Source of the DNA: Candidatus Latescibacterota bacterium
GTDB taxonomy: Bacteria > Latescibacterota > UBA2968 > UBA8231
Length of the DNA stretch: 64,000 nucleotides
Reading direction: 5' to 3'
Assembly (NCBI GenBank): GCA_965208105.1
Contig: OZ242318.1
Location: 1,408,001-1,472,000, forward strand
The notes beneath the pieces are model-generated. The model was not told where the DNA came from. It did not search any database and worked only from the letters and a program-made list of their open reading frames with translations. Of this stretch, positions 1-64,000 are shown piece by piece; the first letter of the stretch is position 1, and each line of letters opens with the position of its first letter. A program made the position numbers and the translations under genes.

Positions 1-98
1 TGGGTTCCACAGACGCGGGCGTCGGCAATGGAAGCGGCCGTGCCCAGAAGGGACAGGGCGACTATCGGAAGGCAGCATCTGAAAATGATCTGGTGCAT
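1..98 (-). CDS. N-terminus of a secreted protein (partial, runs off the window)
   Basis: Read directly: ATG at 98 gives MHQIIFRCCLPIVALSLLGTAASIADARVCGT, a signal peptide followed by a CGT motif like those in metalloprotease propeptides. Co-oriented with the T9SS operon. Confidence 0.55.
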   Translation of the reverse strand, partial: MHQIIFRCCLPIVALSLLGTAASIADARVCGT

Positions 99-143
99 GG
101 AAAGTGCGGGATAAGAGGCTTGGGTGGGAACGGAGGAAGCCGA

Positions 144-779
144 TCAGAACCGCCTGGAGAGCACTACCGCAGCGCGGCCGTCGAATGCGTGAGCTTCCAG
201 ATTGAATGACGGCCCCCCTTCGTCCTCCCGATCCACCGTGCGGGCAGCGTGAATGGCTGAGAACAGATGGTTGACCGCCACAAGCCCGGTGGTGAAAAGG
301 GCCTGGCGTGCCGCGCTCTCGCTGGAGTTGCGCAACTTCCGGTAGCGCCGGCGCGACTCCTCCCGGTCCCACTCCCAGAAGAACTCGGGTGAATCCGGGT
401 AGAGATCGGCATCGGGGCCGTCGCGGTAAAGCGCATAGCGGTTGTGCTGCAGTCGGCTCTCGTAAAACCCCAAATCGTCGAAGTATGCGTCGTTCTTGCC
501 CCCCGTGCGCGCCCGGGCGTGGTCGGCAGCATAGGCGCGAAAGTGGGTGGCGCGGATGTCCTGGAGATACCGCAGTCCCAGGTAGCCACCCCAGAGCCCC
601 AACTCGGCCACCCAGAAGCGCCTTGCGCTCGCGTCCTGCCCGGAATAGTGCTGCCCCCACCCGGGAAGCAGCAGGGAGTAGCAGAAGGCGCGGCGCCCCG
701 ACCTGCCCTCGCTCCACTCCGGGGAGGCCAGGACGGCGATAAGAAAAATCGCGCTGAAATACCTGAGCATGGTTCCCAT
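144..779 (-). CDS. DUF5683-like exported/membrane protein
   Basis: Signal peptide; SLLLPGWGQHY and NHLFSAIHAAR motifs; C-terminal Phe. Abuts its paralog at 780. Confidence 0.7.
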   Translation of the reverse strand: MGTMLRYFSAIFLIAVLASPEWSEGRSGRRAFCYSLLLPGWGQHYSGQDASARRFWVAELGLWGGYLGLRYLQDIRATHFRAYAADHARARTGGKNDAYFDDLGFYESRLQHNRYALYRDGPDADLYPDSPEFFWEWDREESRRRYRKLRNSSESAARQALFTTGLVAVNHLFSAIHAARTVDREDEGGPSFNLEAHAFDGRAAVVLSRRF

Positions 780-1697
780 TTAGTAGAAGGGCTTGTAGGC
801 GGTCACCATGGGCACCTGGCCGCGCACTCCCCGGTGCATGGAAAAGACGAACCGGGTCCGCCTTTCGAGCCTGGCCGCGTCCGCGCCTTCGGACCGCCCC
901 CGCCCCAAGCGCGCCGCGTCGATGGCACTGAGAAGGTGGTTGATCATAATCACCCCGGCCACGTTGCTGGCCCTCTTCAGCAGCTTGTTGCTGTCGTTGC
1001 GGCGCTCTTCGTAATCCAGCCTCAAATCTGAGATGTAGTTCTCCACCGAGTCTATCTCGGCAGGCAGGACCTCCCGGGGGTCATCGCTCTTGTCCCGGCT
1101 GTCGCGCAGGTCGCTCCAACCCGCCCCGAACTGGTAGTACTTGCCGATGAGCTCGTAGTACTGCTGCTTCTCGGTCTCCCTGCAGCCTTCAATGGCTTCC
1201 GTTACCGCGCCTATGTACAAAGCGGGATTGGCGCTGGCCACGAAAGAACTGCAGGGGAGGCCGTGGGTGATGGAGCTGCGCGAGGTGGGCAGCACCCGCC
1301 ACTCCAGGTAGTGCTGCGGGTTCCAGTTTTCGTCTGCCACAGTGCGAAACTCTTCCTCGATGTCGTTGCCTTCGCCCCTCCAGCTCAAGTACAGCCCCCA
1401 GAGCAGGGCCTCGACCCCGAAGAAGGCCACAGCCCGCTTCTTGCTGCCCATGTAGTACTGCCCGGCCCCCGGCGCCAGGACAGAAAGCAGAAGCGCCCTC
1501 TTCGAGGATTTGCCGCCCTCCTCCGCCGCCGCATCGGCTTCGGGGCCCTCCGTTGCTCCATGCTCGACCCCGCGCATCAGGGCCCATCTCTGCAGGGGAT
1601 GCGGTGACTCTCCGAAAATGCTGGGCAATCCGTCGGCGGCGGCCTGGCTGGCCGCAAGGGCGCCCAGCAGCGCGATCACACTCCAAATTCTCATCAT
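780..1697 (-). CDS. DUF5683-like exported/membrane protein (paralog of 144..779)
   Basis: Signal peptide; SVLAPGAGQYY and NHLLSAIDAAR motifs shared with the downstream gene. Confidence 0.7.
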   Translation of the reverse strand: MMRIWSVIALLGALAASQAAADGLPSIFGESPHPLQRWALMRGVEHGATEGPEADAAAEEGGKSSKRALLLSVLAPGAGQYYMGSKKRAVAFFGVEALLWGLYLSWRGEGNDIEEEFRTVADENWNPQHYLEWRVLPTSRSSITHGLPCSSFVASANPALYIGAVTEAIEGCRETEKQQYYELIGKYYQFGAGWSDLRDSRDKSDDPREVLPAEIDSVENYISDLRLDYEERRNDSNKLLKRASNVAGVIMINHLLSAIDAARLGRGRSEGADAARLERRTRFVFSMHRGVRGQVPMVTAYKPFY

Positions 1698-1719
1698 CTC
1701 CGCTTCCTCTCCGAACAGG

Positions 1720-4700
1720 TTACAGATAGCCGAACAATACGGTAAGATAGAACTTCCACGGATTCTTGTCCTTCACCTCGTCGATCCCGTAGGCCGCATC
1801 CACCTGCACCCGGGTGGGAAGGCCGAAGTAGGACAGGATATCGCAGCGCAGCTGTCCGCCCACGTCGCGCAATGGCCCCTTGCGGCCGAAGACTGGGTCG
1901 CGTTCGCCCACACTGCCGTCCCAGGCCTTGCCCACACCACCGTAGACCGCCCCGTAGACCCTTTCGAGGTAGAGGTGCAGGATGCGCCGGCGAAGGTCGG
2001 GGAGGATGGGGAAGCGCAGAGTCAGGTTGCCCATGGCGGCCTTGCGGCCTTCCATGCTGTAGAAGGTGTACCCCTTCATGAAGGGCAGGCCGCCGAGTCG
2101 ATAGTCGAAGAAATCGCCGATCAGCTCCGGATCGTCCACCTCCTCACTGTCGATCCACCCCCCGTAAAATCGAAGGCCGAGGGCGGCGTTCCCCGGCAAG
2201 CCCATGTTCTCGCGCCAGTCCAGGGTGAACTGGTTGTAGAACAGGCCGACGTACTCCTCGTCAATGAAGCTGGACCGGTCGTTGAACCCCTCGAGGAAGA
2301 AATTGAACAGGCGGCTGTAGCGGAAGTAGAGCCGGCGCCCGATGGGGTTTATGTCGCGGTCCTGGCGCCTGGCCAGCGCCTCGAGCCGGTAGGTCAGCCC
2401 CAGGTCGATGCCGTTGAGATAGGTGTATCCAAAGGGTTTCTGCTCGACCCGCTCGAACCCCAGCCTCCCGTCCCGCCTCGGCACGAAAGCGTCGTACTCT
2501 ACACTGGCGTCGTAGCGGTCGTAGGTCGCCGACAGGGACAGCTCCGCCGACCTGCCGAGCTTGCCGCGCAGGCCGACGGACAGCTGGTTGAGATTGAACT
2601 TGACCCCGTTGATGACTGCAGACCGGGCCGCGGAGCTGTCGCCCCGGGAAGAATAGCGGCGCTGGTGAAAAAATTCCACGAACAACGTGGGACGCCACTC
2701 CCTGTACTCGTACAGCGCAAAGAGGTCGCGGTCCCCGTTGGCGGGCGCAACCGCCAGGCCGGTGAAGACGTTCTGCCTGCCCATCGCGTCCCCGCCTCCC
2801 GCGTAGGCCCCCAGTTTCAGGCGGCCCTCGTCCACAAACAGGCGCGGCAGCAGAGCCGCCCTCAGGAAGGCGATGCCCGACGGCCTGGACTTCCATTCAC
2901 TCGTGGATTCGACCCCGGAAAGGTCGATGTAGCCGGGTGCCGGCGGCAACCGGGGCAACGCGATCTCCGGCGCCTCCCGGCCATCGATCCGGCGGATCCC
3001 GTATCCATCCTCGCCGTAGGCGGCGAAGGCGACCATTCCCCGGGCATCGACGCTGGGATGCAACCCTCCCCCCGGCAGATTGGTCAACTGCCGCACCGTC
3101 CCGGCGTGGAGATCCACCGCGTAGATGTTGAAGATGCCGCTGAAGTCCGAGGCAAAGATCACCTCTTTTCCGTCGCGGCTGAAGACCGGATCCCGGTCCG
3201 TGCCCTCCGTGGCCACCAGCACCTCGAAGCGCGTTGCGGGTGGCGCCGCCGGCTCTGCCGATGCGAGCCGGACATCCCCTCCGTTCTCCACTTCGATCAG
3301 GACGATATCGCGCTTGCCCTGGCGTCCGATGGAGAGGACGAGACGGCGGCCGTCCGGTGACCAGCGCGGGGTGTAGAGCTGGGTGCCGTCCGCGAAATCG
3401 GTCAGCATGCGCACCTCGCCTCCGTCTGCCTTCATCAAGCCCAGGTTGTTGCTGCCCCCCTGGTTGCGCACGAATGCGATCCAGCCTCCGTCGGGGGAAT
3501 AGGACGGGTAGAAAGCCCGCAAGCCCCGGCTCAGCCGCCTGATGCGCGGCGATTCCGGGCCGAAGCCTCCCACCATTCCCGGCAGGGTCCAGAGGACCCC
3601 GGATGCCAGGCCGCGGTCCTCACCATCCAGATCGTACTCGTAGATATCCGCCTGCCGCGAACCGTACTTGTCGGCCCTGTCCTTGCGCACGAACAGCAGG
3701 CGGCGGCCGTCGGGCGACCAGCTCAGGGAGGAAGGAGAGACCCTGGGAACGAGGACCTCCTCGTCTCCGGACTCCACCTCGCGCAGCACCAGGGCGTGCA
3801 GTCCGTAGTGGCGCATGCGGCTGGACAGAAAAGCCAGTTTGCCGCCGTCCGGTGAAAAGGCCGGCCACATATTGGAGAATCCCTTCGCGCTGACTACCTC
3901 GCCCTGGCGCAACTCCCCCAGGGCGCCCATCTGCTCCTCGTACTCCCGCTCCATGGACGCGCGCCAGTCGTCGTATAGGGTCCGGCCCGGCACCCCCAGT
4001 GCTTCCTCGATGGCGCCGCTGAAAGTGAGATCCGACCACTTCGAGGCCGCCCTGCAGATAGCGGCCAGCTTCTCCTCTCCATAGGTCCGGACGATGTAGC
4101 GCACCAGGGCATAGCCGTGGTCGTAGACATACTCGTTGCCGAAGCCGCGCTTGCCGAAAACCCCCATATCGTCGAGGGAAAGCAGACCCCCGTTCAATAC
4201 GGCGGTCCGCAGGACCATGTCGCGGTGAGAGTCCCAGCGGTCGAAGCGCGCTCCCTCGACCTGGTACTGGGCCACACCCTCCGAAAACCAGTGGGGGACC
4301 GCGATGGTCATCAGGGGGTAGGACGCCAGCCAGTCGGGAAATCCGATCAGGACATCGGGCCGATTCTTCTCGCGCTGGTAGCCGAAGTACTGGAGGTAGA
4401 GGGCAGGCACCCGCTGCGGGCCCTTGCGGGCCGCCCCGAGGGAAACGATGTGGACGAACTCGTGGGTGATGACGTTGCGCAGCCAGTCCGATGTGCCGCG
4501 CAACTCATAGTCGTGCTCCAGGGCGGTGGTCCAGATCTCGATGGTGTCCTGAAAGAAGAAAGCCACGCCATTGGCGTAGTCGTCGTGGTCCTTGAGGATG
4601 ATGCGGACCTTGGATCCGGGCTCGTAGCCGTATAGCCGGGTCACCGGACCGTAGGCCTGTTCCGCTGCCTCTGCAGCGCGCGCCGCCGCCCCTTCCAGTC

Positions 4701-4830
4701 CCTGGTGGTAGAGGACGCGGAAATGTTCCGTTTCCAGGAGCTGCCACTCCAACTCGGGATGGTTCTGGGGCCATGCCGCCGACGAGCAGGCCAGCAGCAG
4801 GAAGAGAACAGCTACGGGACCACGCCTCAT
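1720..4830 (-). CDS. Gluzincin peptidase domain + TolB/PD40 beta-propeller + C-terminal BamA/Omp85-like beta-barrel protein
   Basis: HEFVH...PHWFSEG zinc motif; repeated P-x-[WF]SPDG blades; amphipathic C-terminal strands ending FYLTVLFGYL. ATG at 4830 overlaps the upstream stop (ATGA). Confidence 0.8.
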   Translation of the reverse strand: MRRGPVAVLFLLLACSSAAWPQNHPELEWQLLETEHFRVLYHQGLEGAAARAAEAAEQAYGPVTRLYGYEPGSKVRIILKDHDDYANGVAFFFQDTIEIWTTALEHDYELRGTSDWLRNVITHEFVHIVSLGAARKGPQRVPALYLQYFGYQREKNRPDVLIGFPDWLASYPLMTIAVPHWFSEGVAQYQVEGARFDRWDSHRDMVLRTAVLNGGLLSLDDMGVFGKRGFGNEYVYDHGYALVRYIVRTYGEEKLAAICRAASKWSDLTFSGAIEEALGVPGRTLYDDWRASMEREYEEQMGALGELRQGEVVSAKGFSNMWPAFSPDGGKLAFLSSRMRHYGLHALVLREVESGDEEVLVPRVSPSSLSWSPDGRRLLFVRKDRADKYGSRQADIYEYDLDGEDRGLASGVLWTLPGMVGGFGPESPRIRRLSRGLRAFYPSYSPDGGWIAFVRNQGGSNNLGLMKADGGEVRMLTDFADGTQLYTPRWSPDGRRLVLSIGRQGKRDIVLIEVENGGDVRLASAEPAAPPATRFEVLVATEGTDRDPVFSRDGKEVIFASDFSGIFNIYAVDLHAGTVRQLTNLPGGGLHPSVDARGMVAFAAYGEDGYGIRRIDGREAPEIALPRLPPAPGYIDLSGVESTSEWKSRPSGIAFLRAALLPRLFVDEGRLKLGAYAGGGDAMGRQNVFTGLAVAPANGDRDLFALYEYREWRPTLFVEFFHQRRYSSRGDSSAARSAVINGVKFNLNQLSVGLRGKLGRSAELSLSATYDRYDASVEYDAFVPRRDGRLGFERVEQKPFGYTYLNGIDLGLTYRLEALARRQDRDINPIGRRLYFRYSRLFNFFLEGFNDRSSFIDEEYVGLFYNQFTLDWRENMGLPGNAALGLRFYGGWIDSEEVDDPELIGDFFDYRLGGLPFMKGYTFYSMEGRKAAMGNLTLRFPILPDLRRRILHLYLERVYGAVYGGVGKAWDGSVGERDPVFGRKGPLRDVGGQLRCDILSYFGLPTRVQVDAAYGIDEVKDKNPWKFYLTVLFGYL

Positions 4831-7775
4831 CTTCTCACCGCCATCTTTACGACGGCGACCTCCCTGCCTCCATCCGGGTCTCTGGCTTCCAGGCGGCACA
4901 GGTAGAGGCCGCTGGCGTAGTTCCTGGTGGACCAGGTGAATTCGCTCTCGCCCTGGATCGGCGCATCCGCGTTTCTCTGCAACCGGTCCACCCGCCCTCC
5001 GATGGCGTCGAAGACCTCCAGGTCGAGCCTGGCCGGCCGGCTGAGGAAGAACCGCAGATGAGCGTCGCCGCCGCCCTCGACCGGATTGGGATAGCAGTAG
5101 ACCCGTTCGCGGGGAAGCAGCGCCTGCTTGTCGGAAACGGTGTCAACAGGCGCCGCTACAGGTGGATGGGCGCGGGTGCCGGCCGCGCTGAAGCCGTACT
5201 GGCCCCACCCCGCCAGGCCTCCCTCGTAGGCCGGAGTAAACCGCTGCGGCTCCCAGAGGTAGAGAGCCTCGCCGGCGAGAGCGGCCAATTCCATGCCGCC
5301 GTCCCCGTCGAGGTCCGCGCCCAGGGGCGTGAAGCGCACGGGACCCGCCGTCAGCAGGGGAAATGCCGCCAGTGACATGCCTTCTCCGCCGAAGCCGTAA
5401 ACCCCATGGCCGGACCCGGCCAGGATCTCCTGCCCGCCGCCTCCGTCCAGATCGACCAGGACCGCAGAGCCTTGCAGGCGGCCTGCCTCCTCGAAGCGGG
5501 CAGGCTGCAGCGGAAAATCGGCCTGCGGGATGCCGTTGCCCCTCAGCGCGTGGACCCGGTCGGCGCCGAGGGCGACGATCTCGAGCAGCCCGTCCCCGTC
5601 CACGTCCCCCAATATGGGAGCGGCGCCGATGGAGTCGGCCAAATCGCGCGCGAAGACCTCACCGCGGGCAGACCATGCCTGCACCGCACCGGCCCTGGTG
5701 GAGGACACGATCTCGTAGGCGCCGTCTCCATCCAGGTCGCCGCTCGCCGGAGCCAGCAAGGCTTCCCCGTGAGGGTCCCTCAGCTTCTCCAATCCATCCG
5801 GCCTCAGCCGCCACAAGCCTTCGCCGCCGGCCAGGACGAGCTCCACCGCGCCGTCGCCGTCCGCATCGGCTGCTCCCAGGGCATGGGCACTTGCGTTCCG
5901 GCGCTGCAGTACGGCGCCGGTGTGGGCGTCCAGCAGCACCAGCCCGCCCGCCCCGAGGGCGAGCACGGCGCGTCCGGGAAAGAGGTCAAGATTTGCGGTG
6001 AAGAGACCAGTGGCCGGATTCGCCTCGAGGACACGGGACCACAGCGCCTCCTGCCCTTCCGCCCGCCAGGCGCTCACCTCGCCGCCCCGGGCGACGAAGA
6101 TCTCGACCCTGCCGTCGGCGTCGGCGTCGGCGGCTGCCAGTATGTCCGCTCCCTCCAGGAACCACGGTGAAAAGCCCTCCTCCGCCCGGGCGAGCCCCAC
6201 CCCTCGCGCGCTCTCGACCAGCAGATCCACCTCGCCGTCGCCTTCCACGTCCGCTCCCTGCAGGCGCTCACCTCGCGCCAGGGGAAGCGGCCAACCGCGC
6301 CGGGCGCGCTCGAAGCTGATACCGACCCGCATGCTGTCCCCGGGGCTGGAGAGGACCTCCACCCGGATGCCGCTGGCCGCCCCGGTGTTGCTGCGGCTGT
6401 CCGGCCGGGTTTCAGGTCCGAACACGGTCTGGCCCCCCACGAAGAAGGGATCCCGCGGCGTGCCCTCGTCGTGATTCGGGCGCGCAAAGGTGGCCTGGCC
6501 GATGTCGCGGAAGCCGTCCGCCTCCTCCAGCGCAATGCCCGGCCGCACCGGGTCGTTGTTGATGGCGCCGGCGCCGATCCTGTCCTCGATCACCGCATCG
6601 TCCACGTGCCAGACCAGAATCCCCGATCCGGGGACAAAGGCATCGTAGGCCTCGACCTCGAGCCAGACCCCGGCCTCGTCGGCGCGGGAGAACTCGATCT
6701 TCCCCGAATCCAGCCACACCATGTCTTCGCGGAGGGAAGCTCCGTCGACTCCCGGGGGTATCCCCCTGTTGCCGCGCTGCTGCCGGTTCTCCAGCAGAAA
6801 GTATTCGGTGGTGCTGATGGGAATGCGAACGGCCTTGGGCAGGTCCACCCCCTGCAGGTCCGTGGCGGCCAGCACCAAGGTGGTGTCGCGTTCGACCATC
6901 ACCGGCTCTATCCAGCCCAGGCGCGCCTTGCTCCAGGCCATCGGGTGGGGCGGCGCGAAACCGACCGTGAAAATCAGCGAATCCTGCAGCACGTACCCCC
7001 CCGCGTTGGAGCCTACATCCATCAAGCTCCAGGTCCCCAGGGCGGGCTGGCCGTCGGCGAAATTCGACAGCCCGGGCAGGCCCAACTGGTGGCCGAAGAA
7101 CCTGGCCAGGAGCCCGTTGAGGCCGGCGCGGCCGTTCTGGCTCCGGGCTTCGGGAAGAATCCAGCCGTTCGGGATGGCGAATTGCCCCTCGTCCACCAGC
7201 AGGGGACCACCCAGGAACCTGCTCAGGTCCAAGCTGTCGAGATACACCGAGCGGATGTCGTTGAGCTCACCTGTCTCGTACCCGGCGCCGGCGTGGAATA
7301 TCAGGAAGCTGTTGAACTCGGCAAAGCGCGGACCCAGGGCATCGGCGTCGGCCAGCTCCACGGCGTCGCGGAACAACTGCCCCCACTGGCTGCCGATCTC
7401 TTCCTCGGAGCGCCCGGTGGCGTAGCTCAAGGCCGGGCGCGGCAAGGTATAGGCATTGTTCCGGCCATGGGGAAAAACTGCGAATTCGATCTCCACCCGT
7501 CCCTCGGAAACCTTGCTGTAGTAACGAGAGAGGGCCTGCAGATGGTTGGCGAAATAGGTGGAATCGTGAGGCGGGGTGTCGTAGGGGGCGGGATAGCCGG
7601 GCCGGGCTTCCAGGAAGTGGCGCAAATCGAATTTGCCCCTGCCCGTAGTGGTTGGCTCATCCGGTTCTTCAAGGGGGAAATCCACCCGCAGGGCCAGAAT
7701 GCGCCACTCCTCGGCGGACCAGGTCGCACCGGCACTGCACAACAGCAGCGCCAGGAAGATCTTCAGCAACAGCAA
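4827..7775 (-). CDS. M6 (immune inhibitor A)-like protease homolog with degenerate zinc motif, FG-GAP repeats and T9SS C-terminal domain
   Basis: FHAGAG, WSLMDVG Met-turn, W-K-RLGW and EYFLLENRQ are M6 hallmarks, but the zinc motif reads ARFFGHQLGLPG. DxDGDG repeats follow, then a YPNP...ASGLYLCRL CTD. Confidence 0.8.
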   Translation of the reverse strand: MLLLKIFLALLLCSAGATWSAEEWRILALRVDFPLEEPDEPTTTGRGKFDLRHFLEARPGYPAPYDTPPHDSTYFANHLQALSRYYSKVSEGRVEIEFAVFPHGRNNAYTLPRPALSYATGRSEEEIGSQWGQLFRDAVELADADALGPRFAEFNSFLIFHAGAGYETGELNDIRSVYLDSLDLSRFLGGPLLVDEGQFAIPNGWILPEARSQNGRAGLNGLLARFFGHQLGLPGLSNFADGQPALGTWSLMDVGSNAGGYVLQDSLIFTVGFAPPHPMAWSKARLGWIEPVMVERDTTLVLAATDLQGVDLPKAVRIPISTTEYFLLENRQQRGNRGIPPGVDGASLREDMVWLDSGKIEFSRADEAGVWLEVEAYDAFVPGSGILVWHVDDAVIEDRIGAGAINNDPVRPGIALEEADGFRDIGQATFARPNHDEGTPRDPFFVGGQTVFGPETRPDSRSNTGAASGIRVEVLSSPGDSMRVGISFERARRGWPLPLARGERLQGADVEGDGEVDLLVESARGVGLARAEEGFSPWFLEGADILAAADADADGRVEIFVARGGEVSAWRAEGQEALWSRVLEANPATGLFTANLDLFPGRAVLALGAGGLVLLDAHTGAVLQRRNASAHALGAADADGDGAVELVLAGGEGLWRLRPDGLEKLRDPHGEALLAPASGDLDGDGAYEIVSSTRAGAVQAWSARGEVFARDLADSIGAAPILGDVDGDGLLEIVALGADRVHALRGNGIPQADFPLQPARFEEAGRLQGSAVLVDLDGGGGQEILAGSGHGVYGFGGEGMSLAAFPLLTAGPVRFTPLGADLDGDGGMELAALAGEALYLWEPQRFTPAYEGGLAGWGQYGFSAAGTRAHPPVAAPVDTVSDKQALLPRERVYCYPNPVEGGGDAHLRFFLSRPARLDLEVFDAIGGRVDRLQRNADAPIQGESEFTWSTRNYASGLYLCRLEARDPDGGREVAVVKMAVRR

Positions 7776-7821
7776 CAGGCGTGGACTGGTTGGAGTTGGA
7801 GGGATGAGAAGAACGGCAAAG

Positions 7822-8865
7822 TCAGAAGGCCATGTTCAGAGAGAAGCGCGCATTATCGTCTACGGGTGTGTCGGAGCCGATCATGTAGGCCACGTCCAGC
7901 TGGAAGATGTTGTACTTCAGCCCGACCCCGAGGGTCCAGATCTTCAACTCGCCGTCCTCGTCGAGCGAATAACCGCCGCGCATGGCGAAAAAGGCATCGC
8001 CCTGGCCGTAATCGTAGCGATATTCGCCGCCGATGTGCAGGTCCATCTCTTCGAACTCGCGCTTCAATGGCTGGTCGGTCCAAGCGGTGAACAGATTCCT
8101 GACGAAGGAACCATCGGCGATGAGAGGCTTGTAGATATCCATGGACAGGAGGATATCGTTGTATTCGGAATCCAGCGCCTGGTAGGCCAGGCCGACGACA
8201 ACGTGCTGGGGGAGTGGATCGGCCTGGCTGGCATCTATGTAGACCATCTTGGGACCCAGGTTGCGCAAGGCGGCCCCCACACTGAGTAAAGGAGATGCCT
8301 TCCACAACAGACCCAGATCCGTCGCGAAGCTGTTTCCCACTCCCTTGCCGCGCTCGATACCGGCACCCTGGCCCGCGAGGTGGCTGCGGATGAACTTGAG
8401 CCCGATGCCGGCCGCCATGTTATCCGAAACCTGGTCTCCATAAGCCGCCGACACCGCCAGGTCGTAGCTGCGGAAAGTCCCCTGCTCGTTGCCGCGCTCG
8501 TCGGTTCGCAGCTGCTCTCCGAGGTTGAGGAGGGCGATATTCATCCCCACGTTGCCCCAACCCTCCAGCGGTTGGGCATAGCCCAGAAATTCATAGGACA
8601 GATCGTCGGCCAGACCGGGAAGCCATTTCATGTGGGTAAAATTTATCTGCTTTTTGGTCTGACCCGACAGAGCGGCGGGGTTGAAATAACTTGCCGTGGC
8701 ATCGTCGGCGATGGCTACGTAGGACTCGCCCATGGCGATTCCCCTCGCTCCCGGCTCTATCAGCAGAAGCAGTACCGCCGCCCCGCTTTCAGAGGTGGCT
8801 GACGCCTGTCCGGAACCGAGGCAGACGAACAACCCCGCCAGCAGCATTGAGAAGGTCTTTTTCAT
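7822..8865 (-). CDS. porV: PorV/PorQ-family T9SS outer-membrane beta-barrel
   Basis: LLIEPGARGIAMGE, DDATASYFNPAAL and HMKWLPGL motifs; signal peptide; C-terminal Phe; GGAGG RBS before ATG 8865; directly downstream of the PorU homolog. Confidence 0.8.
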   Translation of the reverse strand: MKKTFSMLLAGLFVCLGSGQASATSESGAAVLLLLIEPGARGIAMGESYVAIADDATASYFNPAALSGQTKKQINFTHMKWLPGLADDLSYEFLGYAQPLEGWGNVGMNIALLNLGEQLRTDERGNEQGTFRSYDLAVSAAYGDQVSDNMAAGIGLKFIRSHLAGQGAGIERGKGVGNSFATDLGLLWKASPLLSVGAALRNLGPKMVYIDASQADPLPQHVVVGLAYQALDSEYNDILLSMDIYKPLIADGSFVRNLFTAWTDQPLKREFEEMDLHIGGEYRYDYGQGDAFFAMRGGYSLDEDGELKIWTLGVGLKYNIFQLDVAYMIGSDTPVDDNARFSLNMAF

Positions 8866-8950
8866 AGTCTTGATGTCCTCCCTCGGCCCGGGACCGGGCG
8901 GGCCATATATGGAAAATAACAAAAATAAAGTTCCCGCGCTCCGCAAATGA

Positions 8951-11900
8951 TCACTTGAGGACTTGCAGCGCCCCCATTCGTTCGGCTTCCTGGCCCTCCG
9001 GGACCTCCACCCGCACGCTGTATAAATAGGCACCGTTGGCAAGATCGGCGGACGGGGTCCAGGCCACCTTGTTGAAACCAATCTCGGTGCCGCCCTCCAT
9101 CTCGTCCACCAGCCTCCCGGACACCGAGAACACCCTGATGCGGACCTTGCTAGCAGCGACCTTGAGGCTATAGGTGAAATGCCCCTCCATCTGCATGGGA
9201 TTGGGAAAGAAGAGCAGGTCGGCGAGGGCGGAATCGGGCTCCTCGGCGATCCGGACCAGGACCTCGGCGCTGGCAGAATTGTTGAAGGTATCCCAGGCCT
9301 TGAGACGAATCGCATGCTCACCTGGTTCCAGCTCCGGCAGCGGATACTCCAGCACCCCCTCCTTGTAGCTGCCGCCTTCCACGATGAAGTACTCGGTAAC
9401 CTTGAACACCTGCCCGTCGACGGCCAGCTCGATTTCGTGGCCTGTCTCACCGGTGATATTTATCCCGCTCTCGTCGCGTATCACCGCCCGCAGAATGGAT
9501 CCGTTGGGAATGGTCGTCCCGCTGCTCCCCAGGAAACCCAAAGAGATTTGCGGGCCTTCCCGGTCGGCTTCCACCCCCTCGGCAGTCCCGGCCAGGACCA
9601 GGTCCCGGACCGATCCGAAGCCGGATGGCCGCCCCTCGCCCCATACAAAGGCGCTGACGCTGCCTTCCACCCCCTGGTAGGTGATGTCCTTGGGCACCCG
9701 GAATGCGGTTTCGAAACGACCCCGCTCCACCTGGAACCTACCGCGGAACAGAGGTCCCCCCAGCTGTTTGTAGGTCAAACCGTCCAGGTGGCTCCGCACC
9801 GCCGAATCGAACACCTTCACCCAGACGCGGCCCTCGAAGTCGTCTAGGGCGACCCCCCGATCATCCACTACCTGGCCTCGAATCGGCACCTCGCTCAGAG
9901 CCTGCAGGGTATCGGCAATCTCTATCTCCACCCTGTATGGCGGCATGGCCAATCGCGTGGCCGGATCGCCTATGAGCGAATAGCGCTGGACATTTCTCCT
10001 GTCCAGATCGGACAGCCGCACCATCTGCTTGGCCTCCATCAAGGCAAGGCCCACGGGGACATAGGCGCGGCCGGAGCGATACATCTGCTCGTGGAACCTG
10101 AATGCCAGGGTCATGTTGCTGCCGTGGTAGCCGACCCTCGTGGCCGAAATCATACCGATGATGCCACCCTCTGGCAGCTTCAGCAGATCCTCCGGCATGG
10201 AGCTGCGCACGGGATCGTCGAAAGGTCCCACCTGGCTGGCCGCCATGTACATCAGCGGCAAGCGCCTGCCGTTGTCGATGGCGCCCAGGTCGCGGGAGAC
10301 CACGAACATGCGCTCGTGAGCCAGGGTCCGCCAGTTGCCGTGGCCCAGGAAGGTGAGAATCAGGGCCCCTTCGTTGAAGCTCCGGATGAAGGCATCGCGG
10401 GCGCGGGGCTTGGTTCGGCCTTCGAGGGGATACTGCGCCAGGTAGAGCTTCACGAGGTCCAACTCCGGAGGCAGGTAATTTTCGGCCATGGTCTCCGCGT
10501 CCCAAAGAAACCACCTCTCGACCGCCCCCGGATTGTCCAAATTACTCAAATCGTCCGCTATCAGGAGGACCCGGCTCTGCCAGGGGCCGGCCTCGGGGCG
10601 GCGGTCGTAATCGATCACCTTGTCCACCACGAGGTCCGCTTCCGCTTCCGTCTGCACCGTCAGCCGGCCGATTGCCATGTCGGGCAGCGGATCGTCGCCA
10701 GCCACCCGCACGTACCACTCATCGTAGGTGCTGTCCCAATCCTGATAGGGAGGGATCCAGTTGCCCGGGCTGCTGCCCGAGTTGTTCTTGTAGTCGTAGG
10801 TGCCATCTCCCAGCAGCACCACGAAGAAGGGCGCCGGATCCCAATGTTCGGCTGCATGTTTGAGAAAGTTGCGGATCGCCGCAGGGTCCACCAGGCCCCC
10901 GGAAAACTCGTCGTAGATATCCTGCACATCCACGACGGCAGTGCGCAGCGGCCTTCCCAGGCGGTCGTCCTCTGCCCTCCAGGCCGCCAGCCGGTTCGCG
11001 GCCCCGGAAAAATCACCGTGGGTGATTATCAGGTACTCGGTCCCGTTGCCTGCTCCCCTCAAGCCGCCGGAACGGTCGACTTCGAGCCGAAGGGGCCGCT
11101 TGAGGCGCGAGGGACCCAGCGCAAGGTAGCTCCTGGGAACGGGACCGGACACGTCCTGGAAAGTCGCGATGCCCGAGGACGGGTCATAGACGAAATCGTC
11201 GATCTCGGCAAGCCCGGAGGAAACCTCGAAGATGCGCGGCTCCTCCTGCGCAAATCCGGATAGTTGAAATTCCACAGTCCCCTCGCTCCCGGGAGCGTCG
11301 AAGACCAGCTCATTGCGCTGGGCGACGAACTGCCGGCTGTACTCCAGCTCGTACCAGTCCAGGCGGGTCAAGGATTCGTCTTCGTGCACCAGCCCCAACT
11401 GGTTGACCCCCTCCCGGGCGCCCCGGGGCGCCTGCGCCGCCAGAGTAAAGGAGCGGGCGCCGAAGAACTGAAATTCACCCAGCACCTCGTCGTTCCACTT
11501 GAAGGTGAACCGGTGGTCCCTGTTGGTCCATCCGAAGAAGCGCACCCGGATGTCCACCGGATCGGCAACGGCACCCTGGACAACGGTCGAATAGTTGCGG
11601 GCATTCCCCTGGAAATCCTCCCAGTACCACTCGTATCCGGAACGCACGGAAAAGGTCTGGACGAGGATGATTTCCTCCGACTCGACGTGCTCGCGCACGC
11701 GGTAGCTCTGCGGCCTCAGGGGCGCCGGCGCCTGCAGTGCGCCGCTGCGCCGGGTGGCGCGTCTGCCGGCGACCTCCCCGTGGAACTCGAGCCAATACAC
11801 GTTGTCGTGGGTATAGGGGTTCTTCCTGAAAGCGTAGGCCCCGTCGCCTTCTCTGTACTCCCAGCGGTTCACGGGCTCGCCATGGAACAGGATGGAATCC

Positions 11901-12712
11901 TCGGGATCCAGTCTGCCGTCTCCACCATCCTCAACCACGATGGCCTGTTCCTCCAGGACAGCCCCGGCCGCATGGGAGATGCTCAACGGAAGGACTCTTC
12001 CTCCGCCGTACAACATGCGGATGCGCATCGGGTCGACCGCCGCCAGATCGATTCCCGCCGACTCCAGGTCGGCTCCGCTGATGCGGTATATTCCCCCCTC
12101 CCTCAACACCACCCGGACGCGTTCGGCAGTACTGCTCTGCAGGGATGGCCGCTCCCTCCTCCCACCCCGGTGCCGGCGCCAATCCCGGGCCTGCTCGTAG
12201 TTAAGCAGGGTCTGGTTGAAGAACATTTCCGCCCAGCGATCCCTTCTGCCGCTCCCCGGTGACCTCCGCCCTTCCGCAAAGCGCAGATCCACAACCACGC
12301 GGTCGTAGACCTGGACCGAGCCACCCGCCTCTCGCCGGGGCGCGAAGACCAGCTCGACGACGCGCTGGTCGCGGACGAATCCCTGCGCGCCCAGGAAGGC
12401 CGGCCCCTCGAGGTCCTCGGGCAAGGATGGGAGGGAGGCAGGTTCTGCAGGTGAGGATGTCCTCGCCTCGACGACTTCGAGGCTGACCTCCCCTTCGAGC
12501 GGCAGCCCGACGAGCCAACTGCGGCCGGCGGCAAGCCGCAGGTCGACCGGTTCGGCTTCGTAGGCGATGCGCAGGTAACCTGGCCCGCTTTCCACAACGC
12601 GCACTTCGGCGTGCAATGCGCTCAGCACCAGAAAGACGGCTGGCAGAGCGGCGAGAAAGCACTGAGATCGGAAAAGAGGAAAAGGAGGGAGGAACAAACT
12701 AAAGAGGAACAA
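8951..12712 (-). CDS. porU: T9SS sortase PorU homolog (peptidase C25 fold) with Ser at the catalytic Cys position
   Basis: IYDEFSGG..DPAAIRNF, LLGDGTYDYK, DMAIGRL, FLGHG, LIGDPA, VPKDI, LKAWDTFNNS and FPNP CTD. The catalytic segment reads MAASQVGPFD. Exact start uncertain. Confidence 0.85.
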   Translation of the reverse strand: MFLFSLFLPPFPLFRSQCFLAALPAVFLVLSALHAEVRVVESGPGYLRIAYEAEPVDLRLAAGRSWLVGLPLEGEVSLEVVEARTSSPAEPASLPSLPEDLEGPAFLGAQGFVRDQRVVELVFAPRREAGGSVQVYDRVVVDLRFAEGRRSPGSGRRDRWAEMFFNQTLLNYEQARDWRRHRGGRRERPSLQSSTAERVRVVLREGGIYRISGADLESAGIDLAAVDPMRIRMLYGGGRVLPLSISHAAGAVLEEQAIVVEDGGDGRLDPEDSILFHGEPVNRWEYREGDGAYAFRKNPYTHDNVYWLEFHGEVAGRRATRRSGALQAPAPLRPQSYRVREHVESEEIILVQTFSVRSGYEWYWEDFQGNARNYSTVVQGAVADPVDIRVRFFGWTNRDHRFTFKWNDEVLGEFQFFGARSFTLAAQAPRGAREGVNQLGLVHEDESLTRLDWYELEYSRQFVAQRNELVFDAPGSEGTVEFQLSGFAQEEPRIFEVSSGLAEIDDFVYDPSSGIATFQDVSGPVPRSYLALGPSRLKRPLRLEVDRSGGLRGAGNGTEYLIITHGDFSGAANRLAAWRAEDDRLGRPLRTAVVDVQDIYDEFSGGLVDPAAIRNFLKHAAEHWDPAPFFVVLLGDGTYDYKNNSGSSPGNWIPPYQDWDSTYDEWYVRVAGDDPLPDMAIGRLTVQTEAEADLVVDKVIDYDRRPEAGPWQSRVLLIADDLSNLDNPGAVERWFLWDAETMAENYLPPELDLVKLYLAQYPLEGRTKPRARDAFIRSFNEGALILTFLGHGNWRTLAHERMFVVSRDLGAIDNGRRLPLMYMAASQVGPFDDPVRSSMPEDLLKLPEGGIIGMISATRVGYHGSNMTLAFRFHEQMYRSGRAYVPVGLALMEAKQMVRLSDLDRRNVQRYSLIGDPATRLAMPPYRVEIEIADTLQALSEVPIRGQVVDDRGVALDDFEGRVWVKVFDSAVRSHLDGLTYKQLGGPLFRGRFQVERGRFETAFRVPKDITYQGVEGSVSAFVWGEGRPSGFGSVRDLVLAGTAEGVEADREGPQISLGFLGSSGTTIPNGSILRAVIRDESGINITGETGHEIELAVDGQVFKVTEYFIVEGGSYKEGVLEYPLPELEPGEHAIRLKAWDTFNNSASAEVLVRIAEEPDSALADLLFFPNPMQMEGHFTYSLKVAASKVRIRVFSVSGRLVDEMEGGTEIGFNKVAWTPSADLANGAYLYSVRVEVPEGQEAERMGALQVLK

Positions 12713-12857
12713 CCTTCCAGGACGATGTGCTTGAGCGAATGGAGGATTTCATCTGCGGCGACCTTGGAGACCTGCCTCGAGGGATCAGACCCGGCGCATA
12801 CACCCCGACCCCGGGACGGCGCGAAATGCCGCAACCCGGGATTCAGGGACAGCCTCT

Positions 12858-12886
12858 AAGGTGAAGGCTATCTCCTTGTTTGTCAA
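12858..12886 (-). promoter_or_regulatory. Putative sigma70 promoter of the T9SS operon
   Basis: Minus strand TTGACA (12886-12881), 17-nt spacer, CACCTT (12863-12858). Confidence 0.5.
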
Positions 12887-12896
12887 GGCGTTCCCC

Positions 12897-12925
12897 TTGA
12901 CTGATCCACCGGGCTTGCCTATCTT
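12897..12925 (+). promoter_or_regulatory. Putative sigma70 promoter of rpmB
   Basis: TTGACT, 17-nt spacer, TATCTT; AGGAG-type RBS before ATG 12962. Confidence 0.6.
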
Positions 12926-12961
12926 TCTCTGTCTTTCCCGAGGAGAGCAAGGAGATTTTCC

Positions 12962-13189
12962 ATGTCCAGGATATGTTCCATCACCGGAAAAAAGAGCAAA
13001 ACGGCCAACAATGTGAGCCACTCTCACCGCAAGACCAAGCGGGTGCAGCGGCCCAACCTGATCAAGAAACGCATCTTCATTCCCGAGGAGAACCGCACGG
13101 TGACCCTCAAGCTCAGCGCCCGGGCCCTGCGCACCCTGGCCAAGAAGGACCTCAGCCAGGTCATCAAGGAGAAGGGGTTGAAACTCTAG
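12962..13189 (+). CDS. rpmB: 50S ribosomal protein L28
   Basis: MSRICSITGK...NNVSHSHRKTKRVQRPNL is the typical L28 signature. Confidence 0.97.
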   Translation: MSRICSITGKKSKTANNVSHSHRKTKRVQRPNLIKKRIFIPEENRTVTLKLSARALRTLAKKDLSQVIKEKGLKL

Positions 13190-13280
13190 TCCGCCTCCCC
13201 TCGCTCATCCCACCTGCAATTCCCGACCAGACCAGAAGGAGAGCCCGCAGGACCTGCCGGGACGACAGATTCCCGGGCTG

Positions 13281-13682
13281 CTAGGTCAACAGGTCGCCGA
13301 TCTCGCGCTGCACCCGTTCATCGCGGACCTGGTCGATCACCTCCTTGAAATACTGCGCCGTTCCGCTCAGAATCAGTCGTTCGACCGAGCGGATCTCCTC
13401 CTCCGTGTACACGTTCGATTCCTTCACCAGTTCCATGAATCCCATCCTGTCTTCCAGGTCCAGCCTCGCCACCGCCGCCAGGGTGTCGAACAATTTGTAG
13501 GCGGACGGACTGGCGAGGCACCGCTCCACAATGGCGGCAAGGCGCTCGTTGTTGACGATCGGCGGCAAACGGCCCTTTCCCATGAGTCGATCCCTCTTCG
13601 GTTGGAGGACATGGCGCACTGCTTCCATACCCTCCAGAGCAAGGACCGGGCCCAGGTTTCGGAACAATTCCCTTAATTTCAC
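13281..13682 (-). CDS. Hypothetical helical cytoplasmic protein
   Basis: 133-aa ORF with natural composition; AT-rich upstream region; no recognised motif. Confidence 0.65.
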   Translation of the reverse strand: MKLRELFRNLGPVLALEGMEAVRHVLQPKRDRLMGKGRLPPIVNNERLAAIVERCLASPSAYKLFDTLAAVARLDLEDRMGFMELVKESNVYTEEEIRSVERLILSGTAQYFKEVIDQVRDERVQREIGDLLT

Positions 13683-13937
13683 ATAAGGTATTCATTATCA
13701 ATATGTTATAATAATAAAAACCCCCCGTCGGACCGGGCCTGATGCACCCTGCTGGACGAAGAAAAGGGAAAATTCTTCCATCAAGGGGAAATTCCCGCCT
13801 TCTCCCCCTCCCGGCTGGCCTTGTCCGCCTCCCCTGCCAAATCTATTTTTGCGGTAACCGTCAGGCCCTTCCCGGGATCGACGCATCTGTCCGGGCTAGG
13901 AATTTAACGTGGACCATTTGCTGCGAGGTGGAAGAAA

Positions 13938-14207
13938 ATGCTCGACAAGGAATTGCTGGACATCCTGGCCTGTCCTGAAACCAAGGAACCCGTGCACCTG
14001 GCGGATCAGTCCGTTATCGAGGCCGTCAATGCCCGCATCGAGCAAGGCGAGGCGAGAAACCGCGGAGGGAAGCGGGTAGAGAAGAAAATCGACGCGGGGC
14101 TGGTTCGCGCCGACGGAGCCTACCTTTACCCGGTGGAGGACGACATCCCCATCATGCTCGTGGAAGAGGCCATCGCACTGCGAGAGGGGCAGGATTCAGC
14201 CCCATGA
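13938..14207 (+). CDS. Trm112-family protein
   Basis: LDKELLDILACP...YPVEDDIPIML. Confidence 0.9.
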   Translation: MLDKELLDILACPETKEPVHLADQSVIEAVNARIEQGEARNRGGKRVEKKIDAGLVRADGAYLYPVEDDIPIMLVEEAIALREGQDSAP

Positions 14208-14216
14208 GACTTGCGC

Positions 14217-15953
14217 TCAGGCGGTGAAGAACGCGACGGTGGTCCAGCAGACGGCTGCCATGCCCGCAGCCATGGTAGCCTGCGGAATCTGGGTCTTGAC
14301 GTGGTCCATCAGGTCGCAGCCGGTGCACATGGAGCTGAGCACGGTGGTGTCCGAGATGGGGGAGCACTGGTCGCCGTAGACGCTGCCGTCCATGACCGCG
14401 GCAAAACACAGGGTCATGAAGAGTTCGGGGTGGGCGAGCCCGTGGGCCCCGGCGACCGCCCAGGCGAGCGGCATGGCCAGCGGGAAGGCCACTGCATAGG
14501 TACCCCAGCTCGTGCCGGTGGAAAAGGCGATGACCATGGTCATGATCTGCAGCATGACCGGCAGGAGGAAGTAGGGAATGGCCGAGCCGAGCTGCTCGAC
14601 CAGAAAGATGCCGCCGCCCGTTTCCTTGCTGATTCCGCCGATGGTGATGGCGAGCAGGAGGATGACGGAGCCGAGGACGACCCCTTTGAGGCCGTCGTGA
14701 AAGCCGGCGATCAGGTCCTTCAGCGACATGCCCTTGGCCAGGGCCATGCCCGCGGCCAGAAGGAGGGCGACGCCGAAGGCCCATTGCACGTTGGGAGATC
14801 CCTTGACGATGAAGGTCCCCACGGCGATGCCGATGAGCGCTCCAAGAGGCAGGAAGAACTCCAGGACGTGGGGCTTGTATCCGGCGGGAACGTTGCTGCC
14901 CTGCAGTTCTTTGGCGCTCAGGGGAGCGGCGCCCTCGGCGTCGAGTTGGCCGGTCTCCCGTGACCGTTTCATGGCTGTCCTGAGCTGTTTGCCCAGAAAC
15001 AGGGGCCTTTCAATGCTGAGGAGAAAGGTACCCAGCACCGCAAAGATGGCGTAGAAGCAGAATGGAACGCTCTGGAAGAAGAAGGTGATGCGGTCGGCTT
15101 CGGTGGCCAGGAAACTGACCCCGGAGACGAAGATGAAGGCCTGTATGTACCCCGGCCAGGCGTTGAACGCGAGCTGGGAGGCAATGGGGGAGGCGGTGGA
15201 GTCGACGATGTATGCCAGCTCTTCGTGACTGATCTTCTCGTTGTCGGCGATGGGTTTGACCGTAGTGCCCACCAGTACCGTGCTCACCGTCCCGCCCTGA
15301 AAGAAGACCACCCCCAGCATCCATGCGACCAGCTTGGCGCTCCTGGGCCCGCGAACGAAACGCCTGGTCATGAACTCGGCAAAAGCCTGGGCTGCACCGG
15401 TCCGCGACCAGATGCCCATGAGCCCGCCCAGCAGCCACAAATAGAGCAGCAGAACTCCGGCGGCGCTGGTGGAAGCCAGTGAGGGAACCAGTACATCCCC
15501 GGTGAAATCGTAGCGGGTCAGGACGAGCGCCCCGGAGAGGATCCCGCCGAGCAGAGCGGTGACGGGTTCTTTGGTGAGCCAGCACAGGAGCACGGCCACC
15601 ACCGCCGGCAGCAGCGACCAGAACCCCCAGTGGTGCTTGGCGAGAAGCTGATAGTAGAAGGTCCTGGATCGTCCCTCGCGCGTTTCCACCTCGGCGACGA
15701 ATTCCTCCTTGACCGGCGGCGCCACACTCGACCCATGTACTCTAGCCGGATTGAGATGGGCTTCGTCCATGGGAACCGGTGTAAAATATGCGGGTTTGCC
15801 TCTGTAGATGTAGAACAGCCTTCCCTCCTCGTCGGCGCTGACGTCCAGCTCAATTTTCTCAACCGTCCAGGTAGGAGGCACGCTGACGCCTACGATCCAT
15901 GATGCGATCAGGGCGAGCGCGAAGATGGCGAAGTTGCGAATGCCTTTGGTCAT
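14217..15953 (-). CDS. NhaC-family Na+/H+ antiporter / solute transporter
   Basis: [30 protein letters not shown] and [15 protein letters not shown] motifs; many TM helices; extra N-terminal periplasmic segment. Confidence 0.88.
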
Positions 15954-16238
15954 TTACAGCTCCAGGGTTAGGTCTCGGAAATTCCCTTCATATGGCATGA
16001 ATCCATTTTGCACCCAGCAAAAAAGAAACAATCGATGGGCGAGTCAAGGAGATTCGCACGGCCGACGCTCCGACAGGACAATGTTTTTCAGCTGAGCGGC
16101 TCGCGGGGAATGGGCAGCCGTCCACTTCTTCCGGATTTGAAAGTTACCGGGGCGGAACCTACATTGTGGAGGTGTAAACAAGGCAAATCTGCACACACCG
16201 CCTCGCTATTTTTCGACCAGCAGGAGAGCCCCCGAACG

Positions 16239-17240
16239 GTGCCAACTCCCCAGCATCACAACTCCCCACCCGAGCACGGAATTCGCGTTCCCGCGGCGGC
16301 GATGCGGTCCTTCATGGAGAAATTGTTCGCAAGGGCAGGGCTCTCGCCCGAGGATGCCGGGTTGCTCGGCGGGATTCTCACCGGGTGCGATTTGCGCTGC
16401 GTCTTCACCCACGGCACGCAGGCGGCCGTCTCCTACCTGAGACATCTGCGCGACGGGGAGATCAATCCTCGTCCCCGGATCAAGGTCGTTCACGAGGCGC
16501 CGGGCGCTCTGGTCCTGGACGGCGACGGCGGGCTGGGTTACTTCCCCTGCTGGCGCGGCACCGAGCAGATCATCGCCAAGGCCAAATCCTGCGGGTCCGC
16601 GGTGCTGACCACCCGCAACCACCACCATTTCGGCGCCGCGGGGATCTACACCCGGCAGGCCATCGACCACGGTTGTATCGGACTGGCCGCTTCAAACCAC
16701 CGCACTGAACTGCCGGCGGAGCAGCCGGTGCACCGCACCATCGCCAACTCGCCACTCAGCATCGGCGTGCCCGCCCGGCAACAGCCGCCCCTGGTGCTGG
16801 ACATGGGAACCAGTATTCTCGAAGTCGACCAGGCGATTTCCTCCGGTCACTTCCGCTCTCTGTTCAAAGCCCTTGCCCTGGGCAACGCGGTCCAGATTCT
16901 GGGCGGTGCGGCGGCGGGGATCTATCTCGAAGCCTGCCGCCGAGGGCCCTGGCTCGCCAACCAGGGCTCCTTCATCGCCGTCTTCGACGGGAACCAGCTC
17001 ATGCCCCCTGGACAACTCCAGGACCAGGTCGATCGCTACCTGCGCGAAGCGCGGGCAATGCAGCCGGTGCCGGGCAGGGAAGGAGCCGAGTTGGCCGGCG
17101 GACTCGAATGGAACTGGGAGAGAAAGAACCGGCGGGCGGGCATCCCCGTGGGCGACCATCACCTCCATGCCCTCGAGGAGATTGCCGGCGAGTGGGGCGT
17201 GGAATCACCTTTCGGGGAGTGGGAGAAGACCAGGTTCTGA
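16239..17240 (+). CDS. Ldh_2 (AllD/YiaK/ComC-like) NAD(P)-dependent oxidoreductase
   Basis: DLRCVFTHG, LDGDGGLG, RNHHHFGAAG, NSPLSIG and PLVLDM motifs. Probable GTG start at 16239 after CAGGAG. Confidence 0.85.
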   Translation: MPTPQHHNSPPEHGIRVPAAAMRSFMEKLFARAGLSPEDAGLLGGILTGCDLRCVFTHGTQAAVSYLRHLRDGEINPRPRIKVVHEAPGALVLDGDGGLGYFPCWRGTEQIIAKAKSCGSAVLTTRNHHHFGAAGIYTRQAIDHGCIGLAASNHRTELPAEQPVHRTIANSPLSIGVPARQQPPLVLDMGTSILEVDQAISSGHFRSLFKALALGNAVQILGGAAAGIYLEACRRGPWLANQGSFIAVFDGNQLMPPGQLQDQVDRYLREARAMQPVPGREGAELAGGLEWNWERKNRRAGIPVGDHHLHALEEIAGEWGVESPFGEWEKTRF

Positions 17241-17262
17241 TGTCCAGACCCGAGGAGACCAC

Positions 17263-18996
17263 ATGACTCCGCCAGCACGTCCGGTCGATCCGATCAAGTT
17301 CGAAGTGATCCGCAACGCCCTGGTGGAGGCCACCGAGGAAATGGCCGTTGCCCTCCGCCGCAGCGCCTACTCCACCAACATAAAGACGCGGGCGGACTTC
17401 TCCTGCGCCTTCTTCGACACCCGCCTGCGCCCGGTTGCCCAGGCCTTCACCCAGCCGGTGCACCTTGGGTCGCTGGCCATCCTGGTGCCCCGCGCGGTGC
17501 GCCGCTACGGGGCCGGTAACATGGGGCCGGGAGACGCCATTCTGGTCAACGACCCCTTTCTCGGCGGCGCCCACCTCAACGACATCACCCTCATTTCGCC
17601 GGTCTACTGCGGCGGCGCGCACCTGGGCTACCTGGCCAATCTGGCCCATCACGTCGACGTGGGCGGGGGCGCTCCGGCCAGCATCGGAGCCTTCCGCGAG
17701 GTCTTCCAGGAGGGCGTCGTCATCCCGCCGGTGAAACTGGTCAGGGGCGGAGCCGTGGTCGAGGACGTGTTCGACCTGGTGCTGGCACAGATCCGTTCCA
17801 AGAGCGAGACCGCGGGCGACTTCCGCGCCCAGATGGCGGCCAACCACACCGGCGCCCTGCGCCTGGCCGAGCTGGTGGAGCGCGAGGGGCTCGAGACCGT
17901 GCAGGCCTACATGGAAGAGCTGCTCGCCTACACCCGCAACCGCATGGAGGCCGAAATCGGCCGTCTGCCCCGCGGAGTCTTCCGCGCCCGGGGGGTGGTG
18001 GACAACAACGGCTTCAGCGACCAGCCCGTGCACCTGCAGGCCGCCATCAGCATCGACGAAGAGGGGGTCCTCTTCGATTTGAGCGGTTCCGACCCGCAGC
18101 GCCGCGCCCCGGTCAATTCCACCTACGCCCAGACCTTCGCCGCCTGCGCCTACGTGCTCAAATGCCTCACCGACCCGGACGTTCCGGTCAACGATGGCTT
18201 CTATCGCCTCGTGCGTCTGACAGCCCCGGCGGGCACCGTGGTCAACGCCAGCGCGCCGGCGCCGGTGGTGGGAGGCTGGGAGACCCAGGTGCGCCTGTCG
18301 GAAATTCTGCTCAAGGCCCTCGCCCAGGTCATGCCCGAGCGGGTGCCGGCGGGCACCAAGGCGATGATGTGCCAGGTGGGCTTCGGCGGCACGGACCCGC
18401 GCAGCGGGGAGCTCTACGCCTATTACGAGACCGTGGCCGGGGGCTACGGCGGCAGAATGGGACGCGACGGACCCGACGCGGTGCAGTGCCACGGGCAGAA
18501 TACCGAAAACGCCCCCATAGAAGAAATCGAGCTCAATTACCCCGTGCGCATCACCCGCTACGAGCTGATCGACGACTCGGGGGGACCGGGGCGCTGGCGC
18601 GGCGGGTTGGGGCTCAGGCGCGACTATTCCTTTCCCGGCCACGAGGTGTCCTTCACCATCCTGGCCGACCGCGACCGCTGGGGGCCCTGGGGCCTGGAGG
18701 GCGGCCGCAGCGCCGGATCCGCAAGGTATGTCCTGCAGGAGGAAGACGGCAGCGAAAGAGAGCTGGGCTCCAAGACCACCTTGCAGCTCAAGCCCGGTCA
18801 GACCGTGAGCTACCGCACCTGCGGCGGCGGCGGATTCGGACCTCCCGATCAACGCGATCCCGCCCTGGTGGGCCGCGACGTCAGCCAGGGCAGGGTGAGC
18901 CCGGAGGACGCGCGCCTCCATTACCTCGTGGAAGTGGACCCCGGGGGCCGGGTCGATTGGGACCGGACCCGCCGCCTGCGCGAGAAAGGACCCTAG
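17263..18996 (+). CDS. Hydantoinase B / oxoprolinase subunit (N-methylhydantoinase B-like)
   Basis: DPIKFEVIRNAL, RSAYSTNIK..DFSCA, NDPFLGGAHLND, AHHVDVGG and GGGGFGPP motifs; GAGGAG RBS. Confidence 0.92.
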   Translation: MTPPARPVDPIKFEVIRNALVEATEEMAVALRRSAYSTNIKTRADFSCAFFDTRLRPVAQAFTQPVHLGSLAILVPRAVRRYGAGNMGPGDAILVNDPFLGGAHLNDITLISPVYCGGAHLGYLANLAHHVDVGGGAPASIGAFREVFQEGVVIPPVKLVRGGAVVEDVFDLVLAQIRSKSETAGDFRAQMAANHTGALRLAELVEREGLETVQAYMEELLAYTRNRMEAEIGRLPRGVFRARGVVDNNGFSDQPVHLQAAISIDEEGVLFDLSGSDPQRRAPVNSTYAQTFAACAYVLKCLTDPDVPVNDGFYRLVRLTAPAGTVVNASAPAPVVGGWETQVRLSEILLKALAQVMPERVPAGTKAMMCQVGFGGTDPRSGELYAYYETVAGGYGGRMGRDGPDAVQCHGQNTENAPIEEIELNYPVRITRYELIDDSGGPGRWRGGLGLRRDYSFPGHEVSFTILADRDRWGPWGLEGGRSAGSARYVLQEEDGSERELGSKTTLQLKPGQTVSYRTCGGGGFGPPDQRDPALVGRDVSQGRVSPEDARLHYLVEVDPGGRVDWDRTRRLREKGP

Positions 18997-18998
18997 GC

Positions 18999-21089
18999 AT
19001 GGCCTATCGCCTTGGGGTGGATATCGGCGGTACCTTCACCGACGCCACCCTCATCGACGGGGACGGCGGCTCCGTTTTTTGCGCCAAGGTGCCTTCGACA
19101 CCGTCGGCGCCTGCCGACGGCTTCATGTCTGCGGTGGAGCGCATTCTGAAAACCAACCGGGTGGCGCCGGCCGAGGTGAGCTACATCGTCCACGGGACCA
19201 CGGTGGCCACCAACGCCATCATCGAGGCCAAGACCGCCCCCACCGCCTTTCTGACCACCGCCGGCTTCCGCGACATGCTGGAGATCGCCCGCCAGACCAG
19301 GCCCAGCCTCTACGACCTGCATTTCGAGAAGACCCCCCCGCTGGTGCCGCGCCAGCTATGCTTCGGGATCCCGGAGCGGCTGGGGGCCGACGGCGAGGTC
19401 CTGGCGCCCCTCGACGAGGCCGCGGTGGTCCGCGTGGCCGCCGAACTGCGGCGGACCCGGGTCGAAGCCGTGGCCGTTTGCCTCCTGCACTCCTACGCCA
19501 ACCCCGACCACGAAAAACGCGTGGGTGCCCTTCTGCGCCGGGAGCTGCCGGCCGCGGCCGTCTCCCTTTCATCCGCGGTGGCGCCCGAGTTCCGCGAGTA
19601 CATGCGCGCCAGCACCACGGTGATCAACGCCTGCATCCAGCCGGTGGTGGGTCGCTACCTGGCCGCCATCGAGGCCGGCCTGAAGGAGCTCGGACTGAAC
19701 GCCGGGCTCCTGGTCATGCAGAGCGGAGGCGGGGTTTTCAGCGCCTCCGCCGCCGCCCGCAAGCCCGTCTTCATGGTGGAGTCGGGGCCGGCGGCCGGAG
19801 TCATCGGAGCCGCCCACCTCGGATCCGCCTGCGCCTTCGGCGATATAATCTCGTTCGACATGGGGGGCACCACCGCCAAGCTGGGGCTGGTCAGGAATGG
19901 GCAACCGCAGATTACCAAGGACTACGAGGTGGGCGCCTCGGCTCATCCGCCGGGAGGAGGGCGCGGCCAGGGATATCCCATTCGCACCCCCGTGGTGGAC
20001 CTCGTGGAAATAGGCGCCGGCGGCGGCTCGGTGGCCTGGGTCGATTCGGGGGGAGGACTTCGGGTCGGTCCGCACAGCGCCGGGGCCGATCCGGGGCCGG
20101 CGTGCTATGGCCAGGGAGGCGAGCAGCCCACCATCACCGACGCAAATGCGGTCCTCGGCCGACTCGACCCCGATTATTTCCTCGGGGGGGAAATCCGCCT
20201 CGATATCGAAGCCGCCCGGCGCGCAATCGAGGAGCAATGTTCCAGGCCCCTTGGCATGGAGGTCGTCGAGGCTGCCCACGGCATCGTCGAGATCGCCAAC
20301 GCGGCCATGGTCAACGCCCTGCGTCTGGTCTCGGTGCAGAAGGGGTACGATCCGCGCGCTTTCGCCCTGGTGGCCTTTGGAGGCAGCGGCCCGGTGCACG
20401 CCAACCGCCTGGCCCAGCTGGCGCAGATCCCCACTGTGGTGATCCCGTCCAGCCCGGGCACGGCGTCAGCCCTGGGGCTGCTCCTCACCGACCTGGAGCA
20501 CGAATACGCGGGCTCGGTGCTGCAGCGGGTCGAGACCCTGGATCCTGCTGCGGTCGAGCGCCTGTGCCGGTCCCTGGAAGAGCAGGGGCAGGAGGCCCTC
20601 GAGAGGGAGGGAGTCGAAAAGGAAGCGAGGCAAATGGCCCGCCTGGCCGAGTTGCGCTATGTGGGCCAGAGTTACGAGTTGACCGTTCCCATGACCACCC
20701 CCCTCCTGGACGAAGAAGCGAAAAAGTCCATGCTGGCGCGATTCCACGACGCCCATGAGCGCGCCTACGGCTTCAAGGCCGAAGGGGAGCCGGTGGAGTT
20801 GGTCCACGTGCGGGTCCGGGCCATCGGCCGCATGGCCAGGCCGGAAAGCAGGCGAATGCAGGGTCCGGTCGGCACATTGGAGGAGGCAAGACGCAGCGTG
20901 CGGCCGGTCTACTTCGCCGCCGCGGGCGGCTTCGTCGACTGTCCCATCTACGATCGCCCGCGCCTCGGCCGCGGCGCCGTGGTCAATGGCCCCGCAGTGA
21001 TCGAGGAGGCCGATTCCACCACGGTGGTCGAGCCCGGCTACGCCGCCCGGGTCGACCCCCTGGGCCCTTTGGTCCTGCGGTCGGCATGA
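18999..21089 (+). CDS. Hydantoinase A / oxoprolinase ATP-binding subunit (N-methylhydantoinase A-like)
   Basis: LGVDIGGTFTD, HGTTVATNA, ESGPAAG, FDMGGTT, IGAGGGS and GP.SAGADPGPACYG motifs. Confidence 0.93.
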   Translation: MAYRLGVDIGGTFTDATLIDGDGGSVFCAKVPSTPSAPADGFMSAVERILKTNRVAPAEVSYIVHGTTVATNAIIEAKTAPTAFLTTAGFRDMLEIARQTRPSLYDLHFEKTPPLVPRQLCFGIPERLGADGEVLAPLDEAAVVRVAAELRRTRVEAVAVCLLHSYANPDHEKRVGALLRRELPAAAVSLSSAVAPEFREYMRASTTVINACIQPVVGRYLAAIEAGLKELGLNAGLLVMQSGGGVFSASAAARKPVFMVESGPAAGVIGAAHLGSACAFGDIISFDMGGTTAKLGLVRNGQPQITKDYEVGASAHPPGGGRGQGYPIRTPVVDLVEIGAGGGSVAWVDSGGGLRVGPHSAGADPGPACYGQGGEQPTITDANAVLGRLDPDYFLGGEIRLDIEAARRAIEEQCSRPLGMEVVEAAHGIVEIANAAMVNALRLVSVQKGYDPRAFALVAFGGSGPVHANRLAQLAQIPTVVIPSSPGTASALGLLLTDLEHEYAGSVLQRVETLDPAAVERLCRSLEEQGQEALEREGVEKEARQMARLAELRYVGQSYELTVPMTTPLLDEEAKKSMLARFHDAHERAYGFKAEGEPVELVHVRVRAIGRMARPESRRMQGPVGTLEEARRSVRPVYFAAAGGFVDCPIYDRPRLGRGAVVNGPAVIEEADSTTVVEPGYAARVDPLGPLVLRSA

Positions 21090-21229
21090 GCACCTCCCTG
21101 GAACCCCAATGCCCGCCCTGGAACGAAAACCCCGCGGCTCCCGTGGCCGGCCGAATCTCCTTTTCCAGCTGACCATGTCCCAACCGGGATTTACCGTGAT
21201 GTCACGCGCGCAGCCGGGGGATTTCAGTA

Positions 21230-23701
21230 TTGCGCGGTAGAAGCGGACTGACCGCAACGGCCTTGCTGCTCGGCCTCCTCGCTGCCGGGGCCGAGACCCA
21301 GGAGCGTCCCTACGGACTGGACCGGCGCCTGACCGCCGACGTCCAGGTTGCCAGCGGCGGTCCCGGCGGCAATGCCCGGTTGCAGCCGGTGTTCCGGGGA
21401 CTGGACTTCACCCAGCCAGTCTACCTGACCCACGCGGGTGACGGCAGCGGCCGGGTTTTCGTCGTCGAGCGCCCGGGGACCATCCGCGTCTTGCGCCCGG
21501 GGGACGAGACCGCGCGGACCTTCCTGAATATCGCCGACTGGGTGATCGATTTCCGCCCCGAGATCGGGCTATTGGGCCTGGCCTTCCACCCCCGGTACCG
21601 CTCCAACGGGCGGTTCTTCGTCTACTATATCGCCCGCGGGCTGGTTTCACGACTGGCTGAATTCCGCGTTTCCAGCCTGGCTGACAGCGCCGACGTGGCC
21701 AGCGAGCGCATCCTGCTGGAGGTGCAGCAGCCCGACGACACCCACAACGGCGGACAGTTGGCCTTCGGGCCCGACGGCTACCTCTACTGGGGCCTGGGCG
21801 ACGGAGCCAATCCCGACGACATCCACGGCAATGCCCAAAACCGGCGGACCCTGCTGGGAGCCATCCTGCGCCTCGACGTCGACGGAGCCGAGCCCTATGG
21901 AGTGCCGCCGGACAACCCCTTCGCCGGCAACGACCAGGGGTGGCGCGAGGAGATCTGGGCTTGGGGGCTGCGCAATCCCTGGCGCTTCAGCTTCGACCCG
22001 GTCACGGGCCAGTTGTGGGTCGGAGACGTGGGGCAGGACCGCTGGGAGGAGATCGACCTGGTGGAAAAGGGGGGCAACTACGGCTGGAACATCGTCGAAG
22101 GACCGCAGTGCCTGCACGGCGATTCCTGCGACCGGGAAGGGTTGATGCCCCCGGTCTGGTCCTATGACCACAGCCAGGGACGCTCCATCATCGGCGGCTA
22201 CGTGTACCGCGGCCGGGCGGCGCCGGCGCTCCGGGGACTCTACATCTATGGCGATTTCGGCACCGGATGGATCTGGGGGCTGGAGGTCCAGGGCGGCCTG
22301 GCGGTCGAAAACAGGCTGGTGGCCACCAGCCCGGGACACATTTCCAGTTTCGGCGAGGACGAGTCCGGCGAGCTCCATGTCATCAATATCGACGGGCAGA
22401 TTCTGCGGCTCGAAAAGGGGTCGGGGGAGCCTCCGCAGAGCCAAATCCCGGCGCTGCTGTCGGACGCGGGCGTCTTCGCCCATATGGCCACCAGGGAACC
22501 GGCACCGGGATTGATCCCCTATGCGGTCAATGCGCCCCTGTGGTCGGACGGGGCGGGCAAGAGTCGCTGGCTGGCCCTGCCCGATACCGCCCGCCTCCAC
22601 TTTGACGTGGACGAACCCTGGCTCTTTCCCAACGGCACGGTACTGGTGAAGAATTTCTATTTGCCCGGCGCGGGTGCGGGCGGCCGGGACCGGATAGTCG
22701 AAACCCGGTTGCTGGTCAAGCGGACCCGGGGCGAGGTCTGGGACGGATTCAGCTACGAGTGGAACGAGGCCGGTACCCAGGCGGCCCTGTTGCAGGGACG
22801 GGAGCGGCGCGTGTTCGAGGTGCCGGACCCGGCGGCGCCCCAGGGACTGCGCAGGCACGAACACCGCTTTCCCAGCCGGTCAGACTGCATCGCCTGCCAC
22901 ACCCCGGCCTCCGGCTACGTCCTGGGGGTGCGCACCGCCCAGATGAACCGCGTCTACGACTACGGAGCCGTGGCCGATCATCAGCTGCGCAGCTTCAACC
23001 ACATCGGCCTTTTCACCGAGGACATAGGAGAGGACTACCATGGCTGGCCCCGCCTGCCCGATCCGCTGGGGGCGGCCGGGTCGGTGGCCGAGCGCGCCCG
23101 CGCCTACCTGGACGCCAACTGCTCCCACTGCCACCGACCCGGAGGCGGCGGGCGGACCGCCATGGATTTGCGCTACGACACGCCCCTGCAGGGGACCGGC
23201 CTCACCCAGCCCGCGTCACTGGGGGATCTGGGCTTGACCGGGGCACTGCGGTTGGCGGCGGGAGCCCCGGAGCGCTCGGTGCTCTACCGCCGGATGCTCG
23301 ATCTGGGACGCTGGCGCATGCCTCCGGTGGCCAGTGGCCGGGTCGACCGGGAAGCGGCCGCCCTGATTCACGAGTGGATCGCCGGCCAGGGTGGAACGGT
23401 GGTGGAGGAACAGGCAGGCCCGCCGCCATTCGAGCTGGCCCAGAACTATCCCAATCCCTTCAACAGCAGAACCGTTCTGTCCTACCAGCTTTCACACCCG
23501 GGACCCGTGGCCATGACCCTCTACGGGATCAACGGCCAGGTGGTGCGTCACCTGGTGAGGGACGTGGCCACGGCGGGGCAACACAGGGTTGTGTGGGATG
23601 GGCGCAACGCCGCCGGCCGGATGGTGGCCAGCGGGGTCTACTTTGCACGCCTGCAGGTTGGAAAGGCCAGCCGGATTCGCAAACTGGTGCTGCTGCGCTA
23701 G
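21230..23701 (+). CDS. PQQ-dependent glucose/sorbosone dehydrogenase fused to a di-heme cytochrome c region and a T9SS/FlgD-Ig CTD
   Basis: GLLGLAFHP, HNGGQLAFGPDG, WGLRNPWRFSFD; CIACH and CSHCH heme motifs; NYPNPFN...WDGRN..G..VASGVYFARL. Confidence 0.88.
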   Translation: MRGRSGLTATALLLGLLAAGAETQERPYGLDRRLTADVQVASGGPGGNARLQPVFRGLDFTQPVYLTHAGDGSGRVFVVERPGTIRVLRPGDETARTFLNIADWVIDFRPEIGLLGLAFHPRYRSNGRFFVYYIARGLVSRLAEFRVSSLADSADVASERILLEVQQPDDTHNGGQLAFGPDGYLYWGLGDGANPDDIHGNAQNRRTLLGAILRLDVDGAEPYGVPPDNPFAGNDQGWREEIWAWGLRNPWRFSFDPVTGQLWVGDVGQDRWEEIDLVEKGGNYGWNIVEGPQCLHGDSCDREGLMPPVWSYDHSQGRSIIGGYVYRGRAAPALRGLYIYGDFGTGWIWGLEVQGGLAVENRLVATSPGHISSFGEDESGELHVINIDGQILRLEKGSGEPPQSQIPALLSDAGVFAHMATREPAPGLIPYAVNAPLWSDGAGKSRWLALPDTARLHFDVDEPWLFPNGTVLVKNFYLPGAGAGGRDRIVETRLLVKRTRGEVWDGFSYEWNEAGTQAALLQGRERRVFEVPDPAAPQGLRRHEHRFPSRSDCIACHTPASGYVLGVRTAQMNRVYDYGAVADHQLRSFNHIGLFTEDIGEDYHGWPRLPDPLGAAGSVAERARAYLDANCSHCHRPGGGGRTAMDLRYDTPLQGTGLTQPASLGDLGLTGALRLAAGAPERSVLYRRMLDLGRWRMPPVASGRVDREAAALIHEWIAGQGGTVVEEQAGPPPFELAQNYPNPFNSRTVLSYQLSHPGPVAMTLYGINGQVVRHLVRDVATAGQHRVVWDGRNAAGRMVASGVYFARLQVGKASRIRKLVLLR

Positions 23702-23794
23702 TGTCCCCTCTATCTGCGCCCGCCCGTGGACTTCTCTCGGGATTCCACTCCCGCCGGGACACCTTCTACGATGGATGGGTCCGCCATCACGGCC

Positions 23795-25201
23795 CTATTT
23801 CTTCTCCGCCCAGTCGGGGCCGGCCACCGGATCGAGGAGGCTGCGGTTCTCTTCCGGGGTGCCGACCCAAAGCAGAAATTCGCGCAGGGCGCGCTCCATT
23901 CGGGCGGCGACGCGGGAGTGGCGCCGGACCAGGTTCTTCCCTTGCCCCGGGTCCGTGCGCATTTGGTACAACTCCGCCCGGCCTGCCTTCTCACCCTGGG
24001 GGATATAGCTCCAGTTCCTGTCGGTGATGGTGGGTCCGCCGTTGCGGATGAAGGTGGAGCTGAAGGCGAACCGGCGGGGCCATTCCCTGCCCATTGCCTG
24101 AAGCAGAGGGGTGAGCGCGTGGCCGTGAAGGGGAGGGCCCTGGTAGTCCACCCCGGACAGGTCGAGAAAGGTGGGCAGCAGGTCGACCGATTGGGTGAGC
24201 TGGACGACCCGGCTGCCGCCCGCGGCGCCCGGAGCGGCCATCAGCAGCGGGATGTGGGCAAGCTCGCGGTAGAGCGGCCAGACGCGCTGGTCGTCGGGGT
24301 GGATGTTGGATTTGCCGGTGCGGTTGTGTTCGCCCAGGAGCATCCCGTGGTCGGAGGTGAAGACGACGATGGAATCGCGCCACAGGTCCAGCTCCTCGAT
24401 CTTGGTGAGGACGTGACCGATCCACTTGTCCACCAGCTGCACCTCGGCGGCGTAGTGGGCCCTGAGATTGGCCAGCTCTCTTTTCGAGTAGGCGGTCGCC
24501 GGTCCGTAGTTGGGATGGATCTGGGGCGGTCCGCGGTAGCCGGAGGAGTCGTAGCGCCGCACCAAGTATTCGGGCGGGTCCCAGGGTTCATGGACGTCGA
24601 AGAAGTCGACCCACAGCAGGAAGGGGGAGGCGTCGTGGTTCTCCTCCAGCCAGCGGCTGGCCGTGCGCGCGGTGCGGACGCAGAAGCGGTCCTCCTCCCA
24701 GGCCCAGTCGCGGTTGGTCCAGGTGTGCAGGGTGGCCAGGTTGCCGAAGCGGGTGCCGCGCATGTGCTCATCGACGCGGGTCCTGGCGTCTGCCGGAACG
24801 GTGAGGCGCGGAGCCAGGTTGCCCTTGAGCAGGGGACGGTCCCCCTCCTGGCCGCGGATCCAGTGGGCGCCGTCGAAGCCGCGGTCGAAGTGGTGCCCCC
24901 TGCTCATCAGGTGGGGGGTGTCGGCGATGAGCTGGGTGCTGTAGCCCGCCTCACCGAACAGGGTGCTGAGCACGGGGATATCGCGGTCGAGGGGCTGCCA
25001 GCCGTGGAAGGGAAAGGTGAAGCGGCCGGTGAAAAGATCGGTGCGGTTGGGGATGGTGGGAAAGGAGGACAGGTAGTAGCGGTCGAAGGAGACCGCGCGC
25101 CGGGCGAAGCGGTCGAGGTTGGGGGTGCAGATCCAGGAATTGCCGTTGCACCCGAGGTAGTCGTAGCGGAAGGTGTCGCTGAGGAGGACGATGACGTTCA
25201 T
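23795..25201 (-). CDS. Sulfatase-like alkaline-phosphatase-superfamily hydrolase (Thr at the nucleophile position)
   Basis: MNVIVLLSDT, TPNLDRFA, FPTIPNRTDLFTG, FDVHEPWDPP and FTSDHG motifs. Confidence 0.87.
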   Translation of the reverse strand: MNVIVLLSDTFRYDYLGCNGNSWICTPNLDRFARRAVSFDRYYLSSFPTIPNRTDLFTGRFTFPFHGWQPLDRDIPVLSTLFGEAGYSTQLIADTPHLMSRGHHFDRGFDGAHWIRGQEGDRPLLKGNLAPRLTVPADARTRVDEHMRGTRFGNLATLHTWTNRDWAWEEDRFCVRTARTASRWLEENHDASPFLLWVDFFDVHEPWDPPEYLVRRYDSSGYRGPPQIHPNYGPATAYSKRELANLRAHYAAEVQLVDKWIGHVLTKIEELDLWRDSIVVFTSDHGMLLGEHNRTGKSNIHPDDQRVWPLYRELAHIPLLMAAPGAAGGSRVVQLTQSVDLLPTFLDLSGVDYQGPPLHGHALTPLLQAMGREWPRRFAFSSTFIRNGGPTITDRNWSYIPQGEKAGRAELYQMRTDPGQGKNLVRRHSRVAARMERALREFLLWVGTPEENRSLLDPVAGPDWAEKK

Positions 25202-25345
25202 CTTTCTCACCCTTCGGGAGTGGCCGGTGCAAGGCATTGCCGGCCTGTGGCTTGTTCAGAAATTCGGGCATGAAGCGTCGCCGCGCCAGGGCAACATGGC
25301 TGTTCCCCCCAATCCATTCCCCCTCTGGCCGCCGTCGAACCCGAA

Positions 25346-25375
25346 TTGACAAATCGCGGGTGCTGCCATTAAGTT
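25346..25375 (+). promoter_or_regulatory. Putative sigma70 promoter of the TonB-receptor operon
   Basis: TTGACA (25346-25351), 18-nt spacer, TAAGTT. Confidence 0.5.
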
Positions 25376-25480
25376 CAACCACCCTTGCTGGCGTGACCAG
25401 GTCCGGAATTTCACGTCCAGAATTTCAAAGCCCAGTATTACCAGAGTTGACAACTCCAGTACAAGTTGAGGGATATTTCC

Positions 25481-27778
25481 GTGTTCGAATATAGCTTGCG
25501 CCCTTTCCTGCTCGTGGTGGGCACCCTGGCCGGCCTTTCCATGGCAGCCCGGAGCCCCGCCGCCACCTTGAGCGGTTTCGTCACCGACGCCGACAACGGC
25601 GAGGCCCTGACCCTGGCCATTGTCGCGGTGGAGGCCGAGGGGACCCGCCTGGGATCGGCGAGCAACAGCAGCGGCTACTACGCGGTCAAGGACATCGGTG
25701 CGGGGGAGTACCGGGTGGCGGTGTCGCACATAGGCTACCAGACCCGGCGCGATACCCTGCGCTTCGGGGCAATGGAAGACCTGCGCCTGGACGTGGCCCT
25801 GGAACCCCGGCCCCTGAACATCGCGGAGGAGACGGTGGTGGAAGCCGAGCGCAGGGAAGAGCTGGAGCAGGCCATCCAGAGCAGCTTCATCGCCCTGCAG
25901 GTCGAGCCGCTGCAGCAGATGCCGGCCATCGGCGAGGCCGATCTCCTGCGCAGCCTGCAGCTGCTGCCGGGGATCCAGTCGGCCTCGGACCTCAGCAGCG
26001 GCCTCTACGTGCGCGGGGGCGGGCCCGACCAGACCGCCATTCTCCTCGACCACATTCCGCTCTACAATCCCTCCCACCTCTTCGGGTTCTTCTCGACCTT
26101 CAACGGGGACGCCATCAAGGACGTCCAGCTCTACAAGGGGGCCTACCCGGCGGCCTTCGGCCGCACCCTGGGGGCGGTGCTCGACGTGAGCAACCGCGAG
26201 GGCAACCGGCAGCGCTTCAGCGGCCGCGGCGGCGCCAGCCTGATCGCCAGCCGGCTGCTGGCCGAGGGGCCGGCGGGAGAGGGATCGTGGATGCTGGCCG
26301 GGCGCCGCACCTACCTGGAGCCGGTGCTCAGCGCCGTTCGAGCCAGCGGAGTGGACATACCCCTCAACTATTACTTCTACGACTTCAACGGCAAGATCAA
26401 CCAGCGCCGCGGGGACGACACCTTCACGGTGAGCACCTACTGGGGCCAGGACGACCTGCGGGTGGAGATTGAAGAGGAAGATCAGGAGTCCTTCGTCGAT
26501 TTCCGCTGGGGCAACCGCGCCCTGACCGCGCGCTGGACCCGGGTGTTCTCGCCTGACCTCTTCGGCCACTTCATGGCCGCCGGATCGACCTACAATAATT
26601 CCATCCTGTTCAGTTTCTTCGACACGCCATTCAGCTTCGAAAACAGCATTCGCGACTGGTCTCTCAAGGCCGACGTGGACTACTTCGCCAACCGCGACCA
26701 CACCTTCACCTTTGGCCTTCTCGCCACCCTCTTCGAGTTCGACTTTACCCAGTCCTTCAACCAGCAGGAAGAGTCCTTGTACCAGAAGTCGGTGTTGGCC
26801 TCGGCCTACCTTCAGGACGAGTGGCAGGCCGGCCTTGCGACGAAGCTGCGGCTGGGAGGACGGGGAACCTACTTCAGCGTCGGGGACCGCTTCCACCTGA
26901 TGCCCAGGCTCTCCCTGAGCCACGCCCTCAGCGACAAGGTGCGAATCAAGGCCGCCGGCGGGATGTACCGCCAGTACCTGCAGCTGGTCACCACCGAAGC
27001 CTTCAGCGGGGGCGACTTCTGGGTGCCGCTGGACCGCACCGTTGAACCCGGGCGCTCATACCAGGGAGTTGTGGGGGGCGAGTGGAACCCGTCGCGGCGC
27101 TACCAGCTCTCCGTTGAGGGTTACTATACCGACCTGGCCAACCTGGTGGTCCTGGACACCGCGGTGGAGGCGGACAGCGAGGCCACGCGCTCGGACGACA
27201 TTTTCAAAAGCGGGGGCAGCGGCTGGGCGGGAGGTGTCGAAGTCTTCTTGCAGCGCCGCACCGGGGCGCTCACCGGCTGGGTGGGCTATACCCTGGGCTG
27301 GACCCGGCGGACCTTCCCCGAGGTCAACCAGGGCCTCGCATTTCCACCCAAGTACGACCGCCGCCACGATCTGTCTTTCGTTGTCTCCTACAGCGCGGGG
27401 AAATGGCGCCTGGGCTCCAACCTGGTCTACGCCACCGGACAGGCCTTCACCCCCGCGGCATCCCGCTACACCCTGCGCGAGCCCGCCACCGGGGTGGTGG
27501 ATGACTACGTCCTGCCGGCGAGCCGCAACAGCGCCCGGCTGCTGCCCTACCACCGCCTCGACGCCAGCGCCAGCCGCGAGTTCGGCCTGTGGGGCCTCGA
27601 CGTCGAAGTCTATTTGCAGATCTTCAACCTCTACAGCCGCCGCAACGAGTGGTTCGTGCAATATCCGATCGCCACCACGGAGACGGAGGAAGGCGAGGTG
27701 GTGGAGGTGGATGTGGAGCCGGAAGTGATCAAGCAACTTCCCATCGTGCCGACGCTGGGTTTCAATTTTTCGTTTTGA
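25481..27778 (+). CDS. TonB-dependent receptor with N-terminal carboxypeptidase-regulatory-like domain
   Basis: LSGFVTDA.NGE; plug LQLLPGI...YVRGGGPDQ; HLFGFFSTFN; YDRRHD; LPYHRLD; ends FNFSF. GTG start at 25481 after GAGGG. Confidence 0.92.
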   Translation: MFEYSLRPFLLVVGTLAGLSMAARSPAATLSGFVTDADNGEALTLAIVAVEAEGTRLGSASNSSGYYAVKDIGAGEYRVAVSHIGYQTRRDTLRFGAMEDLRLDVALEPRPLNIAEETVVEAERREELEQAIQSSFIALQVEPLQQMPAIGEADLLRSLQLLPGIQSASDLSSGLYVRGGGPDQTAILLDHIPLYNPSHLFGFFSTFNGDAIKDVQLYKGAYPAAFGRTLGAVLDVSNREGNRQRFSGRGGASLIASRLLAEGPAGEGSWMLAGRRTYLEPVLSAVRASGVDIPLNYYFYDFNGKINQRRGDDTFTVSTYWGQDDLRVEIEEEDQESFVDFRWGNRALTARWTRVFSPDLFGHFMAAGSTYNNSILFSFFDTPFSFENSIRDWSLKADVDYFANRDHTFTFGLLATLFEFDFTQSFNQQEESLYQKSVLASAYLQDEWQAGLATKLRLGGRGTYFSVGDRFHLMPRLSLSHALSDKVRIKAAGGMYRQYLQLVTTEAFSGGDFWVPLDRTVEPGRSYQGVVGGEWNPSRRYQLSVEGYYTDLANLVVLDTAVEADSEATRSDDIFKSGGSGWAGGVEVFLQRRTGALTGWVGYTLGWTRRTFPEVNQGLAFPPKYDRRHDLSFVVSYSAGKWRLGSNLVYATGQAFTPAASRYTLREPATGVVDDYVLPASRNSARLLPYHRLDASASREFGLWGLDVEVYLQIFNLYSRRNEWFVQYPIATTETEEGEVVEVDVEPEVIKQLPIVPTLGFNFSF

Positions 27779-27788
27779 GGAGAAAGTC

Positions 27789-28718
27789 GTGCGCTATTTT
27801 CTCATGGCCCTGTGCCTTACCGCCTGCGCCGCCGAGCGCCAGCCGGGAGAACTCTTCGGCCCGGTGGAGAAAGAGGCCGAGCTGGTGGTGGACGCTCAGC
27901 TGCTGGTCGGCCGGACCCTGCCCGAAGTGTTCGTGCGGCGCACCCTGCCCCCCGGCCGGGCCTACAGCCGGGAGGATGCCGCGGTTACCGACGCCCGGGT
28001 CCGCATACTCCACGGAGATCAGGTATTTGAGTACGCATACACAGCCGACGAGGCCGCCCCCGGCCGCTACCTGCCGCCGAGGGGAGCTCCCCTGGTGGAA
28101 GCCCTTGCCGAATACCGCCTGGAGGTGGACGTAGAGGGCCGGAAGGTGAGGGCGAGCACCACCACCCCCGACAGGGTGCGGATCAGGCAGGCGGTGCTGC
28201 TGGACGAGGAAACTCTCCAGATCATCCGGACCCTGAAGACCTTTGCCGAGCTCGGGGACCAGGTCTACACCGCGCCGGAGAACCAGATCACCTATCTGGA
28301 CGGCCTGATCGAGTTCCACTTTGACACACTGGAAGTTGCAGGGTTCCAGGCGGCCATCTTCGCCCTGGATGAGGATGCCCCATTCGCCGACGAGGACCTC
28401 GTGGACTTCTACGACGAAGAGGATACCAGCACCTTGCGGGCAAACCAGTCGCCTCCCCTGGCGGTCAGCGAAGGTATTTTGCGCTGGCCGTGGTTCGCCG
28501 TGGCGTTCACCGGGCGCTCCATGATCAAGGTCTACGCCCTGGACCACAACTGGTTCGAGTACGCCCGCTCCAGCCCCGACCAGCAGGAGCAGGGTGGGTT
28601 CGGAGGGCTGGCCGGCGAAAATTTCGAGCGCCCCTTCTTCCAGGTAGAGGGAGGCATCGGGCTGTTCGGCTCGGCGTCGGTGGATTCGGTGGGGTTCGTC
28701 GTCTTGCCGCGGCCGTGA
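27789..28718 (+). CDS. DUF4249-like lipoprotein, partner of the TonB receptor
   Basis: Lipobox LTAC; ELVVDAQL; C-terminal VEGGIGLFGS; 10 nt downstream of the receptor. Confidence 0.8.
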   Translation: MRYFLMALCLTACAAERQPGELFGPVEKEAELVVDAQLLVGRTLPEVFVRRTLPPGRAYSREDAAVTDARVRILHGDQVFEYAYTADEAAPGRYLPPRGAPLVEALAEYRLEVDVEGRKVRASTTTPDRVRIRQAVLLDEETLQIIRTLKTFAELGDQVYTAPENQITYLDGLIEFHFDTLEVAGFQAAIFALDEDAPFADEDLVDFYDEEDTSTLRANQSPPLAVSEGILRWPWFAVAFTGRSMIKVYALDHNWFEYARSSPDQQEQGGFGGLAGENFERPFFQVEGGIGLFGSASVDSVGFVVLPRP

Positions 28719-28758
28719 CCGACTGAAAAGGAGGGATTAAATTAATCAGGAAGTACTG

Positions 28759-29718
28759 ATGGTCGTCGGATTCCTGCTGGGCGCGTATTCCATCGTCGGC
28801 AACGACGCCATCCAGACCCTGGGGACCTTTCTCAGCTCCAACTCCCATCGTCCGTGGTGGGTGCTCTGGCTCTTCGGCGGGGGAGTCATCACGGCGGTCA
28901 TGGTGTACGGGTGGACGGTCCACTCCGGCGACGTCTCCTACGGCCGGCTGCAGGCCATCCAGGTGCCGGAGCACTTCACCTGGATCTACTGCGTTCCCCC
29001 CTTCGTCCTGCTCCTGCTGACGCGCTGGGGGATCCCGGTGAGCACCACCTTCCTCACCCTGACGATCTTCGCCACCAAGGCGCTGCCGAGCATGCTGGTC
29101 AAGTCGCTGCTTGGATACGCCACCGCCTTCGTGGTCGCCATCATCGTCTACAAGCTGGTCACCCGCAGTCTCGAGCACCGCTTCAACCGCACCGATGGCC
29201 CCATCGGCGGCTGGTGGGTGGTTGCCCAGTGGTGCTCCACCGGCTTCCTCTGGAGCCAGTGGCTGATCCAGGACCTGGCCAACATCTACGTCTTCCTGCC
29301 GCGCGACCCGGTCACCCGCACGCCGGACCTGGCAGTGGGTTGGTTCGCGGCCAGCATCGTCGTCATCCTGGCCATTCTCGCCTACATCTTCTACACCCAC
29401 GGCGGCGCAATTCAAAAGGTGGTGCTGACCAAGACCAACACCACCGACATCCGCTCGGCGACCTTCGTCGACCTCATCTACGGCGTCGTGCTGTTCCTGT
29501 TCAAGGAGGTCAGCAACCTCCCGATGAGCACCACCTGGGTCTTCGTCGGCCTTCTGGCAGGACGAGAGATCGCCATCTCATGGAACGAGAGGCACCGCGG
29601 CAACCGGGATGTGTCGCGGCTGGTGCTCTCCGATCTGGCCAAGATATTCGCCGGTCTCTCGGTGAGCGTCGCCCTCGCCCTGCTGCTGCCCTGGGTGCAG
29701 AAGCTAATCGGGATCTAA
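28759..29718 (+). CDS. Divergent PiT/PHO4-like (inorganic phosphate transporter-like) membrane protein
   Basis: GNDAIQT (compare PiT GAND), GIPVSTT, QDLAN and LPMSTT show the two-fold PiT-like motif pattern; multiple TM helices. Confidence 0.65.
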   Translation: MVVGFLLGAYSIVGNDAIQTLGTFLSSNSHRPWWVLWLFGGGVITAVMVYGWTVHSGDVSYGRLQAIQVPEHFTWIYCVPPFVLLLLTRWGIPVSTTFLTLTIFATKALPSMLVKSLLGYATAFVVAIIVYKLVTRSLEHRFNRTDGPIGGWWVVAQWCSTGFLWSQWLIQDLANIYVFLPRDPVTRTPDLAVGWFAASIVVILAILAYIFYTHGGAIQKVVLTKTNTTDIRSATFVDLIYGVVLFLFKEVSNLPMSTTWVFVGLLAGREIAISWNERHRGNRDVSRLVLSDLAKIFAGLSVSVALALLLPWVQKLIGI

Positions 29719-29813
29719 GGAAAGGACCGTCAGGGAGACGGGAATTCAGGCCGACGCAGAATGCGGACCCACAGGTCTAGGTACGGACGGCGTCGGCACA
29801 AAGTCGGCACTGA

Positions 29814-30302
29814 ATGCCAGGGAATAGTGCCGCAGTCCCTTGTCCTTGCGCCCTCCTGCCCCGAGCCCGACTGCTGAGATTCCGTCCCGCGCCATTACGA
29901 AGGATAAAACAAGCTCTATTTCGCCTGACAGATGGCGACTTCCAGAGGGCTTATCTGGATTTAGGTGGAATAGACTTCAACGAAGGCAGGTTGCAAGACG
30001 CTCAAATCAGCTACGAGGAAGCCGCAAGGCTGTATCCGGATGGCGGTCCGTACGGCCACGTGGCCTACTTTTGGCTCGCTTCTGTGCAGTTCATGCAGGG
30101 GAATGTAGAGGACAGTCTGGCAAATTTTCGGCGATCAGCACAAGCGTGGGCCGGTTTTAGACCCGCTTGGCAGGCTCTTGAGAAGGTTCGTCAATTGAAC
30201 CAGTTTTCCGAAGGCAGGGCGGACGAGGAAAAAATCCTAGAAATAGCCCACGCCATCAACGAGGACTTCAATTCCTTCGGTTCCTTTGGGGCCAGTCAGT
30301 GA
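29814..30302 (+). pseudogene. TPR-containing ORF, probably 5'-truncated
   Basis: AYLDLGG....GRLQDAQISYEEAARLYP and AYFWLASVQFMQGNVEDSL are TPR-like. The first ~30 aa look non-coding. Low GC. Confidence 0.45.
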
Positions 30303-30339
30303 GTCATCACTACCATCATTACCATCCGACAATCGAACC

Positions 30340-30930
30340 ATGAAGCTGGAATTTGTGCCTTGTTTGCTGATAGTGTTCGCCAACTTCGCCAGTGCGCAGG
30401 CCTTCCAAGACTGGAGTCCCCATCTGTCACTCGGCAGCTTCAAGTTTACCGGGAGCGGCCCACCCGGTACTCAAAGAGATCTGATTACTCAACCTGCCAT
30501 CATGGCAGAGTTCCACTTTGAAAAAAGAGACGCGGAGCGTTCCATACCTGCCGTGGAGGCTGGCTTTGTCAATTTGAAAACTAACCTCTCGAAGTACGAT
30601 CACTGGAAACCATTCTACTATGGATACAGGCATGTATTTAAAAGCCAATTGATCGGACCGCTCGAGACGTTGGCCTATATCAGTCTGGGGGCAGCTCAAA
30701 CCAAGTACGTTCCCGGCGAATCGACGACGGCGGACGATCATCGACAAAATTTTATCGATGCCTACTACCACTATATCGCCATGCGACCGTACGCCGTTGC
30801 CGGAATAGGGGTGGGTATAAATCTCTGGTTCGGCGTCACAGTTCGCGCTGGTCTGTCGCAGAGATTATACCACATCGGAGGGAGATATCGCCTGAGCAAT
30901 GCTACAGTAGTAAGCATTGGCTTAAGGTAA
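30340..30930 (+). CDS. Hypothetical exported, outer-membrane beta-barrel-like protein (low GC)
   Basis: Signal peptide MKLEFVPCLLIVFANFASAQA; PYAVAGIGVGI-type strands. A sampled 60-nt line (30541-30600) has 28 G+C. Confidence 0.55.
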   Translation: MKLEFVPCLLIVFANFASAQAFQDWSPHLSLGSFKFTGSGPPGTQRDLITQPAIMAEFHFEKRDAERSIPAVEAGFVNLKTNLSKYDHWKPFYYGYRHVFKSQLIGPLETLAYISLGAAQTKYVPGESTTADDHRQNFIDAYYHYIAMRPYAVAGIGVGINLWFGVTVRAGLSQRLYHIGGRYRLSNATVVSIGLR

Positions 30931-31190
30931 CTTACAGCTAACCAGGCACCGTTCTCCTCGACCTTCTCTTTCTGTTTCGTTTCAATCCCAAATTCCATCC
31001 ACAATTCCTCATGTCAATTCCTCTTTTTCATCTTGGCGCTGGAGCCAACTGACCTGCCCCCAAGAGCGGGGAACGGACCTTCTACTCCCGGCGCGGGAAT
31101 GATTTGTCACCGCTCATTGTTCCCGCTGCCCCCGCTCTAAGGTGCTCTCCTGCATCACTGTAAGAATATCCATTTTGGAACACAGCGCCA

Positions 31191-32276
31191 TTACAAAGCG
31201 GGCTTGTCCCACACCCCCACCATGTCCGCCTGCGGAAAATCGGCATGCTCCACCCTCAGGGTATCGGTACCGGCAGGAGTGGATCCAACCACGTCGCCGA
31301 TCAGAAGCTCGGTCTCCTGGGATGTCATCACCGGGAAGCGGTAATGCCCGTTCATGTGCCTTAACGGCTTCTGCCGCCGGGTGCGCTCTGCGGCAAACTG
31401 CAAATGCCTGGCGAGCCGCTCGCGGGTGTAGCGATTGGCGAACTCCGGGGCCGCGGCAAGCATATTCCATCCAACACCTGCAAAGAAGCTGTCCACCTCC
31501 ATACCCACGGAGCTGCGACCGGAGGCCAGAGCGGCAGCCAGGGTGGTTCCAGTGCCCGCGAACGGGTCCAGAACCAGGTCTTTCCTGATCGAGAACATGG
31601 AGATGAGGCGATAGGCGAGCTCGAAGGGAAAGGCGGCGCTGCGGTCTCGTGCCTCCTTGGTGACGAGGGTCTGCGGCGTGCCCTTGATATCGTACCAGAC
31701 ATCGGAGAACCAGGTATTCCTCTCTTCCCAGAAAAATGCGCTTTGACGGCGTAGTCTCCTCTCTTCCTCGCCTTCGAATCGGCGCCGGATGCCCTTGCGA
31801 AGCACGAGAATGTACTCGTGCTCGTAGGTCACGTAGGCTCCTCCGGGCAGCATGCCCGAGCCCATGAACTTGTTCGGCGCGTTGGTCTGCTTGCGCCAGA
31901 GAATATCCGGCAGTGCCGCATACCCCCGGTCCAGGAATGCCTTCAGCACCCGCCAGTGGTTCGAGTAGAGGCGGAAATCGCCGTTCAGCGTCCGGGTCGC
32001 GTCGCCTACGTTGATGCAGGCTATTCCTCCGGGCTTCAGCACGCGGTCGCATTCGTCCCAGGTCCTGTCAAGCAGCCGGTGCATCAACTCGAATGCCTCG
32101 TTACCTTCACCCGCTTGCAGCCGGGCGCTGATGCGCTCGTCCTGTTCGCCGAATGCCTCGTCCCACATGGCGATCATGGGATATGGAGGGGAGGTAACGA
32201 CCAGGTCGACCGACGCGGTCGCAAGGCCGCCCATGTCGTGGGAAGAGCTGCACAGAAGTTTGATCTCGGTCTCCAT
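31191..32276 (-). CDS. Site-specific DNA methyltransferase (N4-C/N6-A, beta class)
   Basis: DLVVTSPPY catalytic motif precedes the VLDPFAGTGTT SAM-binding motif (beta order). Confidence 0.92.
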   Translation of the reverse strand: METEIKLLCSSSHDMGGLATASVDLVVTSPPYPMIAMWDEAFGEQDERISARLQAGEGNEAFELMHRLLDRTWDECDRVLKPGGIACINVGDATRTLNGDFRLYSNHWRVLKAFLDRGYAALPDILWRKQTNAPNKFMGSGMLPGGAYVTYEHEYILVLRKGIRRRFEGEEERRLRRQSAFFWEERNTWFSDVWYDIKGTPQTLVTKEARDRSAAFPFELAYRLISMFSIRKDLVLDPFAGTGTTLAAALASGRSSVGMEVDSFFAGVGWNMLAAAPEFANRYTRERLARHLQFAAERTRRQKPLRHMNGHYRFPVMTSQETELLIGDVVGSTPAGTDTLRVEHADFPQADMVGVWDKPAL

Positions 32277-32325
32277 AGGTCTGGGTCCCTGGCGCGGAGG
32301 TTATTGGAAGGACCGGGTTTGGTCA

Positions 32326-32448
32326 TACAGCGGTAAGTTCATGGTGCGGGTGCCGCCGGAATCACACCGCGCCCTCGCCATGCAGGCAGCGGAGCAGGGA
32401 GTGAGCCTGAACCGGTTGGTGAGTACGCGGCTGGCCAACCGCACCTGA
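32326..32448 (+). pseudogene. HicB-family antitoxin C-terminal (RHH) remnant
   Basis: YSGKFMVRVPPESHRALAMQAAEQGVSLNRLV is the typical HicB RHH tail. No N-terminal domain and no hicA nearby. Confidence 0.7.
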
Positions 32449-32577
32449 TTGGCGCGGCCGATCATCGCCCGACATCACTTGGGACCACCGCGGTCCTTTC
32501 CCTCTTCCGCCGTGGAGATCGCCGTACCTGCGCGGTCCCGGATCTCCGTTCTGCTCCGGGACCACCAAAAATTCACC

Positions 32578-33267
32578 TTACCCGCCACCTGCCCCAGGCT
32601 TGACCGCTTTCACCACCGTGATGGGGACGACGCGCCACAGACATTCGGCGGCGAATCCGGCGCTCTTCAGCGCGGCGAGCTCGTCTTCGACGGGAAGGTA
32701 GGTGTCCTCCCCCGACCATTCCTCGAAGTGTCTCCAGGCGCGCTTCTCCTCGATGCCGGAGGAGACCAGGTGCGCAGCCCAGGCTTCGTATTCGGCCCGG
32801 CGGGTGCCGAGGGCTGCGGACATGGTCGCATCCGCGTTGACGAAAACCCCGCCCGGGCGCAGGGCGGCGAAGATGGCGGCGAATACCCTCGCTTTTTCCG
32901 CCAGGGTGGCCACGTGATGCAGGGCAAGGGAAGCGACCACCGCGTCGCAGGTGGGGAGCGGACCCTGGAACCTGCGCTCGCTGTACTGCACTCGCGCGGC
33001 AAAGGACGCCAGGCGCGTCCGGGCCTGATCGAGCATCTCGGCGTCGGTGTCGATGAGCTCGATGGTGCATCCCCCGCAGCGCCGCAAAACGGCCTCGGCC
33101 AGGGCGCCGGTGCCGGCGCCGAGGTCGAGCACTCTTTCCGGTCCAGCCGCGGCAACGGCCTCCGCCACACGCTCCAGCATCTCCTCGTAGGCGGGAATGA
33201 AAGCGCGAATGCTCCTGTCGTAGGCCTCGATCTCAACGCGCAAATGGCTTCGTACAGAATGGCTCAT
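32578..33267 (-). CDS. Class I SAM-dependent methyltransferase (CmoA-like)
   Basis: YDRSIRAFIPAYEEM, VLDLGAGTG, ASLALHH and LRPGGVFVNAD motifs. Confidence 0.88.
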   Translation of the reverse strand: MSHSVRSHLRVEIEAYDRSIRAFIPAYEEMLERVAEAVAAAGPERVLDLGAGTGALAEAVLRRCGGCTIELIDTDAEMLDQARTRLASFAARVQYSERRFQGPLPTCDAVVASLALHHVATLAEKARVFAAIFAALRPGGVFVNADATMSAALGTRRAEYEAWAAHLVSSGIEEKRAWRHFEEWSGEDTYLPVEDELAALKSAGFAAECLWRVVPITVVKAVKPGAGGG

Positions 33268-33734
33268 GGTTTTTCCGGGGATCCGGGCTCGCAAGCGGCT
33301 CCTATCAAGCGGCACGTGCATCGAGCTTCAACACAGGACAATGAGGGATAGGTCGTCCCGCAGCGGCCACGACGTCGCTCACCATGACTTCATCAAGGAA
33401 TACAAACCCAGGGAGGTGGAGAATGTCAAGGGAGAGACCGAACCAATTGACGCAAGAAGCCGGGTTGCACAACATAGTGCCTGCGTCCATGCCGGATGCC
33501 GCGATGTCCCAACGCCCGGAGGCGAAGCAGGACGGGCCGGGACCGAATGTGGCGGTGGTCCAGGGGAAGGGTACCCAGGTTATAGGAGAACTGAGTGATG
33601 AAGCGGGATTCGATCGTCGAGGAGGTGGGCAACAGCTGCATCCCGGCCTGCCTCCCGGGGCGCGGCAAGCGCTTGCCGACCCATCCGCCGCCTGATTGGA
33701 GGCGGCCGGGCGGCGGAGGAAGAGGTCCGGCGCT

Positions 33735-34817
33735 GTGATTCTCTCCCCCGCTGATTCCGAGCTCGAGGAGCTCTGCGGCCGACTGGACGCCTTGAGCGAT
33801 GGACTCGCCCGCGATGGCGCCTGGCCCCTTGAACAGTTGCGTCTGTGCGGCGAGTACGGGGTCTTCTCCTGGTTTCTCTCCCGCCCCGGCGGAGGACTGG
33901 GCTGGAGCGCCGGGGACATCGTACGCGGGTATCTCGCCCTGAGCTCAGCATGCCTCACCACCGCATTCGTCCTCACCCAGCGCAGCGGCGCATGCAGGCG
34001 CATCGAAGCGACGAGCAACACTGGTGTGAAATCCAGGCTCCTTCCCGGTCTGCTCTCGGGGCGGTCATTCGCCACCCTTGGGATCTCCCAACTGACCACC
34101 AGCCGCCGCCACCTTGCCCGGCCCGCAATGCGCGCCGAGGAGACCCGGGGCGGCTTCCTCCTCAACGGCTGCAGCCCCTGGGTCACCGGCGCGGACCATG
34201 CCGATACCGTCGTCGCCGGGGCGACCCTGCCGGATGGCCGCGACATGATCGTCGCTCTGCCGACAAGGACAGCCGGCGTCACCGTACCAGCCCCGGCGTG
34301 CCTCACCGCCCTGACCGCGAGCCACACGGGCCCGGTCAACTGCGAGGACGTGGAAATCGGCCGCGAGGAGGTCCTCGCCGGCCCCGCCCTGAACCTGATG
34401 CAGGGGAAGTCCGGCGCGGCGACGGGCGGATACGAGACGTCCTCCCTGGCCCTGGGTCTGGCCGGCAGGGCCATCCGATTTTCCGAGGAAGAGGCGGTCA
34501 GGCGCCCCGATCTCTCATCCCCGGTGAAGGCCCTGCGCGAGGAGTGGGTGGCTCTGCGCGATGGTCTCATATCGGCTGCAACCGGAAACTCGGGGCTGAC
34601 CGGCACCCGGATTCGAGCCCGCGCCAACAGCCTGGTGCTGCGTGCGACTCATGCCGCCCTGGCCGTGGCGAAGGGCACCGGCTACGCCGTGGAACATCCG
34701 GCGGGCCGCTGGTGCCGCGAAGCGCTCTTCTTTCTCGTATGGAGTTGTCCCCGGCCGGTGATGGAGGCCAACTTGCGCGAGTTGGCCGGAGTTTCTGCCG
34801 GGGAGGGGATCGTGTGA
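33735..34817 (+). CDS. Acyl-CoA dehydrogenase-family protein
   Basis: ATLGISQL, LNGCSPWVTGA, ASHTG and KGTGY...REALFFLVWSCP motifs. Start is GTG 33735 or TTG 33696. Confidence 0.85.
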   Translation: MILSPADSELEELCGRLDALSDGLARDGAWPLEQLRLCGEYGVFSWFLSRPGGGLGWSAGDIVRGYLALSSACLTTAFVLTQRSGACRRIEATSNTGVKSRLLPGLLSGRSFATLGISQLTTSRRHLARPAMRAEETRGGFLLNGCSPWVTGADHADTVVAGATLPDGRDMIVALPTRTAGVTVPAPACLTALTASHTGPVNCEDVEIGREEVLAGPALNLMQGKSGAATGGYETSSLALGLAGRAIRFSEEEAVRRPDLSSPVKALREEWVALRDGLISAATGNSGLTGTRIRARANSLVLRATHAALAVAKGTGYAVEHPAGRWCREALFFLVWSCPRPVMEANLRELAGVSAGEGIV

Positions 34818-34890
34818 GGAACCGAGCCGGCCACCTGGACCAGGCAGGAGAAACGGGCTGGGACGGCTGATTCGCAACCCCGAAGAGACA

Positions 34891-35652
34891 CTATATGTCT
34901 ATGTCGATTTCCACGGGGCAGTGGTCCGAGCCCATTACCTGGTTGTGGAGCTCCGCGCTTTTCAGGCGCTTCTTCAAAGGATCCGAGATGCAGAAGTAGT
35001 CAAGGCGCCAACCCACATTCCTCGCCCTTGCCCCGGCCCTGAAGCTCCACCACGAGTACTTTTCCTCTTCCGGGTGCAGGTACCTGAAGGTGTCGATGAA
35101 TCCGGCCTTCATGAAATTCGAGAATCCTTCCCTTTCCTCGATGGTGTATCCCTTCTTCCCTTCATTGGCCTTGTCGTTTTTCAGATCGATGGGCTCGTGG
35201 GCTACGTTCAAATCACCGCAGAAGATGACCGGTTTTTTCTTTTCCAGCTCCTTGCAGTGTCCCAGAAACGCAGGGTCCCACTCCTCGTATCTCAAAGGGA
35301 TTCTCGAGAGGTCGTCCTTGGCATTCGGAGTGTAGACGGTAACCAGATGGAACCCGTCGAATTCCGCGGTTAGAACCCTCCCTTCATCGTCGACGGGATG
35401 GCCTATTCCCCTGGAAATTGCCAGAGGTTCAACCCTGCTGAACATGGCTACCCCCGAATAGCCCTTCCTCTCGGCGCTGTTCCAGTATTCATACTCATAC
35501 CCCGAAGCACCCATCTTCAAATCGACCTGATCCGGATGCGCCTTGGTCTCCTGAATACACAGGACATCCGCCTCCAACGCCCTGATGGAATCGGGGAAGC
35601 CCTTCCTCATCACCGCCCGGATGCCGTTCACGTTCCACGAGATTATTTTCAT
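34891..35652 (-). CDS. xth: Exodeoxyribonuclease III (AP endonuclease)
   Basis: ISWNVNGIRA, CIQETK, KGYSGVA, CGDLNVAH, YSWWS, GWRLDYF and GSDHCP motifs. Confidence 0.95.
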   Translation of the reverse strand: MKIISWNVNGIRAVMRKGFPDSIRALEADVLCIQETKAHPDQVDLKMGASGYEYEYWNSAERKGYSGVAMFSRVEPLAISRGIGHPVDDEGRVLTAEFDGFHLVTVYTPNAKDDLSRIPLRYEEWDPAFLGHCKELEKKKPVIFCGDLNVAHEPIDLKNDKANEGKKGYTIEEREGFSNFMKAGFIDTFRYLHPEEEKYSWWSFRAGARARNVGWRLDYFCISDPLKKRLKSAELHNQVMGSDHCPVEIDIDI

Positions 35653-35841
35653 GATGACCTGTGGGAAAGTGTATTTGGGAATGTGTTATAATACCTCGAT
35701 CCGCCGTCGGCCTGCGGCGCACCGCGAGCCTGCCCGGGCGGACCATTCTGCCCTTCGCTCCGTCCCCATCCCATCGTCTTGCACAGTGGCATGATATACG
35801 GAATAATCCCTGCTCTTTCAACAAGGACGGCAAGCTGCCGT

Positions 35842-36810
35842 TCAGAATCCATCGGTGGTGCAGAATACGTGATGAGATCTGATTCCCTGGTCCCGTTGCC
35901 GCGGCTGCCGGTGCAGCAGGTTGCCGAGACCATCGAACCCTGGCGGCATGAGGGACTGGTCGATGACGCGGTACATCAGGTTCCCGACAGCCTCCACCCT
36001 CCCGGCTTCAAACCCGCGGGCCACGGGCGCCGGGAAGGCCACCTCAAGGGTGTCCCCGCCGGTTGCTGCAATCCCCTTCCCGATCAACGCCTCGAAGGCC
36101 CGTTTCCCGCCGTCGTCAGCGAAGACCTCGTCGCAAGCGGCAAACTCCTTCACCTCCAATCCCTCCTTCCTCCCGTTCGCCGATAGAGACAGGTAGGCCT
36201 TGATGGCGCCCTGCGCTTCGGCCACCCAGACGCGCGGGGACTCGGCGGGGAACCAGTCACTCCAGTACCCTGGGTGGTCGCGCACCAGGGTCCCGTTGAA
36301 GCGGCGGGCATAGGCATCGTAGAGGGCCGACAATTCCTCCAGCTCCGGTCCCTCCGCCAAATTCGCCGGACGAATTCGGAATGCCCTGTCCACCTTCGCC
36401 CCCATCTGCCTCCAGGCGAAATAGAGCGGGACCCTCTCCCAGCCCTCGGCGCGGTATATCCCCTGGTCTCCGAACAAGGACGAGACGGCGATGCCCCGTT
36501 CCCGCATGAAGCCCACTGCGTCCCGCAACAGTCGCGTCGCCAGCCCCCGCCTCCTGTATTCGGGCAGCGTGCTGACTTCGCCGATGCCGCCGGCGGCAAC
36601 GCGCACGCCCCTCAGGTAGATCCGGCGCATGAAAACCCGGACCGTGCTCGCAATTCTGCCGCCGTCAACCGCAACCCGGATCCCCTCCAGGTCCTTCCAG
36701 GGGTCGTTGAACCAATGGTTGACGAAGTGCGCGCGCGGGGTGCTGAATACCGTTGCCGCATGGTCGAACCAGGCTTCCAGCTCGGTCCCCCGGAGCGCTC
36801 GAAATTCCAT
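35842..36810 (-). CDS. GNAT-family (Eis-like) N-acetyltransferase
   Basis: AGGIGEVSTLPEYRRRGLA acetyl-CoA motif; second GNAT-like repeat; ATG 36810. Confidence 0.85.
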   Translation of the reverse strand: MEFRALRGTELEAWFDHAATVFSTPRAHFVNHWFNDPWKDLEGIRVAVDGGRIASTVRVFMRRIYLRGVRVAAGGIGEVSTLPEYRRRGLATRLLRDAVGFMRERGIAVSSLFGDQGIYRAEGWERVPLYFAWRQMGAKVDRAFRIRPANLAEGPELEELSALYDAYARRFNGTLVRDHPGYWSDWFPAESPRVWVAEAQGAIKAYLSLSANGRKEGLEVKEFAACDEVFADDGGKRAFEALIGKGIAATGGDTLEVAFPAPVARGFEAGRVEAVGNLMYRVIDQSLMPPGFDGLGNLLHRQPRQRDQGIRSHHVFCTTDGF

Positions 36811-37085
36811 CTTCCGTCCCCTTCGATGGACTGGCTTCACCGCAGAACAAGGGGCGATTCCGCCCCATCGCCCACCGCGCCGGAGGTCCGCACCTGGACC
36901 TTGCGGCGGGGATGGCGAAAGATAGGTATTCCAGGGGGTTACTGACAGGAGGAAGGTCGCAGCTCCGGGGAGAAGAACCGCCACGCCGGAGCTGCTTGAC
37001 CCGGTCTGCGGCGGCCCGTATAATTGCTGAATCTCTACAACCCCGATGAAGAGAAACCAACTTGACCGCACTCGAAGAGGACAAG

Positions 37086-38387
37086 ATGGGAAGGGACCTG
37101 CGCGACCGCGCCGAGCGCTACCTGCCGGGCGGGGTCGGCGCATCGGGCCGATTCAACCCGTCCCTGGGACAGGCTCTCTACCTTGAGTCGGCGCAGGGAT
37201 GCCGCATCCGGGACGTGGAAGGCAGGGAGTATATCGATTTCAATCTCTCCCACGGAGCCGCATTCCTGGGATACAACCACGAGGCCACCCGCCGCGCCAT
37301 GCTGGAGGCGGTGGAGGCCGGTGTCCTCTGCGGCTACGAGACCGCCGCCCATACGGAACTGGCGCGCAGAATCACCGGCATCGTCCCCTGCGCCGAACGG
37401 GTGCGCTACGCCAATACGGGGTCGGAGGGCACGATGATCTGCCTGCGGCTGGCCCGGGCGCGCACCGGCCGCGCCAAAGTGCTGAAATTCTGGGGGCACT
37501 TTCACGGACTCTACGACTATGTCATGTACAACGCCCACTCGCCCCTGACCCCGGTCGAACCCGGCACCATCATCGAGCCGGTGCGGGAGTCCCCCGGCGT
37601 CCCGGATGCACTGGACGATCTGGTCGTTGTGGTGCCGTGGAAGGACGAGGCCGCTCTGGAACGGGCGATCCTCGCCCACGGGGAAGACATCGCCGCCATC
37701 ATCATGGAACCGGTCAACTACAATCAGGGCTGCATCGTCGCCGATACCGCCTACATGCAGTTCGTCCGCGAGCTGGCGACCCGGCACGGGATCGTGCTGA
37801 TATACGACGAGGTGCTCTCCGCTTTTCGCACCGGACCGGACTGCGCCCAGGGATATTACGGCGTCACCCCCGACCTCTGCGTGCTCGGAAAGGCGGTGGC
37901 CAACGGGGCAGCGCTTGTGGTTATCGCCGGCAATGGAGAGATCATGGACATGGTCGGACCGGGGGGGAAGGTGGTCCAGAGCGGTACCTACACCGGCAAC
38001 GTCCCCGCGGTGAAGGCGGCCCTGGCTTCGGTCCGGGAGATCTGCCGTCCCGGATTCTACGACCATATCCACGCCACCGCCGACCGCCTGGAGTCCGGCC
38101 TGCGGGGAATCTTCTCGCGGGCGGGGGTCGCCGCCCGGGTGCAGGGGCTCGGCGCCCGCTTCGGCATATTCTTCGGATCCACCGATCCGGTGCGGCGCTT
38201 CGAAGACACCCTGGAACGCGATCAGGAGCAGAAAGGCAGCTTCATCCGCGCCTGCTTCGGGAAAGGGGTCTACTTCCACGACTACGGCTCCATGGTCGCC
38301 GGCCATCACGGTATCTCGGCCGCCCACAGCAGCGCTGAAATCGACGAAGCCCTCAACCGGATCGAAGCCGCCGTCCGCCTGCTCTGA
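37086..38387 (+). CDS. Class III PLP aminotransferase (glutamate-1-semialdehyde aminomutase-like)
   Basis: LPGGV, DVEGREYIDF, NTGSEGT, GHFHG, IMEP, LIYDEVLSAFR, PDLCVLGKAVANG and SGTYTGN motifs. Confidence 0.9.
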   Translation: MGRDLRDRAERYLPGGVGASGRFNPSLGQALYLESAQGCRIRDVEGREYIDFNLSHGAAFLGYNHEATRRAMLEAVEAGVLCGYETAAHTELARRITGIVPCAERVRYANTGSEGTMICLRLARARTGRAKVLKFWGHFHGLYDYVMYNAHSPLTPVEPGTIIEPVRESPGVPDALDDLVVVVPWKDEAALERAILAHGEDIAAIIMEPVNYNQGCIVADTAYMQFVRELATRHGIVLIYDEVLSAFRTGPDCAQGYYGVTPDLCVLGKAVANGAALVVIAGNGEIMDMVGPGGKVVQSGTYTGNVPAVKAALASVREICRPGFYDHIHATADRLESGLRGIFSRAGVAARVQGLGARFGIFFGSTDPVRRFEDTLERDQEQKGSFIRACFGKGVYFHDYGSMVAGHHGISAAHSSAEIDEALNRIEAAVRLL

Positions 38388-38395
38388 CCAACGCA

Positions 38396-38424
38396 TGGGG
38401 TTACCCGGGCAGCGGGAAACCCCA
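38396..38424 (+). terminator. Intergenic stem-loop (possible terminator or processing site)
   Basis: TGGGGTTACCCG-ggcag-CGGGAAACCCCA pairs 11/12 and is followed only by CTTT, a weak U tract. Confidence 0.3.
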
Positions 38425-38468
38425 CTTTCCCCCGTCACACCCCCGAGTATGAAGGAGAGCCTGTAGAC

Positions 38469-39254
38469 ATGAACCCACAGCAAAGATACCTGTTCGACCT
38501 CACCGGCTACCTGCATCTGCCAGGGGTTCTCACCTCCGAGCAGCTGGAGAAGGCGCGGTCGGCCGCGGCGCAGTATTTCCGCACCCCGGCGGAGAAGCTG
38601 CCCGCCCATATGGGCCTGGAGATCGACGGGCGGCGCTATACCAACAGCTTCGCCTTTCACCGGGACCTGGAAGCGCTGGCCACCCTCCCCGGAACCAGGG
38701 ACGTGATCGACGAGCTCACCTACGGCAGGCCGAGACTGGTCATGGGCACCCTGATGCGGGTCAAGCACGACGACAACCGCGACGCCCACAGCCTGCACTG
38801 TGCCGGCGACGAAAGGGGACGGGACAAAATCTGGCTGCGCTACGAGGACGGGCGGCTGCGCAGCAACAACTTTGCCGTGTTCGTTTACCTGACCGACGTC
38901 TTTCCCGGCGACGGCGGCCTGCTGCTCGTTCCCGGATCCCACAAGAGCAACTGCAGCCGTGAGAAAGACTACTTCGGAACGATTTCCTTCGAGACCACCG
39001 AGGAGTTGCCGCCACCCCTGATCAACGTCACCCCGAGGGCCGGGGACGTGGTGGTCATGCCCGAAGCCCTGACCCACGGCGCCCTGCCCTGGCAGCCCGC
39101 GGACCGCGAACGCTGGGTCGTTGTCCTGCGCTACACCCTCAAGAACGGCCCGCGCAACGCCAGGCGCTCGGACGTCGCGGAGAACAGCTACGAGGCCTAT
39201 CCGGAAAGATGGAATGAAACACTGTTGCCGGAGACCCTGGAGCTGGTAAAGTGA
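38469..39254 (+). CDS. PhyH-family Fe(II)/2OG oxygenase with an H-x-A motif
   Basis: YLFDLTGYL, VYLTDV.PGDGG..VPGSHK, AGDVVVM, THG and R-W-V-V-V-L-R-Y. The first iron-ligand motif reads LHCAG. Confidence 0.85.
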   Translation: MNPQQRYLFDLTGYLHLPGVLTSEQLEKARSAAAQYFRTPAEKLPAHMGLEIDGRRYTNSFAFHRDLEALATLPGTRDVIDELTYGRPRLVMGTLMRVKHDDNRDAHSLHCAGDERGRDKIWLRYEDGRLRSNNFAVFVYLTDVFPGDGGLLLVPGSHKSNCSREKDYFGTISFETTEELPPPLINVTPRAGDVVVMPEALTHGALPWQPADRERWVVVLRYTLKNGPRNARRSDVAENSYEAYPERWNETLLPETLELVK

Positions 39255-39283
39255 GGACCGCTTGAACCTGAAGGAGACGGGCA

Positions 39284-40930
39284 ATGCCTGACATCTTCAG
39301 CGCCGCAATCAGCGGCGACGCATCCCAGGTGGCCTCCCTCCTGTCGGAGGACCCGAAACTGGCCCACGCGGTCAACGAGCGGCAACGCACCGCTCTGCAC
39401 TACGCCTCCCGCGAGGGTCACGCCGGTGTCGTGCGCACCTTGCTGCAATCCGGCGCCGATCCCGGCTGCGTGATCTATCCGAACAAGGAGATCACCCTGC
39501 CGCGGACCCTGGCCGGCGCGCGCGGCCACGACCACGTGGTGGCCGTTCTGGACGAGTGGGCGCTGCGCAACCAGGCGGAAACGGCTTCCGACCTCGGAGC
39601 GGAGATGTGCGCCGCCGCGGGCGAGGGAGATCTGCGGCGCATCCGCCAGCTTGCCCGAAAACCAGGGGCTCTTGGCGCCAGCGACGGCCGGGGCAACACG
39701 GCCCTTCACTTGGCCGCCGAGCAGGGACATGGACAACTGTTGCAGGCTTTGCTCGATCTGGGAGCCGACCCGGACGCGCGCAACAAAGTTGACCAGTCAC
39801 CCATCCACCGCGCCCTCGCCAAGAACCCCTTCGACGGAGAGAAGCCGGACTTCGCCACCGCCGGCCTGCTGCTGCAACGCGGCGCCCGTGGCGACCTGTG
39901 GACCGCCGCTGCCCTCGGCGACGTGGCAGGTCTCGAGGAGCTGGCCGCCGTCACCCCGGCCGCCATTCACCGCGACCATCCGAGCTGCCCCATCACCATC
40001 GCCGCCACCGCGGGACAACTGGGGTCGGTGCAGTGGCTGCTCGACCACGGCGCCGACCCCGATGCAACCCGCGTGGCAGACGCCGGGACCCCCCATCCCT
40101 ACGAGGAGCGCGGCGCACCCCTCCTCTTTGCCGCCCTGAACCAGCACGGAGAGGTGGTGCGTGCCCTGCTCGAGGCGGGGGCGGACCCCAACGGTACCAT
40201 GATGGCCAGTCCCAGCGCCACCAGCGCCGCCTACGAAAGAGGATACGACGACATCGCCGCGGATCTGTTCCGCTACGGCGGGGTTCCCGACAGTGTATCC
40301 TGCCTTGCCCGCGGCAACTACGCCGCGGTGGTGCAGGCCTTCCACTACGATCCCGCCGGCGCCAGCAGGAGCCTACTGAAGTCCCATGACGCCGACATGG
40401 TGCGCCTTTGCCTGCGCCACCGGCCGCAGCTCACCGAGGCGGAGCAGTTCAGCGCCATGTTCGAGCTCATGCGGGTGAACAGCGGCGATCTCGGCAAGGC
40501 GAGGTACCGGTCCGCCATCCTCTCCTCGATGCTCGAGTATGGCTTCGACCCCAACGTCCGCAGTCAGGAGAATATTTCCCTGCTGCACCGGACAATGGGC
40601 TGCATGTGGCGGGAGCGCTGGATGAACAGCCAGGAGGTGATGATCGAGTTCACCCGGGTGCTGCTAGACCACGGCGCCGACATCAACGCCAGGGACGACG
40701 ACCTCAAATCCACTCCCATGGCCTGGCATGCGCGCTACGGGCACGACGAGGTCGTCGCCTACCTGCTGTCGCGCGGAGCCGCAGCCGAGCTGCCCGACGA
40801 CCAGCCCTGGGCAACCCCCATGGCCTGGGCCCGCAAGAGTGGGCACGCGGGCATTGCCGCCCTGCTGAACGACAAAGGGGCCGGACCCGGCGGCGCTTCA
40901 CGAGCCGGCCCCGGTCCATCAGCCTCTTGA
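39284..40930 (+). CDS. Ankyrin-repeat protein
   Basis: TALHYASREGHAGVVRTLLQSGAD, TALHLAAEQGH, LLDHGADP and LLDHGADINARD repeats. Confidence 0.92.
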   Translation: MPDIFSAAISGDASQVASLLSEDPKLAHAVNERQRTALHYASREGHAGVVRTLLQSGADPGCVIYPNKEITLPRTLAGARGHDHVVAVLDEWALRNQAETASDLGAEMCAAAGEGDLRRIRQLARKPGALGASDGRGNTALHLAAEQGHGQLLQALLDLGADPDARNKVDQSPIHRALAKNPFDGEKPDFATAGLLLQRGARGDLWTAAALGDVAGLEELAAVTPAAIHRDHPSCPITIAATAGQLGSVQWLLDHGADPDATRVADAGTPHPYEERGAPLLFAALNQHGEVVRALLEAGADPNGTMMASPSATSAAYERGYDDIAADLFRYGGVPDSVSCLARGNYAAVVQAFHYDPAGASRSLLKSHDADMVRLCLRHRPQLTEAEQFSAMFELMRVNSGDLGKARYRSAILSSMLEYGFDPNVRSQENISLLHRTMGCMWRERWMNSQEVMIEFTRVLLDHGADINARDDDLKSTPMAWHARYGHDEVVAYLLSRGAAAELPDDQPWATPMAWARKSGHAGIAALLNDKGAGPGGASRAGPGPSAS

Positions 40931-40937
40931 ATAGGCC

Positions 40938-41867
40938 ATGACCTCGGAGAACCTCCGTGCCCGCCGGCGCTTTCAGGCCGCCCTGGACACCCTGCTGGAG
41001 CAGGTGAAGGAGGACCGCCATATCCTCGCCGCCGTCCTCTGCGGCAGTCTGTCCCACGACCAGGTCTACGAGCGCTCCGACATCGACCTGGTGCTGGTCT
41101 GCGCCGACGATCGGAAGATGAAGGGGCTCGATGTGGCCCTGGTGGTCGACAACATCAACATCCACACGGTGGTCGTACCGCGGGATTCCTTCAAGAAGAC
41201 CGTGGAGGGAGCGGCGCGCAATTCGGGCGCCCACTCCCTCTACGCCAAGAGCAAGCTGATGTTCACCAGGGACCCTTCCATCCAGGGCATGTTCGACCGC
41301 ATCCAGCGGCTTGGAGGCCGCGACACCGAAATCCAGTTGCTCACCTCGGGGTGCGCCGTCGCCGGCAACCTCTACAAGGCGCGCAAGTGGTTCGTCACCA
41401 GGGGGGACCTCGAGCTCACCTCCCTGTGGCTGCTCTACGCGGCGACTCCGCTGGCCCAGATCGAGGCCGGGCTCGCCGGCGAGATCATCGGGCGCGAGGT
41501 CATCACCCAGGGACAGCGGCTCAACCCCGAGCTCTTCCAGGTGGTCTACACTGGTCTTCTCAACAGGAAGAAGACGCGCCGGGGGGTGGGCCCCGCCCTC
41601 GACCGCGCCGAGGAGTACCTGCGCAGCAAGGCGCCTCTCCTTTTCAAGCCCATACTCTCCTACCTGCAGCAGGAGGGAGACGCCTGCTCGGCCACGGCCA
41701 TCAACCACCACTTCCACCGCAGCTTCGGGATCGGCCATGTGACCACCGCGTGCGAGTACCTCGCCGACATCGGCATCGTCGACAAGGTGTCTACCCCGGT
41801 GAAGCTCACCACGCTGAGCCAGATGGAGGTGGACGAGCTGGCTTTCTTCTACAACGGCGAGGGGTGA
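40938..41867 (+). CDS. Pol-beta-superfamily nucleotidyltransferase with helical and C-terminal wHTH-like regions (YgxA/KNTase-like)
   Basis: LCGSLSHD....SDIDLVLV fits GS...DxD. The C-terminal [15 protein letters not shown] resembles a wHTH recognition helix and wing (inference). Confidence 0.72.
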
Positions 41868-41907
41868 GCGGCGTTCCAACCGCTTGACCCCGCACCCGGG
41901 ATCAGGT

Positions 41908-44900
41908 ATGGCCAAGGCAGCCACGAAGAAAAAGAAAACCGCTTCCGCGCCGAGCAGGAAAGCGCGGCCGCGAAAAAGCGCCCAGGGCAAAGGTTCAACT
42001 GCAACCAGGAAGGCGGCCCCGGTTCCGCCGCGGCGGCGCGCACCGGGGCCCAGGCCGCAGCCGCGCTCCACCATCGCAATCCACGGCGCCCGGGTCCACA
42101 ACCTGCGCAACGTCTCGGTGGAGATCCCGCGGGACCGACTCGTGGTCATCACCGGACTGTCCGGTTCGGGCAAGTCTTCCCTGGCCTTCGACACCCTATA
42201 CGCCGAGGGCCAGCGGCGCTACATGGAGTCGCTCTCCACCTTCGCCAAGCGCTTCATCGCCCAGGTGGAGAAACCGGACGTGGACTTCGTCCACGGGCTG
42301 TCGCCGGTCATCTCCATCGAACAGAAAACCGTCGGCCACAACCCGCGATCCACCGTGGGAACCCTCACCGACATCGCCGGCTATCTCAATCTGCTCATGG
42401 CCACCATCGCGGCGGCCGCCTGCCCGCGCACCGGCGAGCCCACTCCCGTGGTCAGCAGCGGCCGCATTTTGGAGTCGATCATGTCTTTGCCCCGGGGAGC
42501 GGAGGTGGAGCTGCACGCCCCGATCTTTCCCTACTACGACGAGGAGCTGGAGGTCCTCTTCACCGACGTGCGCAAGCAGGGCTGCCGCCGGGTTCTCGTC
42601 GACGGCGATTGCATCGATCTGGCCGACGATGTGGATCTCGACGAGACCAGGATCGGGGCCATGGACGTCATCGTCGACCGCTTCGTCGTCAGCCCTGAAA
42701 TGGACAAGCAGATCACGGCGGGAATCGAGCACGCGCTCCTGGTGGGGGACGGCCTGATGGCGGCCCGGGTCGCGTCCGGGGTCTCCGAGGCGGCGGCGAG
42801 ACGGTTCTACAAGGCCTTCGGCAGCCGCACCCACGGCTTCGTCTACGGCGACATCTCGCCGGAATTCTTCGCCTTCAACAACCCGGAGAGCGCCTGCCGC
42901 ACCTGCGGCGGAATCGGCATGGACAAGAAAACCCATCCCGATCTCCTCGTTCCGGACCCGAAGCGCAGCATCCGCTCCGGGTGCTTCATCCGCGAGGCAT
43001 TCACCTACCGGCCCGACAACTGGATGGGACACCTGATCTACACCCTGTCCGAGCGCCTGAAGTTCAGCCTCGACGCACCGTGGGTCGAGCTGCCCCGGAA
43101 GGCGCGGGAGGCGGTGCTCTTCGGGCTCGAGCGGCCGATCAGGCTGGACATGCCCCCCGACGCCAGGGAGCGCAAGGAGCGCTGGCTCAACCGCAGGACG
43201 GTATGGCGCGGGGTATGCAACAACATCGAGCGCAACTACCGCCGCTACCGGCAGCGCGACGTGGCCAACTCGGGGATGGAGAGCTGGCTCAACAGCGTCA
43301 TGGTGGACACCCCCTGCCTCGACTGCCATGGATCGCGGCTGCGCCCGACCCGGCTCCTGTTCCGGGTGAACGGCAAGACCATCGAAGATCTGGGCAACCT
43401 GCACTTCGACGAGCTGCGCCAGTTTCTCGACACCATCGAGCCCGAAGGAAGAGGCGCAGTTGCCGGGAGGCAGGTGCTCAACGAAATCAAGGGGCGGCTC
43501 GACCTTCTCCTTGGAATCGGACTGGACTACCTGACCTTCAACCGCGCCTCCGGGACCTTGTCGGGCGGCGAGTCCCAGCGCATCCGCCTTTCCACCCAGA
43601 TCGGCTCGGGACTCATGGGAATGCTCTACGTCCTCGACGAGCCCTCCATCGGACTCCATGCCAAGGACAACACCAAGATGATCGCAACCCTCAAGTCCCT
43701 GCGCGATCTGGGCAACACGGTGGTCGTCGTGGAGCACGACGAGGCCACCATAAGGGCAGCGGACCACCTCATCGAGATGGGCCCCGGTCCGGGCGTCCAC
43801 GGCGGCGAGGTGGTGGCCGAGGGCGGGCTTGAGGCGGTCCTCTCCTGCCCCGATTCCCCCACGGGCCTCTACCTTTCGGGGCAGAAGGAGATCCCCAGGC
43901 CGGAGGAGCTGCGCCGGCGCAACGGCAGCGCCCTGGTGGTCCGCGGCGCCCGCGCCAACAACCTGAAGAACCTCACCGTGCGCTTTCCCCTGGGCCAGTT
44001 CATCGCCGTCACCGGGGCTTCGGGTTCGGGCAAGTCGACCCTGGTCACCGAAATCCTCTACAAGAGCCTGTGGAAGGACCTGGTGGACACGCGCACCCTC
44101 GCCGGGGACCACGACGGAGTGGACGGGGTCGAGCACATATCCCGCGTCATCGCCATCGACCAGTCTCCAATCGGGCGCAATTCGCGCTCCAACCCTGCCA
44201 CCTACATCGGTTTCTACGACAATATCCGCGCCCTCTTCGCCTCCACCCCCGAGGCCAGGGCGAGGGGATACAAACCCGGACGTTTCAGCTTCAACGTAAA
44301 GGGGGGGCGCTGCGAGGAATGCCAGGGAGAGGGAAGCATCCGCACCAGGCTCTATTTCATGCCGGATGTGGAGGTGCTCTGCGCGGCCTGCAAGGGCAAG
44401 CGCTACAACGCCGAGACCCTGCAGGTTACCTGGAAGGGACGCACCATCTCCGAGATTCTCGACATGCCCATCGAAGAAGGCGCCGGTTTCTTCGCTGATG
44501 AGAAGGGCATCGGCCCCAAGGTAGCGGTGCTGGAAGACCTCGGCCTCGGCTACCTCACCCTGGGCCAGTCCGCCACCACCCTTTCGGGAGGAGAGGCGCA
44601 GCGCATCAAGCTCGCCGCCGAGCTGAGCAAGCTGCAGCGCCGCGGCAACGTCGTGTACATCCTGGACGAGCCGACCACGGGGCTGCATCTGGCCGACATT
44701 TCGCGGCTGCTGGACTGCCTCCACCGCCTGGTGGATGCGGGGCATACGGTCATCGTCATCGAGCACCACCTCGACGTGGTCAAAACCGCGGACCACGTCA
44801 TCGACCTGGGGCCCGAGGGAGGACGCGGCGGCGGCGAGGTGATCGCCACCGGCACCCCCGAGGAGGTGGCCGGGTGCGGCAGGAGTCACACCGGACGATT

Positions 44901-45000
44901 TTTGAAGAGACATCTGCGGGAGTCCGGACGCCGTAATTCAGGACCGACCGCGACCCCCGCCTCCGGCTCCCGCGGGAAGGAGAAATCCGGCCGTGGGTGA
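41908..45000 (+). CDS. uvrA: UvrA-family ABC ATPase (divergent excinuclease subunit A homolog)
   Basis: [35 protein letters not shown] twice, [31 protein letters not shown] and LDEPTTGLH. Confidence 0.93.
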
Positions 45001-45718
45001 GGCGACAACTCGCGCCGTACTCTTCGATCTCGACGACACCCTGATCGATTTCCAGTTCTCCCGCCGCCGCGGGCTGCGCGCCGTTCAGGCCCTTCTGCCC
45101 GACCTTGCCGGCATCCCCCTGGAGCAGCTGGAGCTGGTCCACGACCAGGAGCTGCACGCCAACTATCTCAGCACCCTCGACGGCCGTCTGTCCGACGACG
45201 ATGCCCGCATCGAGAGGATGCGGGGCATCTGCCGCCACTACGGGTTGGACCCGGACGGCGAAACCATGGCGCTGGCGGCTGAATCTTATGCACGCGGGCA
45301 ACAAGCCCACAGGCGCGTCGTGCCTGGCGCGCCGGCCCTGCTCGAAGCCCTGCGGGAACGGGTCCTCCTCGGGGTCGTAACCAACGGACCGTCGGAGCGG
45401 CAGCGGGAGAAGCTGGCGTTCTGCGGAATCCGGGCGGATGGACTCGACGCCCTGGCCATCTCGGAAGAGGTGGGGGCCAACAAGCCGGCCCCGGCCATAT
45501 TCCGTCGGGTCCTGAGCGAGCTGGCCGTCGAGCCGGAGCAGGTGGTCATGGTGGGAGATTCATGGGAGAACGACGTGCTGGGAGCGCTGGGAAGCAGAAT
45601 GAGCGCGGTCTGGCTCAACCGCTACCGCCGCGACTGCCCGGACCCCTCTCTCGCCGTCGAGATCGCCGGCCTCGAGCCGGTCGAGTGCACCCTGCGCATC
45701 CTCGGAGTGCAGCGGTGA
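44993..45718 (+). CDS. HAD-superfamily hydrolase
   Basis: [20 protein letters not shown] and VGDSWENDV motifs; start overlaps the uvrA stop. Confidence 0.9.
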
Positions 45719-45840
45719 AGGCCCCGTCCACAGACCAGGGCCGCATAGGCGGCCGGGCGCTCCGGCGGCGGCGGTGCTGCTGGACAAGACAACCATGATC
45801 CGGGGCTCGCACCCCTTCGAGTGGAACCGCCGGGGCCACC

Positions 45841-46290
45841 CTACTTCTTCTTTCGAGCCCGCTCGTAGCCGCGGACGTACTCCTCCACCGGGGTGGACGC
45901 GATGGTCTCGGCGATCAGCTCAAGGGGCAGGTCTTCCACCTTCCGGAAGCGAACACACGATTTCCCCATGTTCAGCTTCTTGCCGCTGGCTTTGAAGCGC
46001 TTCTCGAAGCTGGTCCTGGTCCCTGCGTGACTGTAGACGCACATTAGGTACAGGGACATGTAGTTCTTCTGCGACGCCAGCGCCGCGTACATGAGGGGCT
46101 GGCCGTTGTAGGTGCTGGGGTAGCGCTCCAGGGGAATCTCGTAGGAGATCATACCCCAGTTCATCGCCTCCACGTAACCCCGGGGAAGGTTGTCGAGGAC
46201 GAGGGAACGCACGGTCTCCATCGCCTCCCTGCGATCCTCCGGCAGTTCATCCATGTATTCTTCCACGCTCGCGGCCTCGCTCCTTGCCAT
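45841..46290 (-). CDS. DUF1801 domain protein
   Basis: SVEEYMDELPEDRR, LASQKNYMSLY and LNMGKSCVRF motifs. Confidence 0.85.
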   Translation of the reverse strand: MARSEAASVEEYMDELPEDRREAMETVRSLVLDNLPRGYVEAMNWGMISYEIPLERYPSTYNGQPLMYAALASQKNYMSLYLMCVYSHAGTRTSFEKRFKASGKKLNMGKSCVRFRKVEDLPLELIAETIASTPVEEYVRGYERARKKK

Positions 46291-46395
46291 TTCAGCAGCT
46301 CCTGCGTTCGTAGCGGTTAACGATATTCGTCTCGACATCCGGGGCCGGATGGTCCCGCGACGGGCTCCTCTGCCCCGGCGCTCCGTTGCCGCGGC

Positions 46396-46911
46396 CTAAC
46401 GCTGCCATGGACTCTCCCCGGAATCGACATGGCGCTGGACCACGTAGGTGCTGGCGAGCTTGTCGTGCCATCCCTGGTGGTCGCGGTCGATGAGAATCCA
46501 CGCGAACCCCAAAAAGAGGCAAGCTCCCGAGACCCATTTGCCTATCCACTCGCGCAGGAGCATGGTGAAGAAATTGGCGTTGCTGCCGTCTTCCCTGACC
46601 ACGCGCAGGCCCAGGACCTTCTTGCCGGGGGTGGTGCCTCTCATGAACAGGACCAGGTACCAGACGCAGAAGGCCAGCAGCATGGCCAGGCCCAGGATGG
46701 ATTCGCCGGACCCGTCAGGAACGGCCGCCTTGACGACCAAGATCGAAAAGACGGCGGCGACGGGAGCCAGGAAGTCGAGGCAGGAAGCCGCCAGCCTCCT
46801 TCCCGGCGATGCCAGCCGGCCGATCTCCCCGTCCGCCACGTTGCTGCGGCAGATGGTGCACCAGCGCGTTCCGGGGGCGGCCCGGTAGTTGCAGCGTGGG
46901 CAAGTGCTCAC
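46396..46911 (-). CDS. RDD-family membrane protein with N-terminal zinc ribbon
   Basis: CPRC...CTIC; LASPGRRLAA..LD; GTTPGKKVLGLRVV; QGWHDKLASTYVV. GTG start after AAGGAG. Confidence 0.85.
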   Translation of the reverse strand: MSTCPRCNYRAAPGTRWCTICRSNVADGEIGRLASPGRRLAASCLDFLAPVAAVFSILVVKAAVPDGSGESILGLAMLLAFCVWYLVLFMRGTTPGKKVLGLRVVREDGSNANFFTMLLREWIGKWVSGACLFLGFAWILIDRDHQGWHDKLASTYVVQRHVDSGESPWQR

Positions 46912-47152
46912 GGCGGCATTCTCCTTTTCTGCAGCGGATTCCCGGGGAGCTGCGCCCTGCCTCCCCGACCACAGGCGCCCTCTGCGAGCGCCCGGGGGTG
47001 ATTCCATTTCAGCAAATTGGAGACCATTCGCAAATGCGAATCTAAATAAATCACGCCGGCCGGGCGAGCGAGGGGTCGGGCCGTGGTTGATGGAGGAATG
47101 AAAGCGGCATAGGTTGTTGCAGCCCTCGACAATCAGCAAGGAGAAAGCGGAC

Positions 47153-48235
47153 ATGGCCGTATCCAGGCGCTTTGCGGCGACCCCCTTCTGCGCCGGGGTG
47201 GTGGGCAGCCTCCCCAGGCCGCTGATGGTGAAGGAGCTGTTGCCGGAGCTCCCCGGTCCCGGGTCGGTGGCCGCGGCGCACTCGGAGCAGATGGACGCGG
47301 CGGTGCGCTACGCCATCGCCGTTCAGGAAATGGCGGGGATCGATCTGGTCAGCGACGGCGAGTGGCGGCGCCACGCCTACACCCACGTCATCGCCGATAT
47401 CGCCACCGGCTTTGCGGCCGACCGGCGCACGCAGCCGCCGCGCTGGGGCATTTCGGTCACCGAGCCCATGGAGGTGGTGCGTCCGGGTCTGATCGCCGAG
47501 GAAGCCCGCTTCCTGGTGGAGTCCACGGGGCGCATGACCAAGGTCTGCGTGCCCTCGCCCTATCTGCTCGGGGTGCGGCTGTGGGAAGCGGAGGTGTCTT
47601 CCCGGGCCTATCCCACCCGCGACCGCTTCATCGACGCCCTGGTGCCCATCCTGCGGGACGAGCTCATCGAGCTGCAGCGCACCGGGGTCACGGTGGTGCA
47701 GATCGACGAACCCCACCTTTGCGTCCTGGTCGATCCCGCCTACCGCAACTCCTTTGCCGATGCCCGCTACGAGATGGACCTGGCCGCCGCCAGGATCAAC
47801 GAGATGCTGGAAGGCATCGACCAGGTGCAGACCGCCCTGCACCTGTGCCGCCGCAACTGGGGCCGCAAGGGCTGGGGCGCCGAGGGCGGCTACGAGCCGA
47901 TCCTCGAGACCATGAAGAAGATCGACGTGGACCAGTACGTCATGGAGTTCAGCATCCCGGTGGCCGGGGACGCCTCCGTTCTGCGCCGGTTGCCCGAAGA
48001 CAGGCTCATCGGCCTGGGGGCGGTGGAGTGCCGCTTCGAAAAGATCGATACCCCGGATGAGATCGTCGCACGCGTCGAGGAGGCGCTGAAGTACGTCGAC
48101 GCCGGGCGGGTGAGCCTGAACCCAGATTGCGGTTTCTCACCGGGGCTGGAAGGAGAGATGCCCCTGGAGGAACCCTACCGCAAGCTCAAGAACGAAGCGG
48201 AGGCGGCGCGGCGCCTGCGGGAGCTCTACGGCTGA
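47153..48235 (+). CDS. Cobalamin-independent methionine synthase II (single-barrel MetE-like) family protein
   Basis: VGSLPRP, SDGEWRR and QIDEP motifs; Zn ligands LHLC, MEF and NPDCG. Confidence 0.9.
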   Translation: MAVSRRFAATPFCAGVVGSLPRPLMVKELLPELPGPGSVAAAHSEQMDAAVRYAIAVQEMAGIDLVSDGEWRRHAYTHVIADIATGFAADRRTQPPRWGISVTEPMEVVRPGLIAEEARFLVESTGRMTKVCVPSPYLLGVRLWEAEVSSRAYPTRDRFIDALVPILRDELIELQRTGVTVVQIDEPHLCVLVDPAYRNSFADARYEMDLAAARINEMLEGIDQVQTALHLCRRNWGRKGWGAEGGYEPILETMKKIDVDQYVMEFSIPVAGDASVLRRLPEDRLIGLGAVECRFEKIDTPDEIVARVEEALKYVDAGRVSLNPDCGFSPGLEGEMPLEEPYRKLKNEAEAARRLRELYG

Positions 48236-48277
48236 GGGGGATGCGAGTGGCAATTCACCGAAATCGAGCTTGTTTTA

Positions 48278-49072
48278 CTAGCGCAGGAGCTCGCCGGGGA
48301 TGCGCGAGCCGGGGTATTCCCCATCCGGGTCGCGCCTGGCGATGATGGCGGGCACCTCGCAGGTCCAGTAGGCGGGAACGGTCTCGGGACGCCGGTGCCA
48401 GGCCAGCACCAGGGTGCGGCGCCGGCCGGTCCGGTTGCGGTGGGCCGAGTGCAGCACGCGGGCATCGGCCAGCACCAGGTCGCCGGCCTGGACGCACACG
48501 TCGACCTGGTGGGGGTGGTCGCTGAACATGGTCGGGTGGTCTTCTTCTATGAACCGCGCTCCCTGCTCGTGAGCCGGAACCAGGTCGTCGTGCAAAGGGA
48601 TGCGCTTGTGGTGGGTGCCGGGGATGACCTTGAGACAGCCGTTTTCCGGCGCGGTGTCGCTCAGGTAGTAGGACACGAAGATGATCTGCGGCCACGGCGA
48701 ACAGCTCAAGGGGTCGTTCCACTGCATCCAATCCTGGTGCCAGTAGAGTGCGGGCTCGCCGGGGTCCTTGGTCAACACGATGATGCCGCCGGTGCTGGCG
48801 AAGTCCCCCAGGCCCATTTGCTCGAGGGCGCGGCGCGTGGGGGCCCAGTCGAGCAACCTCCGGACCGTGGGGTTGTCCTCGCCGCGCGCGGTTACGTGCT
48901 GGCCCTGGTACTTGAAGTCGGGCGGCGGCACCCAGTCCTCCATCATGCGCTCGGTCTCGTCGCGCAATTCCCGCAAAAACTCCTCAGTGAGAATGCCGCC
49001 GACCACGCAGAACCCGTCGCGCAGCAGCTGTCGGCGTTTATCGACGGCTTGTTCTGGAGTCATTGGCGACAT
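48278..49072 (-). CDS. PhyH-family Fe(II)/2OG dioxygenase (canonical HxD...H)
   Basis: YWHQD, NGCLKVIPGTH and AGDLV...VLHSAHRN....RR motifs. Confidence 0.9.
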   Translation of the reverse strand: MSPMTPEQAVDKRRQLLRDGFCVVGGILTEEFLRELRDETERMMEDWVPPPDFKYQGQHVTARGEDNPTVRRLLDWAPTRRALEQMGLGDFASTGGIIVLTKDPGEPALYWHQDWMQWNDPLSCSPWPQIIFVSYYLSDTAPENGCLKVIPGTHHKRIPLHDDLVPAHEQGARFIEEDHPTMFSDHPHQVDVCVQAGDLVLADARVLHSAHRNRTGRRRTLVLAWHRRPETVPAYWTCEVPAIIARRDPDGEYPGSRIPGELLR

Positions 49073-49244
49073 CCTGGGAAGACGAGGGTCCGTGCTTCAT
49101 TCTTGAAGGGGCCTGTGCGGCCTGCAAATTGGCCGGACCTGCCGCACCCTTCACCGAGGCCGGAGGAAATCACCGCCGCCTCTCCTTCACTGATTCCTGG
49201 TCTGGTGCCCATCCCGGGGTGAGGAGACCCGCACGCCAGAGCCC

Positions 49245-49970
49245 CTACCCCCGTTCGAGGTATTCCACGCAGCGGTCCACGGACTCGACGTCGCCGAATT
49301 TCGCGTCGATGTCGAAGAGGTTCCACTGGACGGCGCCGGGGATCCGGTCGCCTATGGCTTCCTCCACGGCTATGGGCCGGAAGCCTGCGGCAAGGCCGTC
49401 GCAGATGGTCTGGCGCACGCAGGCGCAGGCGGTGACCCCGGTGACCAGTATGGTGTCGACGCCGGCGCCGCGCAGAAATCCCGCCAGGAAGGTGCCGTTG
49501 AAGGCGCTGGCGTGTTTTTTCATCACCAGCGGCTCGCCCTCGATGGGCGCGATGCGGTCGTCTATGGCCCAGAGCTCGGGCTTGTTCTGGGGCACCGCCT
49601 CCAGGGGGATCTTGTGGTGCCACAACCCCATGTCGGTGTGGGGGTCGCTGCGGTCCGTGTTCTGGTAGCAGGTGGTCACGAAGACCACGAGGTGGTTGTT
49701 CCTGCGGCATGCCCGGAGCAGGCGCTGCACCGCGGGAATGACCTGCCCGTCCATGTTCTCGCAGGTGAAGGGATTGCCGGGGCGGGTCCAGGCGTTGGCC
49801 AGGTCGACGTTGACCAGGGCAGGCTTCCTGCCAAACCCCACGCGCCGCTGGAAACCCCGCTCCCGGTAGCGCCGGCGCGCCTCGGCGAAGGCCGCCTCCA
49901 GCGCCGCCTGCAGATCGGACCCGGCCATTCCCTCCCCATCTGCTGCTCCCGCCGCTCTGCCGCCTTGCAT
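49245..49970 (-). CDS. N-carbamoylsarcosine amidase (isochorismatase/cysteine hydrolase family)
   Basis: DLANAWT.PG.PF.C, DMGLW..KIP, IDDRIAP, K..ASAF.GT, TACACVR and GDRIPGAVQWNLFDIDAKFGDVES closely match the Arthrobacter enzyme as I recall it. Start is 49970 or 49928. Confidence 0.85.
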   Translation of the reverse strand: MQGGRAAGAADGEGMAGSDLQAALEAAFAEARRRYRERGFQRRVGFGRKPALVNVDLANAWTRPGNPFTCENMDGQVIPAVQRLLRACRRNNHLVVFVTTCYQNTDRSDPHTDMGLWHHKIPLEAVPQNKPELWAIDDRIAPIEGEPLVMKKHASAFNGTFLAGFLRGAGVDTILVTGVTACACVRQTICDGLAAGFRPIAVEEAIGDRIPGAVQWNLFDIDAKFGDVESVDRCVEYLERG

Positions 49971-50027
49971 GGCTTCCTTTCGTGGATGAGTTCGAGTCCG
50001 AGTGACCAGGGGATTCACCGCCCGGGC

Positions 50028-50975
50028 TCAATGGACGACGCATTCCTCGATGTGGCCGAACAGGTCCAGAATGCGGTCCCGGTCTTCCTGCCTCAAAGGG
50101 GTCCCCAACATGGCTTCCGTGTTGGCCTCCAGGTGGGACCTGTTGGCGGTCCCGGTGAGCACCGAAGAGACGGCAGGGTGGGCGGCGGCGAATTTGTAGG
50201 CCGCCGCGACCACCGACTCCACCCCGGGCCGCAGCAGCCAGTCCAGCGGGCCCTGGTCGGGGACGGCGCCCCGGGCAAGCAGTCCACGCTCCTTCAGACC
50301 GGCGATGACCTTTTCGAGGCGCCCGGGGTCGGAAAGTGCGCGCCGCACCGCGAACATGACCATGACCCCCACGTCGCGTTTTTGCGCTTCTGGCAATATC
50401 TCGCGCTCCGCATCGGGAGCCAGCAGGTTGTAGCCCACCATGATCGAGTCGAAGTGGTCGTCGGCGAGGGCCCGCCCGAGCATGCGGTGGGCGCCGTCGC
50501 TGCTGTACTTCTCGGTGATGCCCAGAAAGCGGACCTTGCCCTGCCGCTGCCAGCGTTGCGCCTCCCCCAGGTAGCGCTCCGCGACATGATCGTAGAGCTC
50601 GGGCTGGATGCCGTGGAACTGGAAGAGGTCGATGCAGTCGACCCCCAGCCGCCGCAGACTGCTGTGCAGCGACTCCTCGAGAGCGGCTGCCGGCTGCCTG
50701 TCCTCCTCGGCCTCTCCCCTGGGCCTGAACTTGGTGGCGATGATGTAGCTCCCCCGGTCGACCTGGCGCAGTGCGCGTCCCAGGATGACCTCGCTCTCAC
50801 CGTACCCGGCGGAAGTGTCGATCAGGTTGATCCCCAGGTCCAGGGCGCGGTGCACCACCCGGATGGCCTCGGCCTGCGGAACTCCCGAACCCTGTCCCAG
50901 CCGGCTCGGCCCTCCGGTCCCCAGTCCCACCAGGGATACATCCAGCCCTGTTCGGCCCAAACGTCGATACTGCAT
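50028..50975 (-). CDS. Aldo/keto reductase
   Basis: MQYRRLGRTGLDVS, GINLIDTSAGYGESE, IATKF and SLRRLGVDCIDLFQFH motifs. Confidence 0.93.
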   Translation of the reverse strand: MQYRRLGRTGLDVSLVGLGTGGPSRLGQGSGVPQAEAIRVVHRALDLGINLIDTSAGYGESEVILGRALRQVDRGSYIIATKFRPRGEAEEDRQPAAALEESLHSSLRRLGVDCIDLFQFHGIQPELYDHVAERYLGEAQRWQRQGKVRFLGITEKYSSDGAHRMLGRALADDHFDSIMVGYNLLAPDAEREILPEAQKRDVGVMVMFAVRRALSDPGRLEKVIAGLKERGLLARGAVPDQGPLDWLLRPGVESVVAAAYKFAAAHPAVSSVLTGTANRSHLEANTEAMLGTPLRQEDRDRILDLFGHIEECVVH

Positions 50976-51005
50976 CTTCCTGCCTCCTCTCGCCCTGGAC
51001 TGCCT

Positions 51006-53243
51006 TCATGGATGCTGCGGCAGGGCTGTGGACGCCAGCACCAAGCGCTGCGGCGGCAGCGGCGAGGGCGCCGCGTCTCCCTCGCGGACCCGCACCACCT
51101 GGTCCATGGCCACCTCCTCGAATACCTGCACCTCGCCTGTGGCCGGCCAGGTGACCTCGACGAACTCTATCCTCCGGGCCTGCCCCAGGCCGATCTCCTG
51201 CTGCAGGCTCGATGCTCCGAAGCTGCCGCCGGTGGAAACGGTGGAATGGACGTCGCGCACCCCGTCGGCGCTGCGCACCCGCACCCGCACGCGGGCGCCG
51301 ATGGCGTCCCTGTTCGAGCGCACACCTTCCAGCCTGAGGGTGATCCAGTGGTTGCCGTGGCCCGGGTTCTCGAAGAGCACGTTCTGGTAGACGTCACCGG
51401 TATACGCCCCTCCCATCACCTCGAAAATGTCCTGGTCGCCGTCGTTGTCCACATCGCCGAAGGAGATTCCGTGCCCTTTCTGCAGGTGGCCGAATCCACC
51501 CGAAGCGGTAACGTCCTGGAAGGACCTGCCCTCCGCGTTGCGGTACATGAGATTGGGCATCAGGGACCTGAGGTCCGGTTCACCCGTGCCGATGTAGCAA
51601 TCGGGGAATCCATCGTTGTCCAAATCGCCGAAATTGGCCCCCATGGCCAGGATGATCCGGTCGAGTCCCACCTCCCGGGTCACGTCGGCGAAGGTGCCGT
51701 CGCCCTGGTTGCGGTAAAGCCGCGAGGACTCGGCGCCGGAAGGCAGTCCCATGAACACGGCGGCTATGTCTCCGGGAGTTTCCACGTGGAAGCTGCCGGC
51801 GAAGAGGTCCAGCCAGCCGTCGTTGTCGAAGTCCCAGAACCAGGTGGGGAAACTCTTGAGAGGCCTCTCGACCCCGGCCGCCGCGGTCACGTCGGCGAAG
51901 CGCCAGCCCTTCGAGGTCTTCCCCTCGTTGCGGTAGAGGACGTTGTCCTTGCCGCGGCTGGATATGTAGAGGTCCTGCAGGCCGTCGTTGTCGTAATCGC
52001 CCCAGGCAACCCCCTTGACGTAGGCGACGTGGTCAACTCCCACCTCCGCGGCCACGTCGGCGAAGGTGCCGTCGCCCTGGTTGCGGTAAAGCTGGCAGGG
52101 ATGCGCGTCCACGTTGTCGGATTCATTTCCCACGAAGAGATCGAGCCAGCCATCGTTGTCGTAATCGCCCCAGGCCACCGCGTGGGTGGGATGGAAGCTG
52201 AGCAATCCCGCCGCTTCAGTGACGTCGGCGAAGGTGCCGTCGCCCTGGTTGCGCAGCAGGGAGTTGGGATGGAGGCCCTGGTCGTGCATCCATGCGCCGC
52301 GCGGCACCAGCACGTCGCGGTAGCCGTCGTTGTCGTAGTCGGCGTGAAAGAGGTTCAGACCACCGATCTGCCCCTCCAGCCCCGCCGCCGCGGTGCGATC
52401 GCTGAAGCTTCCGTCGCCCCCGTTGCGAAAGTAGCGCAACTGGTCCCTCAGTCCCCAGGAGGAGGCCATGATGTCGAGGTAGCCGTCGTTGTCGAAGTCC
52501 TCCATGATGCTTCCCCCTGAAAGGGCGACCACGTCCAGCCCCAGGCGGGGAGCCAGGTCGCGGAAGCGCTTGATGTCGTAGTCGGCCGCGAAGTACCGCG
52601 GCGGGATAAGCCAGCGCTCCGGCACCTTGTCGGGGTAGACGCCGATGGTCATGTAGGCGATGTTGAGCAGCCAGCGGCTGCTGAGGTCGTCAGGGTCCCG
52701 TTCCAGCGCCGACTCGTACTCGGCAATGGCGGCGCGCGATCCGCGCTGCAGCTCGTGGACCCCGCCGGGGCGAATGGGGAACAGGCAGGACTCGGAGGTG
52801 TGGGCCAGCAGGCAGTTCTCCTGCTCGCCGAGACGCAGGTGAGCTATTCCCAGCCAGGTTCCGAGCTCCCGCAGGCGCTCCAGGCTGACCGGGTCGCCGC
52901 GCCTTTCCAGCTCCGTGCGCACCCGCGCGAACTCTTCTATGGCACTCGGGGTTTGGCCGGCCAGGAGGAGCTCCATGCCCAGATTGAAACGCAAGGCCCC
53001 GGTGTTGCCGCGGCCGCCGGCACGGGCGAGCCGGCCCCTCTCCAACCGCACCCTCGCCTCGTTGAGAAAGATGTTGGACGCCGGATCGCTGGCCGCCACC
53101 ACGCTGTCCAGCAGAGCCGCCATGCGGGCGTTGCCCCCGGGCCGCGCCTGCTCCCCCAGGTCGGTCCCGCACCCAGGAGTCTGCCCCAGCAGAAGGATGA
53201 GTGCCCAGCCGCCGATTCCCGCTCTTTGCCTCGTCCTGTGCAT
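51006..53243 (-). CDS. CRTAC1-family protein (TPR-like N-terminus, FG-GAP repeats, ASPIC/UnbV domain)
   Basis: Repeated DYDNDGxxD and LYRNQGDGTFADV; C-terminal SNRDAIGARV...EIGLG...VTWP; possible lipoprotein Cys. Confidence 0.9.
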   Translation of the reverse strand: MHRTRQRAGIGGWALILLLGQTPGCGTDLGEQARPGGNARMAALLDSVVAASDPASNIFLNEARVRLERGRLARAGGRGNTGALRFNLGMELLLAGQTPSAIEEFARVRTELERRGDPVSLERLRELGTWLGIAHLRLGEQENCLLAHTSESCLFPIRPGGVHELQRGSRAAIAEYESALERDPDDLSSRWLLNIAYMTIGVYPDKVPERWLIPPRYFAADYDIKRFRDLAPRLGLDVVALSGGSIMEDFDNDGYLDIMASSWGLRDQLRYFRNGGDGSFSDRTAAAGLEGQIGGLNLFHADYDNDGYRDVLVPRGAWMHDQGLHPNSLLRNQGDGTFADVTEAAGLLSFHPTHAVAWGDYDNDGWLDLFVGNESDNVDAHPCQLYRNQGDGTFADVAAEVGVDHVAYVKGVAWGDYDNDGLQDLYISSRGKDNVLYRNEGKTSKGWRFADVTAAAGVERPLKSFPTWFWDFDNDGWLDLFAGSFHVETPGDIAAVFMGLPSGAESSRLYRNQGDGTFADVTREVGLDRIILAMGANFGDLDNDGFPDCYIGTGEPDLRSLMPNLMYRNAEGRSFQDVTASGGFGHLQKGHGISFGDVDNDGDQDIFEVMGGAYTGDVYQNVLFENPGHGNHWITLRLEGVRSNRDAIGARVRVRVRSADGVRDVHSTVSTGGSFGASSLQQEIGLGQARRIEFVEVTWPATGEVQVFEEVAMDQVVRVREGDAAPSPLPPQRLVLASTALPQHP
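51681..52253. repeat. Three identical intragenic direct repeats (40, 40 and 32 nt)
   Basis: CACGTCGGCGAAGGTGCCGTCGCCCTGGTTGCGGTAAAGC occurs at 51681-51720 and 52053-52092; its 32-nt core occurs again at 52222-52253. Confidence 0.85.
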
Positions 53244-53276
53244 ACGCCGTGCGCGCCGCCCGCCCGGAAAGGCTCT

Positions 53277-54185
53277 CTAGATGTTCAGGTACTCTGCGAT
53301 CAGGGGGCGGACCCCCTCGTGGCCGTCGACCCCGCGCCCCGGATGGATGATCAGGCGGTAGGAGAACACCGCCCTGTCGCCGCCGGCAATGGTCATGCTG
53401 GCGTCGATGCTCTCGTCCCCCTCGTAATCGTGGACACCGAAGGGATTGGCGGCGAACAGACCGTAGCCGCGCACGTGCCAGCGCGTTGGATGGCGCGGGT
53501 TGTCCCTGTGGTCCACAACCACCATGCCCCACTGGCGGCCGTCGGCCAGCGGCCCGGAATAGTCCACCCACGCGGCGGGACGGCCCCAGGTGACCTCCTC
53601 GCCCCGGCCGCTGTCGTAGACCTGCCCCTCCGCGTTCTCGATGCGGCCATTGCCGCTTGCGTCCATCGAGGAAGCCACCCTGATCGCCAGCATTCCACCT
53701 TCCTTGGTGTCGCCGAGGTTGACGTCGCCGTACTTTGCCCTGAGCTCGCTGCGGTGGTCCAGGATGCGCAGCTCCCCCTCGGCGCGGACCCGGATGGTGC
53801 GGCGTTCCTCCAGGAGGCGCAGGCCCTCGGGGCCGAACCAGTCCACCATGCCGTCGATGGAAGCCTCCTCTCCCTGGACGCCGACCACCGGCTCCCCGCG
53901 CTGCAGCATGGAGCCGTGGCCGCTGCTTTCGTCCCAGAGGTTGCAGCCGTTCACCAGGCCGTGGGCTACGTAGAGGCCGCGGTGGTGGTAGTGGTCCTCG
54001 GTCTCGCCGGGGATGCGCTCGCATGGATAGCCGCGGGTCAGGCCCTGTCCGCCCGGGGTGAGCAGGGGATAGAAATAGGGCCGGCATACGTAGTGGCCGT
54101 AGCGGTACTCGGTGAACAGACCGCCCTCCACCGTGATGCGGGCCCTGGAATTTTCTGGATCCAGCTCGATGTCGATCATGGTCAT
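53277..54185 (-). CDS. DUF6807 (Pfam 'PmoA'-named) family protein
   Basis: RPYFYPL, DHYHHRG, GDTKEGG..IRVA, WVDYSG and WHVRGYGLFAANPFG motifs. Confidence 0.8.
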   Translation of the reverse strand: MTMIDIELDPENSRARITVEGGLFTEYRYGHYVCRPYFYPLLTPGGQGLTRGYPCERIPGETEDHYHHRGLYVAHGLVNGCNLWDESSGHGSMLQRGEPVVGVQGEEASIDGMVDWFGPEGLRLLEERRTIRVRAEGELRILDHRSELRAKYGDVNLGDTKEGGMLAIRVASSMDASGNGRIENAEGQVYDSGRGEEVTWGRPAAWVDYSGPLADGRQWGMVVVDHRDNPRHPTRWHVRGYGLFAANPFGVHDYEGDESIDASMTIAGGDRAVFSYRLIIHPGRGVDGHEGVRPLIAEYLNI

Positions 54186-54210
54186 CCTCTCTCGAAAGTG
54201 CAGGCAAAGA

Positions 54211-55548
54211 TCAGACGCTGCGCCCGCAACACCGTTTGAACTTGCTGCCGCTGCCGCAGGGACAGGGGTCGTTGCGGCCGGGCTCCTTGCTCCCTGCCGC
54301 CGCCTCGGACCGCCGCCGCCGGGCCCACTCCATCACCGAGGCCGGCGCCCCTCCCCGCCTCAGCTCAGCCGCCATGTAGCGCATGTAGGGGTCGGCGTGG
54401 GCGAAGAACATCTTGTAGCCCCTGCACAGGTAGTTCAGGCCTTCCTCCCCGGCGGGAGTCCTGGTGAATCTGTGCTTGGGGCAGCCGCCGTTGCAGGCAA
54501 AGCGGAACTCGCACTCGCGGCAGTAGCGCGGCAAGGTATCCTTCTTGTCCTGTCCGAACCGCCTCTGCCGGGGACTGTCCACCATCTCGCGGATGGTGGC
54601 ATCGGCCACGTTCCCCAGCCTGTAGTCGGGATAGACGAAGTGGTCGCAGGAGTAGAGATCGCCGTTGTGCTCGATGATCAGCGCCTTTCCGCAGGTCTCG
54701 GCGAAGATGCACAGGCCGGCGTCCTGTCCCAGCCAGGAACCCAGGGCCACGTCGAACATCTGCACGAAGTAGTCGCCCACGTCGTGGAGCACCCACTCGT
54801 CGAAGACCTTGCACAGAAACCTCCCGTACTGCCCCGCGCCCACCGACCACCTGGACACCTGGGCCCTTCCCGCAAAGCCCGGGTCGATGAGCTCGAGGCC
54901 GTCGGCTTCGGGCTGGCGCGCAATGCGCTCGACGATGGGAATGAACTGCATGAAGTGGCTGCCGATACCCTTGAGGAAGCGATAGACTTCCAGGGGATGG
55001 TCGGCATTGTGGTTCTGCAGCACGGTCAGGGTGTTGAACTCCACCTCGTGCCTTTTGAGGACCTCGAGGCCGGCCATCACCCGGTCGAAGGTGGGCTTTT
55101 GTCCCTTGTCCACCCGGTAGCGGTCGTGCAGGGGGCGCGGACCGTCGATGGAGACGCCAATGAGAAAGTCGTTTTCGGCCAGGAACTCTCCCCACCGGTC
55201 GTCCAGCAGAATGCCGTTGGTCTGGAATGCATTGGTGATCTCCTTGCCCCCGGCGTATCGCTTCTGCAGCTCCACCGCCCTGCGGTAGAAGTCCACCCCC
55301 AACAGGGTGGGCTCCCCTCCCTGCCAGGCGAAGTTGACCTGGGGCACGTCCTGGGCTTCGATGTACTGGGATACGTAGCGTTCGAGCACCTCGTCGCTCA
55401 TGCGCCAGTTTTTGTTGAGGTGGGGATAGAGCTTCTCCTTCTCCAGGTAGAAGCAGTAGGTGCAGTCGATGTTGCACACCGAGCCGGAAGGCTTGGCCAT
55501 TATGTGCGAGGCCACGGGCGCTGGAGAAGGAGCGGTTGCAGTCGTCAT
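54211..55548 (-). CDS. Anaerobic sulfatase maturase (radical SAM/SPASM) with SEC-C motif
   Basis: MAKP.GSVCNIDCTYCFY, WQGGEPTL, SIDGP, SPASM cysteines (YSCDH; CRECEFRFACNGGCPK) and GRNDPCPCGSGSKFKRCC. Confidence 0.93.
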   Translation of the reverse strand: MTTATAPSPAPVASHIMAKPSGSVCNIDCTYCFYLEKEKLYPHLNKNWRMSDEVLERYVSQYIEAQDVPQVNFAWQGGEPTLLGVDFYRRAVELQKRYAGGKEITNAFQTNGILLDDRWGEFLAENDFLIGVSIDGPRPLHDRYRVDKGQKPTFDRVMAGLEVLKRHEVEFNTLTVLQNHNADHPLEVYRFLKGIGSHFMQFIPIVERIARQPEADGLELIDPGFAGRAQVSRWSVGAGQYGRFLCKVFDEWVLHDVGDYFVQMFDVALGSWLGQDAGLCIFAETCGKALIIEHNGDLYSCDHFVYPDYRLGNVADATIREMVDSPRQRRFGQDKKDTLPRYCRECEFRFACNGGCPKHRFTRTPAGEEGLNYLCRGYKMFFAHADPYMRYMAAELRRGGAPASVMEWARRRRSEAAAGSKEPGRNDPCPCGSGSKFKRCCGRSV

Positions 55549-55638
55549 GAGGAGAAAGGCCGCGACGGGAGTGGATTTCCGCGCAGGTGGTGATTATGAT
55601 AGTATCTTTGCACTCAGGATGCAACGGCGGGAATGGAT

Positions 55639-56304
55639 ATGGCCAACATCTTCATCGGCGACATCCACGGCTGCGCCGCGGAGTTCGAGGAGCTGCTGGA
55701 GAAGTGCGGGTTTCGCCCGGGTCGCGATCGCCTTCTGCTCACGGGTGACGCCTTCTCCCGCGGCCCCGACCCCCTGAAGGTCTGGGATCTGATCGAGCAT
55801 ACCGGGGCGGAAATGGTGCTGGGCAACCACGACGACAGGTTGCTGAGCCACCTACTGCGCAGGCACGCCGGCCAGGACCCCGGAGCTAGCCATCCCGGGC
55901 ACAGGCGGGTCATCGACATGCTCATGCCAGGGGTCGACCGCCTGCTGCCATGGCTGCGGCAACTGCCCTTGTGGATCGAATCCGAGTCCTTCCTGCTGGT
56001 CCACGCCGGGGTCAACCCGGAGAAGGGATTTTCCCGCACCTCCCGCGACGAGTTCCTCAAGATTCGCACCTGGCCCCCCGGGGACGGCATCGAGGGCAGG
56101 CGCTGGCACGACTACTACAAGCCCCATGGCAAGGTCCTGGTGTTCGGCCATGACGCTCCCGGCGGCGTGGTAATCAGGAAGCACCGCAACGGATGCCCCT
56201 ATCTGGTGGGCCTGGATTCAGGCTGCGTCTACGGAGGGAGGTTGAGCGCCTGGATTCTGGAGGAAGAGCGCCTCGTCCAGGTGGAGAGCCTGGGTCGCGC
56301 CTAG
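55639..56304 (+). CDS. Metallophosphoesterase (ApaH/PPP-like)
   Basis: IGDIHGC, GDAFSRGP, GNHD, VHAG, FGH and LDSGCVYGG motifs. Confidence 0.9.
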   Translation: MANIFIGDIHGCAAEFEELLEKCGFRPGRDRLLLTGDAFSRGPDPLKVWDLIEHTGAEMVLGNHDDRLLSHLLRRHAGQDPGASHPGHRRVIDMLMPGVDRLLPWLRQLPLWIESESFLLVHAGVNPEKGFSRTSRDEFLKIRTWPPGDGIEGRRWHDYYKPHGKVLVFGHDAPGGVVIRKHRNGCPYLVGLDSGCVYGGRLSAWILEEERLVQVESLGRA

Positions 56305-56463
56305 TGCCTGCTTGCGTAAGTAAGCGTACGAACGAGGGCGCAGAAGCGCCCGGCTCGCAAGGCGCCTGAGCGAGTCGTACCTGGAGTGTACGGCGAGGGA
56401 GGGCAACGCCGCGAGCCGGGATGCAGCGGCGGCCGAATTCACGCGGAATTGCGCAAGCAGGCA
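56305..56463. mobile_element. 159-bp MITE-like element
   Basis: TIRs TGCCTGCTTGCGTAA (56305-56319) and TTGCGCAAGCAGGCA (56449-56463) match 14/15. CTAG flanks both sides (56301-56304, 56464-56467). Internal CCCGGCTCGC/GCGAGCCGGG stem. No transposase ORF. Confidence 0.75.
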
Positions 56464-56624
56464 CTAGTGTTCCGTGCCGGAAACATGTCAGCGGAGAGGG
56501 GAATGTCCCCCGTAGACTTCCCCGGCGGTATCTACCGGGGGCGCCGATGCGCACCCTCCGGCCCGCGGTGAGCGGTTGCCCTTTGAACCCTGCCTGCGCC
56601 TTCACCTGAGAATTGCCGGACAAC

Positions 56625-57434
56625 ATGCCCGAACTTCCCGAGGTTGAGACCGTGCGCAGCGCCCTCGAGCGCCACATCCTGGGTCGCAGAATCCTGGGGG
56701 TGCGGACCAGCGGCCAGCGCCTGCGCGAGCCCCTTCAGGAAGGGCTCCTGAAGACCCTGGCAGGGGACTGTTTCGTCCGCGCCAGGCGCCGGGCGAAGTT
56801 TCTCCTGCTCGACCTGAAATCGCCGCAGACCCTCCTGGTCCACCTGGGGATGAGCGGGAACCTGCTGTTGCGACCCGGCGGCGGGAAACACGACCATCTG
56901 ATCCTCGAGCTGGACTGCGGGCCCCCACTGGTGTTCAACGACCCGCGCCGGTTCGGCCTGGTTCTCCTCTACCGCACCGACGCGGTGGAAAACTCTCCCT
57001 ACCTGGGCAAACTGGGCGTGGAGCCCCTGGAAAAATCCTTCGACGCCCACTACCTCCGCTCGGTGTGCAAGGGCCGCACGCGCCCCATCAAGAATCTGAT
57101 CATGGACGCCTCCATCGTAGCGGGGGTGGGAAATATCTACGCCAGCGAAGCCCTTTTCAGGGCGGGAATCCTGCCCACCTCGGAGGCGCAACGCATCGGG
57201 CCGCGGCGGCTTGACCGGCTGGCGCGGGAAATCAAGCAGGTGCTGAGGACCGCCATACGCCAGGGAGGGACCACCATCGCCGACTACAGAGGTTCGGGGG
57301 AAGGGGGCCGATTCCAGCAGGAGCTGTGCGTGTATGGACGCAACGGGCAGAACTGTCTAGTGTGCGAAAGACCGCTAAGATCCATGGTCCTGGCCGGGAG
57401 GAGCACCTGCTACTGCGCCCGCTGCCAGCGATGA
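56625..57434 (+). CDS. mutM: Formamidopyrimidine-DNA glycosylase (Fpg)
   Basis: MPELPEVE, HLGMSG, DPRRFG, GVGNIYASEALF and C-terminal zinc finger CLVC...CARCQ. Confidence 0.96.
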   Translation: MPELPEVETVRSALERHILGRRILGVRTSGQRLREPLQEGLLKTLAGDCFVRARRRAKFLLLDLKSPQTLLVHLGMSGNLLLRPGGGKHDHLILELDCGPPLVFNDPRRFGLVLLYRTDAVENSPYLGKLGVEPLEKSFDAHYLRSVCKGRTRPIKNLIMDASIVAGVGNIYASEALFRAGILPTSEAQRIGPRRLDRLAREIKQVLRTAIRQGGTTIADYRGSGEGGRFQQELCVYGRNGQNCLVCERPLRSMVLAGRSTCYCARCQR

Positions 57435-57533
57435 CGGCAGGGGGCTTCCCCTTGCTGCAGCTCACCGCGCCGGCATCCCGTCGAGAAACAAGTGGCCGTT
57501 ATTCCCCCGATCCATCCCGGGGGCTCGATTGGG

Positions 57534-58157
57534 TCAACCTGTCTCGGCTTCGGGACCCTGGCGGCCGTTGCGCTCGGGTGTGGTGGTGGTGATTATGTCG
57601 TCGATCAGTCCGTAGTCCCTGGCTTCCTGGGCGGACATGAAGAAATCGCGGTCCGTATCCTGGGAGATCTTCTCCACGTCCTGGCCGGTGTGGCGGGCGT
57701 AAAGGTGGTTTATCTCCTCGCGCAGGCGCACGATCTCCCTGGCGCGGATATCCAGGTCGGTGGAGGAACCGGTGATGGTCCCCATGATCAGGGGCTGGTG
57801 AATCATGATGCGGGCGTGGGGCCAGGCAAAGCGCCGGCCCCGGGCGCCGGCGGCCAGCAGCACCGATCCCATGCTTGCGGCCATTCCCATGCAAACCGTC
57901 GATACCGGCGATCCAATGGATTGCATGGCGTCGTAGACCGCCATGCCGTCGGAGGCAGACCCTCCCGGACTGTTGATGTAGAGCACGATCTCCTGCTCCG
58001 AGGATTCGGCGTCCAAGGCCAGAAGCCGGGTGACCACGGCCCTTGCAGACTCGTCGTTGACCTCGGACCACAGGAAGATCTTGCGGTCCTTGAACAGGCT
58101 CATTTCCAGGCTTTTTTCCTGCAGACTCCGGATCAAACCCTCTTCTTGTTCCGACAT
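57534..58157 (-). CDS. clpP: ATP-dependent Clp protease proteolytic subunit
   Basis: YINSPGG, GMAASMGS (catalytic Ser), IHQP and DRDFFMSAQEARDYGLID. Confidence 0.95.
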   Translation of the reverse strand: MSEQEEGLIRSLQEKSLEMSLFKDRKIFLWSEVNDESARAVVTRLLALDAESSEQEIVLYINSPGGSASDGMAVYDAMQSIGSPVSTVCMGMAASMGSVLLAAGARGRRFAWPHARIMIHQPLIMGTITGSSTDLDIRAREIVRLREEINHLYARHTGQDVEKISQDTDRDFFMSAQEARDYGLIDDIITTTTPERNGRQGPEAETG

Positions 58158-58361
58158 GCTCTCCTTCTCCTCCAATATCTCCACTGCATGGAACCGGCTG
58201 AAGGCTGAGAATATACAGGACCCCAAAAATGGCGTCAAACGGGATCCACTGACCGATCACCCGCCCTCCCGGTCCCCGTTCCAGGGGTCCGGCCTCCATC
58301 TTCCAAACGCCGGTCCCGGCCGCCAGCCGGCCGCAGGAATCCCCGCCCCACATCCCCAAGC

Positions 58362-61300
58362 TCAAGCCGCCCCGCCCCCGCCTGACGCGCCTCTCCAGGT
58401 TCGACCTTCCAGAGGTCTGCTGAAGGCCGCCGCCATCCTCCGTCCCCACAGGCGCAAATCGTCGAAGAAGGTGTAGAACAAGGGCACCACCAGCAGGGTC
58501 AGCACCATGGAGGCCAGCAGTCCCCCCATCATGGTGCGTCCCAGCGGGGCGTAGTTCATGCCGATCATTTTTTCGTTGCCCACGGCCATGGGAATCAATC
58601 CGCAGATGGTCGTGAAGGTAGTCATCAATATGGGTCGGAATCGATGGCGTCCGGCTTCCACCAGGGCCTCGAAGCGGTCCATCCCCTCCAGGCGCAGGCG
58701 ATTGACAAGGTCGATCAGAACGATGGCATTGTTCACCACCACACCAATGAGAATCACCGCGCCAATCGCGGACATGGTGTCCTGGGGAGTGGAGGTCAGG
58801 TACAGTGCCCAGTAGACCCCGAGGAAGGAAAACGGTATGGAGACGATCACCGAAAGCGGCAGCAGGAAGGATTCGAACAGCACCCCCATCAAAAGAAAGA
58901 CGAAGGTGACCGCCATGATCAGGGCGAATTTCCGCGAGCGGTCGACCTCCTCCAGGCGCACGTAGCGGGCCCCCTTGTCCCAGCGGTATCCCCGCGGCAT
59001 CTCGAATCCCTCCATGGCCTGGTCCACCTGCTCGAAGAGCCTGGCGGCATCGTCCTTGGATGCCTTGGCGCTCACCGTGATCATGGTCTGGCGATCGAAG
59101 CGGCGGATCCTGTCCAGACCTTGCTCCACGTAGAAGGTAGCCAGGGTTTCCAGGGAAACCTCGGCGCTGTCCCTGGTTGCGAAAGTGAGGTTGCGCAACT
59201 GGCTCATGCCCTCGCGGTCCTCCTCTTCGAGGCGGAGGCGAATGACGATATCCCGGCCCTCCTCGGTCCTGAATCTGCCAAGCTCGACCCCGTGAAGCCG
59301 GGTGGAGGGCCAGCGCGCCCCGATCTGGCGGGAAACGGCCTGCGGATCGACGCCGTAGCGCTCCAGCCTATCGCGGTCGAGGCGCACCTGCAGCTCCGGG
59401 CTGCTCTGGGCCATGTCCGTGCGCACCTCCTCCAGGCCGGGGATACTCAGCAGGCGCCTGGCGACCTCGCCCACCAGTCCCATCAGCACCCGGGTATTGT
59501 GGCCATAGAGGTTGAGCGAGAGGGCCGCGTCCTGGTCCTCGCGGTTCCAGTTAAGGATCATGGTGGTTCCGGGAGGAATGTGGATCCGCTCTTTCAAATC
59601 CTCCACGATTTCCTCGTAGTCGAGATGGGGCTTGGGGCGAAGTCCGAGCCCGTGGACGATGTTCTCGAAGGCCACCTCGTACCATTCGAGGCGTTCCCCT
59701 TCCTTGAACATGACCCCCACACCCCCTCCCCTTCCCTTCTCGAACCAGGACCGCACCACATCGATGTTGTAGTCTTCCCTGTGGTTGTGCAAGGTATCCT
59801 CCACGCCGCTGATGAACCTGTCCATATTCTCCATGGACAACCCCGGGGGCATGTGGAAGCGCATGTAAATGTTGCTGCGCCTCCGTTCCTGCTGGTCGGT
59901 CCGCTTGATCCCCTCCATGGGAAAATGGATGCTTGCCATGGCCAGCACCACGACGATCAAGGTGTCGAGGCGGTGGGTGAGGACCCACCTCAGGCAGCGC
60001 ACGTAGAGACCGCGCAGGCCAACGATCATCTTCCGCTCGGGAGGCGTCTCGGCGGAGGACAGGCGCTGGGCGGCGAGGGGAATGAAGATGAGGGCGATGA
60101 ACAGGGAAGCCAGAAGTCCGACGACGACGGGCATTCCGATGCGCAGCATCCAGAAGGAGAAGTCGTGGTCGTCGCTCATCAGGATCAGGGGCAGAAAAAC
60201 CACAGCCGTCGTCAGGGTCGCCATGGTCACCGCCATGCCCACCTCGCCCGCTCCGGTGACGGAAGCGGCGCGAGGCTCGGTTCCCCCCTGGCGCTTGCGG
60301 TAGATGTTCTCGACGATTACGATGGCGTTGTCCACCACCAGTCCCAGGCTCAACATGAGCCCCATCATGGTGGCTATGTTGAGGGACCAGCCGATGAAGT
60401 AGAGCGCCGTGGTGGTGGCCAGAATCGAGAGCGGGATGGCCAGGGTGATGATGGCGGTCATGCGCACGTTGCGCAGGAAAAAGAGCAGCACCAGGGCGGC
60501 GAAGAGTCCGCCCCACAGACCCGAGGACTTGAGGTTGTCGAGGGAGCGGAGGACGTGCTCTCCCTGATCCCAAAAGATCTTGACCTGGAAGCCATGGAAC
60601 CTTGGCTGCTCTTTCAGCTCTTCCAGTTTGGCGCGCACTTGCCGCGAAATGGCCACGATGTTGCCGTTGGAGACCCGCTGTATCCCGACCCACATGGCCT
60701 CCTGGCTGTTGGTGCGATTGACCCAGAGTTTTTCAGGAGTGCGCCGCCGCACCGAGGCGATGTCCGCCAGGCGCAGATCGCGGCCGGCATCGAGGACGAT
60801 ATCGCTGATCTCCTGCTCCGACCGGAAGCGGCCCAGTGAACGCACCTGAATCTTCCTGCCGCCCTCGTGAACGAAACCGCTGGAAATGGTGAAGTTCTGG
60901 TCGCTCAACTGGTTGACGAGCAGGCCCACGTCGGCGTTGTGGCCGCGCACCCGGTCCTCGTCCAGCTCGATGAGAATTTCCTCACCGCTACCCCACGACC
61001 GCACCGCCCCCACTCCGTCGAGACGCTGCAGGGCCGGCCGCAGATGGGATTCGACGAAGTAATGTGGATCGCTGTAGCCCTCTTCGAAGCGCACGTTCAT
61101 CCACATGATTTCATCTTCGTCAGCGTCTCCCCAGTTGCCGATCTGGATGAATTCGACGTCGGGCAGCTCCGGTCTGAGCCGGTCCATGCGCTCCGCCAGC
61201 TCCGCCCATGCCCGTCCCATGTCCGCATCGGGCTTGAAGCGAATGGTCGCCGTGCCCCTTTCGCGCAGGGCCCTGGTGCGGATTTTCTCAACCTGGGACA

Positions 61301-61541
61301 GGGTGGACAGGGCTTCTTCCAGGGGTTGAACGATGACCTGCTCCACCTCCTCCGGGCTTGCGTTCGGATAGGGAATCCACACCCAGAGGCGGTCTCCTTC
61401 GAGCCCCGAGGGAAGCAAGCTGAGGGGAATGCGGTTATAGGCGATGGTGCCCACCGCGAGCAGGGCAACCAAAATCATTATGGTGGCAATGGGCCGGTCC
61501 AGGGACAGGCCCGGGAGCCGGTATGGATGATTGTCTGCCAT
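58362..61541 (-). CDS. RND efflux permease (AcrB/MdtC-like)
   Basis: RPIAT, GLVVDNAIVIVENI, ATLTT, LFESFLLP, VVNNAIVL and RFRPILMT motifs. Confidence 0.93.
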   Translation of the reverse strand: MADNHPYRLPGLSLDRPIATIMILVALLAVGTIAYNRIPLSLLPSGLEGDRLWVWIPYPNASPEEVEQVIVQPLEEALSTLSQVEKIRTRALRERGTATIRFKPDADMGRAWAELAERMDRLRPELPDVEFIQIGNWGDADEDEIMWMNVRFEEGYSDPHYFVESHLRPALQRLDGVGAVRSWGSGEEILIELDEDRVRGHNADVGLLVNQLSDQNFTISSGFVHEGGRKIQVRSLGRFRSEQEISDIVLDAGRDLRLADIASVRRRTPEKLWVNRTNSQEAMWVGIQRVSNGNIVAISRQVRAKLEELKEQPRFHGFQVKIFWDQGEHVLRSLDNLKSSGLWGGLFAALVLLFFLRNVRMTAIITLAIPLSILATTTALYFIGWSLNIATMMGLMLSLGLVVDNAIVIVENIYRKRQGGTEPRAASVTGAGEVGMAVTMATLTTAVVFLPLILMSDDHDFSFWMLRIGMPVVVGLLASLFIALIFIPLAAQRLSSAETPPERKMIVGLRGLYVRCLRWVLTHRLDTLIVVVLAMASIHFPMEGIKRTDQQERRRSNIYMRFHMPPGLSMENMDRFISGVEDTLHNHREDYNIDVVRSWFEKGRGGGVGVMFKEGERLEWYEVAFENIVHGLGLRPKPHLDYEEIVEDLKERIHIPPGTTMILNWNREDQDAALSLNLYGHNTRVLMGLVGEVARRLLSIPGLEEVRTDMAQSSPELQVRLDRDRLERYGVDPQAVSRQIGARWPSTRLHGVELGRFRTEEGRDIVIRLRLEEEDREGMSQLRNLTFATRDSAEVSLETLATFYVEQGLDRIRRFDRQTMITVSAKASKDDAARLFEQVDQAMEGFEMPRGYRWDKGARYVRLEEVDRSRKFALIMAVTFVFLLMGVLFESFLLPLSVIVSIPFSFLGVYWALYLTSTPQDTMSAIGAVILIGVVVNNAIVLIDLVNRLRLEGMDRFEALVEAGRHRFRPILMTTFTTICGLIPMAVGNEKMIGMNYAPLGRTMMGGLLASMVLTLLVVPLFYTFFDDLRLWGRRMAAAFSRPLEGRTWRGASGGGGAA

Positions 61542-61575
61542 CGCGCAGTCTTCTCGAGCGGCTGGCCGCCGCTGT

Positions 61576-64000
61576 TCAGGGACGGCGGTCCAGAAGCGAG
61601 TACACCGTGGGAATCACGATCAAGGTCAGGACTGTCGAACTGGTCAGGCCCACGATCACCGTGAGGGCCATGGGAGTGCGGATCTCGGCTCCCTCCCCCA
61701 ATCCCAGCGCCATGGGCAGCAGGGCCAGCACGGTTGTCGCGGTGGTCATGAAAATGGGGCGCAGGCGGACCCTGCCCGCCCGCACAATGGCCTCGGTCTT
61801 CTCGAGGCCGCCGCGCCTGAGGGTGTTGATGTAGTCAACCAGCACGATCGCATTGTTGACCACGATTCCGGCCAGCATTATCAGCCCGATGAAGACCACC
61901 ACGCTCAAGGCCACGCCGCCGGCGTAGAGCGCCGCCACCACCCCGATCAAGGCCAGGGGAACGGTGAACATGATGACCAGGGGATGCACCATCGACTCGA
62001 ACTGGGCGGCCATGACGATGTAGACGAGGAAGACGGCCAGGGAAAGGGCGAAGACCAGGCTGCGCAGCGAGGTTTCCATTTCACGGTTCTGGCCCCCGAC
62101 GAGATAGCTGAAGCCGGCGGGGTAGTCCAGGTGGCGCAGGGCCGCGGCGATATTCCTCGACGCGGTGCCCAGATCGGTTCCGCTGATGTTGGCGCTGATC
62201 AGTGCCGCCCGCTGCTGGTCGATCCGGCGAATCTCGCTGGGACCATCGCTTACCCGGATTTTCGCCACCGCATCCAGCGGGATGGGAACGTCTCCCTCCG
62301 GATTGATCACCAGACGTCCGAGATCCTCCACTGCGAGGCGATCCACCTCCTGCAGCCGCACCAGAATAGGGATCTGGTGCTCGCCGTGGTGATAGCGGGT
62401 GGGCACCCTCCCCTGCACCTTGTTGCGCACCAGCTCGGCCACATCCTTCAGGCTCAGGCCGTACCCGGCCAGGCGCTCGCGGTTGTAGCTGATCTGCAGC
62501 TCGGGATTTCCCGGCTGCAGGGAGGATCTGACGTCGGAGAGGCCGGGAAGGGCCCCCAGCGCGGCCTTGGCCTCGCCGGCCAGTCTCCTCAGGACGCGCA
62601 GCTCGTGTCCGTGAATCTCCACTTCCACCGGAGTCTTGAAGCTGAAGATGGTTGGACGCGAGACCTCGATTTCCACCTCGGGCAGATCCGCCAGGTCGAC
62701 TCGCAGGCGCTCGATGAGAACCCTTTCCTCGAGCGGGTCCGCACCATCCTTCATCTGGACGGTGACCACGCCTGTGTGCTCGCCCTCGGATGCCCCGCTT
62801 CTTGCCGTCCCCTCCGTTCCCACCGTGGTGAAGACCCGCCGCACCGCGGCATCCCGGAGAACTATCTCCTCCACCTCCCGCAAAACCCCGGCAGTCTTGT
62901 CCAGGGGAGACCCCACCGGCAGCGAGATTTCCAGGTTGAACTCGCCCTGGTGCACCTGGGGGATCAGTTCGCGTCCCAGCTCCGGCACCAGCTTGATCCA
63001 GCACACCAGGAAACATCCAAGGGCAACGGCTATCACCGCCAGACGCCGGCGCAACGCCCAGGCCAGAAGTGCCGGATATGCCCGCTGCACGGGTGCGAAA
63101 ACCCGCTCGAAGAGGAAGAGAAACGGCAGGACCAGGGGCGGCAGAACCATTCCCGCCAGCATGAGCGAGGCGGTCAGGACGAGGGCGCAAAGAAGAACTC
63201 CCACCTGCAAAACGATGGCGGCCAGGCGCAGGACGGTCTGCAGGACGAAGCGGAGGGCGAGATAGGTCAGTACCAGGGGCATGGGAAGGGCACGGATCAG
63301 GGTCCGCACGGTCCCACCGGCGGGGATCCAGCCGCGGTAGCGATGAATTGCCGAGGCCAGGTCCGCGGCTGACCCGAAGCTTAGAATCCGCGGCCAGACC
63401 CGGTGGAAAAGGTTGCGGGGGCCGCCCTGGTCGGCCGCCGCCCATAAGCTCACCGTGGTCTGGAAGGTGCGCCCGGGCTTGATCCACAGGCACTCGATGG
63501 GCTTGGCCAGCCACCAGAGCAGCTCGAAGAGCAGGATTGCCGCCGCCTTCACCACCGCCGCTGCCAGGGTGGCAACGGCCGCGAAGAGGCGCCAGAGCAC
63601 CTCGTAAACCAGATAGGGCGCCGCGGCTGCGGCGCCGGCGAGACGCCTGCCCAGCGGCCGGGAACGGTCGGATAAGGCGGCGCGACCGCGCTCCAGGGCC
63701 TGGAGCTGCAGGAATTCGCTGTGCCGCGCCTGCTCCAGCAGGCTGCCCTGGTCCCGGCGCAGTTGGCGGGAAGCCAGCATGGGCACGAAGTAGAGCGCCA
63801 CAACCAGCGAGGCCAACAGCGAGAAGACCACGGTCAGGGCCATGTCTCCGAAGACCTGGCCGGCAATGCCTTCGACGAAGGCAATGGGAAAGAATACCGC
63901 AATGGTGGTAAGGGTCGAGGCGAAGACCGCGCTGCCCACCTCACCCGTCCCGCGCACCGTCGCGCCAACCAGGTCGTCGCCCTCTTCGCGGCAGCGGAAT
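61576..64000 (-). CDS. RND efflux permease (partial, 5' end outside the window) with a large hydrophobic insertion
   Basis: ASTLTTIAVFFP, AAQFES, IVVNNAIVLVD and RLRPIFMT motifs. The frame stays open to the window edge. Confidence 0.92.
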   Translation of the reverse strand, partial: FRCREEGDDLVGATVRGTGEVGSAVFASTLTTIAVFFPIAFVEGIAGQVFGDMALTVVFSLLASLVVALYFVPMLASRQLRRDQGSLLEQARHSEFLQLQALERGRAALSDRSRPLGRRLAGAAAAAPYLVYEVLWRLFAAVATLAAAVVKAAAILLFELLWWLAKPIECLWIKPGRTFQTTVSLWAAADQGGPRNLFHRVWPRILSFGSAADLASAIHRYRGWIPAGGTVRTLIRALPMPLVLTYLALRFVLQTVLRLAAIVLQVGVLLCALVLTASLMLAGMVLPPLVLPFLFLFERVFAPVQRAYPALLAWALRRRLAVIAVALGCFLVCWIKLVPELGRELIPQVHQGEFNLEISLPVGSPLDKTAGVLREVEEIVLRDAAVRRVFTTVGTEGTARSGASEGEHTGVVTVQMKDGADPLEERVLIERLRVDLADLPEVEIEVSRPTIFSFKTPVEVEIHGHELRVLRRLAGEAKAALGALPGLSDVRSSLQPGNPELQISYNRERLAGYGLSLKDVAELVRNKVQGRVPTRYHHGEHQIPILVRLQEVDRLAVEDLGRLVINPEGDVPIPLDAVAKIRVSDGPSEIRRIDQQRAALISANISGTDLGTASRNIAAALRHLDYPAGFSYLVGGQNREMETSLRSLVFALSLAVFLVYIVMAAQFESMVHPLVIMFTVPLALIGVVAALYAGGVALSVVVFIGLIMLAGIVVNNAIVLVDYINTLRRGGLEKTEAIVRAGRVRLRPIFMTTATTVLALLPMALGLGEGAEIRTPMALTVIVGLTSSTVLTLIVIPTVYSLLDRRP

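Follow-up and report, generated by a model that had tools for sequence, protein, structure and literature searches.

The porU gene of this Latescibacterota genome lies in a window of 64,000 nucleotides (the whole stretch of DNA analysed, Table 1) and codes for a PorU with a serine, Ser826, at the position of the catalytic cysteine. This serine is fixed throughout a whole clade, well beyond what chance would give. PorU carries out the final step of type IX secretion, and to our knowledge a thioester-forming His-Cys mechanism is the only chemistry described for it. Judging from the sequences, we see about an even chance that the PorU of this clade still works as a C25 sortase, with a Ser-His pair. 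More tentatively, it could represent the first enzyme in nature to use a serine nucleophile on the fold of clan CD (caspase/gingipain), an oxy-ester T9SS sortase reached by one T-to-A change with retuning of the second shell (Ala825, Gln827, Thr787, Gly861 and His863).

Table 1. Features of the porU region, with positions in the window.
Feature	Position	Strand	Details
M6-like metalloprotease homologue, with FG-GAP repeats and CTD-like tail	4827..7775	-	downstream, same gene string as porU
porV-family outer-membrane barrel gene	7822..8865	-	likely ATG at 8865, after GAGGGAGG
porU orthologue	8951..12712	-	1253 aa; TTG start; stop TGA 8951-8953; no internal stop
Probable C-terminal T9SS type-A sorting domain (CTD) of PorU	8966..9208	-	aa 1169-1249; TIGR04183
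C25 (gingipain/PorU-type) catalytic domain	9950..11035	-	aa 560-921; Pfam PF01364 Peptidase_C25
Ser826 at the nucleophile position, motif AASQ	10235..10237	-	codon AGC; one base from TGC
Catalytic His791 in GHG	10340..10342	-	codon CAC; FLGHG = aa 788-792, 10337-10351
Asp720-Asp721, invariant acidic pair	10550..10555	-	directly after core beta-strand (model 175-180)
N-terminal leader, probable signal peptide	12605..12712	-	aa 1-36; includes Cys18

The assignment as PorU is clear. The ORF scored 631.9 bits against the NCBIfam T9SS sortase PorU model (NF033707, cut-off 420), covering positions 6 to 1092 of the 1095 in the profile, and the Pfam C25 profile was matched over its full length (1-374, E 1.2e-79). 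A phmmer search of the PDB chains gave a single match, the PorU of Porphyromonas gingivalis (6za2, E 3.3e-57, approximately aa 562 to 1245), to whose CTD end the C-terminal region of our protein aligns. With the TIGR04183 model (cut-off 23) this CTD was under the threshold by hmmscan (18.1 bits) and over it in the genome search (23.6 bits). The AF2 model of aa 540-940 (pLDDT 93.6, pTM 0.92) had gingipain R (1cvr, TMq 0.73), Kgp and PorU 6za2 (E 1e-9) as top Foldseek matches.

A previous reading of this DNA from the sequence alone (hereafter the sequence-only reading) had described a gene with an intact FLGHG motif, a serine encoded by AGC in the segment YMAASQVGPFD (aa 822-832, 10217-10249) and no other damage, and all of this holds. 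In the alignment with 6za2, His791 falls opposite the His of 'AGHG' and Ser826 opposite the Cys of 'ATCD'; tested as features, the catalytic His is present and the catalytic Cys nucleophile absent, with Ser826 there instead. In the AF2 model His791 comes right after strand 246-250 and Ser826 two residues past strand 281-285, and the His, the Ser and the Asp-Asp pair each lie just beyond the C-terminus of a core strand. These loop positions match those of the clan CD His-Cys dyad, the second residue being Ser and not Cys. The alignment places Ser826 at the nucleophile site, and not away from it, a possibility that the sequence-only reading had raised; in the model the residue follows the strand as expected for the C25 fold. 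The sole catalytic residue that differs is Ser, the one other residue able to serve as nucleophile. His791 is conserved in the 129 rows of the Ser clade and in the 130 of the Cys clade. An acidic third residue is described for gingipains. Here Asp720 or Asp721 is a candidate for a third residue, orienting His791; Asp fills position 720 in all 129 Ser forms and in 129 of 130 Cys forms, and 721 likewise. The only cysteine of the ORF is Cys18, as had been claimed, and its location in a signal peptide is probable, judged by eye from an N-terminal hydrophobic stretch that precedes 'EVRVVESGP', the conserved beginning of the homologues. Nor did the rest of the chain offer another conserved Cys, with no column of the full-length alignment above 26% Cys among 34 Ser-clade rows.

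Both AASQ and GHG were present in 121 of 121 sequences (the query and its 120 best matches among 5.8 billion proteins). Ser was found at this site in the first set of same-family genomes (24/24), in 35/35 loci from families f1 and f9 of Latescibacterota, extra gene copies included, and in all 129 rows of the Ser-clade alignment, with pairwise identities down to 47%. The alignment of orthologues that had been proposed as a check thus indicates a clade-conserved residue and no private mutation. The 15 loci from nine other Latescibacterota families all have Cys at the site (TGC or TGT). Cys is also retained in 133 of 147 more distant representatives, in a wider reading of C25 homologues that took the best 150 representatives of 15,361 matches and leaves room for Ser forms elsewhere in C25. 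Among 25 loci the Ser codon is AGC in 18 and AGT in seven, each one base from TGC or TGT, and none of them has at this site Asn, Thr, Gly, Arg, Ile or Cys, the residues found one base from AGY. In the tree a single Cys/Ser state change is enough, and 11 Ser rows together with one Cys row form a clade (SH-aLRT 99). The switch from Cys to Ser had a single origin. Intermediate-looking motifs could be found, AACA in P0130 (the nearest Cys form, 51.5% identical in the domain) and AASA in P0129, beside AASQ. The lineage bearing the Ser is made up of uncultured marine bacteria.

There is no relaxation of constraint in the catalytic domain of the Ser clade. Of 41 positions conserved to at least 90% among 130 Cys forms, 40 have the same residue in at least 90% of the Ser clade. 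Not one of the 41 is relaxed, and the sole switch is C826S; His791, Asp720, Asp721, Glu800, Asp832 and Asn866 are all found in 129/129. At 35-40% identity in the rest of the protein the catalytic domains of Ser pairs are 55.3% identical versus 43.8% for Cys pairs, and at 40-45% the values are 60.6% and 48.0%, the pairs being non-independent and the Ser-set conservation figures inflated because this set is less diverse (minimum pairwise identity 47% versus 24%). Five further positions, all close in sequence to the catalytic residues, were fixed with the switch. Ala took the place of T/S825 (129/129) and Thr that of N787 (120/129), and Gln (128/129), Gly (129/129) and His (123/129) became the residues at positions 827, 861 and 863, respectively. 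As far as alignments can tell, this pattern argues against decay of the catalytic site, short of proving activity.

One T-to-A change in the ancestor of the Ser lineage (TGY to AGY) replaced the catalytic Cys by Ser. In the active Ser-His sortase that we favour, His791, probably oriented by Asp720/721, would activate Ser826, which would attack the bond preceding the cargo CTD, giving an oxy-ester acyl-enzyme instead of a thioester. Water or an amine acceptor would then resolve this intermediate, with hydrolysis or transpeptidation as the outcome. An oxic, sponge-associated life, in which a thiol exposed at the surface is vulnerable, may have favoured the switch.

The genomic context also counts for an active enzyme. 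The usual porU-porV arrangement, already recognized by the sequence-only reading, is present, the next gene downstream belonging to the PorV family (NCBIfam PorV_fam 251.6 bits, cut-off 90; Pfam PorV E 7.7e-17; 164.7 with the PorV equivalog, under its cut-off of 250). The M6-like homologue, probably a T9SS cargo, gave 335.9 bits with NF052323 ('T9SS-dependent M6-like inactivated metalloprotease'), under the cut-off of 600, and a motif search found neither HExxH nor HxxxH in it. At least 45 ORFs of the genome have T9SS CTD matches and SprA/Sov is present (603.8 bits summed), together with a PorZ-like propeller candidate (37.5 bits, cut-off 27) and a PorQ-like one (132.8 with the PorQ model, under 220). 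GldK gave weak partial matches and no match to TIGR03517 (GldM) was found in the genome. We take the CTD ORFs, SprA, PorV and the PorQ- and PorZ-like candidates as a system that needs a PorU enzyme. In one RNA run (X20) four short contigs partly matched porU, some with many differences, a weak hint of transcription at most and not counted here as evidence.

Both options left by the sequence-only reading are still live, the dead scaffold as well as the serine-nucleophile variant, with the evidence leaning to the active variant. The main rival, possible but less likely in our view, is that the Ser-clade PorU is a conserved pseudo-enzyme, which no longer cleaves and takes part in the PorV-PorU attachment complex as a structural or CTD-binding component. 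Cargo would then keep its CTD, be released or anchored in some other way, or be processed by another protease, for example a Cys-bearing C25 paralogue. Replacing Cys by Ser is the classic inactivating change for cysteine peptidases, and cysteine peptidases or sortases mutated in this way mostly lack activity. Inactive protease folds seem to be used in this very gene string, since the M6-like homologue lacks the metal site. A dead site, however, should accept Ala, Gly, Thr or Asn, and what is found is Ser and His in 129/129, zero of 41 core positions relaxed, a domain constraint at least as strong as that of the Cys forms, and Ser retained in the extra porU copies of several genomes. Against this, a scaffold that binds substrate could equally preserve the pocket.

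The Cys-bearing paralogue weighs on the same question. It is the sole other C25 protein of the genome, with 1839 aa, a C25 propeptide and a CTD, and a second C25 protein with Cys and CTD was present in every genome of the class examined, which speaks for a pseudo-enzyme and against an active Ser-His sortase. However, with its C25 propeptide and no PorV-family gene found near it, the paralogue resembles a cargo and not a sortase. Its scores of 306.8 with PorU (cut-off 420) and 224.8 with PorU2 (cut-off 450) are both under threshold, and it was ruled out as a second true Cys-PorU. Also in favour of a non-cleaving protein, the excerpt of PMC5121618 considered here reports that in P. gingivalis PorZ is still located at the cell surface in the inactive PorU C690A mutant and in PorU-null mutants. 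Likewise, in the excerpts of PMC12445089 and PMC4357240 clan CD is described solely as cysteine peptidases, with no serine enzyme on its fold, and this counts against the active variant.

It is improbable that the enzyme is active through a relocated nucleophile or another chemistry (a different residue or a bound cofactor), with Ser826 merely structural. The five positions fixed with the switch, including the new His863, make a rebuilt site conceivable, but the canonical His and acidic residues have been retained, no particular alternative residue is indicated and the Ser clade lacks any conserved Cys column. Finally, an assembly or sequencing error or a mutation private to one genome, both among the refutations foreseen by the sequence-only reading, has practically no probability and was ruled out. 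Assembled contigs of three DNA runs, which come from three other studies, cover the codon, and none of the differences listed falls at 10235-10237 (the nearest of those listed are at 10172 and 10261), with 27 further differences outside that list. The Ser is common to more than 120 independently assembled homologues.

With an otherwise intact PorU, the Ser clade is a natural evolutionary experiment with two possible outcomes. If the enzyme is active, a caspase-like fold runs on serine, clan CD would be a mixed-nucleophile clan like clan PA and an oxidation-proof sortase scaffold would be available. If it does not cleave, a T9SS works with an inactive PorU and the view of cargo release and anchoring outside Bacteroidota would have to be revised. 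In either case the automatic labels 'sortase PorU' and 'C25 family cysteine peptidase' mask the absence of the cysteine in these proteins. None of the top full-text literature matches, a set covering few subscription journals, tied PorU or T9SS to Latescibacteria or dealt with a serine at the PorU nucleophile.

Among known systems, the cyanobacterial pseudo-orthocaspases also have a conserved Ser at the equivalent position and are regarded as inactive, which counts against the active variant, although their His is lost too. Nucleophiles are mixed in clan PA, where chymotrypsin uses Ser and picornain 3C uses Cys on one fold with the same His. The fold of PorU is different, and such a Ser/Cys pair is not described for clan CD in the excerpts of PMC12445089 and PMC4357240. 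The protein shares with the PorU of P. gingivalis the C25 domain, the GHG His, the adjacent PorV gene and a genome rich in CTD cargo ORFs, and probably also a C-terminal CTD of its own. It differs in having Ser826 in place of C690, the catalytic cysteine according to the excerpt of PMC5121618, AASQ instead of ATCD and no Cys in the mature chain; a thioester intermediate is impossible, and its host belongs to Latescibacterota and not to Bacteroidota. The gingipains RgpB and Kgp (1cvr and 4rbm) come closest to the modelled domain in structure (TMq 0.73 and 0.67), but at only 17-19% identity, and they are cargo proteases of Arg or Lys specificity with a His-Cys site; the 1839-aa paralogue with its C25 propeptide is nearer to this gingipain type. 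The Cys-type PorU of other Latescibacterota families and P0130 share with the Ser form the architecture, the length (approximately 1250-1350 aa), the wider clade in the tree and 40 of the 41 core positions of highest conservation, and differ from it in the Cys at the site, the Thr or Ser that mostly precedes it and Asn787.

The gene under study is PorU by context, architecture and descent. Residues 560-921 of its product match the whole Peptidase_C25 profile of Pfam (E 1.2e-79), and it scores 631.9 bits against the NCBIfam equivalog for PorU, a sortase of type IX secretion systems (T9SS), the curated cut-off being 420. On re-reading the ORF, the codons and both motifs that the sequence-only reading had assigned to His791 and Ser826 proved exact, and the sole cysteine is indeed near the N-terminus, at residue 18 within a hydrophobic leader. 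The only solved structure retrieved by sequence was P. gingivalis PorU (6za2, E 3.3e-57). Its alignment places Ser826 opposite the Cys in 'ATCD' and His791 opposite the His in 'AGHG', bearing out the claim that a serine stands at the nucleophile position. In published work, the catalytic cysteine of PorU is given as C690 (PMC5121618) and the mechanism as a Cys/His dyad with a thioester intermediate (PMC10202324). With Ser there, this PorU cannot be a cysteine peptidase.

Coordinates of porU, its active-site motifs, the neighbouring genes and the second C25 gene of the host genome
Feature	Position	Strand	Description
porU ORF	8951-12712	minus	1253 aa, no internal stops
FLGHG motif, aa 788-792	10340-10342 (His791 codon)	minus	His791 = CAC
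YMAASQVGPFD motif, aa 822-832	10235-10237 (Ser826 codon)	minus	Ser826 = AGC
PorV-family barrel gene	7822-8865	minus	85 bases downstream of porU
M6-like metalloprotease homologue	4827-7775	minus	982 aa, next after the porV gene
1059-aa protein	1720-4899	minus	further downstream; HEFVH intact (Peptidase_MA_2)
C25 paralogue	G000:C1:3098511-3104030 (L033:4512-10031)		1839 aa; motifs GHG and SCFNG

Alignment with orthologues, proposed earlier as a check, shows the serine to be conserved in the clade. AASQ and GHG are both present in 121/121 sequences, the query and its 120 best matches among 5.8 billion proteins (catalytic-domain identity of at least 62%), and the same-family genomes first examined have an orthologue with Ser in 24/24, at 43-82% identity, the site motif being AASQ in 23 and AASA in one. 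A search of 168 genomes of the phylum gave a match at E ≤ 1e-60 in 106, and the nucleophile site, read in 50 loci, is Ser in 35 and Cys in 15. The Ser loci belong to the window's own family f1 (30 including this gene, plus three extra copies) and to f9 (two), a family placed only as 'same phylum', and the Cys loci come from nine families (f5, f6, f7, f8, f10, f11, f12, f13 and f14). At the same threshold PorU was found in 0/31, 0/3 and 0/22 genomes of f2, f3 and f4, the other families of the window's class; many of these genomes are more than 95% complete. This absence together with the Ser in f9 suggests either that PorU was lost from the sister families or that the Ser form passed from one class to another. 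In several genomes of the family (G017, G014, G002, G005, G018 and others) PorU is present in two to four full-length copies, at 46-64% identity. The extra copies read (in G014, G018 and G165) have Ser in 3/3.

When 1.84 billion representatives were searched exhaustively with HMMER, there were 15,361 matches at E ≤ 0.001. The site was read in the best 150, both sites being covered in 147, and among these Ser was found in 13/147, every one at 52% identity or more, and Cys in 133/147 (130 by direct alignment, together with P0209, P0256 and P0237, whose local alignment was one column off). The alignment of P0163 was spurious and it was counted as neither. Where close homologues have a named source, the label is Candidatus Latescibacteria or Latescibacterota.

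For 64 catalytic domains (the 22 most similar and every third of the remainder), with the long C25 paralogue of the window's genome as outgroup, the maximum-likelihood tree can be explained by one state change at this site. One clade, with SH-aLRT 99, unites eleven Ser rows with the Cys row P0130 and contains a core of nine Ser rows with support 100; the branch that sets the Ser rows alone on one side, without P0130, has support of only 20, so that P0130 is placed only tentatively. The 25 Ser codons read in genomes are AGC (18) or AGT (7) and never TCN, as expected if TGC/TGT underwent a single T-to-A change and the codons then drifted synonymously. From their motifs AACA (P0130, Cys), AASA (P0129) and AASQ look like steps on one path.

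Across 260 domains aligned with MAFFT (129 of Ser forms, 130 of Cys forms and the spurious one), conservation among the Cys forms reaches 90% or higher at 41 positions. At 40 of these the Ser clade retains the residue with a frequency of at least 90%; relaxation is seen at none, and the sole switch is C826S. The Ser clade shows no variation at His791, Asp720, Asp721, Glu800, Asp832 and Asn866. Alongside the switch, five positions are newly fixed: 825 (Ala, against Thr or Ser in 126/130 Cys forms), 827 (Gln in 128/129 Ser forms), 787 (Thr, against Asn in 112/130 Cys forms), 861 (Gly in 129/129 Ser forms) and 863 (His in 123/129). As a control for relaxed selection, pairs were matched for divergence outside the catalytic domain, a comparison that is descriptive only because the pairs are non-independent: the identity of the domain was 55.3% in Ser pairs versus 43.8% in Cys pairs at 35-40% rest identity, and 60.6% versus 48.0% at 40-45%. 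The Ser set is less diverse, with a minimum pairwise identity of 47% versus 24%.

The usual porU-porV arrangement that had been noticed from the sequence holds, the downstream gene scoring 251.6 bits with PorV_fam (cut-off 90) and 164.7 with the stricter PorV equivalog, under its cut-off of 250. The M6-like homologue has FG-GAP repeats and a CTD-like tail, and scores 335.9 bits, under the cut-off of 600, against the NCBI family 'T9SS-dependent M6-like inactivated metalloprotease'. It contains no HxxxH motif, so the same gene string holds a second protease fold without canonical catalytic residues. In the 1059-aa protein Peptidase_MA_2 is fused to PD40/TolB-like beta-propeller repeats.

The host genome, one contig of 4.85 Mb (completeness 93.9%, contamination 8.1%), has 45 ORFs that match the type-A CTD model for T9SS, a SprA/Sov of 2082 aa, five PorV-family genes above cut-off, a PorQ-like barrel (132.8, under the cut-off of 220) and a PorZ-like propeller protein (37.5 bits, cut-off 27). 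GldK/PorK gave weak partial matches only and GldM/PorM none with TIGR03517, so the core motor is either absent or divergent. Despite SprA, PorV and the CTD ORFs, the phylum's core motor and ring may have diverged strongly or been replaced. One further C25 gene, which retains the catalytic Cys, is present in the genome. We rejected it as a second sortase, since it falls under the cut-offs of both PorU and PorU2, carries a C25 propeptide and has no PorV-family gene nearby; with its CARDB domain and T9SS CTD it looks like a gingipain-type secreted cargo protease. Relatives of about 1800-2400 aa are found class-wide, families without PorU included.

Of the two possibilities raised by the sequence-only reading, a dead scaffold or a serine-nucleophile variant, both fit these data. 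We favour the variant, giving about an even chance that PorU of the Ser clade is an active Ser-His(-Asp) enzyme, because exactly Ser and His have been held by selection through the whole history of the clade, the rest of the conserved core has not decayed, a handful of nearby positions were refixed, Ser was kept in duplicated copies, and CTD cargo is plentiful in the organism, which also has candidate attachment-complex partners. The main rival, a conserved scaffold that would not cleave, is a serious possibility of somewhat lower probability. Replacement of Cys by Ser in cysteine peptidases usually means loss of activity, and the gene string also contains the inactive M6-like homologue. The portions available of two clan CD reviews (PMC12445089, PMC4357240) mention no serine enzyme on this fold. 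Relocation of the nucleophile elsewhere in the protein is improbable, no column of the full-length alignment exceeding 26% Cys among the Ser-clade rows. An artefact at Ser826, assembly error having been named earlier as a possible refutation, is scarcely credible: contigs (not reads) of three DNA runs, from three studies other than that of the best holder, span the Ser codon, and among the differences listed (all but 27) none falls at 10235-10237 or 10340-10342. The near-identical porU contigs come from two sponge metagenome runs and one marine metagenome (X5, X6 and X8; three studies), and a sponge metatranscriptome (X20) has a few short contigs that match porU partially.

An AlphaFold2 model of residues 540-940, made with 71 aligned sequences, has a mean pLDDT of 93.6 and a pTM of 0.92. 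Foldseek ranked gingipain R (1cvr, TMq 0.73) first, followed by Kgp, PorU 6za2, separases and caspases. His791 is predicted immediately after model strand 246-250, Ser826 two residues beyond strand 281-285 and Asp720/721 after strand 175-180, so that each would lie just beyond the C-terminal end of its strand. The clan CD dyad, as described in PMC4357240, sits on loops following two strands, and the model would put His791 and Ser826 at that same placement. Among the top-ranked matches of full-text searches, none described a PorU with Ser at this site or a T9SS in Latescibacteria.
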